Part shown: positions 1 through 64,000 of the stretch, in pieces
How the letters are laid out: every line of letters starts with the position of its first letter
Numbering within the stretch: position 1 is the first letter of the stretch
NCBI GenBank assembly: GCA_021783135.1
Contig: JAJXUE010000003.1
Coordinates: forward strand, 51,085 to 115,084
Direction of reading: 5' to 3'
DNA length: 64,000 nt
Source: Bacillota bacterium
GTDB lineage: Bacteria; Bacillota; Desulfitobacteriia; Desulfitobacteriales; JAJXUE01
Notes under the pieces: generated by a model
Seen by the model: the letters and a program-made list of their open reading frames with translations, nothing else
Databases searched by the model: none
Told to the model about the DNA's origin: nothing
Translations under genes and position numbers: made by a program

Positions 1-1
1 T

Positions 2-541
2 AACTCAGGCGCAGCTGGAACTTCCGCGAATGCAACACCTTCAGCAGCAGCCAGTCAAGTTCCGTCAGTGCCATCCGCCGCAGCCAGTCAAACTCCTGCT
101 AGTGCTGACCCAAATTACGATGTGATTGACTTTAACAAGAATACGCCTACGCCTTTTCCCTGGCTGACTATAATTTTCCTAGTCCTTGATGTTTTGGCAG
201 TCTTGGTCTTGGCAACAATGGTCTGGCGTTGGTTAAAGGGGGTTTGGCCCTGGTCTTATGTGCGACGTCGCCCGGCAAATTTGTTGGACTTGAACCATTT
301 GTCGCCGGAGTTGCAAAACTTGATCAACGATTTTCGGAATGCAGATTCGGAAACTGTTTTAGCGGCTGAAGAATTGCTGCAACGCGGCAAAGGTGGCGAA
401 AAACTATTACAAACAGTGGCCAAGTTGCCGGAAAATCTTGTTACCCGCTTGCAAACCCTGAGCGAAACTGAAACCGAGTTATTGTTCCAGCTTAGCCGCG
501 CTTTGCGCGAGCAGAAAGGCGGTGTCGAGCATGCTAATTAA
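2..541 (+). CDS. 5'-truncated membrane-anchored protein (Ala/Ser/Pro linker, one TM helix, helical tail)
   Basis: Frame open from base 2 (NSGAAGTSANATPSAAASQVPSVPSAAASQ...), TM segment WLTIIFLVLDVLAVLVLATMVW; overlaps start of next gene. Confidence 0.7.
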   Translation, partial: NSGAAGTSANATPSAAASQVPSVPSAAASQTPASADPNYDVIDFNKNTPTPFPWLTIIFLVLDVLAVLVLATMVWRWLKGVWPWSYVRRRPANLLDLNHLSPELQNLINDFRNADSETVLAAEELLQRGKGGEKLLQTVAKLPENLVTRLQTLSETETELLFQLSRALREQKGGVEHAN

Positions 542-1061
542 TGATTGGATGAAAGAGAAAACGTGGTCTCCTTGGGTGGCCGGGGTAGTCCTGGGTATTG
601 CTGGAATAGGTACTTATGTATTGGCGGACAAGACAATTGGTTCTTCCGGCGGACTGGAAAGTATCGATAGCATTTTAGGGCATACCTTTCACCTACCGTG
701 GGCAAACTCGATGTATTTTCGCTTCCAGATGCCGCCGGTCATTTCTTTTCAGATTATGTTGTTTGTCGGGATGTTAATTGGTTCTGCTGTCTCGAGTCTT
801 TGGTCGGGTGATTTCAAGTTTAGAATCATGCCTGACAAGCTTTGGACATCTAATTTTGGGCCAAGCGTCGCTAAACGCTGGATCTTAATCTTTATCGGAG
901 GGGCTATTATTGAGTTTGGGGCCGGTGTGGCCGGCGGGTGTACCAGTGGTTTAGCAATTTCCGGCTCAATGCAACTTTCCCCCGCTGGTTTTATCTTCAT
1001 TGCGGGTTTATTTATTACCGGAATTATCACAACCAAAATTTTGTATGGGAGGAATTACTAG
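531..1061 (+). CDS. YeeE/YedE (TsuA) family sulfur-compound transporter half
   Basis: W-S-P-W..G..LG, IGSSGG, G.LIGS..S...SG, GAGVAGGCTSG motifs. Confidence 0.85.
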   Translation: MLINDWMKEKTWSPWVAGVVLGIAGIGTYVLADKTIGSSGGLESIDSILGHTFHLPWANSMYFRFQMPPVISFQIMLFVGMLIGSAVSSLWSGDFKFRIMPDKLWTSNFGPSVAKRWILIFIGGAIIEFGAGVAGGCTSGLAISGSMQLSPAGFIFIAGLFITGIITTKILYGRNY

Positions 1062-1645
1062 TGGAAACCTACGGAGTTCCCCTCTTAATTGGTTTTTTCT
1101 TCGCCCTTACCCTGCAAAAGGCCGGTTTGGGCCATTACAACAAAATTGTCAATCAATTTAGGTTTAAAGATAACACTGTGATGAAGTTTATGCTGACCGG
1201 AATATCGGTCGGTCTTGTCGGTATCTATCTTCTGCAGGATCTTGGCGCTTTAAAAATTGACCAAGTCAGTTCAACCTACATTTTGGGCAATTTAATCGGA
1301 GGTATGATTTTTGGTGTGGGAATGGCTCTGGCCGGCACCTGACCAGGCACTTTGATCACCGGGTGTGGTCAGGGCAATTTGGATTATTTAATTCCCGGAG
1401 TACTGGGCTTCTTGTTTGGCGGTGTTTTGTTTGGTTACAGTTATCAGGGTTTTTTCTTGAAGATTTCTACTTATGCTTCCTATGGCAACAAAACCTTGGC
1501 CGATTTATGGCATATTAACCACTGGATTTTAATCGCTTTGTTCGTAACCTTTACGTTGATTTTCTATGTCGGCAGCAAGATAACAGAAAGCAAGAGCAAG
1601 CACGAAGACTTGACGCAACAACAACTCCATCAAGTCTCGCAGTGA
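1061..1645 (+). CDS. YeeE/YedE family transporter half, selenoprotein (in-frame UGA 1340-1342)
   Basis: RBS GGGAGG + GTG at 1061; GMALAGT-UGA-PGT where the family has G.CPGT; frame continues to 1645; hairpin after UGA. Confidence 0.85.
1350..1374 (+). promoter_or_regulatory. Bacterial SECIS-like hairpin
   Basis: CUUUGAUCAC-CGGGU-GUGGUCAGGG: 10 bp stem (with G-U pairs), G-rich apical loop, begins 8 nt after UGA. Confidence 0.7.
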
Positions 1646-1660
1646 AAGGAGGCCTAAACG

Positions 1661-3865
1661 GTGTCCAAAATATATACATGGGAAGAATTATTCAGCCGAC
1701 GTCAATTTATTAAAGGCGGCGCCGCCGTGGCCGCCACCGGTGTTGCCGCCTGGAGCGGTTTACTGCAGCCAGCCTTTGGGGCAGGGGAAAATAGCACATT
1801 ACCAACACCGAACAACAGTATAAGGTACGTTAGTACCATCTGTGAACAGTGTGTATGGCGGTGTGGTGTAATTGCCAGGGTCGAGAATGGAGTAGTTAGA
1901 AAGCTCGAGGGTAACCCTGTCCATCCACAAAACAAAGGTAAGTTATGTCCGCGCGGCAATGCCGGCATCGAAACACTATACAGTCCTGACCGGATTAAAT
2001 TTCCTCTGATTCGTGCCGGTGCGCGTGGCAGTGGACTATGGCGGCGGGCATCCTGGGATGAGGCTTTAAGTTACACAGCTGCTCAAATGCAACAGATTAA
2101 AGTTAAATACGGCGCAAAAGCGATGATGTTTAACTCTACCGACAACTTGTCGCAGCCTTTTTTCGAAGTTTTATTTAAGGCGTACGGCTCGCCGAACTAC
2201 GGAACCCAGCGTAGCCTCTGTTTTAATGCTATGACTACAGGCTTTCTATATACTTATGGGGTGGCACAGCCGGGTACAGATTATGCTAACTGCAAATATA
2301 TGATTTTTTCCGGGCGGAACTTGGCCGAAGGAATTGCCAACATTGAAACCCAGGAAATGATCGATATGATGGCTCGAGGCACAAAAGTGGTTGTGTTAGA
2401 TCCGCGATTCACTAAAACGGCCTCTAAAGCCGAATGGCTTCCGATTCGTCCCGGTACGGATTTGGCCTTCTTCTTAGCTATGTTGAATGTGGTAATCACA
2501 GAAAAACTATACGACAAGGCTTTCGTCGCGCAATATACGCAAGGCTTTGCTGATCTGGCCAAAGAAGTAAGCCAGTATACCCCGGAGTGGGCCGAAGTAA
2601 AGACAGATATCCCCGCAGTAACCATTCGCCGCATTGCCCATGAATTTGCCGCGGCAGCGCCGGCTGCCATTGCGCACCCTAACTGGCGCACGTCCAATTT
2701 CATCAATTCATTTCAACATGAACGGGCGGTTGCCGTGTTAAATGCCATTGTCGGCAACTGGGCACAGCCCGGAGGTTTGATCCCAGATCAGAGTATCAAT
2801 ACAGCACAGTTAGGGACAATTCCCCACCCTTCTTTTCCTCCGGCCCAGGGTCTCCGTTTAGATGGAGTACCCTGGCAATACCCGATGGTGCCGTTTGCGT
2901 ATGGAGTGATTCAAACCATGCGGGATAATATTTTAACAGGCAAACCGTATCAAGCCCATGGTTGGTTAATTTCGCGCCAAAACCCTGTGTTGTCGATTCC
3001 GGAACGGCAAAAGACTATTAACGCACTGATGAAGTTAGATTTTGTTGCTGTGGTAGATATTCAGGCTAATGATACTGCGTACTATGCAGACGTGATTTTG
3101 CCAGAGTCGAGCTATTTGGAGCGCTATGATGGCCTGGTGCCGCTTGGCGACCAGATATTCATCCGCCAACCGGTTATTGATCCTCTCTACGACACCAAAA
3201 GCAGCCTTATGATCTATCAGGAACTGGCGCAAAAACTTGGCTTAGGGGATTTCCTGCCGTATCAAAATGAAGAAGACCTGCTAAGCAAGCAGCTTAGTCC
3301 TTTTGCCATTGGTTTAGATGAATTGAAACAACAAGGCTATTACACAGTCCCTAACTTTAAAAAGGATCTCACGCAGGACTTTAAATTCCAAACAACCAGC
3401 GGTAAGATTGAAATTTCCTCAAGCATTATGGCGCAAATGGGTAAGACTGCTGTCCCCACCTGGGATGCGCCGCCGCAACCAGCTTCGAACCAATTTTACC
3501 TGCTCACAGGTAAAACCGCGCAGCACAGCCAAATGTTTACCCAAAATAATCGTTGGCTCTTGGAGCTCTTCCCGGAGAATAAGGCTTGGATTCACACATC
3601 CGTTGCCCAAAATATCGGAGTACAAACCGATGATGAAGTTGTTATTGCGAGCGATGTCGGCAAAGTACGCATCAAAGCATTCGTAACTGAAGGCATTAGA
3701 CCAGACTGCGTATTCATGGTCGGAGGGTTTGGACACGTGAGTAAAGGTCTTAAGAGTGCTTATGGAGTGGGAGCGAGCGACTCGGCCTTACACAAATCTC
3801 TTGCCGACCCAATTTCGGGCAGTTCCGCCCTAAGTCAAACCTTCGTAACAGTTAGTAAAGCGTAG
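1661..3865 (+). CDS. Molybdopterin oxidoreductase catalytic subunit, PsrA/PhsA/SrrA family
   Basis: Tat motif SRRQFIK, CEQCVWRC...C 4Fe-4S motif, SLCFNA Mo-ligand Cys, ADVILPESSYLER. Confidence 0.9.
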   Translation: MSKIYTWEELFSRRQFIKGGAAVAATGVAAWSGLLQPAFGAGENSTLPTPNNSIRYVSTICEQCVWRCGVIARVENGVVRKLEGNPVHPQNKGKLCPRGNAGIETLYSPDRIKFPLIRAGARGSGLWRRASWDEALSYTAAQMQQIKVKYGAKAMMFNSTDNLSQPFFEVLFKAYGSPNYGTQRSLCFNAMTTGFLYTYGVAQPGTDYANCKYMIFSGRNLAEGIANIETQEMIDMMARGTKVVVLDPRFTKTASKAEWLPIRPGTDLAFFLAMLNVVITEKLYDKAFVAQYTQGFADLAKEVSQYTPEWAEVKTDIPAVTIRRIAHEFAAAAPAAIAHPNWRTSNFINSFQHERAVAVLNAIVGNWAQPGGLIPDQSINTAQLGTIPHPSFPPAQGLRLDGVPWQYPMVPFAYGVIQTMRDNILTGKPYQAHGWLISRQNPVLSIPERQKTINALMKLDFVAVVDIQANDTAYYADVILPESSYLERYDGLVPLGDQIFIRQPVIDPLYDTKSSLMIYQELAQKLGLGDFLPYQNEEDLLSKQLSPFAIGLDELKQQGYYTVPNFKKDLTQDFKFQTTSGKIEISSSIMAQMGKTAVPTWDAPPQPASNQFYLLTGKTAQHSQMFTQNNRWLLELFPENKAWIHTSVAQNIGVQTDDEVVIASDVGKVRIKAFVTEGIRPDCVFMVGGFGHVSKGLKSAYGVGASDSALHKSLADPISGSSALSQTFVTVSKA

Positions 3866-3878
3866 GAGGAAAGATAAA

Positions 3879-4454
3879 ATGGCAGTTCGCATGGGCTTTG
3901 TTATCATCACTTCGCGCTGTATCGATTGCGATGCCTGTATGGTGGCGTGTCGGGCGGAAAATGAAGTCCCGCTCGGGTTCACCCGTAACTGGGTTACCAA
4001 CAAGGGAATAGCCGGACTGTTCCCTAATGTTAAGCAAATGTTTGAACCGGGCAATTGTATGCATTGTGACAGTCCGCCTTGTGTAGCAGTTTGTCCCACC
4101 GGAGCGTCGCATAAGCGCGAGGACGGGATTGTTTTGGTGGACGATGTCAAATGTATCGGATGTAAATACTGCATCGAAGCGTGCCCGTATGACGCTCGTT
4201 TTCCCAATCCGGATACAGGTAAGGCCGACAAATGTACTTTTTGCATTCAACGACTGGAGCAAGGCTTGCAGCCTGCTTGCGTGCAGACGTGTATCGGCAA
4301 GGCTCGCCATTCCGGCGACCTGAATAATCCGGCGAGTGTGGTGTCCCAGTTACTCGACATCTATCCGGCCCGTCAGCTTTTGACGCAAGCAGGGACTGGT
4401 CCGAACATTTACTATATTGATGTCCCGGTACCTGAAATTCCGGCGGGCAAATAA
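3879..4454 (+). CDS. 4x[4Fe-4S] electron-transfer subunit (PsrB/NrfC type)
   Basis: CIDCDACMVAC, CMHCDSPPCVAVCP, CIGCKYCIEACP, KCTFC...PACVQTC. Confidence 0.92.
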   Translation: MAVRMGFVIITSRCIDCDACMVACRAENEVPLGFTRNWVTNKGIAGLFPNVKQMFEPGNCMHCDSPPCVAVCPTGASHKREDGIVLVDDVKCIGCKYCIEACPYDARFPNPDTGKADKCTFCIQRLEQGLQPACVQTCIGKARHSGDLNNPASVVSQLLDIYPARQLLTQAGTGPNIYYIDVPVPEIPAGK

Positions 4455-4475
4455 CATAGACTGGGGGAGGATGTA

Positions 4476-5381
4476 ATGCACGGAGAATTTGTCTGGGGTA
4501 TTTTAATTGTCATCTACCTGTTCACTGCAGGGTTAAGCGCCGGGGCTATGGTAACATCGAACGGGGCGTTATTGCTCGGAGGAGAACGGTTTGATCGCAT
4601 AGCACGCTGGGGAGCCTTGATTGCACCATTTCCAATTGCTATTGGAACGGGTATGCTGTTGGTTGATTTGGGCAGCCCGCTCAATTTCTACCGTTTGTTT
4701 ATGATCTTGCAAGTAAAATCACCTATGTCATACGGCAGCTGGGCAATATTGCTGTTTACAGTGTTAAGCTTAGTCTATTTTTACCTGTGGTTGCCCGAAA
4801 AGTTGCAGATCTGGCGGCGACCTGCTCAGTATGTGCAGTGGCAACGGTTTTTGGCCAAAGTAATGCCGGTGCTGGCTGTAATTGTAGCTGCCTATACTGG
4901 AGTTCTATTAAATGCTGCTGGTCGCCCACTGTGGCAGACACCGCTGTTGCCGGAGTTATTCTTGGTTTCGGCCTTTTCAACCGGTGTGGCGTCAGTCATC
5001 TTAGCTGCCAGCCTTAGTCATACTTGGCGCGCCCGGCACCATGAAATACGTGTTCTGACTATTGCGGATGCAGTGTTGGTGATTTTGGAGTTAATACTCT
5101 TTGCCACGATGGCACTTTCCGCTCAACTCGGTACATTAAGTCAACGTTTAGCTTTTGCGCAGTTATTGGATGGTCACTATGCTTGGATGTTTTGGTTTTT
5201 TATAGTAATCTTAGGGTTAGTGGTACCTCTGCTGATGGAGATTAGCGAAATAAGGGGTAAAATTCCTGTCAAATGGGCGGGGTCATTAACTATTGGCAGC
5301 AGTTTTCTTGTTCTATTCGGTGGATTTTTCGTGCGATATGCGATTACTTACGCTGGACAATGGAGCGGTTGGGTGCACTAG
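4476..5381 (+). CDS. NrfD/PsrC membrane anchor subunit
   Basis: WG..I..YLF..GLSAGA, L.VDLG.P, SPMS.GSW, AAYTG.LL motifs; about 8 TM helices. Confidence 0.9.
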   Translation: MHGEFVWGILIVIYLFTAGLSAGAMVTSNGALLLGGERFDRIARWGALIAPFPIAIGTGMLLVDLGSPLNFYRLFMILQVKSPMSYGSWAILLFTVLSLVYFYLWLPEKLQIWRRPAQYVQWQRFLAKVMPVLAVIVAAYTGVLLNAAGRPLWQTPLLPELFLVSAFSTGVASVILAASLSHTWRARHHEIRVLTIADAVLVILELILFATMALSAQLGTLSQRLAFAQLLDGHYAWMFWFFIVILGLVVPLLMEISEIRGKIPVKWAGSLTIGSSFLVLFGGFFVRYAITYAGQWSGWVH

Positions 5382-5411
5382 TGAGAGCATAAGGGGGCAT
5401 TAGAGCAGGCC

Positions 5412-5867
5412 ATGGAAGATGAAAATAGTGTACTAACGCGCCGCAACTTGCTGCGAATTGGTTGGGTGAGTATTATTGCTTCCGGTCTTTTGTCTCTGTG
5501 GCCGCTTAGCCAGTATTTAACCAGCTCAGAGGATAGCTTACAATCAGACATTATAACGCTTAAAATCTCCCCGCTTATTGGCAACCAATGGTATCACATC
5601 GAAAATACCCGGGTGTGGCTAAAACGAGCTGGTCAAGGCTACGCTGCAATTTTAGCAACATGTACCCATCTGGGCTGCGAAGTAGCCTATAATTCCTCCC
5701 AGCAAAAGTGGTTTTGCCCGTGTCATGGCAGTGTCTATAATGCCGAAGGCACACCGATCGCGGGACCGGCACCGCGCGACTTAGCGCGTGTGGCGGTAAA
5801 AGCCGTAAATGATACTTTGATCGTTAATATCGGTAAGGTAGTAGGAATGGATAGGCAAATACTATGA
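5412..5867 (+). CDS. Rieske [2Fe-2S] protein
   Basis: TRRNLL Tat-like motif, CTHLGC and CPCHGS boxes, GPAPRDL. Confidence 0.92.
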   Translation: MEDENSVLTRRNLLRIGWVSIIASGLLSLWPLSQYLTSSEDSLQSDIITLKISPLIGNQWYHIENTRVWLKRAGQGYAAILATCTHLGCEVAYNSSQQKWFCPCHGSVYNAEGTPIAGPAPRDLARVAVKAVNDTLIVNIGKVVGMDRQIL

Positions 5868-6499
5868 CCCAAAAACGAACGCAAGAAAACTTTTTATGGC
5901 ACATTCGAGCGCGCCAGGTTCCAGCCAGAGCATTATCTGTAGTATATACTTTCTGTCTGGGCGGCATATCCTTTCTGGCCTTTGTCGTTTTAGCAGTTAC
6001 AGGCGTACTACTAATGTTTCACTATCAACCGGGCTATTCGGACGGTTACCACAGCGTGCTCAACCTGGCTTCCGTCATTCCGTATGGAGCGGTGTTACGC
6101 AACCTGCATTACTGGGCAGGTCAAATCATGGTTATAACAGTTGCCCTGCATATGGTTCGGGTGGTCTGGACGCAATCCTATCGTCCGCCGCGCGAACTTA
6201 ATTGGGTGGTCGGTGTCAGTTTGTTGGTTATAACTATAATTTTAGATTTTAGCGGTTATTTACTGCGAGGTTCGCAAGAAAGCGGCGCTGCAGCTACGGT
6301 CGCCGTGCATATCTTACAATTGGTGCCTGGGATAGGTGTAGGTTTAGCCGCAGCATTTTTTGGTCATCCAACTGCCTTGAGTGGTAGTACCTTAATGATT
6401 TATGTATGGCACTGCGTGGCCTTGCCTTCAGTCGCCTTTTACCTGCAAGGTTACCATTTTTGGCGCGTGCGAAAAGACGGGGGCATAAAACCTCTTTAG
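5864..6499 (+). CDS. Cytochrome b6-type (split cytochrome b, N-terminal part)
   Basis: FCLGG (heme ci Cys), four His ligands in LHYW..LHM and WHC..YHF, RPPRELNW. Confidence 0.9.
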   Translation: MTQKRTQENFLWHIRARQVPARALSVVYTFCLGGISFLAFVVLAVTGVLLMFHYQPGYSDGYHSVLNLASVIPYGAVLRNLHYWAGQIMVITVALHMVRVVWTQSYRPPRELNWVVGVSLLVITIILDFSGYLLRGSQESGAAATVAVHILQLVPGIGVGLAAAFFGHPTALSGSTLMIYVWHCVALPSVAFYLQGYHFWRVRKDGGIKPL

Positions 6500-6511
6500 G
6501 AGAACCATGAC

Positions 6512-6877
6512 ATGGATAAAGTTCCCGGCAGAAAACTATGGTCAAAAGAAGGTCTTGTAGTCATATTTTCACTTGCGATCGGAATACTTTTGTCCTTGCT
6601 ATTACAAGCACCCGTGGGAACATCTCCCCAGGCGCCTCTGCTTGCCCATGCGGTCGCACCTTGGATTTTTGGACCGGTTCAAATAGCCCTATTATACCTG
6701 CCGCCCTGGTTGGGAGCTGTGCTCTTACCCTTGGCGGCCTTGGCGTGCTTAACTGCTTTACCCTGGTTGGGAAAATTAGGCGGAAGGCGTTTGGCGTTGG
6801 GCTCCTTTGCGGCAGTAGGAATTATCATCGGCGTGTTACTACTCTGGTTTATGGGTAGAGAGTATTGGTGGCATTAA
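6512..6877 (+). CDS. Cytochrome b6 subunit IV-like membrane protein
   Basis: 3 TM helices; APWIF at the PEWY-equivalent position; LPWL; follows cytochrome b. Confidence 0.75.
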   Translation: MDKVPGRKLWSKEGLVVIFSLAIGILLSLLLQAPVGTSPQAPLLAHAVAPWIFGPVQIALLYLPPWLGAVLLPLAALACLTALPWLGKLGGRRLALGSFAAVGIIIGVLLLWFMGREYWWH

Positions 6878-6879
6878 TT

Positions 6880-8343
6880 ATGGACAAAAAAAGTTGGCTG
6901 TTCGCTTTAGGCGGGCTGTTGTTATTGACTACTGTCGGTTTAAGTATATTGGGCAATTACACTTCGAATTGGGCCATGTACCAGCAAAAGTATTTCCAGG
7001 CGCAGATCAATACCCTGCAAGCCCAACTAAAGACAACTTCCCACGGGCAAGCAAGAGCAAAACTCGAACAGCAAATTACTCAATGGCAAAACCGTAAACC
7101 GCAAATAGTTAACTTGGTTTTGCCGAATGGTCAAGTAGAGCGGTGCCAAACATGTCATATGGGTCTGGAGGAAATTTCAACTTCTCATCCGCCGGACACC
7201 TTCGGCTGTACAGTTTGCCATGGGGGCAACGGCCTCTCGCTTGACTTGAAGACAGCCCATGCCGACTGGTACGGACAAGGTCACCCAGGTAGGTTGAGTG
7301 TTGCTGGTTTGACGTGCGGTGGTACAGGTCCTAATGGGCAAACCTGCCACAGCGGCAATAAAGTACAGGCCCAAAATGAAGTGGATTTAGTCAAAACATC
7401 ATTAATGAGTACAAAGGCAGGAGAACTTAGCTTCGTGCGACGCATGCTAGGGCTAGATCCAGGCACAAAGGTGCCCAATTTAGCATTAGGCGAACCTGCT
7501 TCCCAATACCCCAATCCCTTAAACGGCGGGCCGCGCCAAGCTGCCTTGCAAACCAATTGTCTGAGCCAATGCCATCAAGCCGGTGGACTATTGCCATTGC
7601 TGCAAAAAGGCAAGACTGAGATTCCCAGTAACGGGTGTGAAAACTGCCATGTATTATCAAATCCCGATCACACCTATGTGGGGCAAGACGTAACAATTTC
7701 CCGTACTGAAGCTGGTTTAGGCATGGTGCACCAGCTAACTACCCAGATACCTTATACCCAGTGCAATCAGTGTCATAACCAAGGCTTGCACGACCCAATT
7801 AAGATGAAATTCACCCCTCGTGTCGATCTGCAGCAAGTAGTTAAAGACCGGCAGACCGGGAATAAAACCTGGTCAGCACGAGTCAAGGATTATTATCTGC
7901 CGGGCGAGCTTTTTGCCAAGTGCGAGGTTAGTCTGGATTGTATCGATTGCCATACCCGCGAGGATGTAATGGGAGACGGTCACATGTATACCTCAGAATA
8001 TGCGGCAGTACATATCCAGTGTCAAGATTGCCATGGAACCATCAACAGTTTACCGCTAAGTAAGAAGGTACGGAGCACGAGCGACTTAGCTTTTGAAGAA
8101 GGCATTGCCAACCCTAACTTTCCGGCGTTGGTAGTGGGTGACACTATCGGCTTAACACATCAAGGGGAGGAGTTGCCTTATGTACGGCAAAAAGGGCAAA
8201 CCAGGTATATCGTGAGTAGAATAACTGGTACTAAATATACAATTCCCATGGTCAAAGGCAGTGCTTGCCGACAAAAATTGACTGAGCAAGGTGCGGATGC
8301 TTGTCATGCTTGTCATCAAGCTGTTTCAGAACAAGCTCATTAA
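6880..8343 (+). CDS. Membrane-anchored multiheme cytochrome c
   Basis: 7 CXXCH motifs plus CLSQCH and CX9CH; N-terminal TM helix. Confidence 0.9.
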   Translation: MDKKSWLFALGGLLLLTTVGLSILGNYTSNWAMYQQKYFQAQINTLQAQLKTTSHGQARAKLEQQITQWQNRKPQIVNLVLPNGQVERCQTCHMGLEEISTSHPPDTFGCTVCHGGNGLSLDLKTAHADWYGQGHPGRLSVAGLTCGGTGPNGQTCHSGNKVQAQNEVDLVKTSLMSTKAGELSFVRRMLGLDPGTKVPNLALGEPASQYPNPLNGGPRQAALQTNCLSQCHQAGGLLPLLQKGKTEIPSNGCENCHVLSNPDHTYVGQDVTISRTEAGLGMVHQLTTQIPYTQCNQCHNQGLHDPIKMKFTPRVDLQQVVKDRQTGNKTWSARVKDYYLPGELFAKCEVSLDCIDCHTREDVMGDGHMYTSEYAAVHIQCQDCHGTINSLPLSKKVRSTSDLAFEEGIANPNFPALVVGDTIGLTHQGEELPYVRQKGQTRYIVSRITGTKYTIPMVKGSACRQKLTEQGADACHACHQAVSEQAH

Positions 8344-8378
8344 GCACCTTACTGCAATAAATATTTTGGGCAAAAGTG

Positions 8379-8407
8379 TTGACAATATAAGATAAATTGC
8401 ATATATT
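8379..8407 (+). promoter_or_regulatory. SigA promoter
   Basis: TTGACA (8379-8384), 17 nt spacer, TATATT (8402-8407). Confidence 0.75.
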
Positions 8408-8417
8408 TTAAATATGT

Positions 8418-8437
8418 GATACCCCCCCTAGGGTATC
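8418..8437. promoter_or_regulatory. CsoR/CstR-family operator
   Basis: GATACCC-CCCCTA-GGGTATC: inverted repeat with C/G tract, just downstream of the -10 box. Confidence 0.7.
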
Positions 8438-8471
8438 CGGTTAAAATCAATTGAATTGGAGTGAATTGAAT

Positions 8472-9755
8472 ATGAGCTCAAATATTGTTTACACAAATGC
8501 GCAAGATTGGCAAAGTGAGGTGCTGGGGTCGCACCTGCCGGTGATCGTCGACTTTTATTCTGAAGAGTGTTCACCGTGCGCAGCTTTGGCTCCTATTTTT
8601 GAGAAGCTTGCGGAAAAATACAGTAATCAAATGAAATTCGTCAAGATCCTGCGCCAACAAAACCGCGAACTAGCGCTAAGCCTGAATGTAAAAAGCAGCC
8701 CGACTGTTTTGTTCTTTAATCAAGGACAGGAGGTGGGTGATCGGTTTAACGGGTATATCAGAAAGCCAGATTTGCGGCAAGCGCTAGAGAACGTTTTGAA
8801 CATCACACCGGATGATGTCACCCTGGAGAAGGTCAAAGCTGATGTGCTGATTTTAGGTGGCGGTCCTGCCGGTCTGTCGGCTGCTATTTATGCGGCTAGG
8901 GCTAGACTAAAGACAATTATTGTTGACGAAGGGGTTCCGGGTGGTCAGGCAGCAACCACCTGGGAAATTGCTAACTATCCAGGCACAGCCGGCACCATCA
9001 GCGGTAAGGAACTTATGGATAATATGCTGACCCAAGCCAAGTCTTTCGGCACCCAAGTTGATGATTTAAAAGAAGTAAGCAGGGTTGAGCTAAAGGGCGA
9101 CCTTAAAGTAATCACCACTGAAGATACAGAATATGCCGCTCCGGTATTGATTATAGCCACGGGTTCCGAGTCGCGGCGCTTACCGGTTGATGGTGAAGCA
9201 GATTTTAGAGGAATGGGCATTCACTACTGTGCCACATGTGACGGAGCTAATTATCAAGATGCCAAAGTAATTGTCGTGGGTGGGGGCAATTCGGCAGTAG
9301 AAGAGGCTGTTTTTCTCACTAAATTTGCGTCACATGTTACCATCGTGCATCAGTTTGATAATTTCCAGGCCTCCAAGACAGCACAAGAGCAGGCCTTGCA
9401 TAATCCAAAAATTGATGTGGTCTGGGACAGTGAGCCGCGTGCAATTTTAGGCGATAAGGAATTGACCGGTATTCGCGTGGAGAATATCAAGACGGGCGAA
9501 TTTAAAGATATAGCAGCAAACGGTGTTTTTGTGTACATCGGGATGCAGACGCGTACGAATTTGTTTGAAGGTCAGATAAAAACCAACCAATGGGGCTATG
9601 TAGAAGTGGATGAAGAGCTTAAAACAAATATCCCCGGGGTGTATGCGGCAGGAGATATTCGTTCCAAACAGATTCGCCAAGTTGTTACCGCCGCCAGCGA
9701 TGGCGCCATTGCAGGTATTAACGCCGAAAGATATTTTATGTTGCAGGAGAATTGA
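8472..9755 (+). CDS. Thioredoxin-thioredoxin reductase fusion protein
   Basis: N-terminal Trx domain (VDFYSEECSPC) joined to TrxB domain (GGGPAGLSAA, YCATCDG, GGGNSA, AAGD). Confidence 0.88.
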   Translation: MSSNIVYTNAQDWQSEVLGSHLPVIVDFYSEECSPCAALAPIFEKLAEKYSNQMKFVKILRQQNRELALSLNVKSSPTVLFFNQGQEVGDRFNGYIRKPDLRQALENVLNITPDDVTLEKVKADVLILGGGPAGLSAAIYAARARLKTIIVDEGVPGGQAATTWEIANYPGTAGTISGKELMDNMLTQAKSFGTQVDDLKEVSRVELKGDLKVITTEDTEYAAPVLIIATGSESRRLPVDGEADFRGMGIHYCATCDGANYQDAKVIVVGGGNSAVEEAVFLTKFASHVTIVHQFDNFQASKTAQEQALHNPKIDVVWDSEPRAILGDKELTGIRVENIKTGEFKDIAANGVFVYIGMQTRTNLFEGQIKTNQWGYVEVDEELKTNIPGVYAAGDIRSKQIRQVVTAASDGAIAGINAERYFMLQEN

Positions 9756-9766
9756 GGAGTATTAGC

Positions 9767-10387
9767 ATGTCTGTGTTGAAGATTGTGCAGCGCTACAGCG
9801 CAGAAACAGAAACTGACAATCTAAGCTGCGGTAATAATTTGGCCTTTGCCACCCTGGCAGCGGGCGATATTGTTATCGATTTAGGCTGTGGACGTGGTCG
9901 CGAGACAATCGCGGCGGCGCTGGCTGTTAACGCCGGGTATGCTTATGGTCTGGATATTACGCCACAGATGATCGAGGCTGCCGAAGCAGCCGCAGTTGAG
10001 CAAGGAATTGCAAATGTTAAGTTTAGTGTAGGATCGTTCGAACTTTTGCCTTATCCAGCCGACTTTGCCACGGTAATTATGAGTAATTGCGCAATTAACC
10101 ATGTGCAAGACAAACAGAAGGTTTATAGCGAAATCTATCGTGTTTTACAAAATGGCGGCTACTTTATAGTATCCGATATCATGGCGCAACAAGCTCTGCC
10201 GCCCGAGATCACGTCCGACCCTGAGGCAGTAGCAGCGTGCTTTGGTGGCGCAATTCCAAGCGATATGTATTTTGCCGCAATCAGCAAAGCTGGGTTTGAC
10301 GAAGTTGAGGTGCTGAAAGAGCGTCACTACGTCAAAAATGGCTACGGTCTGATAAGCCGTACTTTACGCGCCTATAAACAAGCATAG
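9767..10387 (+). CDS. ArsM-like SAM-dependent methyltransferase
   Basis: LSCGN, DLGCGRG, SNCAIN and ACFGGA: the three Cys positions typical of arsenite methyltransferases. Confidence 0.75.
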   Translation: MSVLKIVQRYSAETETDNLSCGNNLAFATLAAGDIVIDLGCGRGRETIAAALAVNAGYAYGLDITPQMIEAAEAAAVEQGIANVKFSVGSFELLPYPADFATVIMSNCAINHVQDKQKVYSEIYRVLQNGGYFIVSDIMAQQALPPEITSDPEAVAACFGGAIPSDMYFAAISKAGFDEVEVLKERHYVKNGYGLISRTLRAYKQA

Positions 10388-10402
10388 AGAGGAGGTGAGT
10401 CC

Positions 10403-10522
10403 ATGCGTCCTGTCACAAAAGCTAACTTAGGTCAAACTAAAATATGCTGCACGAGTGTTGCTTTAAAAGTAGCCCAGTGCTGCTCTAAATCGTCCAAAGT
10501 TGTTTCCGGCTGTCACGATTAA
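10403..10522 (+). CDS. Cys-rich RiPP precursor peptide candidate, 39 aa (MRPVTKANLGQTKICCTSVALKVAQCCSKSSKVVSGCHD)
   Basis: Strong RBS GAGGAGGTGA, ATG 10403, TAA 10520-10522; directly upstream of radical SAM/SPASM gene; absent from ORF track. Confidence 0.8.
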   Translation: MRPVTKANLGQTKICCTSVALKVAQCCSKSSKVVSGCHD

Positions 10523-10529
10523 TGGCTTT

Positions 10530-10556
10530 AAAGCGGCGGCCAATGGCTGCCGCTTT
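10530..10556 (+). terminator. GC-rich stem-loop between precursor and maturase
   Basis: AAAGCGGCGGCC-AAT-GGCTGCCGCTTT. Confidence 0.6.
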
Positions 10557-10580
10557 CCGGCAAAATATGGGGTGAGATGG

Positions 10581-11948
10581 TTGTATTACAGTAAATATAA
10601 TTTAGTTCTACCATTACAGGATTCTGTCTATAAGTATGCTGTGCTTAACTCCTTGAGTGGCGCCTTTGATCTAGCAACGGAAAAGGAGGGCGAGCTACTT
10701 TCGGCATATTCCCAGACGCAAGAGGACACAAGTTCTGGGCTAAGCGCTTACCTTAAGGCTCGAGGCTATCTCTTCGAGTCTCAAGCGGAGGAAGATGCTT
10801 TGGTGGAGCGCAAATTTGCGGAGTTTCAGGATGTATTGCAAGAAAGTGCTCCGCAGGTTCTCTTAATTCCGACTTATAATTGTAATCTTGCTTGCGTCTA
10901 TTGCTTCCAAAATGGTATTAAGGATAAAACAGCTTTAATCACGCCGGATGTGGTGGATGCATTTTTTGCGATATTACCTGAAATTTATCCATTCCAAAAG
11001 CCTTTTATCACCCTTTTTGGTGGTGAACCATTGGTCTATTCGCCCAAACAAAGTGAGATAATTGCCTATATAGTGGACAAAGCAGCCGAACTTGATTATG
11101 AAATTGCCGCTGTAACCAACGGCTACGACTTAGTGCAATACTTAGATGTATTAACTAAAGCCAAAGTCAGGGAAATTCAGGTCACAATTGACGGTCCGCA
11201 AAATCTACATGATGCCAGGCGTCACACCAAAAATGGTAAAGGAACCTTTGACCAGATCATGCAAGGCTTGACCGAGGCCATTAGCTTGGGTATCCCCATA
11301 AACTTACGCGCCGTTGTCGATAAAACCAATTTTGCAGGGCTGGTCGACCTGGCAAATGAATTAGAGCAACGCGGGTGGTTGGATTTACCGCCGGAAAAAT
11401 TCAAGACCCAAATTGGTCGTAATTACGAGCTTTTTGAATGCTACGCTACACCAAAGCACCTGCTCGACCAAGTGGAACACTGGGCCAAGGTGGTTGAACT
11501 TAGCGAGCAGTATCCAGTACTGAAGAAGTTTCATCAACCGGAATTTAAAGGTATTAAGCATCTGGTACAAACAGGGGAGCTTTATCTGCCAACGTTTGAC
11601 ACCTGTCCGGCGTGCAAAACAGAGTGGGTTTTTGACCTTTATGGCCAAATTTATGGTTGTACAGCAAATACAGGCCGAGAAGAGTATAGCCTTGGCACTT
11701 TTTATCCGCAACTCCAGTTAAACAGCTCGGAAATAGGGGAATGGCAGAAACGCAACGTCCTAAATATTCCTGAATGCCGCGACTGTGACGTTAGTCTAAT
11801 TTGCGGTGGAGGCTGTGGTGTTGTCGCTAAGGAGAAAAATGGCAGTGTATTATCACCTGATTGCCGCCCCATTAAAGGAATTCTGGAGCAGGGCTTAAAA
11901 TATTTCCAATCCGATATCTTGGCCATGCAGGAAACATCATCGTCATAG
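10581..11948 (+). CDS. Radical SAM/SPASM peptide maturase with N-terminal RRE-like domain
   Basis: TTG start after GGGGTGA; CNLACVYC, FGGEP, SPASM CPAC...YGC...CRDC.....CGGGC...C; N-terminal YSKYN..LNSLSGA..LKARGYL. Confidence 0.9.
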   Translation: MYYSKYNLVLPLQDSVYKYAVLNSLSGAFDLATEKEGELLSAYSQTQEDTSSGLSAYLKARGYLFESQAEEDALVERKFAEFQDVLQESAPQVLLIPTYNCNLACVYCFQNGIKDKTALITPDVVDAFFAILPEIYPFQKPFITLFGGEPLVYSPKQSEIIAYIVDKAAELDYEIAAVTNGYDLVQYLDVLTKAKVREIQVTIDGPQNLHDARRHTKNGKGTFDQIMQGLTEAISLGIPINLRAVVDKTNFAGLVDLANELEQRGWLDLPPEKFKTQIGRNYELFECYATPKHLLDQVEHWAKVVELSEQYPVLKKFHQPEFKGIKHLVQTGELYLPTFDTCPACKTEWVFDLYGQIYGCTANTGREEYSLGTFYPQLQLNSSEIGEWQKRNVLNIPECRDCDVSLICGGGCGVVAKEKNGSVLSPDCRPIKGILEQGLKYFQSDILAMQETSSS

Positions 11949-11961
11949 GGGAGGGAGCAAC

Positions 11962-12171
11962 ATGTCGGCATTCGTTCTCGACAAATTGTGTAAAGGTTGT
12001 CAAAGATGTGTTCGAGCCTGCCCTGAGGGTGCTATCAGCATGGCCTTAAGTTTGGCGGTGGTCGAGGCAAGCAAGTGTACGGAGTGTGAAACCTGTATGG
12101 AAGCCTGTATGCATGGGGCGATAACTCTGGTGCAAGATGTCAAGGAAGACCTTAAGGCAATCCAAGGATAA
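11962..12171 (+). CDS. 2x[4Fe-4S] ferredoxin
   Basis: CKGCQRCVRACP and CTECETCMEAC; RBS GGGAGGGAG. Confidence 0.9.
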   Translation: MSAFVLDKLCKGCQRCVRACPEGAISMALSLAVVEASKCTECETCMEACMHGAITLVQDVKEDLKAIQG

Positions 12172-12198
12172 ACTGTTAATTATAAGGAGGTAGTTAAA

Positions 12199-12393
12199 TT
12201 GAGTGCACAAGCTAGTGAAGAACTCCATAGTCTACAAGAAGAGTTGGAAGACCTAATTGCGGAGCGCCAGTTTCAATTGGGACAGACAGGGGTGCATATT
12301 TCTGCGAAAAAAGTAATTGCCTTACGTGAATATTATGACAAGGAAATCGGCGCTCTGGAACAGAAAATTAAAGCTCTGGAAGGAAACGCTTAG
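12199..12393 (+). CDS. Small coiled-coil hypothetical protein
   Basis: RBS AAGGAGG + TTG; two helices around LGQTGVHI. Confidence 0.7.
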   Translation: MSAQASEELHSLQEELEDLIAERQFQLGQTGVHISAKKVIALREYYDKEIGALEQKIKALEGNA

Positions 12394-12437
12394 CTCTTGG
12401 TCTTATAAGGCGCGCTACGGGTCAAGGCCCATAATAT

Positions 12438-12474
12438 AAGCCGGCATGGATTTATCATCCTGTCGGCCTTTTTT
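12438..12474 (+). terminator. Rho-independent terminator
   Basis: GCCGGCATGGAT...ATCCTGTCGGC followed by T-tract. Confidence 0.7.
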
Positions 12475-12589
12475 ATACTTTCTAATAGTACGTGGAAATG
12501 CGCGAGCAGAGGAAACCGATTCGCGCTTTTCTTGTAGCCTGAGCGTAGAATTTACTCCAAATGGGTAAGACTATACGCGAAGGAGGGTT

Positions 12590-14023
12590 ATGCCATTGAA
12601 GCAACGATTAAGAGTTGAGAAAAGTTTTACAGAAAAAGAGGTTGGACAGGTTATTACCCAACGTAAGCAAGCAGTTAAGTCTGAAATGTCCGCCGGAAGT
12701 TTGATCTGGGTAGGTTTAGGGGGCATCATCGGGGCAGGGTTTTTTCTGGCATCGGGATTGGCAATTAAGCAAGCAGGACCCGGCGTAATCTTTGCCTATC
12801 TATTAGGCGGACTCTTGCTAGCCCAAGTTGCGGGTGCGCTGACAACGCTATCCGTGGATCACCCGGTGCGTGGCTCATTCCGGGTCTATGCTGAAGAGTT
12901 TATTGGGCCATACATGGGATTTGTCGTTGGTTGGGCCTTTTGGATATCTTCTATTCTTGGGATTGGCTCCGAAACTGTAGCTATGGCAATTTTCACGGAA
13001 TTTTGGTTTCCCGGCTTACCGCTTTGGTTGATTTCACTTATTTACTTGGCATTAGTAATTGGTCTCAATGCCTTTGGTGTTAAAAATTTTGGCCGTATTG
13101 AATCCCTCATGTCAATGGTCAAGGTAGGAGCGTTATTTGCCTTTATCTGCATTAGCGTATTAGCTGTTTTTCACTTACTACCCTCCACTGGCAACGTTGG
13201 CTTTAAAACGTTGCTGGGGAATGGCGGGCTGCTGCCTATGGGTATTAGCGGCATGCTGCGATCCATGTTAATCGTAATTTTTGCTTATGCCGGTATTTCT
13301 ATTGTGGCTATGGCTGCTTCAGAAGTTACCCAGCCCCGCATAACGATTCCAGGCGTCACTTTGAAGGTAGTGATTATTCTGCTTGTTATATATACACTTT
13401 CTATGTTCCTAATCACCTCACTCACCCCTTGGCAAGGTATTTCCGCCAAAGAGTCTCCCTTTGTTGCAGCACTGGCGGTTGTAGGGGTTCCCTGGGCCTC
13501 AAGCTTAATGAATGCGATTATTTTAGTGGCCGCCTTTTCTGTAATGACCGGCGCCTTTTTTGCTGCTATGACCATGCTCATTTCTATGGGAGATGACGGC
13601 CAAGCACCACGTATTTTGGGTAAGCCAAGCAAAAACGGGGTATTTTATCCCAGCCTCATAGCCAGTGCACTAGGAGTGCTGTTGACTGTAGTTGTTGCCT
13701 ATTTGTTGCCGTCTAAAGTCTATAACTATTTAACCTCGGCCTCTGCCTATTTTTCGTTTCTTAACTGGCTTGTCATTCTTACCTGTTACCTATTACTGCG
13801 TAAGGCCAAACGCGGACACGAATTTACTTCTCCTTTGAGCTTTGGCAGACCCTGGACAACCTGGCTAACTTTAGCTGTGATATTGGTACTGTTTGATTTT
13901 TCCCTAACTGTTTTGGATCAACGGATGGGCTTTTACTCCTTTGTAGGGTTCGTACTCTTGATCAATCTAGGCTATGCTTACTATCGCACCAAAAACAAAG
14001 GCAGGTCGGGCGACACCAATTAA
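12590..14023 (+). CDS. APC-family amino acid permease
   Basis: GLGGIIGAGFF, AGP, 12 TM pattern, SPFV. Confidence 0.88.
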   Translation: MPLKQRLRVEKSFTEKEVGQVITQRKQAVKSEMSAGSLIWVGLGGIIGAGFFLASGLAIKQAGPGVIFAYLLGGLLLAQVAGALTTLSVDHPVRGSFRVYAEEFIGPYMGFVVGWAFWISSILGIGSETVAMAIFTEFWFPGLPLWLISLIYLALVIGLNAFGVKNFGRIESLMSMVKVGALFAFICISVLAVFHLLPSTGNVGFKTLLGNGGLLPMGISGMLRSMLIVIFAYAGISIVAMAASEVTQPRITIPGVTLKVVIILLVIYTLSMFLITSLTPWQGISAKESPFVAALAVVGVPWASSLMNAIILVAAFSVMTGAFFAAMTMLISMGDDGQAPRILGKPSKNGVFYPSLIASALGVLLTVVVAYLLPSKVYNYLTSASAYFSFLNWLVILTCYLLLRKAKRGHEFTSPLSFGRPWTTWLTLAVILVLFDFSLTVLDQRMGFYSFVGFVLLINLGYAYYRTKNKGRSGDTN

Positions 14024-14129
14024 GTCGGCAAAATGAGGTCGCACGTGGCCGGTTAAGTCTGCTCTTTTTTTAGCACTTTTCGCAAGCTGCTGCGTATAAT
14101 TACTATATAGCTTGGGGGGAGGTGCTAGA

Positions 14130-15101
14130 TTGGAAATAAAAGTCCGCTTTAATCGCCCCAAGACAACAGACCCAGCGCCTGCCTTTAACATGGTCGCAGA
14201 CAGCAAAAATCCGCCCCACAGGGGTTTTTCTGTGTTTAAAGCAACCGAAAATAATTTACAGCTGGCCACCTTGGATCAGACAGATAAAGTTAGGGAAGTA
14301 CTGCTGGAACTTGATGCTTTGATTGGGTTACGCATGGTAAAAAAACTAATCAAGGAAATCCAGGCCTATGTGGAAATCCAAAAACGGCGTTGTAAGGAAA
14401 AATTAGTGGCAGAGCCACTCGTGTTACACATGGTATTCCGGGGGAATCCCGGTACCGGCAAGACTACGGTCGCTAGAATAGTGGGTAAATTATTAAAGGA
14501 GATGGGTTTCTTACAGAAGGGCCACATAACTGAAGTGGAGAGAGCCGATTTGGTGGGAGAATATATAGGACATACTGCACAAAAAACGCGCGAGCAAGCC
14601 AAGCGTGCTTTAGGTGGCGTACTGTTTATAGATGAAGCCTACTCACTGGCCAGGGGTGGTGAAAAGGATTTTGGCAAAGAGGCTATCGATGTCCTGGTCA
14701 AGTGTATGGAGGATCATAAGGATAATCTGATTTTAGTATTGGCCGGTTACAAAGACGAAATGGATTGGTTTTTACAGACTAACCCCGGTCTAAGGTCACG
14801 TTTTCCAATCCATATTGACTTTCCCGATTACTCAATTGAAGAGTTAATGCAAATAGCAGATTTGATGCTGACAAAACGTCAGTATAAGTTAACATTGGAT
14901 GCAAGACTGGAACTTAGAAGACTGCTGACAGATCAAATTATGCACGGTCACCAACATAGCGGCAATGCTAGGTTAGTGCGTAACATGATTGAACGTGCCA
15001 TTCGGCGACAGGCTGTTCGTTTATTTAGGCAAGTCGAATTTTCTCGGGAAGAGCTGCTGACCATTTTGCCAATTGATTTCATCGATTCAGACAACGTATA
15101 A
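14130..15101 (+). CDS. spoVK: Stage V sporulation protein K (CbxX/CfxQ-type AAA ATPase)
   Basis: HMVFRGNPGTGKTT, GGVLFIDEAYSL, NPGLRSRF; upstream of hflX. Confidence 0.85.
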   Translation: MEIKVRFNRPKTTDPAPAFNMVADSKNPPHRGFSVFKATENNLQLATLDQTDKVREVLLELDALIGLRMVKKLIKEIQAYVEIQKRRCKEKLVAEPLVLHMVFRGNPGTGKTTVARIVGKLLKEMGFLQKGHITEVERADLVGEYIGHTAQKTREQAKRALGGVLFIDEAYSLARGGEKDFGKEAIDVLVKCMEDHKDNLILVLAGYKDEMDWFLQTNPGLRSRFPIHIDFPDYSIEELMQIADLMLTKRQYKLTLDARLELRRLLTDQIMHGHQHSGNARLVRNMIERAIRRQAVRLFRQVEFSREELLTILPIDFIDSDNV

Positions 15102-15163
15102 AGAAGCAGGCAAAAAGGCAAAAATACTAATGGAAATATAGATAAACATGGCAAGAGGTAATT

Positions 15164-15493
15164 ATGTATTATTCCATACGTCCCGCCGGATTAAGAAGCA
15201 GATCTCAGCAAATCCAATATTACATGATGTTAGTTGCCGCAAGTTTAAAATTAATTTCTACTTTAGCTTTGCTCTTTATGAGCGTAATTGCAGTTCTTAC
15301 AGCCAATTATGGCGCTTTAGCGTTTTTGTTTATCTTGTTTTTGTTGAGCGGCATAATTTTCAACCTCTTTCGTCTGCGGGCATGGCTCCCGGGTTGGAGG
15401 CAGCGCAAGTGGTTTGCTCGGGCTGTTTATCTTTCTATCTATGTGTTTATTGCCTTAGCGGTTTTATTGGTAGTAAACCCTTTGCCCCAGTAG
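15164..15493 (+). CDS. Hypothetical membrane protein
   Basis: RBS GAGG, three hydrophobic segments. Confidence 0.55.
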   Translation: MYYSIRPAGLRSRSQQIQYYMMLVAASLKLISTLALLFMSVIAVLTANYGALAFLFILFLLSGIIFNLFRLRAWLPGWRQRKWFARAVYLSIYVFIALAVLLVVNPLPQ

Positions 15494-15572
15494 CAAAGTG
15501 AATTCATTACTGCTATAATTAAAATATACTCCAACCCTCCGGTTGGAGTGTTTAAATTTTAGGAGGACTTGC

Positions 15573-17387
15573 TTGAAACGTGAAGTACAAGGAAATTTAA
15601 CCGGTATTAAACAGCATACCTTGCAGGAACTACAAAATTTATATACCTACTCAATCGAAAGAAATGTCTTGCTTTCCAGTGAATTATTGCAAGAGCTTGT
15701 GCATTTATCGTCGCAAATTGCACGTGAAATTGCCATTTATATTAATCGGCGGGGTCAGGTGGTACAAGTCGCTGTGGGTGATAGTTCTACAGTGTCAATG
15801 CCGGAAGTGAAAGGACGCTTAGCTGAAGACAGTTTAAGCGGTATTCGTTGTGTCCACACTCACCCGACAGGAGATGCCCAACTGAGTCTGCTCGATTTAA
15901 CTTCCTTAGTGAATTTGAGACTTGACTGTATGGTAGCCATTGGTATGCATGACACTCAAGTAAATGGCTTGCAAGTTGCTTATTTGCAGCCTGTAAAGGG
16001 TAAATTAGCCCAAAACACGGTAATTTTCGATCTCACCCCGGACGAACTTGAGCACCACCCTGTTAATACGTTAGTTGAAACTCTGGACAAACAGATTGTG
16101 CAAGACGGATTTTTAGTTGCCGCTACTGCGGAAAGAGCAATATTAGTTGGCGTTGACTCCGGTAACAGCGGCTGGAGCGCCCAGGATTCCCTGTTGGAGT
16201 TGGCAGAGCTCGGGGCGAGCGCAGGGGCGACTGTGGTGGCACAAGTTGTGCAAAAAAGGCAAAAACCTGACACCGCAACTTATGTGGGCTTTGGTAAGGC
16301 CAATGATTTGGCATCGCTCGTTCAGGAATTAGATGCTAATTGTATAATTTTTGATGATGAGCTTACACCGGCGCAAAACCGTAATTTAGAACAATTAATC
16401 AACTGCAAAATTTTAGACCGAACTAGTTTAATCCTTGATATTTTTGCCTTACGGGCCAATACGCGTGAGGGCAAGATTCAGGTTGAACTAGCGCAATTGA
16501 AATATGCTTTACCGCGTTTAACGGGCATTGGTACAGCTCTTTCCCGCCTCGGGGGTGGTATAGGTACACGAGGACCTGGAGAGACAAAATTGGAAACGGA
16601 TAGACGACGGATTAGACGACGCATCAGTGAGCTGGAAGATGAGTTGCAAAAAGTAAAGCAGCAGCGCGCGTTGCAACGGGTTACACGGCAAACGGGACAC
16701 GCACCTGTCCTTGCATTGGTAGGGTATACGAATGCAGGCAAGAGCAGTCTACTAAACGCACTTACCGCCGCTTCCGTGCCGGCAGAGAACAAGTTATTTG
16801 CAACCCTCGATCCTGTTACCAGGAAGTTCCTCTTGCCCGGTAAAGGCGAGGTGCTTCTCACCGACACAGTGGGATTCATCCGCAAGCTACCCCATCACTT
16901 AATCGCTGCTTTCCGCGCTACACTGGAAGAGGTAGTGCAGGCGGACTTATTAGTACATGTGGTTGATGCATCTAATCCCGGCTTTAATGAGCAAATTAAA
17001 GCGGTTGATGCCGTTTTGAATGAATTGGGGGCGCTAGGTAAGCTTACGGTCATGGCCTTTAATAAAATAGATAAGCTCGAAGCAGAAGGCTGCGCCCAAG
17101 CTTTGTGGCCTACATATCCTAATGCCGTTGGTATATCTGTGCTTACCGGACAGGGGCTTGGCGACCTTACGACGATGTTAGGTGAGTTGTTACCCAAACC
17201 GGCTTGTGTGTCAGCAATTATCCCCTTTGAACGTGGGGATTTAATATCGCTTATACATCAAGAGGGTGAACTCAAGCATATTCAGTATTGGCCTGACGGA
17301 GTTGAGATAAAAGCACACTTAAGTCCTAGGTTGGCGGCTTTAGTTGAACCCTACGCGATAAATAAGAAATTAGGAGAACAAACGTGA
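15573..17387 (+). CDS. hflX: GTPase HflX (long form with N-terminal extension)
   Basis: [37 protein letters not shown]. Confidence 0.95.
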
Positions 17388-18655
17388 ACACATATCCACT
17401 TCAGCTAGATCATGCATTACTCGCGATGGCAGAACGGACCGAAGCCAAGCTTAACCCTATGCGTGACCAACTTGCAGCAACAACTATGGCTAACCATCTT
17501 AAAATCCTGCAAGCCTTTCAAGCGGAGCGTATCCATGATTTTCATTTCACTGCAACTACTGGTTATGGACTCGGAGATGAGGGAAGAGACGCTTTGGATC
17601 GGGTATTTGCGCGAGTGTTCAAATGTGAGGCTGCACTTGTTCGCAGCCAAATCGTTTCTGGCACCCATGCTATTGCCTTATGTATGTTTGGTATCCTACG
17701 TCCGGGCGATGAATTGCTTGCCGTGACCGGAACCCCTTATGATACTTTAGAAGAATTAATAGGTCTACGCGGCAATGCCTCAGGTTCGCTGCGTGAATTA
17801 GGTGTAACCTACCGACAAGTTGATTTGGGCGAGGACGGAAGACCTAACCTCGCGGCGATAGCCCAAGCTATAACTTCAGCGACAAAAATGGTGACTATCC
17901 AACGTTCTAGGGGTTACGCTTGGCGCCAATCATTAGACATTGCCTCTATCCAAGCTATTGTCGCAGCGGTCAAACAGGTTAATCCAGAAGTTATCTGTTT
18001 TGTGGATAATTGTTATGGTGAGCTGGTTGAACAGCAAGAGCCCACCGAGGTTGGCGCAGATTTGGTAGCAGGTTCTCTAATTAAGAATTTAGGCGGTGGG
18101 CTTGCTCCTACTGGCGGTTATGTAGCCGGTCGCCGCGAATTAGTTAGTATGGCAGCCAATCGACTTACGGCCCCTGGCATCGGTGCTGCGGTGGGTGCTT
18201 CGTTAGGACTTAACCGGATTATACTTCAGGGTTTATATCTTGCCCCGGCAGTTGTCAGAGAAGCGTTAAACGGTGCAGTGTTCACTGCAGGTTTATTTGC
18301 GGAACTGGGCTTTGCGGTAAGCCCCAACTATGATGAATATAGGACTGACTTGATTCAGGCTATCAAACTTTCTTCTCCCGCAGCCTTAATAGCATTTTGC
18401 CAAGGGTTGCAAAAAGCTTCGCCGATTGACTCGCATGTCCTGCCTGAACCCTCAGGTATGCCAGGCTATGGTGATCAGGTAATTATGGCAGGCGGCACCT
18501 TTATCCAAGGTGCTACCAGCGAACTTTCCGCCGATGGACCACTACGTGAGCCTTATGCTGTGTATATGCAGGGCGGGCTGTCCTACCAATATATAAAAAT
18601 AGGTGCATTGTTTGCTGCCCAAAACTTAATTAATTCCAACTTACTGACAGTTTAA
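17384..18655 (+). CDS. Methionine gamma-lyase family / aluminium resistance protein (YnbB-like)
   Basis: [30 protein letters not shown]; follows hflX. Confidence 0.9.
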
Positions 18656-18772
18656 ATCCTCTCAGTATAAAAAAATTGTCAGGTTTGCCGTAAATACTTT
18701 ACCTGAACTGGATTATAGTTTATGCTTATAATTGTTGACTTAGTCAACCCTATTAAGGAGGCAGATATCGTT

Positions 18773-19306
18773 TTGGAACAAGAACACAGCATGGGACGAT
18801 CGATACTTGAAGTAGTGGAAATAGTAGTTATTGCGCTCGTGCTTTCCTGGGTATTGCGCACGTTTGTTATTGAGGCCAGAGTGATCCCTACCGGATCGAT
18901 GCTTCCCACTATTCAACTGCAAGACAGAGTGGTCGTGGATAAACTATTTTTCAAATGGACCGGGATTCATCGCGACGACATTATCGTATTTCGTCCGCCC
19001 CCGCAAGCTAATTCGACTGAAGACTTTATTAAGCGGGTTATTGGCTTGCCGGGTGAAAAGTTGCAAATCAGGGATGGCAAAGTATTTATCAATGATAAGC
19101 CACTTTATGAACCTTTCGTGCTCGAGCCACCTAATTATCAATACGGTCCAGTGCTAATTCCTGCCAACGATTATTTCGTAATGGGAGACAATAGGAATAA
19201 CAGCGCTGATAGTCATGAATGGGGATTTCTGCCGTATGCAAATATAACTGGACGAGCCTTGTTTAGGTACTGGCCTTTAAATAGGTTTGGCCCGCTCGCC
19301 CGGTAA
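18773..19306 (+). CDS. lepB: Signal peptidase I
   Basis: GSMLPT, IKRVIGLPG, MGDNRNNSADS. Confidence 0.92.
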   Translation: MEQEHSMGRSILEVVEIVVIALVLSWVLRTFVIEARVIPTGSMLPTIQLQDRVVVDKLFFKWTGIHRDDIIVFRPPPQANSTEDFIKRVIGLPGEKLQIRDGKVFINDKPLYEPFVLEPPNYQYGPVLIPANDYFVMGDNRNNSADSHEWGFLPYANITGRALFRYWPLNRFGPLAR

Positions 19307-19311
19307 GAACG

Positions 19312-19347
19312 GAAAAAGGGAGATTCCATGTGGAATCTCCCTTTTTC
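19312..19347. terminator. Bidirectional terminator
   Basis: GAAAAAGGGAGATTCCA-TG-TGGAATCTCCCTTTTTC between convergent genes. Confidence 0.85.
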
Positions 19348-19367
19348 TGTTCTGGAGTTAGTTTTAA

Positions 19368-19652
19368 CTATAATTGAGCTTTAATTTGATTAAAGTGCGT
19401 CTTGACCGCTTGAACTTGTTGATCTTGTGCTTTAGCAGTGTTGTACCACCCGCGTTGATTCATGGCATTAAAAATGTCTTCATGAATTCGCTGCTCGTCT
19501 TGTTGGATACTCATAAGAGTCTGCCGTAAGTTTTGGCAATCAGTTTCAGTCACGAAAGTATTATACGCTGATGTCGTGTGCTTTTCTGTAGATAGGAGAT
19601 CGTTAATTAATTCCTGTTCGGTCATTTTTGTTTGGTGTTGATGTTGTTGCAT
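19368..19652 (-). CDS. Spore coat protein (CotF-like domain)
   Basis: DLLSTEKH...Y....TE....LR...IF.AM.QRGWY. Confidence 0.8.
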   Translation of the reverse strand: MQQHQHQTKMTEQELINDLLSTEKHTTSAYNTFVTETDCQNLRQTLMSIQQDEQRIHEDIFNAMNQRGWYNTAKAQDQQVQAVKTHFNQIKAQL

Positions 19653-19672
19653 GTTTAAGCCTCCTCGTGTAA

Positions 19673-19894
19673 TTACTGATGTGAATTCAGGTAGTCTAGC
19701 AGGGTTGTAAAGTGACTATGATGCTTCTCGGCAATAGAACTGCACAATTGTCCTAATTGCGGGTCGGTGCATAACTGGGAAGCTTGCTCATACTTGTGCA
19801 CTAAGAGCGCCTCATGGGTCAGCTCATCTTCCAAGATGGTAAGATTTTTACTACTGATTTTTTTGGCATCTGTTTGGTTCGTCATCGTGCTCAT
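19673..19894 (-). CDS. Small spore coat-associated ferritin-like protein
   Basis: L.ILED.L.HE.L..KY...CTDPQL..H..HF..LL.YL; RBS GAGGAGG. Confidence 0.7.
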   Translation of the reverse strand: MSTMTNQTDAKKISSKNLTILEDELTHEALLVHKYEQASQLCTDPQLGQLCSSIAEKHHSHFTTLLDYLNSHQ

Positions 19895-20002
19895 TAATGT
19901 TACCTCCTCAAGCCTGTTTTTGGGCCTTCTCAAAGCTTAGTTTTGGCAAAATTCAACTTAATTATGGCAAGAAATATTTTCTTTTTTGCGAGGAGAAGAC
20001 AT

Positions 20003-20488
20003 ATGCGAGACTTGCAATTTATCAGTCATATCGAAGAACATAACGGAATCAATGAAGCAATTTGGTTGCTTGAACAAAGGGTTGCTGAGGGAGCCGGGGA
20101 TAAAGCAACTTATCTAAGATTACTTTTTCTCTATTGGTACATGCAAAGTGAGCCGGACTACTTAACCAATAATCTCCATGAACGTAATTGGTCGGAATAC
20201 TTTCTGGCTTTTATAGCAGAGTGTTCGAGTCTGCACGATGATGTTGATTACAATTGGTTAGTTGGCTATCTATTATGCATGGGGAATTTTGCGGCCAATC
20301 AGCAAGTCAGAGGCGAAGCGATGTTGAGCAAAGCGTGGAAGCTGGCACCAGATGATTTTTTGGTGCACAAAGCATTAGCACTCACCGGGTTCACCGCGGC
20401 GAACGTAGTGCCGAATGCAGGGGATTGGGATTTGCGCCTAGCTGATTGGGGCATGTTGGGGGATTATGTGCGGCAAGTTTTTACTTGA
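20003..20488 (+). CDS. Hypothetical helical protein
   Basis: RBS GAGGAG + ATG; no recognised motif. Confidence 0.6.
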   Translation: MRDLQFISHIEEHNGINEAIWLLEQRVAEGAGDKATYLRLLFLYWYMQSEPDYLTNNLHERNWSEYFLAFIAECSSLHDDVDYNWLVGYLLCMGNFAANQQVRGEAMLSKAWKLAPDDFLVHKALALTGFTAANVVPNAGDWDLRLADWGMLGDYVRQVFT

Positions 20489-20541
20489 TGCAGCAAAAAA
20501 CTCCAGCTAAGCAAAATAATCACTCAACTGGAGTTTCTAAT

Positions 20542-20988
20542 TTAAGCCTCAGGCAAACTTAAATCTTTTTCTTGGATATAGTCCATTAGAAGCTTAGCTG
20601 TGCCTCCGGTCAATTTTAGACATCGCCTCAAGTGTTCAGGTGAATCGAACTCATGTTGATTCAAAACGCGGCAACACGTAGCACCATTTTCTTGTTTGAA
20701 TCGGTCATGGAATTCTTTGGCCAAAGCATAAATCGGTTCCCGATCTTGTTCAGAACCTGTCCTGCCTTCAAACATACCCAATACCATGACCGAACCGGTC
20801 AAAGCGCCACACATGCATCCGGCATGCCCTAAGCCCCCGCCAAAGCCGGAAGCCATCTTGACCACTGTCGGACTAAACGGCTTATCCAGCAGTGAGTTAA
20901 ATGCCTCGAGCACAGATTCGGCACAGTTAAAGCCTGACTTGAAATTATTGCCTGCTCTATTCCGCGCCTCGAGCGATAAATCCTCCAT
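20542..20988 (-). CDS. C_GCAxxG_C_C family redox protein
   Basis: FNCAESV, GFGGG...CGALTG, TCC, RC. Confidence 0.88.
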   Translation of the reverse strand: MEDLSLEARNRAGNNFKSGFNCAESVLEAFNSLLDKPFSPTVVKMASGFGGGLGHAGCMCGALTGSVMVLGMFEGRTGSEQDREPIYALAKEFHDRFKQENGATCCRVLNQHEFDSPEHLRRCLKLTGGTAKLLMDYIQEKDLSLPEA

Positions 20989-21178
20989 GGTTACCCCTCC
21001 TCTAGCATATTCTGGGATTGCATACAACTATTATACATTGGTGTAAGTTTTCTGACTATGGCTAAATAGCAAGGTGGAATGAGAAAAGTCGATAAAATGA
21101 ATATCCATAAGGACATAGAAATAAAAAATAGAGTATAGTATTCATGTGGTCTATATTTAGTGGTAGAGGAGAAGAATT

Positions 21179-22276
21179 ATGGCAAAGTTAATTGTTGGTG
21201 TTATTTTTGGTGGTCAATCCGGTGAACACGAGGTATCGCTAAATTCAGCTGTTTCAGTGATTAACGCCCTTGATAGACTAAAATATGAAGTAGTTCCAAT
21301 TGGCATATCTAAGGAAGGTAAATGGGTACTAGGCACAAATCCTGACCAGGTATTGGCCGATGGCGATTTTGCGGCACAGCTGGTTCCTGTTGCCCTATCG
21401 ACAGACCCGAGTCATGCTGGTTTAATTTCTTTAGCCGGTGATCACGAGTTTACCCAAATTGACGTTGTCTTTCCGGTCTTGCACGGCACGTATGGCGAGG
21501 ATGGCTCAATTCAGGGGCTACTCGAATTGGCCGATATTCCTTATGTTGGGGCAGGAGTACTTGGTTCAGCTGTTGGTATGGACAAGATAATTATGAAGAA
21601 CCTTTTTGCTCAGGCAGGCTTGGATCAAGCTGAATACTTATCCTTTACTAGAAAGGAGTGGGAGACTAAGTCAGCTGAGGTCCTTGACCAAATTGAAGTT
21701 GGGTTAGGCTACCCTTGCTTTGTTAAGCCGGCAAATTTAGGCTCCAGTGTGGGGATTAGCAAAGCCCATGACAGGGAGTCCTTGCAGCACGCCCTTGCAC
21801 TTGCCGCACAATTTGACCGCCGCATTGTGGTAGAGGAATTTATTGCAGGGCGCGAAATTGAAGTGAGTATCCTGGGAAATGATGTTCCGGTCGCTTCCTT
21901 GCCAGGTGAAATCCTGCCATGTAATGAATTTTATGACTACAAGGCCAAATATATTGACGGCAACTCTGGTCTGGTCATTCCGGCTAAACTGCCTCAAAGT
22001 ATAACTGAATCGGTACGTGAGTCGGCTATTAAAGCGTTTAACTCGCTTGATTGCGCCGGTTTAGCTAGGGCAGATTTCTTTGTAACTACCAAGGAAAATA
22101 GAGTTTTAATTAATGAGATTAACACCATGCCCGGCTTTACGCAAATTAGCATGTATCCCAAGTTGTGGGAGGCTTCGGGCCTTACATATCCAAATTTGCT
22201 GGATAAACTAATTGAGCTAGCCTTGGAAAGGCATGCTGAAAAAAATAAGCGCAAAACTTCCTTTGAGTTGGAATAG
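21179..22276 (+). CDS. ddl: D-alanine--D-alanine ligase
   Basis: [42 protein letters not shown]. Confidence 0.96.
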
Positions 22277-22451
22277 CCCAGGCAACACCTGGGGAGTACT
22301 AGCGAAGCTGTCACCACCTGCAAAGTAGATGGTGCTATGAGGGTGCTATGATGATGGTGCTAGATGGGAAATTTATTTTTCTACATCCTTAATGCACTTT
22401 TTGTTCCATTACTATGCTAAGCTCCGTTTAACTTTACAGGGAGGTGGTGTT

Positions 22452-23180
22452 ATGTCAATTAAAATTGCCATTTGCGACGACATGGCGGAGGATACCGAGC
22501 GGTTGTCAGGTGCACTTTATACCTACGACCCTTCCTTTGAGATTGTCACCTATACCAATGGAGAGACACTTATCGATGATTTCCGTGATTCCGGCCTCTC
22601 CGCCGACATTCTTTTTCTGGACATCTATATGCCCGAAATCGACGGTATAAAGACGGCGCAGAGTTTACGCGGCGAGCGAAAGGATCTCAAAATTATTTTC
22701 ATTTCGTCGAGTAAGGAGCACTATCCGCAGGCGTATGAAGTGTTTGCCTTCAATTATATCCTGAAACCATTGGACAGAGAACGATTGTACAACGTGCTGG
22801 ATCGCGCCATTGACGAAATCAGCAGAGAACGCAGCCACAAAATTCACTTCAGTTACAAATCTGTCGCCTACAGTGTGGACTGCCGCGATATCCTGTATCT
22901 AGAAAGCAGGGACAAACTCATGCTGTTCCACCTGGCAGACGGAAGCACCTCGCAGTGCTATGGGAAACTGGACGGGATTGCCGAAGAGCTGCCGTTGCAG
23001 TCCTTTATCCGCTGCCACCAGAGCTTTATCGTCAATACTTCTTACATCAGCGAAATGGGGGAAAATCACTTCCGTGTCGGACAGGTTGTGATCGGCATTT
23101 CCAAAAAGTATTTGAAGTCTGCCAAAGATCAATATTATGCCTACTTATTTTCGCATATGGGCAGAGGATCGTTGGGATGA
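22452..23180 (+). CDS. LytTR-family response regulator
   Basis: IAICDD, FLDIYM, YILKP, FIRCHQSFIVN. Confidence 0.92.
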   Translation: MSIKIAICDDMAEDTERLSGALYTYDPSFEIVTYTNGETLIDDFRDSGLSADILFLDIYMPEIDGIKTAQSLRGERKDLKIIFISSSKEHYPQAYEVFAFNYILKPLDRERLYNVLDRAIDEISRERSHKIHFSYKSVAYSVDCRDILYLESRDKLMLFHLADGSTSQCYGKLDGIAEELPLQSFIRCHQSFIVNTSYISEMGENHFRVGQVVIGISKKYLKSAKDQYYAYLFSHMGRGSLG

Positions 23181-25159
23181 TTGAAGCAAAACATACGAAA
23201 GCCCACCTGATTGCGGGATTGATCTTCGTGATCATATTCAGCCACCTACCGGTTATGTACACCCTGTTTTATCATCAGTTGACCGGCGCTTCGACCGCGG
23301 CAGGTGGAAGCATTAATCTAACGGGGCTTTCCCCAGCCCGGAAAATCGTTCTGGACGGGAAGTGGGAATTTTATTGGAACCGCCTGATTGACGGCGAATC
23401 AAAGCAGGCTGACAAGCCGGATTTCCTCATCAGAGTGCCGGGTTATTGGTCGAAGTACAAAATCAACGGCAAGTGGCTGCCCGCGAGCGGGTTCGCAAGC
23501 TATCGCCTCACGCTGCAAGGGCTTGACTATCCCCGTCCCGTTACTGTCTACCTACCTGATTTTGGCAGCGCCTACCGGGTATTCATCGATGGCGTGCCGG
23601 CCGCGGAAAGTGGTATCCTGGCGAAGGACACCCAAAAAATATTTACGGTTCCCGAGGCGAAACTCTACCCGGTGACGCTGACTGCGGGAGAAACGCACGA
23701 GGTGGTCATCGAGGCGGCGAGCACGCGCTTTTCCGGACTGTACATGGCCCCTGTTCTAGAGGATTACGGTCGTGCCATCCAGGAAGAAAGCGCCCGGGAC
23801 AATATCCGGTTTATACTGTTCGGAACCGTGCTGTTTTCCTTTTTCGTTCTAAGCGTCATCTACAAGCTGTCCTTCCGCAAAGGGATACGCTCCGCCTGGC
23901 TGCCGGTGATGATCTTCTTCGTGCTTTTGCGCCTGATGCTGACCACGGAGTTCTACAGTTTCTGGCAGAAAACCGTATTTTTCAATCTCTCCTACGAAGC
24001 CAGCAACGGGCTGATGTTTTTTGCCACCTTCGCGCTTAAATTCCTACTGATTTTTCTGGTCCAGGAGCAATTCGGGATCGCTTTTTCCCGCAAGGAAAAG
24101 GGGTTCTTTTTCCTTTACTATACAATTATCTACCTCATGTACCTGTTCATCCCGCACGGGGTGTACAACCGGCATCTGACGATTGCACTGCCCGTCGCCA
24201 CCTTTGCCTTAGAGTTCTACTCCTTTTTTAAGGTCTACTTCGGCCGGCAGCAACTGAAAAAATACGGCTTGCTGATTTACTGGGGCGTTGTCCTGGCCAT
24301 TTCCGGACTGATCATGGACTGCTATTTTATCAACGGCAACATTTATCCTAATGTGTCGCTGGCCTTGCTCGTTTCGCTCTCGGCTTACCTGATGATCCTT
24401 AGCCTGGCGTACGCCTTGCGTACTGCGGACGTGTACAACGATTTGGCCTTATCTTCTTCCCGGCTGGCGCTGGCCAAGAGCCAGATTACCATGCAGAAGG
24501 AATACTATGACACCTTAAGCGGGCAGATGAACGAGATCCGCGCGATCAGGCATGACCTGCGCCACTTTGTCGGTGTGATCAGGGGGCTGGCCGAGGAAGG
24601 GCGCTATGCCGAACTGGAACGGTTTGTGAGCGAATATGCGGAAAAGAGCGAAACCGATCCGCTGTCGTTCTTTTGCGAAAATGTCGTGGCAAATTCCATT
24701 TTGGGGTATTACTCCTTGCAGGCCAAGGAAAACGGCATTTCATTTCACTGCGCCTGTAGTATCCCAAACCAGCTTGCCATGAGCGACAGCGATCTTTGTG
24801 TCGTTTTGGGCAATGCCTTGGAAAACGCGATTGAGGCGTGCGGAAATCTGAAAAATCCCGAGGCGCGGTTCCTAACGGCGGAAGCGCGAACCGTCAACAG
24901 CCAGTTACTTTTAAAAATCGAAAATGCCTATAACGGACGCCTGAACATCCAAGACGGAGGCTATCGCTCAACCAAGAGCGGAGAATTTCACGGGATGGGC
25001 CTGCAGAATATCACAAAGGTCGTGGAAGCCTGCGGGGGATTCGTCAAAACTCAACACTGCGGCAAGGTTTTCACCCTGATGGCCGCGTTCCCCAATCCTT
25101 GCGCTGCGGAGGAGAGCCAGAGCGTGAGTCAGCCGGATGCTGCCATGCGCATATCATAA
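23177..25159 (+). CDS. GHKL sensor histidine kinase with 7TM-DISM-like input domain
   Basis: LDGKWEFYWN..G.ASYRL extracellular domain, 7 TM helices, RHDLRH, GNALENAIEA, HGMGL. Confidence 0.85.
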   Translation: MIEAKHTKAHLIAGLIFVIIFSHLPVMYTLFYHQLTGASTAAGGSINLTGLSPARKIVLDGKWEFYWNRLIDGESKQADKPDFLIRVPGYWSKYKINGKWLPASGFASYRLTLQGLDYPRPVTVYLPDFGSAYRVFIDGVPAAESGILAKDTQKIFTVPEAKLYPVTLTAGETHEVVIEAASTRFSGLYMAPVLEDYGRAIQEESARDNIRFILFGTVLFSFFVLSVIYKLSFRKGIRSAWLPVMIFFVLLRLMLTTEFYSFWQKTVFFNLSYEASNGLMFFATFALKFLLIFLVQEQFGIAFSRKEKGFFFLYYTIIYLMYLFIPHGVYNRHLTIALPVATFALEFYSFFKVYFGRQQLKKYGLLIYWGVVLAISGLIMDCYFINGNIYPNVSLALLVSLSAYLMILSLAYALRTADVYNDLALSSSRLALAKSQITMQKEYYDTLSGQMNEIRAIRHDLRHFVGVIRGLAEEGRYAELERFVSEYAEKSETDPLSFFCENVVANSILGYYSLQAKENGISFHCACSIPNQLAMSDSDLCVVLGNALENAIEACGNLKNPEARFLTAEARTVNSQLLLKIENAYNGRLNIQDGGYRSTKSGEFHGMGLQNITKVVEACGGFVKTQHCGKVFTLMAAFPNPCAAEESQSVSQPDAAMRIS

Positions 25160-25173
25160 AGCACGGATTCTTT

Positions 25174-25201
25174 ACCCTGCAAGATGCTTTGCAGGGTCTT
25201 T
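25174..25201 (+). terminator. Terminator
   Basis: ACCCTGCAA...TTGCAGGGT + T-tract. Confidence 0.6.
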
Positions 25202-25207
25202 ATATAC

Positions 25208-25273
25208 CAATTTCGGCTAAAAAAGGGTCAATTTCGCTATTTTCCACGCCGCCGACAGTTTTTTATGTATAAT
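25208..25273 (+). promoter_or_regulatory. LytTR-type direct repeat with -10 box
   Basis: CAATTTCG at 25208 and 25229 (21-bp period), TATAAT at 25268-25273, no consensus -35. Confidence 0.5.
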
Positions 25274-25290
25274 AAATAAGGGTGATCGGA

Positions 25291-25623
25291 ATGCATTATT
25301 GGCTTTATCCGCAAATAAATCAGACCCGGATTTTCACGGAGAAAAACAGCCAAAGCAAAATTCCGTACTGTACCATCAAAAGAATGCAGGAGCTGTATCC
25401 CGGCGGAGACTTTGTCATTATCGGAGAAATCGGGAACTTTGCGGCAGTACTTGGCGATCAGGATGTGCTTCTGACAGGCGCAGGCAAAGCGATCCCCATA
25501 TTTCCCAGGGGGAGCCTGATGAAACCTTTGGAGTGGATCGCGGGGTATGTTGCGGTGGGGGAGAATACCTATGTCGCTGCGGTCAGGAGTATAACTCCCA
25601 CTTTCCTCCGTCGCCGGAAGTGA
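25291..25623 (+). CDS. Hypothetical protein
   Basis: ORF with island-like codon usage downstream of the LytTR-type promoter. Confidence 0.6.
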   Translation: MHYWLYPQINQTRIFTEKNSQSKIPYCTIKRMQELYPGGDFVIIGEIGNFAAVLGDQDVLLTGAGKAIPIFPRGSLMKPLEWIAGYVAVGENTYVAAVRSITPTFLRRRK

Positions 25624-25958
25624 AGATTGTCACACACCTGTTATAAAAATCAATCGCATATTATGACAAATGCCCGTAAGCTCCCTGTTGCAGGCTTTTA
25701 GGCCTAATGATTCTTTCTATGTAAAGTCACGAGAAAATGAGCCATTGAAATAATAACAATGAAGCCAAGGGGTGAGGTTTAAGTGCGTTCGCTGCCAAAC
25801 AAGAAAATAGTGAAACAGACGTACAAGAAATAAGTTGAATGCAATATCGCAGCTGGATATCAATCCTATGATCATGGGCGCAAGTCAGGGTAGTTTTTCT
25901 TAAGTACAGATAACAAGCTAGGAATGCTCCAATGAAAATTAAAAACGGAGGCGTGAAG

Positions 25959-28900
25959 ATGAGGAACAAATATGTAGCCCTAGCCATGGTGGTGGCATTG
26001 TGTTTTTTAACGTTTTTGCCGGGTTATACCCCCAACGCTATGGCGAATACGAATCCCTATACCTATGATATATCACAGGGGAATATCACTATATCGGCGG
26101 GTACGACTTCCGGCACTATCCAAGTTCAGTATGGCAGCGGACAGACTGTCAATATCACAACTAGCCAGTCAATCACCATAATAGACAGCAGTCCAAGCAC
26201 CCCAACGGCAAATTGTGTGACGGTAGATGTAAACCTTGGCACCTTAAATATTACCCTAGAAGACGTCAACATCTCCGGAACCTCGCCGTTTTCGATAGGG
26301 TCTGGAACGAATGTAGATTTGACGCTTGTTGGCCAAAATACCCTGAACGCTGACAGTATTGGGTATCCGGGCCTTAACATAGGGCCGGGCTCCACCCTTG
26401 AGGTAACTGCTGCCAGCACAGGTTCCCTTACGGCCTTAGGCGGCAGCGCTTCCAGCAGTGGCGCCGGCATCGGCGGAGGCGGAAACTCATCAAACGGCGG
26501 CGGCAACTGCGGTACAGTGACCATCAACGGGGGTACAGTCACGGCCATAGGCGGCAGCGGTACCCAAGGTGGCGCCGGCATCGGCGGAGGCGGAGGCCTG
26601 GACAACGGTGGCAGCGGCGGCACAGTGACCATCAACGGGGGCACGGTCACGGCCACAGGCGGCAGCGGAGGTGGTGCCGGCATCGGGGGAGGCGGAGGCG
26701 GCTACGTCCTTAGCGTAGGCACGTTGACCATTAACGGCGGTTCGGTAAAGGCAAGCTCCATTCAGCCCACCGTGTATGACAGCAGCAACAACCAAGAATA
26801 TCCTGTCACAATATCGGGTCTGCCGGCTTCTGCCGGCATGTCGTATTCAGTCAACGGGGGAAGCTCTGTTTCCTGCTCGACGGATGCAAGCAACAACCTC
26901 TATCTCTGGCTGCCCCAGACGACGGGCCCCGCGGACACCGTTTTAATTACATCCAGCGGTACCCAATATTTAGCCTCCGTCGCGGTCTCAGATACAAGTG
27001 CCAATAATTTTACAGCTAAGGTACTTCCGGCTGTAACGACAAATACGGCAACAAATATAACAAGCAGCGGTGCCACATTAAATGGGACAATCAACGCCAA
27101 TGGAGACAGTACAACCGTAACCTTTGACTACGGCACTTCAACAAGTTATGGAAGCACAACACCAGCCAGCCTAAGCCCGGTGACAGGTTCAACCGATACA
27201 ACTGTGAGTGCTGTTATTACAGGTCTGCTACCGAATACGACCTATCATTACAGAGTAGAAGGAGTAAATTCAGGTGGGACGACAGACGGCTTAGACGAAA
27301 CATTTACCACCCTTGCAGTGCCAATTTCAGACTTTGCAATTACGGCAAAGACCAGCAGCACAGCGACATTCACCTGGACGGCAGCCAGCGGGGCGACAGG
27401 TATTATCATCCAGCAGTCGCCGAGCGGAGCCAACACTTGGACGACGGCAAGCACAATTGCAGGGTCGATAGCAGTTGATTCTGCAACAGCCACGGTACCA
27501 GGTCTTAGCCCAGCGACTGGTTATGACTTTAAGTTGGCGGTGACTGGCGGTGCAAACGCGGGGAATTCCGATTCAGTCACTGTAACCACTGATGCCGCAC
27601 CACCTACCCCAATTCTCACTGACCTTACCTTAAGCGGAACAATCCCTAATCTCTCTGTCGGGCAAGCAGTCTATAATCTCAATAATCTCAGCCTGAGCGG
27701 AACGGATCAGTTCGGTGCTCCTTTCGGCCTCAGCGGTCAGACCGTACAGTGGAATCTGGCTTCAGGAAATTCGTATGCCAGTCTGACAGGCAGTACCTTG
27801 ACTCCGTTGAACACCGGTTCCGGCACGGTGACCGCTACTATCTATGGTGTCACGAGCAACGGTCTAGGATTTATTGTCATCGCTCCGAGTCATTCGGGCG
27901 GCGGTGGTGGCTCACATGGTTCATCACTCATATCACCAACATCAAGCACTGTCACCGGATCAGTCAGTAACGGTACGACAGGAGCTAATATTGCCAATAT
28001 TACCGCTACTATAACCACAGACGCCAGCGGCAATGACACCGTTTCCATGAATGCCGGACAACTTGCTGTGCTTAGGGAGCCGGACGGAACAACCAGTCCC
28101 TTAAGCGATCTTACTCAGGTAGGCTTCACCAGCTCTACAGGAAAATCGGTGCCGATTGCCGCGGACGGGACAGTCCAGATGGCGGGTCTGGCCAGGGGAA
28201 CCGACAATAACTACAACATCACCTATGATTTGGGCAACGGGCAAACGATAACGATCGGCACCCTGGAAATCAAGATAGACAGCGGCGGCAATGTCACCCT
28301 ATCTGAAAACTTAATTGATCCCTATGGCCTGATCACGGATGCGGCAACCGGCAAAACTCTGGCGGGAGTTAATGTCACCTTGTACTATGCCGACACCGCC
28401 CGGAACAAGGCGGCGGGCAAAAGTCCGAATACCGCTGTCGCCCTGCCCGGCATCGCCGGATTCAAGCCCAACAATAACCATGATCCCCAGACAAGTGATG
28501 TGAACGGAGCTTATGGGTTTATGGTCTTCCCTGATACGGATTACTACATCGTTGCCACCAAATACGGGTATGTTCAATACACCAGCCCGACCATTTCCGT
28601 GGGCCATGAAATCGTGCATTGGGACTTCAAGATGAGTCCTGCCTCCGGAGTGACCAGACAGGCGGGGCAGAGTCGGGTGGATACAGCCCTGGCCATCGCG
28701 AAAGCGGAATACCCGGGTAAGATTGAGAATGCCGTCCTGACCATAGCGGACACCTATCCGGATGCCTTGGCCGGAAGTGTTCTAGCCTACCAAATGAACG
28801 CGCCCATTCTCCTTGTGGAAAATTCGACCGCGGAGCAGGCTAAAGTATTAACTTATCTAAAAGATAACCTAGACACTGCGGGAACCGTATACATTCTCGG

Positions 28901-29570
28901 CGGGACAGGTGTGGTCGGCATGGACATAGAAACTCAAATTCAAGCCGACGGCTTTAAGAACATCACCCGGTTGGGTGGAGCCGACCGCTATGCTACCTCG
29001 GTGCAGATTGCGCAAGCGGAAGGCGTTGCGACCGGGACACCGATAGTATTAGTCTCAGGCGAAAACTACCCGGACGCACTGTCCGTCAGCAGTGTGGCGG
29101 GGCAGAGGCATTTTCCCATCTTGTTGGTTCAAAATGACGGGATTAGTGAGAGCGTCAGCCAGGAAATTGCCGCCATCAAGCCTAGTAAGGTGTTTATCAT
29201 CGGGGGCGAAGGGGTGATCATCCCGGCCTTGGAAAACCAGGTCGCGCATCTCACCGGCTTAGCGCAAGCCAACATCGTAAGGATTGGGGGAGCCGACCGC
29301 TATGCAACCTCACTGGCAGTAGCTCAATACTTCAACTTGACCGGACAAATTGTCTGTGTGTCTACCGGCAGCAACTACCCGGACGCCCTAGCCGGTAGTG
29401 TCTATGCGGCTAAACACAATGCTCCGATTATCCTAGCGCACGGCAGCTTGCCGGATCAGACTGTGAATTATCTAAAGAGCAAAAACCTAACCGAAGCGAT
29501 TATATTCGGCGGAGATGCTGCCGTCAGTCAAAGTATTGAAGAACAATTAGATCAGCTGATTGGACATTAA
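25959..29570 (+). CDS. Secreted cell-wall-binding repeat 2 (CWB2) surface protein with Gly-rich repeats and FN3 domains
   Basis: Signal peptide, GAGIGGG repeats, GL.P.T.Y.YRV FN3 motifs, three R..G.DRY.TS / YPDAL CWB2 repeats. Confidence 0.88.
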   Translation: MRNKYVALAMVVALCFLTFLPGYTPNAMANTNPYTYDISQGNITISAGTTSGTIQVQYGSGQTVNITTSQSITIIDSSPSTPTANCVTVDVNLGTLNITLEDVNISGTSPFSIGSGTNVDLTLVGQNTLNADSIGYPGLNIGPGSTLEVTAASTGSLTALGGSASSSGAGIGGGGNSSNGGGNCGTVTINGGTVTAIGGSGTQGGAGIGGGGGLDNGGSGGTVTINGGTVTATGGSGGGAGIGGGGGGYVLSVGTLTINGGSVKASSIQPTVYDSSNNQEYPVTISGLPASAGMSYSVNGGSSVSCSTDASNNLYLWLPQTTGPADTVLITSSGTQYLASVAVSDTSANNFTAKVLPAVTTNTATNITSSGATLNGTINANGDSTTVTFDYGTSTSYGSTTPASLSPVTGSTDTTVSAVITGLLPNTTYHYRVEGVNSGGTTDGLDETFTTLAVPISDFAITAKTSSTATFTWTAASGATGIIIQQSPSGANTWTTASTIAGSIAVDSATATVPGLSPATGYDFKLAVTGGANAGNSDSVTVTTDAAPPTPILTDLTLSGTIPNLSVGQAVYNLNNLSLSGTDQFGAPFGLSGQTVQWNLASGNSYASLTGSTLTPLNTGSGTVTATIYGVTSNGLGFIVIAPSHSGGGGGSHGSSLISPTSSTVTGSVSNGTTGANIANITATITTDASGNDTVSMNAGQLAVLREPDGTTSPLSDLTQVGFTSSTGKSVPIAADGTVQMAGLARGTDNNYNITYDLGNGQTITIGTLEIKIDSGGNVTLSENLIDPYGLITDAATGKTLAGVNVTLYYADTARNKAAGKSPNTAVALPGIAGFKPNNNHDPQTSDVNGAYGFMVFPDTDYYIVATKYGYVQYTSPTISVGHEIVHWDFKMSPASGVTRQAGQSRVDTALAIAKAEYPGKIENAVLTIADTYPDALAGSVLAYQMNAPILLVENSTAEQAKVLTYLKDNLDTAGTVYILGGTGVVGMDIETQIQADGFKNITRLGGADRYATSVQIAQAEGVATGTPIVLVSGENYPDALSVSSVAGQRHFPILLVQNDGISESVSQEIAAIKPSKVFIIGGEGVIIPALENQVAHLTGLAQANIVRIGGADRYATSLAVAQYFNLTGQIVCVSTGSNYPDALAGSVYAAKHNAPIILAHGSLPDQTVNYLKSKNLTEAIIFGGDAAVSQSIEEQLDQLIGH
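26455..26700 (+). repeat. Coding internal repeats (GAGIGGGG / GTVTINGGTVTA)
   Basis: GCCGGCATCGG three times; ACAGTGACCATCAACGGGGG twice. Confidence 0.8.
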
Positions 29571-29583
29571 ACACTACAACACA

Positions 29584-29617
29584 TAACCCCCCGTTTCGAG
29601 CTCGAAGCGGGGGGTTA
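29584..29617. terminator. Bidirectional terminator
   Basis: TAACCCCCCGTTTCGAG-CTCGAAGCGGGGGGTTA between convergent genes. Confidence 0.8.
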
Positions 29618-29621
29618 ATAT

Positions 29622-30239
29622 TTAATGAATTCGGCGAAACACGCCAATAACTTTACCTAAAATTGCGACGTCTTTAACTAATATTGGCTCCATAAACTGG
29701 TTTTCCGGTTGTAACCTGAAATGGTCACGTTCCTTGAAAAAACGTTTAACGGTGGCCTCATCTTCAAGCAAAGCAACAACAATTTCACCATTGCGAGCCG
29801 TGTTTTGCTGTCTGACCAACACGAAATCTTCATCTAAAATACCGGCTTCAACCATACTTTCACCACTAACCCTTAACATGAATACGTCTTCACTGCGGAC
29901 GAAATCCTTAGGAAGTGGAAAACTGTCTTCGATATTTTGCACTGCCAAGATAGGCTGCCCAGCAGTGACTCTACCAACGATAGGAACGTCGATCAATTGT
30001 TTCCTTGAATTAGAACCGTCATTGCCGACTAACACTTCAATTGCACGTGGTTTAGTAGGATCACGCCGAATATAACCCTTCTTTTCCAAAACGTTTAAGT
30101 GTCCGTGTACTGTACTACTTGAGTTCAGCCCCACGGCTTCGCCAATTTCCCTTACAGCTGGCGGGTAACCCTTCGATTTAATGTTCTTACGGATAAAATC
30201 CAAGATTTGCACTTGTCGCGAATTTAGATCTTCATACAT
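29622..30239 (-). CDS. lexA: SOS repressor LexA
   Basis: GYPP.VREIG, VTAG cleavage site, GESM, ATVKRF. Confidence 0.97.
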
Positions 30240-30297
30240 AGGATAACCTCCCCACCCTTATATCCATGGATAATTATACCATGGATATAACAATTTT

Positions 30298-30380
30298 CAA
30301 ACATCTGTTCGAATTTATTTTTAATTTTGTTGACAACAAACAAGTGTTCCATTACAATAAAAATATAGAACGTACGTTTA
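30298..30380. promoter_or_regulatory. Three LexA (SOS) boxes and SigA promoter between lexA and yneA
   Basis: CAAACATCTGTTCG 30298-30311, CAAACAAGTGTTCC 30337-30350, AGAACGTACGTTTA 30367-30380; TTGACA-17-TACAAT at 30330-30358. Confidence 0.85.
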
Positions 30381-30390
30381 GGAGGGTGCT

Positions 30391-30684
30391 GTGATGAAAC
30401 ACTATAAGCGATGGAATCCTAGGAACTTGCTTGTTTTGTTGTCGGTGCTGATGCTTACGGCAGTTGTCATTAATATTTTTAGTGTAGTAACACCGACTGA
30501 GGCTGCAGGGAATAAAGTGTGCAGGAGTATAATTGTGCAAAATGGAGATAATTTATGGCGCCTCGCCCAAAAATATAAACCGGACCAAGACCCTAGACTG
30601 GTCATAGCCAGCATTGAAAAAATCAATCGCCTTTCGGACGAGACGATTCTGCCAGGCGAGGTACTGCAAATTCCGCTGAATTAA
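30391..30684 (+). CDS. yneA: LysM-domain SOS cell division inhibitor, YneA-like
   Basis: TM helix + LysM (VQNGDNLWRLA...I.PGE.L.IP); divergent from lexA. Confidence 0.8.
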   Translation: MMKHYKRWNPRNLLVLLSVLMLTAVVINIFSVVTPTEAAGNKVCRSIIVQNGDNLWRLAQKYKPDQDPRLVIASIEKINRLSDETILPGEVLQIPLN

Positions 30685-30909
30685 TTATGTGAGTAATTTA
30701 TGGACTAATTTATTGTACTAATAAAATCAATTAACTTCGCGTGATCTTTGAATCGCTTGCGGTTAGGGGCCAATTCTTTTTTTGAGGATTGGCTCTATTT
30801 TTATATTTAAGCATAGCTTATAGCTCAAATAATAAGCTCTAGCCAATTGTGAGTTTGCATTAACCCTTGTATTGAGGAATAAGGTAAACACAGGGGTGAA
30901 GTACAATAG

Positions 30910-31773
30910 ATGGCTGTTATCATCCGAAAACCAATCAAGAAGTATATAGCCTTTTTTTTGCTTGCATTGATGGGTGGATCAGTTTTAGCGGGGCTTTGGC
31001 TTGTAAAACAACGCAATTTAAAACAGAGCCAAAGCTACGAACTTCTTGCCGCAATGCCAAGTTCCTTCGTGAATTCCTGTCAAAAAGCATCTTTGCAATA
31101 CAATGTCCCTTGGGAGTTGTTGGCTTCTGTATATCAAGTAAGTGCGGAACATGGTTTAGGTAAACAACTTAATGAAGATGAAGATATTGAAAATATAGCA
31201 AAGGCCATATCGCAAAGCAAAGCTAGAAATTCTCTCAACCTTGACACAACTATCATCATGCATAGCATGAACGTGCCCTTCAGTATTGCCCTGGAAATCA
31301 GGGCACGTGGCCGTTTAATAGCTAACAAGTCGTACCTGTATTCCGGCGCATACAGCTTCCCGTATGCAGTGGCACCTTACTATACAGATACCTGGGGAGC
31401 TGATAGGGCAGGGGGCCGCAAACACGAAGGTACAGATTTGTTCCTGCCAGAAGGAACCCCGATATATTCAGTTTGTAGTGGCAAAGTGGAAAAACTGGGA
31501 TGGAACAAGTTGGGTGGGGAAAGGGTAGGCATAAGGGGGAATGATCAAATTTACTATTACTACGCACATCTCGCCGAAATCAATCCTGACTTATATACCG
31601 GGATGAAAGTAAACCGGGGAGCCTTACTGGGGTATACTGGTCACACCGGCGATGCGATAGCTACTCCCGACCATTTGCACTTTGGTATGGAGCTTCCAGG
31701 CGGAAAGTGGATAAATCCATACAACTTCTTGCGTTATTGGCAGGTGGCGAACGTACTGCCTATATCAAAGTAA
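30910..31773 (+). CDS. M23 family peptidase
   Basis: HEGTD, YYAHL, HLHFG. Confidence 0.88.
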   Translation: MAVIIRKPIKKYIAFFLLALMGGSVLAGLWLVKQRNLKQSQSYELLAAMPSSFVNSCQKASLQYNVPWELLASVYQVSAEHGLGKQLNEDEDIENIAKAISQSKARNSLNLDTTIIMHSMNVPFSIALEIRARGRLIANKSYLYSGAYSFPYAVAPYYTDTWGADRAGGRKHEGTDLFLPEGTPIYSVCSGKVEKLGWNKLGGERVGIRGNDQIYYYYAHLAEINPDLYTGMKVNRGALLGYTGHTGDAIATPDHLHFGMELPGGKWINPYNFLRYWQVANVLPISK

Positions 31774-31858
31774 ACTTACCCATAAGACCCAGTCCTAGGA
31801 CTAGACCCAATCCTAACGCAATCCCAAATACACAGCAAATAAAGTAAAATTATTCCAC

Positions 31859-31914
31859 AAAACACTTGTTCATACACCGGGTTATATGGTATATTTAGTG
31901 CAAACAAATGTTCT
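31859..31914. promoter_or_regulatory. Two LexA boxes
   Basis: AAAACACTTGTTCA 31859-31872, CAAACAAATGTTCT 31901-31914. Confidence 0.65.
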
Positions 31915-31926
31915 ATATAGGAGGGG

Positions 31927-32133
31927 ATGCACATGACTCTCAGTTTAGAGCAGCAGGATAAATTACGCCAGGTAATCAAAAAGAAGGAAATTCAACTTAA
32001 CAAAAAGAATATCCGGGTGAAGAGCGGAGAGCTATGGTATAGGGCAATACTAATTATGTTAAGTGGTGGAACTTTTCAGGCGATACTACAAAGCCTCGAA
32101 TCTTATCCACAAGAAAGAATATTTGTTGCATGA
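31927..32133 (+). CDS. Small basic hypothetical protein (SOS-regulated candidate)
   Basis: RBS AGGAGGGG; SOS boxes upstream. Confidence 0.65.
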   Translation: MHMTLSLEQQDKLRQVIKKKEIQLNKKNIRVKSGELWYRAILIMLSGGTFQAILQSLESYPQERIFVA

Positions 32134-32199
32134 GCACACTGTGCCACTATACACATCTTACGCATACTCATAAGATTGCCGTACGGGGGAGATACGAGC

Positions 32200-33078
32200 T
32201 TGTTAAAGTCTTTTGTGGCCATAATCATTTTATCGTTATTTATGATACTTAGTTTAAGTGTTAAGTTGAACGCGGCTCAATCAATTAGCGGTTGGCAGTC
32301 GGATGGAGAAGGAGTTATAATTATTAATGGCATCAGTACCGCTATAATATATGCGCATAATGCTGAGGTCAAAATGGCTCCAGCCAGCCTCACCAAGTTA
32401 ATGACTGCATTGTTAGTTGTCAACAAAGATAAGCTTACCGATATAGTGACGCTCGGGACGGAAGTTCAAGGAGTAGAAGGTTCTGTAATTGGCTTAAAGC
32501 CAGGGGATAGGATTACGGTAGAGAACCTATTGTATGCTTTATTAGTGCATTCAGGTAACGACACAGCAAATGCACTTGCTGTGCATACAGACGGAAGCTT
32601 GCCAAAATTTGTTGCAGAAATGAACAATAAGTGCAAGCAAATGGGCCTTGCATCAACAAATTTCGTTAATCCGCACGGACTGCCGGCACCAAATCACTAT
32701 TCAACAGCACACGACATAAGTCAGATAGCACAAATCGCTATGTCAAACCCGATCATTCGTAAAATAGTCGCTACCAGGGAGCACACGATTACTTGGCAGA
32801 AGGCAAATGGAAAAACATATAGTATGTTATTGCGTAATACGAATTCCTTTTTAGGTGTTTATCCCGGCGTGATTGGTGTAAAAACTGGTACGACTACCGA
32901 AGCCGGGCAATGTTTGGTTACAGACGCTCAGTGGGGAAGTGCCAATGTCATTATAGTCGTACTGAAAAGTCAAAACAGATTTAAAGATACCCTACATTAT
33001 CTTGATTTAACGTATGAAGACCTGGTGTTGAAAGAAGCTCAGTTTAACATACTAAGACAACGAGGTCTTAACAATTAG
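32200..33078 (+). CDS. D-alanyl-D-alanine carboxypeptidase (peptidase S11, DacB-like)
   Basis: PASLTK, SGND, NPHGL, KTG. Confidence 0.9.
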   Translation: MLKSFVAIIILSLFMILSLSVKLNAAQSISGWQSDGEGVIIINGISTAIIYAHNAEVKMAPASLTKLMTALLVVNKDKLTDIVTLGTEVQGVEGSVIGLKPGDRITVENLLYALLVHSGNDTANALAVHTDGSLPKFVAEMNNKCKQMGLASTNFVNPHGLPAPNHYSTAHDISQIAQIAMSNPIIRKIVATREHTITWQKANGKTYSMLLRNTNSFLGVYPGVIGVKTGTTTEAGQCLVTDAQWGSANVIIVVLKSQNRFKDTLHYLDLTYEDLVLKEAQFNILRQRGLNN

Positions 33079-33129
33079 GTTTAATTATTAAAGGAAAATT
33101 CAGCTTGTTGTAACAACGGGAGGGTTAAC

Positions 33130-33297
33130 TTGGTTAAGATGTGTGTTTTGGAAAATAAGGTTTGCATCGACTGCGGACAATGTAACTATTGTGATCTCGA
33201 CGCGAACAAGATCTGTGACAATTGCTGTAAATGTATGGGTGATGCGGAATACCGCGCCTTAGAAATTGACGCCATTTTACTCGATGTGGATAAATAG
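33130..33297 (+). CDS. 55-aa Cys-rich protein (9 Cys)
   Basis: RBS GGGAGG + TTG; MVKMCVLENKVCIDCGQCNYCDLDANKICDNCCKCMGDAEYRALEIDAILLDVDK; below ORF-track cutoff. Confidence 0.8.
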   Translation: MVKMCVLENKVCIDCGQCNYCDLDANKICDNCCKCMGDAEYRALEIDAILLDVDK

Positions 33298-33519
33298 GGA
33301 GATTTGATTAATTTCACTATTTGCTTGCGTGATTGTCCGAAGGCTATTAGACCTAAACTGCCAGACAGGAATGATAACGATAAATATATTATGTAACCTA
33401 AAGCCTAAGGCTATTGTGTGGCTGATCAATAATGACCAGTGTCAATATTTTTAAATGCTTAAAATTAATTCTTAGCTCAAGCTACACATAGCACATGCAT
33501 AACCATATATTTAAAAAAT

Positions 33520-33577
33520 AAGGGATAATCAAACAAAGTTGTTTGCAGTCAACAAACGACTTTGTTTGATTATCCTT
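33520..33577. repeat. Long inverted repeat (23 bp arms)
   Basis: GGATAATCAAACAAAGTTGTTTG / CAAACGACTTTGTTTGATTATCC, one mismatch. Confidence 0.8.
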
Positions 33578-33759
33578 AAGTATTTTAGGCACATTAATTT
33601 ATGCGTACGATAACCAGATTGATTTAGGCATAAACAGGCATAAACAGACTTGAACTGATTTGCTTAAATTAGCGCAGCCGAGAATCAGGGTCATATGATA
33701 ATTCACAGCAAGTAACTTTGGTTATAAGTGAATTGATCTAGGCACTGGCTTAATCAATA

Positions 33760-33787
33760 ACGTCCCATAATAAGTATTATGTAAACT
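33760..33787. other. dif site (Xer chromosome dimer resolution)
   Basis: ACGTCCCATAA-TAAGTA-TTATGTAAACT; right arm identical to the B. subtilis dif arm; lies at the gene-strand switch. Confidence 0.85.
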
Positions 33788-33858
33788 AGAATAAAAATTA
33801 GGTTGTATTGAGCGGTCTGTCTTCTACTAGCGGGTTTTTGTCATCGGAGCGTTATGCT

Positions 33859-34599
33859 TTAGCCCAGTCTTTCAACTGTCAACAGCGCAGCAATGGCAAC
33901 TTCAATTTGTTTATCACTTGGTTCTTTGGTGACAATATATTTCTGAATCAAGCCCCCTGCTTTATAAAATGGTACGGTCCACTGCTTAAACTTTTTCAGC
34001 TTGAACAATTCATACCCAATACCGAGACCCAAGAAGAATTGGAGTAATGCTGAATCAGGAATTTGTGCTAACAAAAACATTACTGGCCATACAAACATCA
34101 ACATGTTAGTTCCGCAATTATCGCACACACGACTATATTTTCGGACGTTCTCTATACTTAGAATTTGACCATCTTTGTAGGCATTGAAAGTTTTATGTTC
34201 TGCGCCATGATACCGCCACACGTCACTTAAGCCAAAGTAACCAGCTACTATTGCAAGAACTAACAGAAAATAGGCAACAGTATTCGTCCAGTATGGGATG
34301 GGTACAGCAGGAACTTGGGTCATCGTTTCGTTGGGTATGAAAGCTAATGTAACACTGCCGAGCAAACTGATAAGCAGCAAAATTACCATTAGTTTAAGGT
34401 TCATTTGAAACAGAATAGTAGCTCCGCGTAAAACAGGTATTCTCCTGATTACATTAAAGACTCGCCTATAGGGTACTGTTGTTTTTTTTATAGTAATCGT
34501 ATCTGTTGCTTTATCTCTGGTAGCTTTTGCTATATGCGAAGCTGATATGAATTTAACCCCGTTGGGAAAGGCCTGACCGCCCAATACCTGCATTTTCAA
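33859..34599 (-). CDS. DUF1385 (YqhQ-like) membrane protein
   Basis: GGQA..NGV, YHGAEHK, CGTN, TKEP...Q.EVAI. Confidence 0.85.
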   Translation of the reverse strand: MKMQVLGGQAFPNGVKFISASHIAKATRDKATDTITIKKTTVPYRRVFNVIRRIPVLRGATILFQMNLKLMVILLLISLLGSVTLAFIPNETMTQVPAVPIPYWTNTVAYFLLVLAIVAGYFGLSDVWRYHGAEHKTFNAYKDGQILSIENVRKYSRVCDNCGTNMLMFVWPVMFLLAQIPDSALLQFFLGLGIGYELFKLKKFKQWTVPFYKAGGLIQKYIVTKEPSDKQIEVAIAALLTVERLG

Positions 34600-34923
34600 T
34601 CTTCTCCTGTCTCTTTCACTGCATCAAATACATATATATGCCGCAACGAGTGCCCCTCTTGACGTTAGTTGAAACAATGATAATAAAAACATACTGAACT
34701 TCATGTGGTTAATGATAACATAGCTCCTAATTTACGCAATACCGCAATAGTAAAATCCACCTACCAATAATGGTGAGTGGATTACAATGCCTGTTTGATT
34801 GAACTTAAGCAGAGTATAGCAACAATATATAGCCATATTTTACCTGCTGAAATATGGCAAGTTTAAGCTCAACCCTCACATATCCTATCCTAAAGATATG
34901 TGATTTAGAGGAGGTATCTTTGC

Positions 34924-35901
34924 TTGGCTATTGTGAATTGGAGAGCAAACGTCAAAAATCTGGTAGTCAAACCGTACTGGGTACTCGGCTACACAACCCA
35001 AGACTTTCCTGGAGACAACAGTTCCTTAAATACTATCCAGCAACACGGTTCTCTTATTGACGCATATGCCGATTTCGCCTACCGTATATTTCCTAACGCA
35101 ACATTTACGGGACAAATTAATACACAAATCTTACAAGAGGCTACATATCTAAATATTGCCCCACTCATTCTCTTTCATAATTTTTACGCTTCGAGATTCG
35201 ATCCCCACCCTTTAATTGTCATGTTATCTTCACCATTTCTGCAGCAATTGTGTATTAATAATATATTAAAAGTCTTACCAGCTAATGCGGCAGGCATATA
35301 TCTAGATTTTGAAGCGATACCTGCCCACTTGAGTATTCCTTATATTAACTTTCTTGAGTCCCTAAGTGTCAGACTACATGCCGAAGGCCTTTTACTAGCT
35401 ATAGCTGTGCCTGCCAAGATTGATCATTGGCAGGGTCCAGGCTATGATTTTCAAAGGATCGGTAATTTATGTGATTCAGTCACCGTCATGACCTATGATG
35501 AACATTTTGCGGGCGGACCGCCTGGACCCATAGCTAGTATACCTTGGATGACTCAATGCTTGAATTACGCAACAAGATTGATTCCCAGAGAAAAGATTCT
35601 AATCGGAATCCCTGTCTATGGGTACGACTGGTCATACGGGCAAGCGAAAATGATTCCTATGAAAGAAATCTCTGCACTAGTTGCAAAAACCAAGGCCAAT
35701 GTCCTTTGGTCTGACTCTGCAGCCGAACCTTATTTTTTCTACTGGCAGCAAGGGGTAAAGCACACCGTTTGGTTCGAAAACGATACATCCATAAAAATAC
35801 GTTTAGGTCTTGTGAAAAAATATAATGTTAGGGGAATCGCTATCTGGAGATTGGGTTATGAATCAAAAGGTTTCTGGCAAAGCGTTGGTGCCGAATTATA
35901 G
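34924..35901 (+). CDS. Glycosyl hydrolase family 18 (spore cortex hydrolase-like)
   Basis: GIYLDFE, MTYDEH, GPIAS..W, GIP.YGYDW, GIAIWRLG. Confidence 0.85.
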   Translation: MAIVNWRANVKNLVVKPYWVLGYTTQDFPGDNSSLNTIQQHGSLIDAYADFAYRIFPNATFTGQINTQILQEATYLNIAPLILFHNFYASRFDPHPLIVMLSSPFLQQLCINNILKVLPANAAGIYLDFEAIPAHLSIPYINFLESLSVRLHAEGLLLAIAVPAKIDHWQGPGYDFQRIGNLCDSVTVMTYDEHFAGGPPGPIASIPWMTQCLNYATRLIPREKILIGIPVYGYDWSYGQAKMIPMKEISALVAKTKANVLWSDSAAEPYFFYWQQGVKHTVWFENDTSIKIRLGLVKKYNVRGIAIWRLGYESKGFWQSVGAEL

Positions 35902-36047
35902 AACTAGTTTTCCAACTCATACATAGCGAGGCTTGCTACTGTATCCCCCTTGGTTAGGCCCCTAGCTGATAGATGCATAGCCAGACTTAAAGATTGGGAA
36001 CATAGCGTTTCCATAAGCTTCACCCCCCCATATTTACTGAAATAGAA

Positions 36048-36722
36048 CTACTCATAGATCTTTTCGTCTGTCAAATGAGCATTAACCGCATCTGCTGCGT
36101 AATCCCTTTTGTTGCCGACTTGGCCAGCCAACTCCTTATAATACTCATGTTGAATAATTATGTCCATCACTTCGTTGGTCCCTGTCCAAATCATTATCAG
36201 GCGAGTATCTCTAAGCAAACGTTCTATAAGATAAACGTAGGTGTAGCCAATACCTCCCATGATTTGCATCGCCGCATTGACTACGGACCAGCAGGTTTCC
36301 GTGGCAAATTTCTTAGCTTCAGAGACCAGTCTCCTTGCTCTAGGTCCTTCTATTCCGGCATCAATGGCCCTTGCGGTGGATTTTAAAAAATGTGCTTTTA
36401 GTTCAGGACTGCCAAATTTATTAATTGCTTCACCTACAATTGCAGGCAAGGAGTAAAGGCACGCCAAACTGGTACCTAGGGTGCCAATCTCCTCCAAAGC
36501 CACAACCTCATCCGACCAGGCCAGACCTCTACCGTTTAACTCTGGAGGAAAACGCAAGCCTAATAAATTAGCATCGCCAAGTTATTTCATGTATTCCTTG
36601 GGGTAAGTAATTTTTTCCGCATCCATATCGAGAATTAACTCTTTGGAGACTTTGTGTTTGACAAAATCGGTTACCTCTTGCGCTAACTTAAGTTGACCGG
36701 CGTTAAGCATAAAATCAAACAT
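36048..36722 (-). pseudogene. Acyl-CoA dehydrogenase pseudogene
   Basis: MFDFMLN... start; in-frame TAA at 36582-36584; N-terminus joined to C-terminal motifs (QIMGGIGY, ERLLRD, IWTGTNE) with the middle missing. Confidence 0.85.
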
Positions 36723-36802
36723 AACACAATCCGGATTATCGGATTTTTCACCTCCCCGTTGTATTCAAATACTAATTAAGAATACCTGTTATCATTGTGA
36801 CC

Positions 36803-37315
36803 TTACAGTTCCCTCTTCGAACGCCTTTTTATAGGAAAGCTTTTATCCAAAAGCGTAGCAAAGTCTTCCTCCTTAGGTGCCTTTTCCTTTGACACCGGCT
36901 GCTGAGTTTCGGGAGGCTTCGTATCAAAGCCAGTACTATTGACCCAGCGGTCAAGATGATTCTGCAGTCCATTAAATATTTCTGCATCCTTATCCTTCTT
37001 AGTTTTGCTGGGGGCATTGTTTTCGCGCAGTACGCGGTTAACTAAATTTCGCACCTCATCTGCCGTATTTGCTTGTTGGGCCGTAATGATATAAACCGTA
37101 ATCCCCTCAGCTTCGATGTATTCCTGCCGCGCTTTATCAATAAGCTGCCTCTTTGTCTCAATATGGTGCGGTCCATAAACTTCGATACAAACTTTCAATT
37201 TAGGCAAGAAAATATCTAATGTATAGGGACCAACAGAATACTGGTAATATACGGATAAGCCCGATTTCTTAAATGCCTTGCCAACCTTTTCTTCACTTTT
37301 GTTCGGACTACCCAT
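36803..37315 (-). CDS. DUF559 / Vsr-like PD-(D/E)XK domain protein
   Basis: SEEK...QY.VGPY.LD......IEV.G.HH...D..R. Confidence 0.75.
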   Translation of the reverse strand: MGSPNKSEEKVGKAFKKSGLSVYYQYSVGPYTLDIFLPKLKVCIEVYGPHHIETKRQLIDKARQEYIEAEGITVYIITAQQANTADEVRNLVNRVLRENNAPSKTKKDKDAEIFNGLQNHLDRWVNSTGFDTKPPETQQPVSKEKAPKEEDFATLLDKSFPIKRRSKREL

Positions 37316-37391
37316 CCTATCACTCCTTAACTTAAACTATTTTAAGTCATTATACCGTCACCCTGGAATCGAGAAATCATAAATTTCCAAC

Positions 37392-37730
37392 CTAATCCCC
37401 AAGCAACATAGTTCTGTCATATATTGCACGCTTCGCTAAATCTTCCGGTAAGTTAGTCAAATTTTCGGGCTGGTCGGTTGCACTATTTTTGCCCATTTTC
37501 GGTATCTCTTTATTTCGTATTTGTTTCGTTTTTATTTGGTTCCTAGTTTTGGCGTTTTCTGCTTTAAAATACCGTTTAAGTTGATACATCAGTTCGCGAC
37601 GTCCCCGTTTGGGCCTGGCAAGGGCTAGCTTGCGCACAGGGCAAATTGGAGCAATTGGTTTAATTTTTCCTACGTGTTCATCCACACTTTCTACCTCATT
37701 GACCGTAGTGACCAAATTCGGTCTGCACAA
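37392..37730 (-). CDS. Basic hypothetical protein
   Basis: ORF only; start uncertain. Confidence 0.4.
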   Translation of the reverse strand: MCRPNLVTTVNEVESVDEHVGKIKPIAPICPVRKLALARPKRGRRELMYQLKRYFKAENAKTRNQIKTKQIRNKEIPKMGKNSATDQPENLTNLPEDLAKRAIYDRTMLLGD

Positions 37731-37959
37731 AATATTCCCTATTACAGCGATAATTCAACATGTTAGCGTGAGATTCCTTGTAGAAATCATGGTACAAAAA
37801 CAAAAAACCAGAGCGTTCCACTGTGCACCCCTTCCCAGTTAACAGATTATAATTACCTATATCTGTTAACCTAAAGAAGAGCACACCAGTCCACGTTCTG
37901 GCAGTCGCCAATATTCACCGTTATAAACCAATCTCCCAAATTTAATATCTATTCTTAAA

Positions 37960-38145
37960 TTACATGTTTGAAGGCTCGATACCTTGTAACCGCAACAGCA
38001 TGTTGACTTGGCGCAGCAAAAAACCAATCGAGTTTTTGTAACCTTCAAGCTTGAAATTAAGCGCAGCTTCCGATAGACCTGCATAGCAAAGCAGGAACCT
38101 ATCCCTTAAATCATTAACAAATGCAAATTGTTCGCTAACGCTCAC
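37960..38145 (-). pseudogene. DinB/DUF664-like remnant
   Basis: N-terminal L.F....NSIG.LL fused directly to C-terminal Q.N.LLRLQG.EP. Confidence 0.5.
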
Positions 38146-38189
38146 TAGCTACCACTCCATTGTACCCATTACCTAGTACAACTTAGCTT

Positions 38190-38624
38190 TTATAACAATA
38201 CCTTTTGATTGGGACAGTTGGCAGGGCATGTAGTCTGGCGGCAACTTTGACAAGTATTTAAGGTTTCCATGGCCTCGACGATGCTTGCTCTCAACTTTTG
38301 CAATTGCACCAGCTTACTTTCAATTTGTTCTAGTTGTTTGTTAAACAAAGCTCGGCTCGTTTCGATCCGAGCTACTCTGGTTTCACCGAAATCCATACTA
38401 GTAAGTAAGCTTTGAATGTCTTCCAGCGAGAAGCCCAAATCTTTAAATTGTATGATCAAGTGCAATCTACCCAGATCTCCGTCCGTATAAAATCGAATTC
38501 CGCCCGCGCTTATTTCTGACGCTGATACTAAACCCAACTCTTCATAGTACCTTAAAGTTCGGACAGTTACCCCTGCCTTGCTGGCAAACTCACCAATTTT
38601 ATACAAATGCCTGTCTTTTCCCAT
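38190..38624 (-). CDS. MerR-family regulator with C-terminal Cys cluster
   Basis: YKIGEFA...GVTVRTLRYYEE.GL; CQSC...CPANCP. Confidence 0.9.
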   Translation of the reverse strand: MGKDRHLYKIGEFASKAGVTVRTLRYYEELGLVSASEISAGGIRFYTDGDLGRLHLIIQFKDLGFSLEDIQSLLTSMDFGETRVARIETSRALFNKQLEQIESKLVQLQKLRASIVEAMETLNTCQSCRQTTCPANCPNQKVLL

Positions 38625-38746
38625 GCACTATCGTTCCAATACTGATTTAATCTCAAAAATAGCATACCACATGCCAATAGCTTTGGCTAATTTCTCTACA
38701 ATAATTTTTCGGCGTAACATGAAATAGGCTAAAGGCAATAGCAGAC

Positions 38747-39184
38747 TTAATTTTTTGCCAATTTCGCACCGAATTCTTCGGCAAGTTTGATTGATTCTTC
38801 AACATCATTTGCCAAGCAGGCTAACCCATCCGCTACCTTCTCCAACTTAAAGAAAGGCATAATACTGTCGAGATAATTAACTACTGCCAGAGGATCTTTA
38901 GAACCATTTATAATCGTTGTGTAGCCTTTACCGGCGAAGTTAGCTTTACCTTCATAGTTCCAACACCTTTCCACAAATGCCTTGACCGGACCTGATAGGG
39001 TGTTAAAAGGTTGACCACTGGCTAGAACTATAATGTCGGCGTCTAAAAGATTTTCCGGACTAGCATCAGTAGCTTGTAAGAGTTCACATTTCCCCCCATT
39101 AGTTTCAACGCCTTTTTGAAATGCTTCTACCAATTGGCCGGTAAGCCCCCGGTAACTGTGATATACAACAACAATTCTCTTCAT
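38747..39184 (-). CDS. Flavodoxin-fold protein
   Basis: VVYHSYRGLT, DIIVLAS, K.FVER. Confidence 0.75.
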   Translation of the reverse strand: MKRIVVVYHSYRGLTGQLVEAFQKGVETNGGKCELLQATDASPENLLDADIIVLASGQPFNTLSGPVKAFVERCWNYEGKANFAGKGYTTIINGSKDPLAVVNYLDSIMPFFKLEKVADGLACLANDVEESIKLAEEFGAKLAKN

Positions 39185-39217
39185 TTGACAAATCCTCCCT
39201 TAAATTAACTTTTCACT

Positions 39218-39595
39218 TCACACACTGACCACGTGCCACCCGTCTTTTAAAAATGTAGTGAGCGGTTCCCCTGCGTAGACGACTTCGACACCTAATGCTG
39301 CGATTGAATCCGATACCCCGTAGCTATCAGAACATGCTTTACACGCCATTAACTGGACGCCGGCTTCTTTCATGCGTTGAACATAGTCCTGCAATTCCGT
39401 ATCTTGCGCCAAAAGTATGGCTGACGGTCCCCAAACTAAGAGTTGCACGGTTCCCCACCAACCTCTAGTTTTCGCGTTTAGGGTATACATGAAAGCCATT
39501 TTAAGTGCTACTTCGCGGTCTCCACTGGTCCATAGAACTAGTAGGCGATCACTTGATTGCGAACCGCCAATACCTTGCGGTTGAGCATTTGACAT
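39218..39595 (-). CDS. DsrE family protein
   Basis: LWTSGD, MY..NAK..GWW, WGPS, ACKAC. Confidence 0.85.
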   Translation of the reverse strand: MSNAQPQGIGGSQSSDRLLVLWTSGDREVALKMAFMYTLNAKTRGWWGTVQLLVWGPSAILLAQDTELQDYVQRMKEAGVQLMACKACSDSYGVSDSIAALGVEVVYAGEPLTTFLKDGWHVVSV

Positions 39596-39626
39596 TATTC
39601 ATTCCCCCATCTTTAACTCTTATCTT

Positions 39627-39656
39627 AATATAACATTACCTTAACGTTAACGTCAA
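39627..39656 (-). promoter_or_regulatory. MerR-type promoter/operator
   Basis: TTGACG, 18 nt spacer, TATATT on - strand, with palindrome ACCTTAACGTTAACGT (39638-39653). Confidence 0.6.
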
Positions 39657-39758
39657 CTACTGCATCCGTTTTGTGCCCAGTTTGAAGTAAGCGCAAAAAA
39701 GTGAAAAAAAAGCACCCCGCTTCTTTGAAGCAAGAGTGATTTGATTAACTTTATGCGA

Positions 39759-41417
39759 CTACTGTTCGTTGGGTACTGGACTCTGACAAACTTGTGCTGT
39801 CACCTCCGATCCTTTCAGCTCTAACACTCCGTCTTTATGAAAGTATTCTTCACCTTTAAGTCGAATTTCGGGCAAAAAGAAAGTCCCGACAAAACAAAGC
39901 AAGGCAAAGACCAAACCTAGTTCAAATAAACGGTGAATGCCAAAAGTCAATGAAGTTTTTACGGCTGCCATTAGTTGCAAGTACAACTGATGCCCGGCGG
40001 CCCCTAATTTATCGAACTCAGCCGCTATAGAACTCTGGGCTTGCTGCGTTAGCAAAGCTTGTGGATTAACTCCTGCCAGCTTGCTTTGATATTGTTGGAG
40101 TGTTGCTGGAAGAGTTGAACTCAGTTTATTGGCAAAGGCCTTATCGATAATTGAGCCAAAAATTGGTGCCGCTATTACACCACCTAACGAAGTAACGAAT
40201 TGCTGAGTCGAATTTACTGTACCCATCATCTTGTACGGGAAGGCGTTTTGAACCGCAACATTCATCATTGGCATCAACGCGCCAATCCCCAGTCCTAGGA
40301 CAACCATATTCACAACAACGTTGGACCAGGTGGAGTAAATATTCATCCTGGTTAACAAAAACGCTCCCATCGCAATAATCGCTCCGCTTATCCTAGCTAG
40401 ATTACGATATCGTCCCGTTCGGGACATAAACTGTCCGGATATAATACTTCCAATAATAAAGCTAATCATCATCGGAGCCATAACCCAGCCGCTCCCCTGG
40501 GCATTTAGTCCAACCACACCCTGCACGTATACCGGCAGGAACATGATACTCCCAAACATCGTCATACTGACTAATATACCTAAAATCAGAGAGGTGCTAA
40601 ACAAACGATTTTTAAATAAAACCGGAGTCAACAGCGGATCGGCAGCTCGACGCTCCCACCAGATAAAGACTGCCAATAAACTCAAACCACCCAGAAAGAG
40701 TGTCAACTCAATCGGTGAACTCCAGGCATATTTGCTTCCCGCCCAGGTCAAACCGAGCAAAAGCGGAATTAGACCGATCACTAAAATCGCAGAACCGAGC
40801 CAGTCAACTTTAACTTGATGTTCAGCTCTAACCCGTGGCAGCGTGAAAAACACACCGACAATTGCCAGTAAGGCAAAGGGCAAGTTAATATAAAACACCC
40901 AGCGCCAAGACAGTGAGTCGGTAATCCAACCGCCAACCGTAGGGCCGATAATGCTCGACAGTCCAAAGACCGCGCCCATAATCCCCATCCATTTGCCTCG
41001 TTCCTTTGGATCGAAAATATCCCCGATTGTCGCTCTTGGCATACTCATCATGGCACCGGCACCAATACCTTGAAAGGCACGTGCCCAGATTAGTTCCTGT
41101 ATGGTATGCGCTTGACCCGAAATCGCGGAACCTACTCCGAACAGAATAAGTCCAAACAGATAGAATGGTCTGCGACCAAATACATCCGACAGCTTACCGT
41201 ATATGGGGACAGTGACCGAAGAAGCCATCATATAAGCTGTGAAAACCCACGCATATAAGTTAAATCCGTTAAGGTCACTAATAATCGTGGGTAGGGCAGT
41301 TGAGACCACTGTTTGGTCCATTGAAGAAAAAAACATTGTTAAGAGTACTGTCGCGAGTGCCCACCATTTGCGTGATCCGGTAATTCTATTCGAGTTTTGT
41401 ATAGCCGGTTGATCCAC
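39759..41417 (-). CDS. DHA2 (14-TM) multidrug MFS transporter
   Basis: DQTVVSTALP, GKLSD.FGRR, GP..GG..T...SWRWVFYINLP. Confidence 0.92.
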   Translation of the reverse strand: MDQPAIQNSNRITGSRKWWALATVLLTMFFSSMDQTVVSTALPTIISDLNGFNLYAWVFTAYMMASSVTVPIYGKLSDVFGRRPFYLFGLILFGVGSAISGQAHTIQELIWARAFQGIGAGAMMSMPRATIGDIFDPKERGKWMGIMGAVFGLSSIIGPTVGGWITDSLSWRWVFYINLPFALLAIVGVFFTLPRVRAEHQVKVDWLGSAILVIGLIPLLLGLTWAGSKYAWSSPIELTLFLGGLSLLAVFIWWERRAADPLLTPVLFKNRLFSTSLILGILVSMTMFGSIMFLPVYVQGVVGLNAQGSGWVMAPMMISFIIGSIISGQFMSRTGRYRNLARISGAIIAMGAFLLTRMNIYSTWSNVVVNMVVLGLGIGALMPMMNVAVQNAFPYKMMGTVNSTQQFVTSLGGVIAAPIFGSIIDKAFANKLSSTLPATLQQYQSKLAGVNPQALLTQQAQSSIAAEFDKLGAAGHQLYLQLMAAVKTSLTFGIHRLFELGLVFALLCFVGTFFLPEIRLKGEEYFHKDGVLELKGSEVTAQVCQSPVPNEQ

Positions 41418-41554
41418 GTCTATCCCTCCAACCATTCACAAGGCTCTGATTTTATGATTGTATGATTGGAGTTGGAATTTGTTTCATGCCAATGTTCACC
41501 AATTACTTTACCAAATATATTGAACAAACCCGCTAGGGTCAAAACCACAATAGC

Positions 41555-41595
41555 AAAAAAGGAGTTAAACCTCGGCCGGCCCGGGTTCAACTCCT
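41555..41595 (-). terminator. Terminator-like hairpin (- strand)
   Basis: AGGAGTTGAACCCGGG...CCGAGGTTTAACTCCT followed by T-tract on - strand. Confidence 0.6.
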
Positions 41596-41600
41596 AATTC

Positions 41601-41628
41601 CTTGAAACTACTTGAAACTACTTGAAAC
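41601..41628. repeat. 10-bp tandem repeat CTTGAAACTA x2.8
   Basis: Directly visible. Confidence 0.85.
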
Positions 41629-41723
41629 ACGAAATTTAGCAGAAAACCAGGCAACAATGAGGTGTTGTAATATAATTAAATCAAGAAGCAAAATCGACAT
41701 TAAAGTGGAAACGGGGTTACTAC

Positions 41724-42281
41724 ATGCAAGCTTTTATTAATCCACCTAAACGAATACCCTTCTATTTAAAAATTGGCATTTGGCTTACTAAACGAGTTAC
41801 CGGCAAAGACCTTCTGCCGCCAAAGCTCCTCGCCTGGTATCCCAAGGCGGCGCTAAGTTCTGGCATAATGGAAGTGTTGGTCGCGCACGGTAAAAAGGAT
41901 CTCAATGAACGGATCCTTAAGTTAGTACGAATCCAAACTTCATTTACTGTGGCCTGCCCTTTTTGCATTGACATGAACTCGCACGAATTTGACCGTGTCG
42001 GCATCAGCGATATGGAAATTTCCGCCCTGCAAGGCACTATTGCAATCGATTCAGCTGGTACCTTTTCCGAACGTGAAAAGCTTGCCCTCGCCTATGCCAA
42101 ACATATCTCGCAAAGTCCCCTCTCGTTCCCTTCCGAGCTGATTGCGGCAATTAAGCAACATTTTACCGAACGGGAAATTGTCATTTTGGCCACGACCGCA
42201 GCTCAGGTTAATTACTGGGCCAGAGTCCTCCAAGCTTTAGGCGTTCCTCCAGCCGGTTTTACTGATAATTGTCGACTGTAA
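41724..42281 (+). CDS. Carboxymuconolactone decarboxylase/AhpD-like protein
   Basis: S...ACPFCIDMN, FSEREK.AL.YA, EIV.LA. Confidence 0.8.
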   Translation: MQAFINPPKRIPFYLKIGIWLTKRVTGKDLLPPKLLAWYPKAALSSGIMEVLVAHGKKDLNERILKLVRIQTSFTVACPFCIDMNSHEFDRVGISDMEISALQGTIAIDSAGTFSEREKLALAYAKHISQSPLSFPSELIAAIKQHFTEREIVILATTAAQVNYWARVLQALGVPPAGFTDNCRL

Positions 42282-42305
42282 ACGGGCGTGGGATGGGAAT
42301 CCCTT

Positions 42306-43238
42306 TTACTCAGCGAGACCAGCCGCACCGTTTTCATACGGTTTGATAAGCCCGTATAAAGTGCGTATAGTCGGCAATTCTAAATCTGATTGGGCTGCAA
42401 GCCGTAAAGCTGCGCCTTGAAGACTCTCTACTTCCAAGGTTAGCCCCTTGCGTAGATCCTGGTGCATGGAAGATGTTGCCCCCTGAAGATTTTTCGACAC
42501 GGTTTCTACATTTGTATTTACATAGTCGTCCGGTAGTACTGCGCTGCTTACACGTGCCAACTGCCACATTTCCTGCAAACTACGATAGTAAATATCCTTG
42601 GTAGCGGTAACCGCCAATATTTTGTCAATTGAGAGCCGACTCGCAGTGGTAACACCGGAAAATGCCGTAATAAACGCGTATTTAGCCCATATATCGACCC
42701 AAATATCGTCACTTAATTTGCACGCGAACTTAACATTGGACCAAGCTTGTTTCAGTTCAGCGCAAAAATCAACCTGACTGGGCAAGGTTGGGCCAAACGT
42801 CATACTATGCACCGCACTCGTATGTTGGATATTGCCCTCTGCATCCAAGGTGGACACGATTTGGCATAGACCGCCCAAAACATTTTCCGCACCAACTGCT
42901 GAGCGCAACAATTCATAGTGTTCTACACCGTTGAGTAAGGGCAATATTTTAGCGCCGGAGTTAGCCAAAGTTATGATCTGCGGCATAGCTGCGTTTAATT
43001 GGTAACTTTTGACCGCCACCAACACCAGCTCGCAGCCCTCTATTGCCTGTGCTTCAACTGCTAGGCGCACCTGAGTTAAGTTTAAGTCTCCAGAGGGGCT
43101 TTTAATCACTAGGCCGTCCTTACGCAGCTTGGCTGCTTTTGGCGCGCGCACTAAAAAGGTTACATCTAATCCTGCCTCCGCTAGTCTACCGCCAAAGTAT
43201 CCGCCTACAGCGCCGGCACCAATAACGACTATTCTCAC
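42306..43238 (-). CDS. panE: 2-dehydropantoate 2-reductase
   Basis: GAGAVGG, AVKSY, NG, W.K, SSM.QD..G..LEVE. Confidence 0.88.
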   Translation of the reverse strand: MRIVVIGAGAVGGYFGGRLAEAGLDVTFLVRAPKAAKLRKDGLVIKSPSGDLNLTQVRLAVEAQAIEGCELVLVAVKSYQLNAAMPQIITLANSGAKILPLLNGVEHYELLRSAVGAENVLGGLCQIVSTLDAEGNIQHTSAVHSMTFGPTLPSQVDFCAELKQAWSNVKFACKLSDDIWVDIWAKYAFITAFSGVTTASRLSIDKILAVTATKDIYYRSLQEMWQLARVSSAVLPDDYVNTNVETVSKNLQGATSSMHQDLRKGLTLEVESLQGAALRLAAQSDLELPTIRTLYGLIKPYENGAAGLAE

Positions 43239-43266
43239 CCTACCATCCCCTTAGCTTATTCTAGCA

Positions 43267-44259
43267 TCATTGCAGACTTTGCACTGCGCGCGCTGTCCAC
43301 CCGGAATCCTGCAGCAGGGCTCGGCCTACACCAATCAAATCAGCTTTCCCTTCTGCCAGTAACTGTTCTGCGGCCTGTGGCTCTGTAATACCGCCGGTGA
43401 GGATGACCGGGATAGAAACGACCTGCTTGATTGCGTGGGTCAACGGCGCAAAATAGCCTTGTCCTTTCAACTCCGGCACCATGTAGCCACAAAAACCACC
43501 CGAGATATCAAGAATACTCACGCCAACCTTTGCGAACTCTTGCGCGGCAATTATACTGTCTTCGATTGTCGTCCCGCCGGGCATAAAGTCTGACGCACCT
43601 AAACGAATAAGTACGGGGAAATCTTCTCCTACAGCAGCGCGTACCGCTGCAATCACCTCAAGATGGAGGCGGATGCGCTGCTGAATACTGCCGCCGTACT
43701 CATCACTACGCTGATTAGCCAAAGGAGACAAGAATTGATTTAGTAAGTAGCCATGCGCAGAATGAATTTCCACCGCATCGAAACCCGCCTGTTTGGTACG
43801 CAGAGCTGCTTTTTGAAACGCGTCAATAATATCTGCTATTTCCGGGACACTAAGTTCGCGCGGTAAATTACCTTTGCGTGGATTTATTACTGCCGAGGGA
43901 GCTACTGGGGTGGTACCGATTATGGCTGCATCAGCTGCGCTACCGGCATGATTAATTTGCATCGCAGCCTTAACTCCATTGCGGTGTAATGTGTCAGCCA
44001 ACCGCCGTAAACCATCCACTTGACTGTCCGTGGCGACTGATAGCTGTTGGTTGCTTGCTTTTCCTTCCGGCGCAATAAAGCTATGCTCAATAATCACCAA
44101 GCCAAGATCACCACCTGCAGATTTTTCAGCGTAATAATCCAGTAACGCTTGGCTCACGCTGCCATCCGGCTCAGCCTTAGCACTAGCCATAGGCGGCATT
44201 ACCAAACGGTTGGTGAGCTCTAAAGCTCCTGCCTGTAGTGGTTTAAGCAAATTTGCCAT
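43267..44259 (-). CDS. NADH:flavin oxidoreductase (old yellow enzyme family)
   Basis: NRLVMPPM, QINHAG, EIHSAHGYLL.QFLSP, DEYGGS. Confidence 0.92.
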   Translation of the reverse strand: MANLLKPLQAGALELTNRLVMPPMASAKAEPDGSVSQALLDYYAEKSAGGDLGLVIIEHSFIAPEGKASNQQLSVATDSQVDGLRRLADTLHRNGVKAAMQINHAGSAADAAIIGTTPVAPSAVINPRKGNLPRELSVPEIADIIDAFQKAALRTKQAGFDAVEIHSAHGYLLNQFLSPLANQRSDEYGGSIQQRIRLHLEVIAAVRAAVGEDFPVLIRLGASDFMPGGTTIEDSIIAAQEFAKVGVSILDISGGFCGYMVPELKGQGYFAPLTHAIKQVVSIPVILTGGITEPQAAEQLLAEGKADLIGVGRALLQDSGWTARAVQSLQ

Positions 44260-44305
44260 AGTCTCTCCTCCTGTTCATGTGACGTGATAGCAGAACTGGA
44301 TAGGG

Positions 44306-45013
44306 TTATCTATTTAAGTGCGTAACTTTATGCATTGCACACTTTTGGTGTTGAGGACAAAAATCGCAGTGAGTTTTACCCCTTAGCTCCGGTAAATTAC
44401 GTCCCAACCCTATCACCATACTGACAGATTTACGCGGCATAATCAAGTTAGACTCACTTAGTTGCATGCCAATTGCCTCCGGTTGCAATAACTTGAAAAT
44501 AACCCGCTGCTCGCGGAGATCTGGCCAGTAGGAATGACCCGGACCCATTGGAAAAGTTGTCATTAGACCGTCTGAATTGTACGTTTTTTTGAGGCTGTCG
44601 CAAAACCTGGGACTGCTAAGTGCGATATACGCTGAACCGGCGGAATCAAGGGCGAATGCATCTGACATCCGCCCGGCAGCTTGATATGCTGCTACCTGTG
44701 TTTCCAACTCGGGTCCTAAAGTGATAGCTGCCACGATTAGTTTGTCCGCAGTGCCCGCAGCCTGGGTCAACAGCTTGCTGGTAAACTTCTCTCCCCCGCT
44801 CACATATATAGCTTGTCCATCAACCTTAAGGACATCCACTGCCAGCCAGACAACCTTGGGTTGTATCAAAGCAGCTGCTTCTGCGATAATTCGCTGATTT
44901 AGTTCCAGTATCCGTGGGTGGGGAGGTCTTGCGGTAAAGTTTGATCCTTGGGCTAAAAATATCTCTTCGAGGGTAAGTTTGGGCAAAGTTAATTCGAGAA
45001 CTTTAGCTTTCAC
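44306..45013 (-). CDS. B12 methionine synthase activation domain-like protein
   Basis: A.TLG..LE, LDS.GS, .PG...W....Q, M.P.KSVS...G, C..C....C. Confidence 0.8.
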   Translation of the reverse strand: MKAKVLELTLPKLTLEEIFLAQGSNFTARPPHPRILELNQRIIAEAAALIQPKVVWLAVDVLKVDGQAIYVSGGEKFTSKLLTQAAGTADKLIVAAITLGPELETQVAAYQAAGRMSDAFALDSAGSAYIALSSPRFCDSLKKTYNSDGLMTTFPMGPGHSYWPDLREQRVIFKLLQPEAIGMQLSESNLIMPRKSVSMVIGLGRNLPELRGKTHCDFCPQHQKCAMHKVTHLNR

Positions 45014-45059
45014 GCTTTACGTCAGCACCTTATTCTTCCATTTGGTAACAAGCACGCAT

Positions 45060-45698
45060 TTAGGCGTAGATTTCTTTACACAGTCTAACACCGGCAGCCG
45101 CATCCTTGGCATAATAATCGGCCCCGACAAAGTCACGGACATCCTCATTACAGGGCGCCCCGCCAATAATGACTTTAACTTGCTCCCTTAAACCCGACTT
45201 CTCTAACGCCTGAATAATAAGTTTTATCTGCGGAAAAGTAAAGTTCAGCAAGGTACTAAGCCCAAGCGCTTTAGCCCCTGTTTCCTGCAGTGATTGCACA
45301 AAGGTTTCTGCCGCAACATCTACCCCTAAATCAACTACATTAAATCCGGTTCCTTTGAGCATTGTTATCACAATATTTTTACCGATATCATGAAGGTCGT
45401 CCTTAACCGTGCCGATAACAACAGTGCCTTGCGAAGGTGCACTTGTGTCATCATTTTTTACCAGCAGCGGTTCGAGCAGTGCCATTACATCTTTCATGAT
45501 CTCGCCCGACATGATCAATTCACTCAAAAAATACTCGTTATCTTCAAATAATTTCCCTATTCTTGCCATTCCGGCGTTGCACTCCAGCACGATCGAGAGC
45601 GGGTCGGTGCCTTTAGCCAATTCTTGTTGCACCAGTTCTTTCACCTTATCTTCTTCTAGCTCAACTAAAGCGTCAGATATCGCGGATAATTCACTCAT
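45060..45698 (-). CDS. Corrinoid (cobalamin-binding) protein
   Basis: GTVKDDLHDIGKN, DLGVDV, IIGGAP. Confidence 0.92.
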   Translation of the reverse strand: MSELSAISDALVELEEDKVKELVQQELAKGTDPLSIVLECNAGMARIGKLFEDNEYFLSELIMSGEIMKDVMALLEPLLVKNDDTSAPSQGTVVIGTVKDDLHDIGKNIVITMLKGTGFNVVDLGVDVAAETFVQSLQETGAKALGLSTLLNFTFPQIKLIIQALEKSGLREQVKVIIGGAPCNEDVRDFVGADYYAKDAAAGVRLCKEIYA

Positions 45699-45731
45699 GC
45701 TAATTCAGCCTCCTCGTGTAATTTCTTAAGC

Positions 45732-47096
45732 TTACATAATCCATTGCCAAATCCAAGTATGTCCTAAGTTCTCCAGCAGTTCCCACGGGCGCCTAATTAA
45801 GCTCTCATCCCCCAAAACCCCGCCTAGCTCTGCCAATTTACTTTCCCAGGGAGTCACGACTTTTTTGAGATCTTGTGGGTTTAGCAGTTGGGGTGGTGCC
45901 GGTCTCGGCACCGGCTTGATACTTAGGTCATAGACGCCAAATTCAACAATCGCGTCCAGCATAGCCCGGTAGTTCTCAGGTTTCGTATTATAGGGTATAT
46001 TACATCCGCCGTTAATGATAAATCCTCCGCCTTGGCCCACTGTGTTACAGAGCAGTTTTACCCGTTCTCGCACTTCCTGGGCATTGCCCAAGATAAGCAG
46101 CGAGTCAGGCATGCCGCCGGCTAGGCATTGATGATGCCCAATTGCTTCCTTGGCTTTGAAGATATCGCCTTGCACATCAATGTCACACAGAATTGTCCCT
46201 TTGGGCAACTCCAGGAGATGATGCCAATGGGCACCCCAATCACCCTCAAGATAAGCACGCACCTTGTAACCGGCGTCAATAATGATTTGCAGTGTCTTTT
46301 TGAAGGAAGGCCAGTAAAATTTGTCAAATTGTTTCGGCGACAAAAAAGTCGGCTTATGGGTAGGTACGAAAATTGGATACCGCCGCAGTGGGTCTGCCGT
46401 CGACAAGGCAAAACTCACCATTTCGTCAACTAAAACATCACACGCTGCCAGCACGTTGTCCGGTTGCCGGTAAATATCCAGCAATACTCCTTTCAGCCCG
46501 CGCATGGCGTCTGACAAGGCATCGAACGGAGCCAAGAATGCTCCTGTCATAGGTTGCGGCATCCCACAGGCCTGCTCCAAAGTTTGCGAACGGTTGCGCA
46601 TAATTTGCGACATCATGACGTGGGCCATCCCACCCTTAAGAAAAGCCATGTTGGCAGCCGGGGAACCATTATGAGCTGCCGCGCCCAGCACCCGGGGGAT
46701 GAAGCGTTCCAGTATAAATTGTTCCGGGTTGGCAATCAGCAGGTCATACTCGTTCGCCAGCATGTATTCAGCTTCAACAAATTGAACTTGATTCGTCGGT
46801 AGTAGTTCCCGGCCCGGTAGGCGGTATGTTTTCAAAGCCACTGCATCATACAAGGGAGCCCATACCCGGTTATCGCGCAGAACATCTACCTCCGGGAAGT
46901 CTCGGATAAAAGTTTTTTCCGCCTGCAGCCATTTTTCCGGATCATAGATAGTCTCTTGGTTAGTGTTGCCGGAATATATTTCGGCAAAATAGTTACTACC
47001 TGAGGCAACCGGCATCCGATCGGTCGATTCTAAGGCTATCGTGGCCTGATAACGGCCTAGCCTCTCAGCGTAAAGTTTTTCCATCTCATTAGCCAT
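45732..47096 (-). CDS. URO-D family methyltransferase (substrate-specific MT1, O-demethylase-like)
   Basis: DRMPV, APFD.L.D.MRG, F.P.H, F.KFYWP, GGFI...GC. Confidence 0.8.
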   Translation of the reverse strand: MANEMEKLYAERLGRYQATIALESTDRMPVASGSNYFAEIYSGNTNQETIYDPEKWLQAEKTFIRDFPEVDVLRDNRVWAPLYDAVALKTYRLPGRELLPTNQVQFVEAEYMLANEYDLLIANPEQFILERFIPRVLGAAAHNGSPAANMAFLKGGMAHVMMSQIMRNRSQTLEQACGMPQPMTGAFLAPFDALSDAMRGLKGVLLDIYRQPDNVLAACDVLVDEMVSFALSTADPLRRYPIFVPTHKPTFLSPKQFDKFYWPSFKKTLQIIIDAGYKVRAYLEGDWGAHWHHLLELPKGTILCDIDVQGDIFKAKEAIGHHQCLAGGMPDSLLILGNAQEVRERVKLLCNTVGQGGGFIINGGCNIPYNTKPENYRAMLDAIVEFGVYDLSIKPVPRPAPPQLLNPQDLKKVVTPWESKLAELGGVLGDESLIRRPWELLENLGHTWIWQWIM

Positions 47097-47278
47097 GCAA
47101 ACATCATCTCCTCAACCAGAATTAATTTTAACGTTAGGGACGTACTGTAGCTTGTCCAATTGTTGGGCAAAAAAGCAAATGGGCCACGCGCAGAATGTTT
47201 TCACCTCCTTAACTGAAGCCGATTGTCAGGAGCCATTTTACGGATTTCATCCACCCTAAAATTCAACCCTCATAGTGC

Positions 47279-48202
47279 CTAAGTGAGCGAATTGTATAAA
47301 TTCCGCAATCCGGCCAAATTTAAGCCGGCAAAGATGCCACTATTGGTACCGAGAATAAATTTTTGGGCTTGTGCCAACTCGCGGATTGATGCCAGCTCGT
47401 GGTTTAACGCAATGCTGTTTACCCCCGCATTAGTATTTTGCATATCCAAGTGTCCCCATAAACATAACCGGTTGCCGACTGTGTTGCGCACATCGGCGAC
47501 AGTCACACCTGCATTGCGATCCAGACAATGCAAACCTCCAAAACCAGATGCTACAATGTCCGGCAGTACACTTCGATAATCCCCGTCGCTATGAAAAAAG
47601 GCAGGAAGTTTGGCTTGAGAAATTTGCCGGACTTGACGGGACAGACTAGGGAAAAAAAACTTACGCAGAAAGCGCGGACTAAGCATCAAACCTTGATTAT
47701 AGGCAATATCATCGGCTATGATAATCCCACTTACGCCCCGTTCAGCCAAAATCTCACTCAAACGTATATTTAGTTTTTCAATTGAATCTATGAATTCTTG
47801 TGCTGCTAAAGGTGAGTTATATAGTAAGGTGAAAAATTGTTCCAAGCCATACATGCGTAATCCCCATTCAAATGCGCCATCTAGGAGTGCAAAGATGTAC
47901 AATGAGGTATGTTTGGTCCAATTGTCGATATCTTGCCATTGGCATTCTTCCACTAAAGGTATCTTTTTATCTAGCGTTGGATAAACCGGTGACAACACAT
48001 AAATATCGAGATTGAACTCTTTGCAAAACGCAAGTCTTTCTTGAAATCCGATTGTATGGCAGTTAAGAGCGGTGCGCACCACTGCATCATCAATACATAA
48101 TTCTCCCTTTGGTATATAGTCGCTCAGCCCAAGCTCAATCGCGCGTGCAACTCTTTCCCTTGGCGAGTCAGTTGTCTGCTGCAATTTTGACCCCCATTTC
48201 AA
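47279..48202 (-). CDS. URO-D family methyltransferase-like protein
   Basis: IIIADDIAY, FHSDG, LCLWG.LD. Confidence 0.78.
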   Translation of the reverse strand: MKWGSKLQQTTDSPRERVARAIELGLSDYIPKGELCIDDAVVRTALNCHTIGFQERLAFCKEFNLDIYVLSPVYPTLDKKIPLVEECQWQDIDNWTKHTSLYIFALLDGAFEWGLRMYGLEQFFTLLYNSPLAAQEFIDSIEKLNIRLSEILAERGVSGIIIADDIAYNQGLMLSPRFLRKFFFPSLSRQVRQISQAKLPAFFHSDGDYRSVLPDIVASGFGGLHCLDRNAGVTVADVRNTVGNRLCLWGHLDMQNTNAGVNSIALNHELASIRELAQAQKFILGTNSGIFAGLNLAGLRNLYNSLT

Positions 48203-48265
48203 TAACCTATAAGTGACGCATTACTACAAAATTGTAGCGTTTTGTGGCGTTAAATGCAGAAGTGG

Positions 48266-48907
48266 TTAATTATGCGGCCTTTGGTCATTTAAGATAAGTC
48301 GACAGATAGCTAGGGCTTGGGCAACATCTCTGGTGTAATAGTCCACACCTGTATACTCCTTAACCTGCTCATCCACAGGGTATCCCCCCACAATTATCTT
48401 GACTTTATCGCGCAACCCAACTTCTTGGAACAAATCCACTACTTTTTTAACCGTACCCACACAAAATGAAAGCAAGACACTTATCCCTAAGATTGGTGCG
48501 CCGCAGGCATTGACGGACTCCACGAATTGTGCCGGCGAAACATCTACGCCTAAATCCAAAACTCGAAAGCCATGCGAACGCAATAGATAAATCGCGATAT
48601 TTTTTCCGAGGTCATGAATGTCTCCTTCAATTGTTCCCATCACGATGGGTACTCCACTTTGCTGCACATCTAACGGAATCAATGGCTCTAATATTTGCAT
48701 TACGCCTTTAAAGATCTCTTCTGACATCACTAGATCAGCCAAAAAGTAATCGCCCTCACTATAGCTTTTGCCAACAAGTTCTACACCCTGGCGACAAATT
48801 TCCACTATATCAAGTGGAGTATACCCATTTTGTAATAATTCTTTCACTAGCGCCAATGTGGTTTGTTCATCCAAATCAGCCATAGCTGCTAATAACTTCT
48901 CCTTCAT
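48266..48907 (-). CDS. Corrinoid (cobalamin-binding) protein
   Basis: GTIEGDIHDLGKN, DLGVDV, IVGG. Confidence 0.92.
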   Translation of the reverse strand: MKEKLLAAMADLDEQTTLALVKELLQNGYTPLDIVEICRQGVELVGKSYSEGDYFLADLVMSEEIFKGVMQILEPLIPLDVQQSGVPIVMGTIEGDIHDLGKNIAIYLLRSHGFRVLDLGVDVSPAQFVESVNACGAPILGISVLLSFCVGTVKKVVDLFQEVGLRDKVKIIVGGYPVDEQVKEYTGVDYYTRDVAQALAICRLILNDQRPHN

Positions 48908-48925
48908 AATCTCCCTCCAGTCATT

Positions 48926-49681
48926 TCAATCTTTCTTGTACCACCCGTCATAACCGGTCAGTTTATATCTATCCCCACGATAGATTGATTTACTCCAACC
49001 CACCGTTCTATGCTCAGGATCATAGATGGTTTGCTCAATTAAAAAAACTGGAGAATTGGGCACAATCCCTAAAATTGACGCTTCTAGTTCAGTAGCCGCC
49101 GCAACTTGAAGTACCTTTTTGGCGCTAACCGGGAGAAAATTACTGTGAGCAGCAACTAAGCCAGGCAAGGTAGGGTCTTGGAGATCAGACTCTAGAATGG
49201 GTTTACTTTTGCTGTAGAGCGTATACTTGGTTTCGTAAGCCAGACGTTCCTCTGCCGCAGATACAACCATACGGGAAAACAGGAATTTTACATTGGCATT
49301 ACTAACCGCGAACTTTTCCTGAAGCAATTCATTTAACCTGACTATTTTTGCCTCCAAAAGTGTTGTTTTGGCAAGAATGCCGCTTTGCTGGATATTATGA
49401 TTAAAATCATTCAGCTCAAAAACTATGTTATCCAATTTTGGCATCGTTACAAAAGTACCTTTACCCTGCTGCGCATTTACCATGCCGCTTGTCACCAGTT
49501 CAGCAATAGCTCGACGAACTGTCATCCTGCTAATGGCAAAACGCGCGGAAATTTCGGTTTCCGTGGGTATTGCCTCACCCGGCTTAAGCTCCCCTCGCCT
49601 GATTTGGCCTTCCAATAGCTTCGCTAGTTGGTAATACATTGGTATAACTGAAGTTTTATCGATTAATCTATTATTCATCAC
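48926..49681 (-). CDS. GntR-family regulator (HutC/UTRA subfamily)
   Basis: P.Y.QL, P.E..., SRMTVRRA, QGKGTFV, C-terminal YRGDRY. Confidence 0.9.
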   Translation of the reverse strand: MMNNRLIDKTSVIPMYYQLAKLLEGQIRRGELKPGEAIPTETEISARFAISRMTVRRAIAELVTSGMVNAQQGKGTFVTMPKLDNIVFELNDFNHNIQQSGILAKTTLLEAKIVRLNELLQEKFAVSNANVKFLFSRMVVSAAEERLAYETKYTLYSKSKPILESDLQDPTLPGLVAAHSNFLPVSAKKVLQVAAATELEASILGIVPNSPVFLIEQTIYDPEHRTVGWSKSIYRGDRYKLTGYDGWYKKD

Positions 49682-49712
49682 CGTAACAACACCTACAAAT
49701 AGTAATAAATTG

Positions 49713-51557
49713 TTATTTGTTATTAGGAAACACTAACGCATTAACAAATTCTTCCTGGAAATTCTGTGAATTCGACAATTCAATATGCGTGGCTTGCTGA
49801 GCGATATTTAGCGCCTGTTCACGTTCCTGCACCGATAGTAGCGCAAGTATGGCACCGTCGCCCGCCGCATTGCCGATTGCCTGGATCCGTTCCGGTGAAA
49901 CTTGGGGTAACAAACCGATGTCTAGCGCGCTCGCTTTATTTATATAGTTGCCAAACGCACCAGCTAAAAGAACTTGGTCAATCTCGTCCGAGCTTATGTT
50001 CATCTCATGTAAAAGAATTTTGACACCAGCTAAAATAGCACCTTTGGCCAGTTGCAGCTCCCGAATGTCTTTTTGAGTCAAAACGATGTCTTCACCGGAC
50101 ACCGTGGATCTACCCCAAGCTAACACAAATTCGCGACCGTGCTCCTTTTGCCGCAAACGTGAACGTATTTGTTCCGGCAAGTTGGCTAATTGCTCGGGTT
50201 TGTAGACAAGCCGACCGGAACTATCAATAACATGCGCTTTGAGCAGTGCTGCGACAGCATCAATTAAGCCGGAACCACAGATACCGCGCGGAAGGACATT
50301 GCCAATAACCGTTAGCTGCACATCAGTTTCCAAGCTAACTCCTTCGATTGCCCCTTCAGCTGCGCGCATACCGCACTTAATTTCGGCGCCCTCAAAAGCT
50401 GGTCCGGCAGCAGTAGAGCAAGTTAGCAACTTGTTTTGGCCTGCTAAAATCATTTCACCATTAGTCCCAATATCGATCGCCAGCAAGATGCCCGGTCTAC
50501 TGAGCATATCTGCTGCCAATGCGACGCCAACAGTGTCCGAACCAACATACCCGGCAATATTCGGTAGCACTGTCACCTTTCCGGTACTCAACATATTTAG
50601 GCCTAAAGTACTCGCGTCAAGGGTGACTGAGGCACGCACCACCGGGATGAATGGGGCGGGAGCTAGATAAGTCGGGTCGAGCCCTAAAAACAAGTGGCTC
50701 ATTGTCGTGTTGCCAACTACAGTTGCTTGATAAATTTCGTGTGAATGAACATTTGCGCTAACGCATAGTTTGTCGATAATGCCGTTTAAGCCTGCAATTA
50801 CTTTCTCCTGTAATTGACGTCGGCCGTCCGGTTCAATGGCCGCAAAGTTTATCCGCGATATAACATCCGCTCCAAACAGGTTTTGCGGGTTGGTCACAGC
50901 AGCATGGCCAATTTGTAGACCACTGCCCAAGTCAATCAGGTAGGCAACAACGGTGGTTGTCCCAATATCAATCGCAAGACCAAAGCAGCGCAACCGCGTG
51001 TCTCCTGCCTCCACTGCCAATACATCTTCTCCGTCGAGCGTGACTGTAATCCTATACTCAGCCTGACGCAGAATTTTAGGCAAGTTGACCGCAACTGCAT
51101 GATTGAACCGAACGTTGGGCAGATCTAAGGCGGCAACCAGACGTTCCCAATCGGGAAGTTGGTCCGTAATACTGGGTGGTTGGAGGATAACAAAAACTTT
51201 GTGCACACTGGGTGCGAGCAAAAAATTCTTTTTCAAGGTGTGAAATTCAGTTTTGCGTTGATGCACATCAACCTGTTCGTGCAAAGTTACAATAGTATCT
51301 TTAAACAGTGGTCTTTGACAGGCTAACACCCAACCGGCAGACAATTCGCTGGGTGTCAAAAACTTTGTTTCAATCTTGGTTGCTGTCATGTCACTTGGTT
51401 CGAATAGGAGAGCTTTGCACTTACCGCAAGTGCCCTTGCCCCCACAAGCACTTTCAACTTTAACTCCGGCAACAATGGCTGCCTGCAGAATAGTTTTGCC
51501 TGCCTCTACCAGGACCTTTTTGTTGGCTGGTAAAAATGTTACGCTAATCAACCGCAA
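49713..51557 (-). CDS. Reductive activator of corrinoid enzymes (RACo/RamA, ASKHA domain)
   Basis: CGGKGTCGKC 2Fe-2S, DIGTTT, FGADVISRI, DIGTNGE, AGPAFEG, LAGAFG. Confidence 0.92.
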   Translation of the reverse strand: MRLISVTFLPANKKVLVEAGKTILQAAIVAGVKVESACGGKGTCGKCKALLFEPSDMTATKIETKFLTPSELSAGWVLACQRPLFKDTIVTLHEQVDVHQRKTEFHTLKKNFLLAPSVHKVFVILQPPSITDQLPDWERLVAALDLPNVRFNHAVAVNLPKILRQAEYRITVTLDGEDVLAVEAGDTRLRCFGLAIDIGTTTVVAYLIDLGSGLQIGHAAVTNPQNLFGADVISRINFAAIEPDGRRQLQEKVIAGLNGIIDKLCVSANVHSHEIYQATVVGNTTMSHLFLGLDPTYLAPAPFIPVVRASVTLDASTLGLNMLSTGKVTVLPNIAGYVGSDTVGVALAADMLSRPGILLAIDIGTNGEMILAGQNKLLTCSTAAGPAFEGAEIKCGMRAAEGAIEGVSLETDVQLTVIGNVLPRGICGSGLIDAVAALLKAHVIDSSGRLVYKPEQLANLPEQIRSRLRQKEHGREFVLAWGRSTVSGEDIVLTQKDIRELQLAKGAILAGVKILLHEMNISSDEIDQVLLAGAFGNYINKASALDIGLLPQVSPERIQAIGNAAGDGAILALLSVQEREQALNIAQQATHIELSNSQNFQEEFVNALVFPNNK

Positions 51558-51597
51558 AACTCCTTATCCTCGCAAATTTGGCAGAAGACAAACCTAT

Positions 51598-52395
51598 TTA
51601 GTCAACCAAACTATCGTTACGAAATGCTTTTAAAAAATTCCTGCTGAAGCGATCATTGCCCAGCAATAAATTATTAGTGGTAACAGAGGTCATTATTTTG
51701 GCGTCAAGGGGGTCAAGTATCGCGGCATCCATGCCTTGCGCCATGCAGATTGTCAGAAAGTGACGGTTAATCACCTTACGTTTAGGCATGTCATAAGAGA
51801 TATTACTTAAGCCGGATACAGTTTTAACCTTGAACAATCGTTTAATTTCACTCAGACACTGAAAAAACATAACTGCATTGGTATGGCTTACAGCTAAAGG
51901 TAACACCAACGGGTCAATGTACAGCTTATTTAAGTCATAATTTTTCTGGACTAAAATATTTACTAATTGTTCTGCCAATTGTATTCTTTGCTCTGCAGTT
52001 TTAGGAATACCGTTATCATCCAGAGTCAGAGCAATTAGCGGACATTGGTATTCCAGCGCTAAGGGCAGTACTGCTTCCAGTCTCTTTTTTTCTAATGATA
52101 CAGAATTTAGCATGACCTTACTCTTGTCGCCGACATAACTGTCCAGTCCTTGTTTGAGCACAGCCGCGTCCGTGCTATCAAGACACAATGGGGTGTCCAC
52201 GGCTGCTTGTACGGTACGTACAAGCCATGTCATGTCCGCTAATTCTTCGCCTTGAGCTGTGTTTAAATCCAGGTAATCCGCGCCAGCTTGTGTCTGATTT
52301 ACGGCAAGTCCCTTTACAGCTTCAACATCCTTGGCATTGAATACCTGCCTGACACTTGGAATTGCACTATTGAGTTTTTCACCGATGATTAACAA
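51598..52395 (-). CDS. Methyltetrahydrofolate:corrinoid methyltransferase (MT2, pterin-binding)
   Basis: IIGEKLN, GADYLDLN, LDS, IDPL, GLSNIS, AILDP. Confidence 0.9.
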   Translation of the reverse strand: MLIIGEKLNSAIPSVRQVFNAKDVEAVKGLAVNQTQAGADYLDLNTAQGEELADMTWLVRTVQAAVDTPLCLDSTDAAVLKQGLDSYVGDKSKVMLNSVSLEKKRLEAVLPLALEYQCPLIALTLDDNGIPKTAEQRIQLAEQLVNILVQKNYDLNKLYIDPLVLPLAVSHTNAVMFFQCLSEIKRLFKVKTVSGLSNISYDMPKRKVINRHFLTICMAQGMDAAILDPLDAKIMTSVTTNNLLLGNDRFSRNFLKAFRNDSLVD

Positions 52396-52443
52396 TTTCC
52401 AGGCCTCCTTTTATTAACTTATCACTACAGTTATAATTTTAAA

Positions 52444-52553
52444 GGTATAGTTGTATAGACAAGTAAGACTAAAAAATAACACCAACCTCGCATGGTATAG
52501 TTGTATAGACAAATTATTGTTTTTATATTAACAATTTTCTGATTAATAGTCAA
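52444..52553 (-). promoter_or_regulatory. Tandem HutC-type GntR operators and SigA promoter
   Basis: GGTATAGTTGTATAGACAA identical at 52444 and 52494; TTGACT-17-TAATAT on - strand (52553-52525). Confidence 0.75.
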
Positions 52554-52668
52554 CACCCTGCAACATATTTCTCCCCCATGCACCTAACCGCCATTTCACT
52601 CCATTTTAGCGTTAGTTTGAACGAGTTCACTGTACCTATGATTTAAATTGGAAAGTGTTCTCACTGCG

Positions 52669-53550
52669 CTAGCTTTTAAGCTCCTCTAAGAACACTTCCA
52701 TGGCATGTGACCCAAATGGTTCCTTGTGCCGTAAAATTATAAACTTACGGTGTAAATAAACCTTCTTGCTATTAATAGGGCGAGACAACATATCCCCGGC
52801 ATTAAGTTCACGTTGCACGATTAAACGCGACACAACAGCAATTCCCAGGCCGTTGCTTACAGCTTCCTTGACCCCTTCATTGCTGCTAAAAACATAGGCA
52901 CGTTTCACCCTCAGCCCCAGTTGCTTAATCAGGGTATTACTGAATGCCCGTGTGCCTGATCCTGGCTCGCGCATAATCCAAACACAATCCTGTAAATCTT
53001 GCACGGTTATTTTAGGGATTTTGGCCAAAGCATGTCCTTGAGGCATAATCAAAATCATTTCATCGTCCATAAATTCTTCGCACGTTAAACCACTGGTATC
53101 CACTTGTCCTTCGACAACACCTACATCCAAATGATGGGCGCGTAAATTCTGGAAAATTTCTTCAGTATTGGCTATAGTGACTACGATATCTAAGTTAGGA
53201 TATTTAGCAGTAGTTTGAGCCAAAACTTTGGGGAGTATGTACTCGCCAATCGTAAAGCTTGCGCCAATTTTTAAGGTACCGCTTACTACATTGCGTATGC
53301 GATTAATATCTTCCACGGCTAAGTTATACAAGCGCAGAAGATCTTGAGCATAACGGTACATAATTTCGCCGGATGGGGTTAATTCTACGTGTTTAGAGGA
53401 ACGGCTGATCAACCTGGTGCCAAGTTCGTTTTCTAAGTTGCGAATTTGGGAACTCACGCCAGGTTGCGAAAGGTATAATTCATCTGCGGCCCGCGAAAAA
53501 CTTTTTTCTTCGGCTACGGTGAGGAATATTTTTAAGGGGTCAAGCAACAT
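52669..53550 (-). CDS. LysR-family regulator (CysL/YeiE-like)
   Basis: SFSRAA..L.LSQP.VS.QIR.LE, GASFTIGEY.LP, REPGSGTR. Confidence 0.92.
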   Translation of the reverse strand: MLLDPLKIFLTVAEEKSFSRAADELYLSQPGVSSQIRNLENELGTRLISRSSKHVELTPSGEIMYRYAQDLLRLYNLAVEDINRIRNVVSGTLKIGASFTIGEYILPKVLAQTTAKYPNLDIVVTIANTEEIFQNLRAHHLDVGVVEGQVDTSGLTCEEFMDDEMILIMPQGHALAKIPKITVQDLQDCVWIMREPGSGTRAFSNTLIKQLGLRVKRAYVFSSNEGVKEAVSNGLGIAVVSRLIVQRELNAGDMLSRPINSKKVYLHRKFIILRHKEPFGSHAMEVFLEELKS

Positions 53551-53702
53551 TTCGTAGGAACCTCCTGTAGAAGCATTATGATTTTAAATCTTTGCTATAA
53601 GATATCACGATTGTGCTAAGCCAGAAGTATAGATATATTAATTGTAAAGCTCTGGTGCAAATTGTGCTATAAATACTAATTAAAAGTTGAAAGGAAGTAA
53701 TT

Positions 53703-54746
53703 ATGGTAGAAACTAATATTAAAAAACCACTATTCATGTCTAATTTATGGCAGTTAGTTCCAGGTATATTCTTTGTGTTTGTACTAGCGCTCGTTGCTAA
53801 CTGGTTAGGTAATAAATATGCGTTAATCGGGGGGGCTGTTTTCGGCATAATAATCGGTATTTTAATCAACAACACGGTGGGTAAACCCAGCCTGACCGTA
53901 AAAGGAGTAGCATTTACGGGTAAAAAAATCTTGCAGCTAGCGATAATTGTGTTAGGGGCTGGTCTTAGTCTCACTCAGGTGTGGCATACTGGGCTAAGTT
54001 CACTTTACGTAATGGTTTTCACCTTATCCACAGCATTTCTTGCCGCATTCGGCTTTGGCAAGTTAATGCGTATTCCACTGAAGCTTACCACCCTAATCGG
54101 CGTCGGTACAGCTATTTGCGGCGGGTCAGCCATCGCCGCGGTATCCCCCATTGTCGAAGCGGAAGATATGGAAATTGCATATGCTATTTCGACGATATTT
54201 CTCTTCAATGTAATTGCGGTACTGATATTTCCGCCGTTAGGACATCTAATGGGATTTTCGAGCAAAGCCTTCGGGCTGTGGGCGGGAACAGCTATCAATG
54301 ATACCTCTTCCGTGGTCGCGGCTGGCTACGCGTATAGCAATACTGCCGGTGCCTATGCTACGATCGTAAAGTTAACCCGCACTACAATGATCATTCCTGT
54401 TTCTTTGGTGCTCACAGCTATTATGGCTCGACATAACAAAATAAAGTTCCAAGCAGAAGAAGCTGCCGTGAACTTTAGTATAGTAAAGATCTTTCCTTGG
54501 TTTATTTTATGGTTTCTAGTTGCTTCTCTTATGAACACTTTAGGATTATTTAGCAAGGCAATGCTGCCGGACATCAACACTGTGGGTAAATTCCTCATTA
54601 TAATGGCCCTAACCGCAATCGGCTTGGGTTCGAACTTTAAACAACTGGCCAAAACCGGGATAAAACCGTTATTGTTGGGTTTAATTGTTTGGTTTGTGGT
54701 AGCAGCGGTTAGTATTGCTGTCCAGTTTAGCATGGGGCAAATATAG
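53703..54746 (+). CDS. YeiH (putative sulfate exporter) family membrane protein
   Basis: GTAICGGSAIAA, GTAINDTSSVVAA, VKLTR; divergent from LysR. Confidence 0.9.
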   Translation: MVETNIKKPLFMSNLWQLVPGIFFVFVLALVANWLGNKYALIGGAVFGIIIGILINNTVGKPSLTVKGVAFTGKKILQLAIIVLGAGLSLTQVWHTGLSSLYVMVFTLSTAFLAAFGFGKLMRIPLKLTTLIGVGTAICGGSAIAAVSPIVEAEDMEIAYAISTIFLFNVIAVLIFPPLGHLMGFSSKAFGLWAGTAINDTSSVVAAGYAYSNTAGAYATIVKLTRTTMIIPVSLVLTAIMARHNKIKFQAEEAAVNFSIVKIFPWFILWFLVASLMNTLGLFSKAMLPDINTVGKFLIIMALTAIGLGSNFKQLAKTGIKPLLLGLIVWFVVAAVSIAVQFSMGQI

Positions 54747-54759
54747 CATTATGCCTATA

Positions 54760-55272
54760 TCACTCGAACGTCACAATTGTTTCAAGTGGTTTGCGCAATT
54801 TAGCGTGCCGCTCAGGTGATGCACTCTCACCCTCAGAATAGCCAATAGCTAAAATATTGATTGGTTCAACACACTCAGGCAAGTTAAATTCCTGCCGGAT
54901 AACGTCAGGCTTAAAATAACATATCCAAACTGACCCCAAACCTAATTCTGTCGCCTGCAGCATCATATGATCTGTGACAATGCTTGCGTCAATGTCTACG
55001 GTCTGTTTGGCGTCAAACGGACGTTTCCAAGCTTTAGTGTGATCGGCGCATACTATCAGAGCTAGAGGAGCACCATAAAGATTCGTTGCTGTGGCTAGCT
55101 TGGCAAGTGCTGCATCAGATTGAACCACAATTAATTTTTGTGGTTGCATATTAGCGGCCGTAGGGGCAACCCTACCAGCTTCAAGGATGTGCATGAGCTT
55201 ACTCTCTTCAACCTTTTGGGTTTGAAATTTCCGCACCGAGTAGCGTTGTTTAGCCAATTGTAAAAAATCCAT
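54760..55272 (-). CDS. Nitroreductase family protein
   Basis: RYSVRKF, APTAAN.QP, LGLGSVWI. Confidence 0.9.
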   Translation of the reverse strand: MDFLQLAKQRYSVRKFQTQKVEESKLMHILEAGRVAPTAANMQPQKLIVVQSDAALAKLATATNLYGAPLALIVCADHTKAWKRPFDAKQTVDIDASIVTDHMMLQATELGLGSVWICYFKPDVIRQEFNLPECVEPINILAIGYSEGESASPERHAKLRKPLETIVTFE

Positions 55273-55447
55273 TTGAATCCCTCCATTGTTGCCTGATTTA
55301 CTTCAAAGTTGTTTCAGATTCCCTCGTGGGAGATTGCGCCTAGACTTGCTAAAGCCAAGCCTACTATGTATGATGATAACAGTTGGCAAAGCATTGCGCA
55401 ATGTTTTGCCAAAGTTGCTAAATCGATATTATTTAGGAGTGATTATT

Positions 55448-56056
55448 TTGGAATTAATGCAGGCAATGCAAGCTCGTAGAAGTATCCGCAAGTTTAAATC
55501 CGATCCCGTACCGCAGGAATATGTGAGCCAATTAATCGAAGCTGCACGTCTTGCCCCATCCGGAACCAATCTGCAGCCTACTCGTTTCGTGGTGGTACAA
55601 AGCGAGAAAGCTCGGGCCGCATTGAACGAGGCCACTCCACTACCGTTTGTGACCAAAGCTCCACTGGTGCTCGCATGCTGTGTTGATACAGATTCTCTCG
55701 CGGGTCTGGGCACTCGCATAGGCGAATTAAAAGAAGCCGGGGCTTTTGTTGATACCCCGCTCGACAAGGCTGATTCCGAAGGTTACAGCAAACGCACCCA
55801 AATGGATAAGGCCACAGCTCAAGCATACTTACGCTTGAATGCCGCTATCGCTATCGACCATATTACATTACGCGCTATCGACTTGGGTCTCGGTACCTGT
55901 TGGATAATGATGTTCGACCAAGCTAAAGCTAAACAAGCGCTGCAGTTAGGCGATAATTATCATGTCGTGGCGCTTTTACCCGTTGGTTATCCCGACCAAG
56001 CTCCGGCGGCGCGGCCCCGGTTGAGCATCGATGAACTGATCATAAAAGAGCTATAA
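55448..56056 (+). CDS. Nitroreductase family protein
   Basis: RRSIRKF, APSGTNLQP, LGLGTCW; RBS AGGAG + TTG. Confidence 0.9.
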   Translation: MELMQAMQARRSIRKFKSDPVPQEYVSQLIEAARLAPSGTNLQPTRFVVVQSEKARAALNEATPLPFVTKAPLVLACCVDTDSLAGLGTRIGELKEAGAFVDTPLDKADSEGYSKRTQMDKATAQAYLRLNAAIAIDHITLRAIDLGLGTCWIMMFDQAKAKQALQLGDNYHVVALLPVGYPDQAPAARPRLSIDELIIKEL

Positions 56057-56065
56057 GAAGCATTG

Positions 56066-56108
56066 AAAGCTAAAATCAGACTTACGGGTCTAATTTTAGC
56101 TTTCTTTC
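56066..56108 (+). terminator. Terminator
   Basis: AAAGCTAAAAT.AGAC...GTCT.ATTTTAGCTTT. Confidence 0.7.
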
Positions 56109-56183
56109 TATTGCAATATATTCGGCACAATATTCGACATAAATGTTTGAATTATTTGAAAACAATTTCCGTTGTATTTACTC

Positions 56184-56209
56184 CTAAATGTTAATATGTT
56201 AACATTTAG
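56184..56209. promoter_or_regulatory. Perfect 11-bp inverted repeat (operator candidate)
   Basis: CTAAATGTTAA-TATG-TTAACATTTAG upstream of an MFS gene. Confidence 0.55.
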
Positions 56210-56368
56210 CGTAACCATCCTTTCCTCCCACAGTGAGGGTTTAACCCAGACCGAGCTTAGCAAGTTGTTGATCGTTTCTCGGGCAAAAACCTAGTAGAAA
56301 GGCATCACGCTCTTAATGACTGCCGGGTGAGTCTGGTGGTCCTAAACATTTATAAGGGAGGTACTGCG

Positions 56369-57559
56369 ATGTCAGAAAAAGAACGACTTTGGACCCGTGA
56401 TTTTCTGTTGATTGATTTAACAAGTTTCTTGGTCTTTGCTAGTTTTTACTACCTTTTGTCCACGCTCCAACTCTACGTTGTAAATTTAGGGGGGTCAGTC
56501 GCTACAGTAGGTCTGGTCATGGGGCTTTTTACCTTGGTAGCAGTATCGCTGCGACCGGTGGTTGGCCAGATGCTTGATGCTCGTGGTCGACGGGTCATGC
56601 TTTTAGCAGGATTAGTTATTATCTTGGTATCGTTTATGATTTATCCTCTCATTCATGCCTTGTGGTGGGTATTGCTTATTCGCGTTATCCACGGGATTGG
56701 TTGGGCGGTGGTCCCGGTCGCAGCCAGCACCCTGATCGCGGACGTTGTGCCGGCCAAGCGACGGGGCGAGGCCATGGGCTATTATTCCAACTTCATGGAT
56801 GTAGCCATGGCCATCGGTCCATTCATCGGAGTTCTGCTTTTGCAGGCTGGTAGTTTTTCTACCGTATTTTTTGGCGCTGCGATTACCCTTGTTCCGGCAT
56901 TATTTACAATCGGTGCCGTGCATGAGAAATACCAGCCGATGCCCGAGCGCCCCAAGAGTCCGCTTTTGAGCCGTCCGGCAATCTTACCCGGACTGGTGAT
57001 GATGAGCGCTAGCATCGGGTATGGGGCTGTAGTAAGCTTTCTGCCGACATTAGCTTTACATCGGGGTATCACGGGGCACATTTTCGGCATTTCAGACTAT
57101 GCCTTTTATTACATTGTTTACGCCATAACCCTGCTGTTGACGCGAGGTCTTTGGGGCCGACTTTCGGACCGACATGGACGCAAGGCCGCAATTATACCCG
57201 GAATGCTGTTGCTGGCGGCCGGCACGTTAATACTCGCTTTTACCAATTCCCTCCTCCTGTTATTGTTAGTTGGCATCGTGTACGCAGCTGGCTTTGGGTC
57301 GGCACAGCCCGCCATAATGGCGTGGACCGTGGACCGTGCCGGTCACAGCGGTTGGGGCGCAGCTGTATCCACCTTCTTTATAGCCTTCGATGGCGGGCTT
57401 GGTCTGGGAGCTATAATCATGGGCGCAGTAATCCAGCACTTTTCCTATCGAGCCAGCTTTTTGGCAGTTACGTTCATTACCCTGCTCGGATTCCTTCTGT
57501 ATGTATACCAACTCCGCAAAGAAGAGTTACCTCCGGGAAGCACGTCCCATCAAGCCTGA
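56369..57559 (+). CDS. MFS transporter
   Basis: LWTRDF, G...D.RGRR, R..HG.G, RRGEAMG. Confidence 0.9.
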   Translation: MSEKERLWTRDFLLIDLTSFLVFASFYYLLSTLQLYVVNLGGSVATVGLVMGLFTLVAVSLRPVVGQMLDARGRRVMLLAGLVIILVSFMIYPLIHALWWVLLIRVIHGIGWAVVPVAASTLIADVVPAKRRGEAMGYYSNFMDVAMAIGPFIGVLLLQAGSFSTVFFGAAITLVPALFTIGAVHEKYQPMPERPKSPLLSRPAILPGLVMMSASIGYGAVVSFLPTLALHRGITGHIFGISDYAFYYIVYAITLLLTRGLWGRLSDRHGRKAAIIPGMLLLAAGTLILAFTNSLLLLLLVGIVYAAGFGSAQPAIMAWTVDRAGHSGWGAAVSTFFIAFDGGLGLGAIIMGAVIQHFSYRASFLAVTFITLLGFLLYVYQLRKEELPPGSTSHQA

Positions 57560-57582
57560 TTATTAAAGCAGCTGGTAATAGT

Positions 57583-57619
57583 TTTAAGGCGCAGAGTTAT
57601 TTTGACTCTGCGCCTTAAA
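57583..57619. terminator. Bidirectional terminator
   Basis: TTTAAGGCGCAGAGT...ACTCTGCGCCTTAAA. Confidence 0.8.
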
Positions 57620-57646
57620 TAGTATTAACTGACTTTCGCCATATAT

Positions 57647-58279
57647 TTAGTAGTATTGGCTGAACAGAGCACCTTGTCTGCCGGTAATTTGATAGCTGCT
57701 TCCTTGGTTTAGTAACGTCCATTGCACCAGCGTATGCTGTATACCGTTATACACTTCGGAATCTACGGTAATGGTCTTCCCTTTTTGGCTGACAATATAT
57801 ACTTTATCTACATATACATCAACATTTGCTGATCCATTAAGCGGAATATAGGTTTGCCCCCAAATAGTAGTCGGATGCAGTGCCTTAAGCATATTTGCGG
57901 TAATCGGCGCCGCCCAAAAAGTTTGAAAATACGCTTTAATGTTGGCCACAGAATCAAACGGCGCAGGTGACAAACCATAGTTTTGCCCGCTTTGCGTTAC
58001 ACTGCTATTTGTGCCTGCTGTATCCACAACAGTCCAGTATGCCCTTTCGGCTTGGGACACAAAGTCAGCTATGCTGCGCGGGGCCGGCTGTAAAGTATTG
58101 GGGACCACGCTAACTGTTCCGGTGCTAATAATGCTGGCCGGATTAAGCGAAATTGGCGCCAAGTTGCTTGGTACTGTAAGTCCTACGCCGGGAATCGGAA
58201 TATAGCCCATATAAGTGCAAACCAAAATCAGAAAAATTATTAGTACCACAGTGATAAAACCGTTTAATGCAGTATTCAA
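57647..58279 (-). CDS. Membrane-anchored exported protein (IseA-like fold possible)
   Basis: N-terminal TM helix; ..AE.AYW, F.S...IK.Y....W. Confidence 0.55.
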   Translation of the reverse strand: MNTALNGFITVVLIIFLILVCTYMGYIPIPGVGLTVPSNLAPISLNPASIISTGTVSVVPNTLQPAPRSIADFVSQAERAYWTVVDTAGTNSSVTQSGQNYGLSPAPFDSVANIKAYFQTFWAAPITANMLKALHPTTIWGQTYIPLNGSANVDVYVDKVYIVSQKGKTITVDSEVYNGIQHTLVQWTLLNQGSSYQITGRQGALFSQYY

Positions 58280-58399
58280 CCGGTATTCCCCCTCTGGCAA
58301 TTTTTATTATCTTTCCACTGGGCTACCGTATTGTCATTTTTTACTCGCGCCATAATTAACCATCACATGCCAATGTTATGAAGTCAGTAAACCGTATTT

Positions 58400-59626
58400 T
58401 TATGCAGTTGACTTGTTGAGGCGCCTGTCACGCAGTCTATGTGCAGTCCAAGTTATTAAGCCCACCCCGGCGAAAGCTAGACCCAAACTACCAACCCCAT
58501 TCCACTTTTCGAAACTCCATGCATAGGCCCCTAAAGCTGATCCTAAAGCCCCACCGATAAAGTATGACACCATATAAACAGTATTAAGACGATTGCTCGC
58601 TTCAGGTTGCAGGCTGTAGATTGTGGCCTGGTTCGAAATATGTGCGCCCTGTACCCCGGCATCCAGCAAAATCACGCCAATAACTAACCCCCACAAATTG
58701 TGCCCTAAGTATAGAAAGGCCAGGTATGCCACCAGGGTAATAACGGTACCAATTCCTGCTACCAAGCGTGGACCATGCTTGTCAGCTATCCGTCCGGCTA
58801 ACGGTGCTACCGAGGCACCAACTACGCCTACAAGACCAAACAGGCCCACAATATGACTACCGTAGTGATAAGGCGGATATTCCAAAAAGAACGCTAGGGT
58901 AGTCCAAAATATACTGAAGGTACCAAACAATGCAGCCCCCATCAGGGATGATTCCCATAACAGCGGATGGTTCTTAGTTAAACTCCACATAGACTGCATT
59001 ATTTTACGGTAAGAAAGCGCGGTCGCTGGTTTACTTTCAGGCAACAACAAGCGTAACACCAAAGCCAAAACCAACATTAAAACCGCTGCCAGCCAATACA
59101 TGGTACGCCACCCAAACCAGTTACCGACATATCCGCTAACTGTTCGAGCTAAAAGAATACCCACCAGAAGGCCGCTCATCACGGTTCCTACGACTTTGCC
59201 GCGTTCTTGTGCATCCGCCATATCAGCCGCTAGGGGAACAATTAATTGGGGAATAACTGTAGTTAACCCTAAAATAAAACTGGCGATGGCGAGCCAAATC
59301 AGGTTTTTAGCATTGGCCACACCCACTAACGCGATGCTGACAGCTATACACATTAGCAAGATCAGCCGCCGTCTCTCGCGCATATCGCCTAAGGGAACAA
59401 AAAATAGTAAGCCCATGGCGAAGCCTACTTGCGTAAGCATCGATATAAGTCCCATCTGCCCTGAACTTGCATGAAAGGTTTTCCCGATTTCGACCAATAA
59501 AGGCTGACTATAATAAAGGTTAGCCACTGACACTCCGCACCCGACTGCCATAATCAACAACAGCGCCGGAGCTACCTTTGCTTTGCGGGGAGTTTGAGCT
59601 AAGCTATACTGCACCGATTCCGGCAT
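58400..59626 (-). CDS. MFS transporter
   Basis: ANLYYSQPLL, PLGD..ERR, GLL.GILLART. Confidence 0.9.
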   Translation of the reverse strand: MPESVQYSLAQTPRKAKVAPALLLIMAVGCGVSVANLYYSQPLLVEIGKTFHASSGQMGLISMLTQVGFAMGLLFFVPLGDMRERRRLILLMCIAVSIALVGVANAKNLIWLAIASFILGLTTVIPQLIVPLAADMADAQERGKVVGTVMSGLLVGILLARTVSGYVGNWFGWRTMYWLAAVLMLVLALVLRLLLPESKPATALSYRKIMQSMWSLTKNHPLLWESSLMGAALFGTFSIFWTTLAFFLEYPPYHYGSHIVGLFGLVGVVGASVAPLAGRIADKHGPRLVAGIGTVITLVAYLAFLYLGHNLWGLVIGVILLDAGVQGAHISNQATIYSLQPEASNRLNTVYMVSYFIGGALGSALGAYAWSFEKWNGVGSLGLAFAGVGLITWTAHRLRDRRLNKSTA

Positions 59627-59677
59627 AAATATCCTCCTCGCACTTATCTCTAAACTTTCAAACCGTCAACCGTATTA

Positions 59678-60316
59678 TTATACACTGCATATATAGAGCG
59701 CAGTCTGAGGAGCTACATCAATCACTTCGACAGCCTTAAATACCTGGTGCATTTCCTGGGCGGCATGCTCGATGAAATTGAAATAATCACCTCGCTCCGC
59801 CCACTCGACTATATCAGTCACTAATCTTCTCTTGTGATTATAGTCATAAAAAACAACCTGTCCGCGTGTTAGTCGACGTGCCTCCTGATAAATTTGGCTA
59901 CGTAGATCGTATTTGAAACCATGCATAACATATGACGCAATCACGAGATCAAAACTGTGGCTAGCAAAGGGAAGCCCTTTGGTTGCATCAGCGACATAAT
60001 ACTCAATCGGCAAGCTTTGCGTAGATATTTTGGCCTGGTCAATCATGGCAGCGGCAGCATCTACACCTGTAACGTGGTAGCCTAACCGAGCGAACGAATA
60101 TAGTAATGCTCCCGTGCCACACCCAATGTCGAGTACGTTTGCGGCAACGGGTAGTTTGAATAAGCTATGGTATTGGCCGAGCATAGCAGTGTACTTTTTT
60201 ACTTGGTACTGGAAAAACCAGTTATACACGCGCGCAATGCGATTAAATAAACTTACATGCTTGTCCAACTCTCTCATTGCTTGCCCAACTCTCTCATCTC
60301 TTACTCCTGAATCCAC
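59678..60316 (-). CDS. Class I SAM-dependent methyltransferase
   Basis: VLDIGCGTG, LPF...SFDLV; start uncertain. Confidence 0.85.
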   Translation of the reverse strand: MDSGVRDERVGQAMRELDKHVSLFNRIARVYNWFFQYQVKKYTAMLGQYHSLFKLPVAANVLDIGCGTGALLYSFARLGYHVTGVDAAAAMIDQAKISTQSLPIEYYVADATKGLPFASHSFDLVIASYVMHGFKYDLRSQIYQEARRLTRGQVVFYDYNHKRRLVTDIVEWAERGDYFNFIEHAAQEMHQVFKAVEVIDVAPQTALYICSV

Positions 60317-60415
60317 AATAATACTGCCGACCTTAGAACTTTAAACTTTAATAAATTTTTTACCCTATTGCTCACTGAATTCACGTTCGACGGAGTCTTT
60401 ATTTAAACCAACAAT

Positions 60416-61192
60416 TTAGCCAATACGCAGGCAGCGCATCGACATTGAGCCGTATTGAAACCCTTCGTACACAAACTTAATCTGGTCAGTGGGTTGTTGC
60501 AAGCCAGCCACATATAATAACGGCAAAAAATGTTCATTAGTTGGCACGGCTAATTGGGCCGCTGGACCCGCATTATGATATGTAATTAGCTTTGCGTGCT
60601 CACGCCGGATTAGGGCTTGCGCGACATAGCGATCAAAATCCTCCGCCCAAGCAAAGGCTGGTGCGTTCAAGTCATAATCCATCAAACCGAGATTATGCAC
60701 AATATTGCCGCTACCTATTATCAATACCCCATTTTCACGCAAAAAAGTCAACTTTTGCCCCATGGCATAGTGATATTGTGCATCTCCCAGTCGGTTAAGG
60801 CTCATCTCGAAGACCGGTATATCCGCCAAAGGATACATGTGTTTTAATATAGCCCAAGCTGCATGATCTAATCCCCACTTGCTGTCACACTTTACCTCAG
60901 AGTTGTTGAAGCCATTAGTTACCATTGCGGCGTAAGGTTGCGCACCTATGGGTCGGTACATAATCGCATTAAGCTCAGGCGGGAAGCCGTAAAAATCATA
61001 AATCTGCTCAGGTTCATTGCTGCACGTCACGCGCGTACCGGTAGTCTGCCAATGTGCAGAAATCACCATAATAGCCTTTGGACGAGGTAACTGTGCACCC
61101 AGTTGTTGGATGGTTTGAGTAAACGAATTATCGAGTAGCACATTCATGGGACTACCGTGGCCGAGAAACAGTGCCGGCAATTTTTCTTGCAT
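60416..61192 (-). CDS. ygiD: DOPA 4,5-extradiol dioxygenase family (LigB-like)
   Basis: LFLGHGSPM, ISAHW, YDFYGFP, GLDH, GSGNIVHNL, EHFLPL. Confidence 0.88.
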   Translation of the reverse strand: MQEKLPALFLGHGSPMNVLLDNSFTQTIQQLGAQLPRPKAIMVISAHWQTTGTRVTCSNEPEQIYDFYGFPPELNAIMYRPIGAQPYAAMVTNGFNNSEVKCDSKWGLDHAAWAILKHMYPLADIPVFEMSLNRLGDAQYHYAMGQKLTFLRENGVLIIGSGNIVHNLGLMDYDLNAPAFAWAEDFDRYVAQALIRREHAKLITYHNAGPAAQLAVPTNEHFLPLLYVAGLQQPTDQIKFVYEGFQYGSMSMRCLRIG

Positions 61193-61257
61193 CTTTCGAC
61201 CCCCTTGTAGTATTACGTCGCCCTTGTAGCATTGTCTCCCTAATGTTTTTCTAGGTC

Positions 61258-62043
61258 TTACTCTACCCGATTACGCTCCAATACATTTTGCCAAACTTCT
61301 TGCTCCAAAAAGCTACCTACTACATTTGATTCGAGCTCCGTAAACATTTTGTAGGGAACACTAAAAGATAAAATGTCCTTGTCAACTTGTTTGCGTGCAG
61401 AAATATCAACTAGTCCTACCACAGCGCGGGGAAGCGCAGCATCATCTTCATGGTAAGGAATCAAACATACCGTATGACAACCGGCACCAAAAGGTATAAT
61501 TGCGCTCTCATTACCTTCCCGACCATAGTTGGCCATTACCACTAGCGCGGAAAGTTGATCTGGATTGACGAGAAAAATGATTACTTTGGGTATTTCTTGC
61601 TCTGCAACCTTGTCAAGTGGTTTGAACACGATAAATTCCGCAGGCACATCTCGCATGGGTAGAGAATCGAAGAATTGTTTTGCCAGCAGCGGGGATTTCA
61701 CGTATCTTTCACCATGTTCGATAGCCGGCATATTGCGAACCACATTCTTGCCAAAGTCAGATTGAGCAAATTCTTGATTGCCTGTAGATACAAAATTTTC
61801 AATTCCACCCGGGAAATTAGCATATTGGTTGCCAAATCCCAGTCCTGTACCGCCGCCCAAGCAACCAAAGGTTTTACGATCGAATACCGTAGTTTTACCC
61901 TTGGCAGCCGCGTTAAGCATAGAAACAACACAACCCCACTTACCTTCTTTAAACTGTAAGGCTTGTTCCGGCTTATCATCGGTAAAAATAACAGCCACCG
62001 GCGCGTATTTCATTCCAATAGCCTGCGCGATTTTACTTTCCAT
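61258..62043 (-). CDS. DUF169 family protein
   Basis: PVAV, GC, GCLGG..GLG, NPDQLS.L, GAGC, D.SAR. Confidence 0.8.
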   Translation of the reverse strand: MESKIAQAIGMKYAPVAVIFTDDKPEQALQFKEGKWGCVVSMLNAAAKGKTTVFDRKTFGCLGGGTGLGFGNQYANFPGGIENFVSTGNQEFAQSDFGKNVVRNMPAIEHGERYVKSPLLAKQFFDSLPMRDVPAEFIVFKPLDKVAEQEIPKVIIFLVNPDQLSALVVMANYGREGNESAIIPFGAGCHTVCLIPYHEDDAALPRAVVGLVDISARKQVDKDILSFSVPYKMFTELESNVVGSFLEQEVWQNVLERNRVE

Positions 62044-62089
62044 AGCTAACACCCCTTTGTTCTAAGTTGTTTCCGAGTTTTACTTTGCC

Positions 62090-63892
62090 TTAAATATTGT
62101 CCTGTAATTTGAACTGGGTATCATACAAAGTGCGGTAAATACCGTTTAAATTCAGCAGTTCCTGATGCCTACCCATTTCCCGTATCTGTCCTTTAGCTAC
62201 GACGATAATCCTGTCGGCCGCAAGCACTGTAGACAGTCTGTGGGCAATCACAAAACTGGTTCTTCCCTGCAATAAAGGTTGCATGGCCTTTTGAATCAAC
62301 TCTTCCGATACCGAATCTAGCGCTGAGGTCGCTTCATCTAAAATGATGATGTTGGGATCTTTCAGGATTACCCTGGCAATAGATATGCGCTGTTTTTCAC
62401 CTCCGGATAATTTAATGCCGCGATTGCCCACTATTGTTTGATATTTATTGGGTAAAGTCATAATAAACTCATGGATATGAGCCGCCTGGCACGCCTCAAT
62501 CATTTCCGGCTCCGTAACATCCGGTTTGCCATACCTTAAATTATCGGCAATGGTCGCATTAAACAAATAGGGTTCTTGCATTACAATACCTATTTTCCGT
62601 CTTAATGATTCTAATGTAAAGTCCTTAATATCCACACCGTCAATTTTTACCTTACCATCCGAGACTTCATACAGGCGTGGAATTAAATTAGTAATCGTCG
62701 TTTTACCGGCACCACTAGACCCAACAAGCGCGACCATCATTCCCGGTTCAACCGCAAAATCAATGTCGTTTAAGACTTGTATTTGGTTGTCATAGGAAAA
62801 ATATACATGTTCAAACTCGACTTTGCCACGCAAAGAATTAATCTGCTTGGCATTGGGCATATCAACAATTTCTTGCGGCTGGTCAAAGTAATCAAATATG
62901 CGATCGAACAGAGCAAAAGAGCGCGTTACATCAATATGAATGTTTGAAAGCTGGGTTGCGGGTGCATATAAACGCCCTAACAGAGCTACAAAGGCCACTA
63001 TATCTCCCACGGATATCTCCCCGTGGATAAAAAGGTACCCTCCGAATAAATAAATTATCATTGGACCAATCGCCGTTAAGGTGCTGATAGTCATTATAAA
63101 CCAGCGCCCAGCTAATGATTCACGTATCTGGAGCTTGGTAACAGCTTGATTACTATCCTTAAACTTTTCATACTCATTACGTTCCTGTGTGAATATCTGC
63201 ATCAGGATTGAACCGCTAATACTGAGAGTTTCTTGAATGATCTGATTGAGTTCGCTGATCTTTGCCTGGCTTTTGGATGCAATATTCCATCTTACCTTAC
63301 CGACTTTACGCGTAGGCAAGACAAAAAGTGGCAGAATGACCATACTTACGATTGCTAATTGCCAATTTAATGTAATCAGGACAATAATCGTTGACAGCAA
63401 AATAAAACTACTACTGAGCGCATTGACGAAGGTGCTGTTAAATATATCTGAAATGCCATCAATGTCGCTGGTAAGACGTGTAATAATCTCCCCAGGCTTA
63501 GCTGAAGTAAAGAATTTTAAGGACATATGTTGTAGATGACTATACATATGATTTTTCATGTCAAAGATGATTGTTTTGGCTATCCAATTATTAAGATAGG
63601 TTTGCCCCACTTGAAGTAACCCGCCTATTATAGTGCTGCTGACGGATATTAGAATGAGCACACCTAAAAGACCTAAATTTTTCTGAGGCAAGGCCTGGTT
63701 TAAAATATATTTGATTACAATCGGAGGCACGAGCCCCAATAAAGATGAAACGAAAATTAAAAGAATCGCGATTAGCATATATTTCCAATGTGGGGAGAAA
63801 TATTTAATAATGCGTAAAAACATGCTTTTCGTAATTTTGGGCGCAACCATCTCTTCATCAATAAAGCGCATTCTACCCACTCCGGCCGGCAT
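62090..63892 (-). CDS. ABC transporter, fused permease/ATPase (MsbA-like exporter)
   Basis: TM domain, GSSGAGKT, LSGGEKQR, ILDEATSALD, IAHRLST. Confidence 0.95.
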   Translation of the reverse strand: MPAGVGRMRFIDEEMVAPKITKSMFLRIIKYFSPHWKYMLIAILLIFVSSLLGLVPPIVIKYILNQALPQKNLGLLGVLILISVSSTIIGGLLQVGQTYLNNWIAKTIIFDMKNHMYSHLQHMSLKFFTSAKPGEIITRLTSDIDGISDIFNSTFVNALSSSFILLSTIIVLITLNWQLAIVSMVILPLFVLPTRKVGKVRWNIASKSQAKISELNQIIQETLSISGSILMQIFTQERNEYEKFKDSNQAVTKLQIRESLAGRWFIMTISTLTAIGPMIIYLFGGYLFIHGEISVGDIVAFVALLGRLYAPATQLSNIHIDVTRSFALFDRIFDYFDQPQEIVDMPNAKQINSLRGKVEFEHVYFSYDNQIQVLNDIDFAVEPGMMVALVGSSGAGKTTITNLIPRLYEVSDGKVKIDGVDIKDFTLESLRRKIGIVMQEPYLFNATIADNLRYGKPDVTEPEMIEACQAAHIHEFIMTLPNKYQTIVGNRGIKLSGGEKQRISIARVILKDPNIIILDEATSALDSVSEELIQKAMQPLLQGRTSFVIAHRLSTVLAADRIIVVAKGQIREMGRHQELLNLNGIYRTLYDTQFKLQDNI

Positions 63893-64000
63893 AACATCAC
63901 TCCACTGTCATCAATAAAATAGTAAAGAAATTAGTAAATCTAGCTATGTAATCCTTGAGCTACTTTAGTAATATGCCTGATTCAGGACCGGAACATAAGT

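Follow-up and report, generated by a model that had tools for sequence, protein, structure and literature searches.

The radical SAM/SPASM enzymes CteB (thermocellin) and PapB (freyrasin) form thioethers in the maturation of sacti- and ranthipeptides and are characterized by an N-terminal RRE-like domain, a CxxxCxxC motif and a 7-Cys SPASM motif, with a Cys-rich peptide encoded directly upstream. Mycofactocin (MftA/MftB/MftC) and PQQ (PqqA/D/E) likewise pair a short peptide, conserved in its C-terminal core, with an RRE-dependent radical SAM/SPASM enzyme; their role is intracellular, and no immunity or export genes accompany them. Further points of comparison are the ArsM/AS3MT methyltransferases, which have three As(III)-binding cysteines and, in the case of ArsM, thioredoxin as reductant of the catalytic cycle, and the AhpF/NTRC-type fusions, which unite a Trx-fold domain and a thioredoxin reductase in a single polypeptide. 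A locus sharing features with each of these lies in a Bacillota bacterium (GCA_021783135.1, contig JAJXUE010000003.1, 51,085-115,084, forward strand); this whole stretch of 64,000 nt is the window analyzed here, and all positions below are counted from its first letter.

Within the window, a sigma-70-type promoter (TTGACA-17-TATATT, 8379..8407, + strand), which had 11/12 matches and was the top-scoring site in a scan of 7500-13500, is followed 11 nt past its -10 box by a CsoR/CstR-type operator palindrome read from the sequence (ATACCCCCCCTAGGGTAT, 8419..8436, no strand), then by six + strand genes with intergenic gaps of 11, 15, 58, 13 and 27 nt, each with a purine-rich Shine-Dalgarno-like stretch ahead of its start. 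RNA folding placed an intrinsic-terminator-like hairpin plus U-run at 12440..12475 (+), consisting of a hairpin (12440-12467) and then CUUUUUUAU; the 92-nt region folded at -25.9 kcal/mol (z = -1.99, 6 of 200 shuffles folding equally well), and the hairpin was absent from the list of a simple terminator scan. The packed arrangement described in the original prediction was present in all its features, with coordinates slightly corrected. A multihaem-like ORF lies upstream and an amino-acid permease beyond the terminator, and no peptidase or exporter is encoded inside the operon. The first gene (8472..9755, +, 427 aa) encodes a thioredoxin-thioredoxin reductase (Trx-TrxR) fusion that matched TIGR01292 (353 bits vs a cut-off of 343), PF00085 and PF07992; its start is the ATG at 8472, not 8451, and the homology searches were run with 8484-9752, four residues short. 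The motifs of its Trx domain (CSPC) and TrxR domain (CATC) recur as CxPC and CAxC, each in 68/68 rows. The second gene (9767..10387, +) encodes a short ArsM-core SAM methyltransferase of 206 aa with a partial match to NF008823 (180 bits vs a cut-off of 263, covering profile positions 54-236), which lacks ArsM's N-terminal Cys-rich segment and C-terminal domain. Its C21, C108 and C158 align with C72, C174 and C224 of CmArsM, and these As(III)-binding cysteines were conserved in 73/74, 74/74 and 74/74 rows, respectively; a separate canonical ArsM, with the Cys-rich N-terminal arm, is present in related genomes. An ordinary tailoring function is also conceivable for the short methyltransferase. 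The third gene (10403..10522, +) encodes a 39-aa precursor or carrier peptide, composed of a leader (MRPVTK...), a variable CC and an invariant core (AQCCSKSSKVVSGCHD), and the fourth (10581..11948, +) an RRE-radical SAM-SPASM putative peptide maturase of 455 aa, whose longest ORF runs from 10500 and overlaps the peptide gene; we took the gene as 10581-11948 because its homologs begin at the TTG at 10581. Two accessory genes complete the operon, a clade-specific 2x[4Fe-4S] ferredoxin of 69 aa with Fer4 family matches (11962..12171, +) and a helical orphan of 64 aa without a family match above threshold (12199..12393, +).

The maturase matched PF04055 and carries CNLACVYC and seven invariant SPASM cysteines; together with an AF2 model (pLDDT 91.5) showing a beta-beta-beta-alpha-alpha-alpha N-terminal domain, this gives it an RRE-like N-terminal domain, followed by the radical SAM core and a SPASM motif of seven Cys, as had been proposed. 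CteB, its closest solved relative, was both its best sequence match (E = 5e-10, identity 17-19%) and its best fold match (E = 7e-18, 464-476 columns). Its best NCBIfam match was CefB (154.6 bits vs a cut-off of 600), and the nearest curated families (CefB, TIGR04463, Clo7bot and PapB) are all Cys-rich RiPP maturases. The PapB model matched at E = 4e-33, but the scores for PapB (115 bits vs 340), the SCIFF maturases (75 bits vs 425) and mycofactocin MftC (49.8 bits vs 265), like that for CefB, all lie far under their cut-offs. The enzyme thus fits no curated family, in line with the earlier remark that the combination was not recognized as SCIFF, freyrasin or mycofactocin. Across relatives the peptide measures 32-40 aa, with 63 distinct sequences among 73 loci, and ends in AQCC[SA]KxSxx[VI]xGCH[DN] with the same stop position; 9 of the 16 core positions were invariant in 73/73 sequences, and mean identity was 84.6% for the core vs 52.9% for the enzyme. 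No family match to the peptide was found among NCBIfam and Pfam profiles. In a model of the complex, peptide residues 1-6 lie against beta3 of the RRE-like domain, with confident contacts to enzyme residues 27-33, 328-334 and 446-450, and it is the leader only that is placed, not the core at the active site. The complex scored 0.71 (runs 0.63, 0.71 and 0.71; at least 36% contact agreement, partner pLDDT at least 41) compared to 0.02 for the best of 3 controls, against a mark reached by 58/80 solved complexes and 2/110 mismatched pairs, the run having used custom alignments and riding ligands and thereby differed from the tool's calibration. This pass may mirror likeness to the solved RRE-leader complexes CteB, SuiB-SuiA and ChlB-leader.

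Among the best 80 of 503 related loci, which span four phyla, 73 had the peptide gene, 73 the ArsM-core methyltransferase and 67 the Trx-TrxR fusion; the complete set of four core genes occurred in 62, and two gene orders were dominant (49 and 13 loci). The 80 loci are mutually related, so the counts overstate independence. One genome without the peptide at the locus has it elsewhere (E = 4e-14). The linkage supports the view that the genes form one conserved module, and the maturase homologs carry a conserved upstream peptide rather than lacking one. The ferredoxin and the orphan are confined to close relatives: within the best 80 of 503 loci, the ferredoxin lay 3' of the maturase in 13 at E ≤ 1e-3 and in 10 at E ≤ 1e-20, and orphan homologs occurred in only two (L023 and L024), while a relationship between the orphan and the CsoR-like gene at the same position in other loci was not demonstrable (E = 0.19). 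Neither is a core part, and the electron supply that the module was said to carry is therefore limited to the Trx-TrxR fusion. As predicted, no peptidase or exporter was conserved across the best 80 of 503 loci, and an ABC-ATPase-like cluster lay nearby in just 8. A frequent fifth part, DUF5714, had been overlooked; of 71 full-length relatives, 35 have this domain as a fusion with the enzyme, and in the source genome and in relatives L131 and L132 it has a gene of its own next to trxA and a CsoR-family gene, with the operator ahead of the DUF5714 gene in three further relatives (L134, L135 and L137). DUF5714 was present in 8/10 related genomes bearing the module but also in 12/31 without it. 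We found no NCBIfam equivalog, specific Pfam family or published description of the module, which is an unnamed conserved gene module of many anaerobic bacteria, reaching well beyond the source genome.

The operator pattern occurred 7 times in the 2.71-Mb genome, compared to at most 3 (0.7 on average) over 20 Markov-1 simulations, and the sites adjoin trxA, trxB, other redoxin genes and both CsoR-family genes; of 65 relatives, 21 have it ahead of the cluster. Its form, ATACCC-N5/6-GGGTAT, agrees with two published operators, the type-2 consensus of streptomycete CsoR and that of the cst genes in S. mitis. CsoR-family genes adjoin 4 loci and CsoR-like genes 4 more. The predicted CsoR/CstR-type operator is upheld by these matches, but the copper signal suggested with it is unlikely, since 6 of 7 linked CsoR-family proteins have Tyr in place of the Cu-ligand His. 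Judged by site positions and gene neighborhoods, the module is apparently co-regulated with the cell's thiol-repair (thioredoxin) genes.

That the locus serves peptide maturation and thiol redox as a conserved module, and is not a bacteriocin cluster, we regard as an even prospect. A putative non-copper CsoR-family repressor (Cys-Tyr-Cys) would keep the operon off at the palindrome past the -10 box, and a thiol-reactive signal would release it along with trxA, trxB and redoxin genes, a step that we infer from site positions and gene linkage. The leader (M-[KR]-x-[VIL]-T) is predicted to dock on the RRE-like domain, adding a beta-strand to it, after which, judging from homology only, the enzyme would modify the C-terminal core; the likeliest reaction, about as probable as not, would link Cys to carbon by at least one thioether crosslink, the chemistry of CteB and PapB. 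The product, a thiol peptide resembling a cofactor or carrier, probably stays cytoplasmic. Three partners would act with it, namely the methyltransferase, which keeps the three-thiolate site of ArsM and whose target would be a thiophilic species on cysteines (metalloid, sulfur or selenium), possibly presented by the peptide, instead of the usual carbon or oxygen; the dedicated Trx-TrxR fusion, which would re-reduce the disulfides formed; and the Cys-rich DUF5714 domain, a presumed partner in most lineages.

The leader-plus-core layout of the peptide, the nearest curated families and CteB as the closest solved structure would also suit an ordinary secreted ranthipeptide-type product, a signal or antimicrobial for which the methyltransferase tailors, Trx-TrxR keeps cysteines reduced and protease and exporter are encoded elsewhere. 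We consider this unlikely: the core is near-invariant over four phyla and changes at a slower pace than the enzyme, which is atypical of secreted RiPPs, no peptidase or exporter accompanies it in the best 80 of 503 loci, the module is apparently co-regulated with the thioredoxin system, and the methyltransferase retains the ArsM thiolate triad (73-74/74 rows). Somewhat less likely again is a dedicated As(III)/Sb(III)/Se/Te machine, in which the metalloid is carried on the peptide CC...C and methylated by the ArsM-core enzyme, Trx-TrxR recycles disulfides, and the radical SAM enzyme either pre-organizes the peptide or bonds carbon to metalloid on it. Homology between the peptide and ArsM N-termini was not demonstrable (hhalign probability 7%), no arsenic-resistance genes are conserved near the best 80 of 503 loci, the upstream CC pair is absent from the peptides of Bacteroidales and two Carboxydocellales, and carbon-metalloid bond formation is not known to us from any RRE-SPASM enzyme. 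These points weigh against the metalloid reading; in its favor are the conserved As(III)-binding triad, a methyltransferase without the canonical Cys-rich arm for which the peptide supplies CC pairs, the thioredoxin dependence of ArsM, the CC-rich linkers in 14 of 35 enzyme-DUF5714 fusions, the 'CU' motif just before the DUF5714 domain of the MbdU selenoprotein, and, among the best 80 of 503 loci, 5 with an adjacent CVC-motif ArsR-type regulator and 8 with an ArsP_1 permease. A small diffusible redox cofactor precursor like mycofactocin or PQQ, crosslinked at C-terminal residues, excised by an unlinked peptidase and reduced by Trx-TrxR, would share the genetic logic of MftA/MftC and account for the invariant C-terminal core, the RRE-SPASM enzyme and the missing exporter, but is quite improbable given the lack of a conserved peptidase (best 80 of 503 loci), the low MftC score and the absence of linked dependent dehydrogenases at the related loci. 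That the genes are chance neighbors and the 39-aa ORF no gene can practically be discounted, as we found no point in its favor and the ORF is kept in 73 and the linkage in 62 of the best 80 of 503 loci, across phyla and in two orders.

Read as a peptide-maturation and thiol-redox module, the locus departs from each of the known systems. The source genome's DUF5714 protein matched MbdU (NF045648, 'metal-binding double selenoprotein') at E = 1e-48 but with 166 bits vs a cut-off of 600, and C_GCAxxG_C_C proteins weakly; a CC or CU dithiol arm ahead of the domain is shared, whereas in the 2/2 genomes examined no other gene of the module lay within ~8 kb of the true MbdU gene. Compared to AhpF/NTRC-type proteins, the fusion has a single N-terminal Trx domain with CxPC, scores under the cut-offs of AhpF models (245 vs 503 and 327 vs 688) and is without a peroxiredoxin partner inside its operon. 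As in CsoR/CstR regulons, PF02583 genes are adjacent to or co-located with the module, but copper sensors have His where the module-linked regulators mostly have Tyr, and trxA, trxB, redoxins and the module take the place of copA/copZ or cst as targets. The methyltransferase shares the fold and cysteine triad of ArsM/AS3MT but is just 206 aa long, with two ArsM segments missing, and is always linked to the peptide and the radical SAM enzyme. PqqE matched the maturase weakly, and the module differs from mycofactocin and PQQ in having no linked peptidase, no Val-Tyr or Glu-Tyr core, and thiol-redox enzymes instead of dehydrogenases as partners. Relative to CteB and PapB, it is without a linked protease or exporter, its peptide core is invariant across phyla, and an ArsM-core methyltransferase, Trx-TrxR and DUF5714 accompany it as fixed partners.

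A four-to-five-part module, made up of the peptide, its radical SAM/SPASM enzyme (the maturase), the ArsM-core methyltransferase (MT) and the thioredoxin-thioredoxin reductase (Trx-TrxR) fusion, with DUF5714 as a frequent fifth part, is conserved among relatives of the window's genome and far beyond them. A scan of 185,579 species genomes yielded 503 stretches encoding a relative, and the best 80 were retained; these loci belong to Bacillota, Bacteroidota, Acidobacteriota and Anaeromyxobacter and show 40-76% identity. In these best 80 loci, which are the closest of the 503 and mutually related, the counts describing a family and not independent trials, a Cys-containing precursor peptide was co-encoded with the enzyme in 73, the MT was present in 73 and the Trx-TrxR fusion in 67, with all four together in 62. 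The order MT-peptide-enzyme-TrxTrxR was found in 49/80 and that of the window, TrxTrxR-MT-peptide-enzyme, in 13/80. The original check, for co-conservation of peptide, MT, Trx-TrxR and ferredoxin with maturase homologs, is positive for the first three and fails for the ferredoxin, which at E ≤ 1e-3 lay 3' of the enzyme in only 13/80 loci and at E ≤ 1e-20 in 10; the 64-aa ORF recurred in only two of the 80. The peptide was missing from seven loci, in five of which the enzyme sits at a contig edge. In genome G009, the locus is without the peptide, which is encoded in trans elsewhere (E = 4e-14), and a local search of locus L093 found neither the peptide nor the MT. Among 41 related genomes, an enzyme ortholog (E ≤ 1e-170) was detected in 10; in ten loci, taken from nine of these genomes (the window's own was left out) plus a degraded remnant in genome G015, Trx-TrxR, MT, peptide and enzyme occurred all together in eight.

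Individual loci showed duplication, decay or rearrangement. A Bacteroidales MAG (L092, 3-6778) carries a tandem duplication of the peptide, enzyme, Trx and Trx-TrxR genes, with no MT within the available stretch. The enzyme gene of L039 (3574-4935) has decayed, with an in-frame TAA at codon 89, and decay of the G015 remnant (L022, 5496-6381) has left only MT and enzyme fragments, the peptide not being found when that genome was searched. In Anaeromyxobacter terrae (L098), the peptide gene (9688-9789) lies 3' of the enzyme gene, not 5'; the Trx-TrxR match there falls into two parts separated by two bases, pointing to a frameshift or sequencing error.

Computation shows the peptide to be real and strongly constrained. 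The 73 peptides (63 distinct; 32-40 aa, median 35) have a basic leader starting M-[KR]-x-[VIL]-T, a variable middle often containing a CC pair (missing in Bacteroidales and in two Carboxydocellales sequences), and an end whose last 16 residues, AQCC[SA]KxSxx[VI]xGCH[DN], are followed immediately by the stop codon; all 73 share the A, Q, C, C, K, S, G, C and H of this core without exception. Mean identity to the window's proteins was 84.6% (range 69-94) for this core versus 52.9% (range 40-76) for the enzyme, and because the core is conserved more strongly than the peptide's own enzyme, a cofactor-like or carrier-like role is suggested. Family searches assigned the 39-aa peptide to no family, and a protein atlas search gave no usable match. 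The candidate origin of the peptide as a detached N-terminal Cys arm of ArsM found no support: hhalign of 44 peptides against nine canonical ArsM N-termini returned a probability of 7%, and the likeness, CC pairs in both, is therefore kept as an analogy only.

The enzyme's radical SAM motif CxxxCxxC reads CNLACVYC, with C101, C105 and C108 invariant in 33 sequences (PF04055, E = 2e-20), and in its SPASM part C342, G355, C360, C399, C402, C408, C412 and C428 (seven Cys and one Gly) are invariant in 33 sequences. The Cys-rich C-terminus aligns with CteB; Pfam listed no SPASM model for the enzyme at E ≤ 0.01, so the SPASM assignment rests on motif, alignment and fold match. The AF2 model (pLDDT 91.5) comprises an N-terminal three-strand/three-helix domain (strands 7-11, 19-23 and 28-32; helices 34-46, 54-61 and 68-88), a radical SAM barrel and a Cys-rich C-terminal part, and an RRE (PqqD-like) leader-binding domain is predicted to be present. 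CteB was both the best PDB sequence match (E = 5e-10) and the best fold match (E = 7e-18, 464-476 columns), followed among the fold matches by AnSME, SuiB and ChlB. One complex prediction, of enzyme, peptide, three [4Fe-4S] clusters and SAM, scored 0.63, 0.71 and 0.71 versus 0.02 for the best of three controls, where the 0.71 mark is reached by 58/80 solved complexes and 2/110 mismatched pairs and the use of our own alignments and riding ligands departs from the tool's calibration. The runs share at least 36% of contacts, with a partner pLDDT of at least 41. Confident contacts place only the leader: peptide residues 1-6 meet strand three of the N-terminal domain (enzyme residues 27-33) as well as residues 328-334 and 446-450, which is the leader-on-RRE binding mode of solved complexes; because such complexes have been solved for relatives, the pass may reflect likeness to them. 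The RRE-SPASM enzyme is thereby predicted to hold the peptide leader, and it would crosslink the peptide core through thioethers. Six curated NCBIfam maturase models stayed under their cut-offs with this enzyme, in bits: CefB, the best hit, 154.6 against 600, TIGR04463 141 against 525, Clo7bot 118 against 600, PapB 115 against 340, SCIFF 75 against 425 and MftC 49.8 against 265. The wide shortfalls for SCIFF, PapB and MftC agree with the earlier statement that the combination was not recognised as SCIFF, freyrasin or mycofactocin.

In the window, the sequence delimits a single compact transcription unit of six ORFs (8379-12475, + strand). Its promoter, TTGACA-17-TATATT (from 8379, + strand; 11/12 matches), is the top-scoring site within 7500-13500, a palindrome, ATACCCCCCCTAGGGTAT, lies at 8419-8436, 11 bases past the -10 box, and a hairpin followed by a U-run (12440-12467, + strand) marks the 3' end. 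Each ORF is preceded by a purine-rich, Shine-Dalgarno-like stretch, with intergenic gaps of 11, 15, 58, 13 and 27 nt. The most likely start of the Trx-TrxR fusion is ATG 8472. That of the radical SAM gene is TTG 10581, a start common to all homologs, and this gene would therefore not overlap the peptide gene. By family searches, the ferredoxin has two [4Fe-4S] motifs and the 64-aa ORF belongs to no family; its relationship to a CsoR-like gene that occupies the same position in other loci was considered and not supported (E = 0.19). An Rfam search of 8000-12700 returned nothing at E ≤ 1. Directly upstream, a 492-aa ORF (6865-8343, + strand) with many CxxCH-like motifs gave only weak Pfam matches, to cytochrome c7 and MtrC/MtrF domains, and is probably a multihaem cytochrome without a close family. 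An amino-acid permease (PF00324; 12590-14023, + strand) and an AAA+ protein (AAA_lid_6 domain; 14112-15101, + strand) lie 3' of the terminator, and neither is conserved with the module.

The palindrome fits an operator of the ATACCC-N5-GGGTAT type, here with an N6 spacer. The pattern ATACCC-N2-8-GGGTAT occurs seven times in the 2.71-Mb genome, five times with the N5 spacer, against means of 0.7 and 0.1, respectively, in 20 simulated genomes. With two looser matches (TACCC...GGGTA, at C14:23922 and C59:4782) counted in, the window operon, trxA (beside a CsoR paralog on contig C42), a thioredoxin reductase gene, a DUF1638 gene and a second CsoR paralog (contig C59) each have a site in front of them, and others lie beside two Thioredoxin_3 genes and near a methyltransferase/DsbD_TM/redoxin group. 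By contig and position, the sites beyond those of the operon and trxA are at C14:23922, C15:27081, C3:6976, C42:50631 and C59:4782. Together these sites look like a thiol-redox regulon, and the computation points to a putative operator shared by the module and thioredoxin-system genes. In relatives, ATACC-N4-10-GGTAT lies no more than 220 nt from the gene that opens the cluster, regardless of its identity, in 21 of the 65 loci with enough upstream sequence; the 80 loci contain only 45 such sites across 1.11 Mb. The window operator also matches two published ones, the CsoR consensus of streptomycetes, ATATACCCCTNAGGGGTATAT, and the operator of S. mitis CstR.

Two PF02583 (CsoR-family) genes are present in the window's genome, on contigs C42 and C59; in relatives, PF02583 genes adjoin the cluster in four loci, and a distant CsoR-like gene closes the operon in four more (E = 2e-6). 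When the proteins of C42, L131, L132, L025, L047 and L051 were compared with those of C59 and L100, 6/7 module-linked CsoR-family proteins, the C42 paralog included, had Tyr in place of the Cu-ligand His (Cys-Tyr-Cys) and so did not show the Cu(I)-sensing Cys-His-Cys ligand set, which the C59 paralog has. A second CsoR-like group, encoded after the ferredoxin in L027, L028, L030 and L035, is missing the first Cys. Given the Tyr in six of the seven linked regulators, a thiol-reactive, non-copper signal is more likely, and this also fits the further genes that recur nearby (glutaredoxin, redoxin/DsbD, desulfoferrodoxin, Hdr-like proteins, DUF302, a YgaP-like TM protein, ArsP_1 and ArsR). The operon may be derepressed by thiol stress.

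Many enzyme homologs are 690-790 aa long and end in a DUF5714 domain, a fusion found in 35/71 full-length enzymes of the 80 loci; in several others DUF5714 is encoded separately, downstream of the enzyme, and the window's clade is without the fusion. The window's genome has a row (C42:21709-23280; 638-2206 of locus L104) of a stand-alone DUF5714 gene, a CsoR-family gene, an operator copy, ATACCCCCTAGGGGTAT, and trxA; the DUF5714/CsoR/trxA trio is also present in two same-family genomes (L131, L132), and the operator precedes a stand-alone DUF5714 gene in three Desulfitobacteriaceae genomes (L134, L135, L137). The domain is not exclusive to the module, occurring in 8/10 related genomes with it and 12/31 without. 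It has about 17 invariant Cys/His residues, an RCCK pair among them, and is weakly similar to C_GCAxxG_C_C; its AF2 model (pLDDT 81) gave no PDB match at E ≤ 0.001 among 144 listed in a fold search. Against the model of MbdU ('metal-binding double selenoprotein'), the genome's own DUF5714 protein reached 166 bits, under the cut-off of 600. True MbdU selenoproteins with two TGA codons occur in L152 (8652-10025, genome G005) and L153 (genome G400); a 'CU' pair stands just ahead of their DUF5714-like domain, where enzyme-DUF5714 fusions carry CC/CCC runs in 14/35. Equating the MbdU neighbourhood with the module was rejected, no other module genes being found near true MbdU in 2/2 genomes examined. 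MbdU, MduS and TrsS were reportedly named by Haft & Tolstoy in 2025 (mSystems), a study that may bear on DUF5714 and on the MT.

The best model for the MT was the ArsM subfamily NF008823, at 180 bits under the cut-off of 263 and over profile positions 54-236 of 272 only. Its C21, C108 and C158, kept in 73/74, 74/74 and 74/74 family rows, align with the As(III) ligands C72, C174 and C224 in the solved structure of Cyanidioschyzon ArsM (CmArsM); an N-terminal cysteine corresponding to the CmArsM C44 region was missing, that segment being absent from the 206-aa protein. The alignment argues for an ArsM-type thiolate site, and the MT may methylate a cysteine-held thiophilic species. A search among proteins of 362-2000 aa gave no MT fusion at E ≤ 1e-30, which is weak evidence. 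The partner Trx-TrxR combines a thioredoxin domain with a thioredoxin-disulfide reductase (TIGR01292, 353 bits, above the cut-off of 343.45), with CxPC and CAxC each kept in 68/68 rows, and would recycle disulfides. Full-length canonical ArsM matches in related genomes (L110, L115, L116, L117 and L118) are each interrupted by a single in-frame stop, which is TGA in two, TAA in two and TAG in the fifth. The TGA-containing genes may be selenoprotein forms like those listed in PMC13188914, and those with TAG or TAA may be breaks or read-through.

Taken together, the module is a RiPP-type radical SAM system whose fixed partners are without precedent and whose role is probably intracellular, in which the matured peptide would act in a cofactor-like or carrier-like manner; no such role is known to us for a Cys-rich peptide modified by a radical SAM enzyme. 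A peptide that evolves more slowly than its enzyme is typical of peptide-derived cofactors. The three rival accounts are a small excised cofactor, a dedicated metalloid machine and a secreted ranthipeptide; neither a peptidase nor an exporter was found among the genes of the unit. A dedicated metalloid machine would draw on the ArsM-type site of the MT and the ArsP_1 and ArsR neighbours. A secreted ranthipeptide is disfavoured, since a bacteriocin peptide is not expected to evolve more slowly than its enzyme across four phyla. The intracellular cofactor-like or carrier-like reading can be made more specific, in a form that we consider rather unlikely: strict anaerobes would use the matured peptide as a new thiol cofactor or carrier whose crosslinked CC...CH core presents metalloid, selenium or reactive-sulfur species to the ArsM-core MT, with the private Trx-TrxR and DUF5714 closing the redox cycle. 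If true, the module would represent the first RiPP-type pathway devoted to intracellular metalloid or reactive-sulfur handling, and part of the ArsM family would work on carrier-bound substrates.

At least 503 species-level genomes of anaerobes, spread over four phyla, hold relatives of the module, and cultured carriers are known in Carboxydothermus, Thermoanaerobacterium, Desulfitobacterium, Desulfosporosinus and Anaeromyxobacter. Nevertheless, the proteins bear only generic public names ('radical SAM/SPASM domain-containing protein', 'hypothetical protein'), and neither an NCBIfam equivalog nor a specific Pfam family was found for the enzyme, peptide or MT. Literature searches returned no description of the module, no paper on DUF5714, nothing joining radical SAM, arsenite methyltransferase and SPASM, and nothing relevant for the peptide motif strings. 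The module unites three usually separate fields, the thioredoxin system, methylation of the ArsM type and the radical SAM chemistry of RiPPs, and solving it could give DUF5714 a function, define the signal of the uncharacterised Cys-Tyr-Cys branch of the CsoR family and reveal the true task of short ArsM-like enzymes in anaerobes. Whereas the canonical ArsM proteins of related genomes carry two CC pairs in their N-terminal segment, the MT is without this segment, and since these genomes also carry canonical ArsM, the short MT is a distinct paralog.
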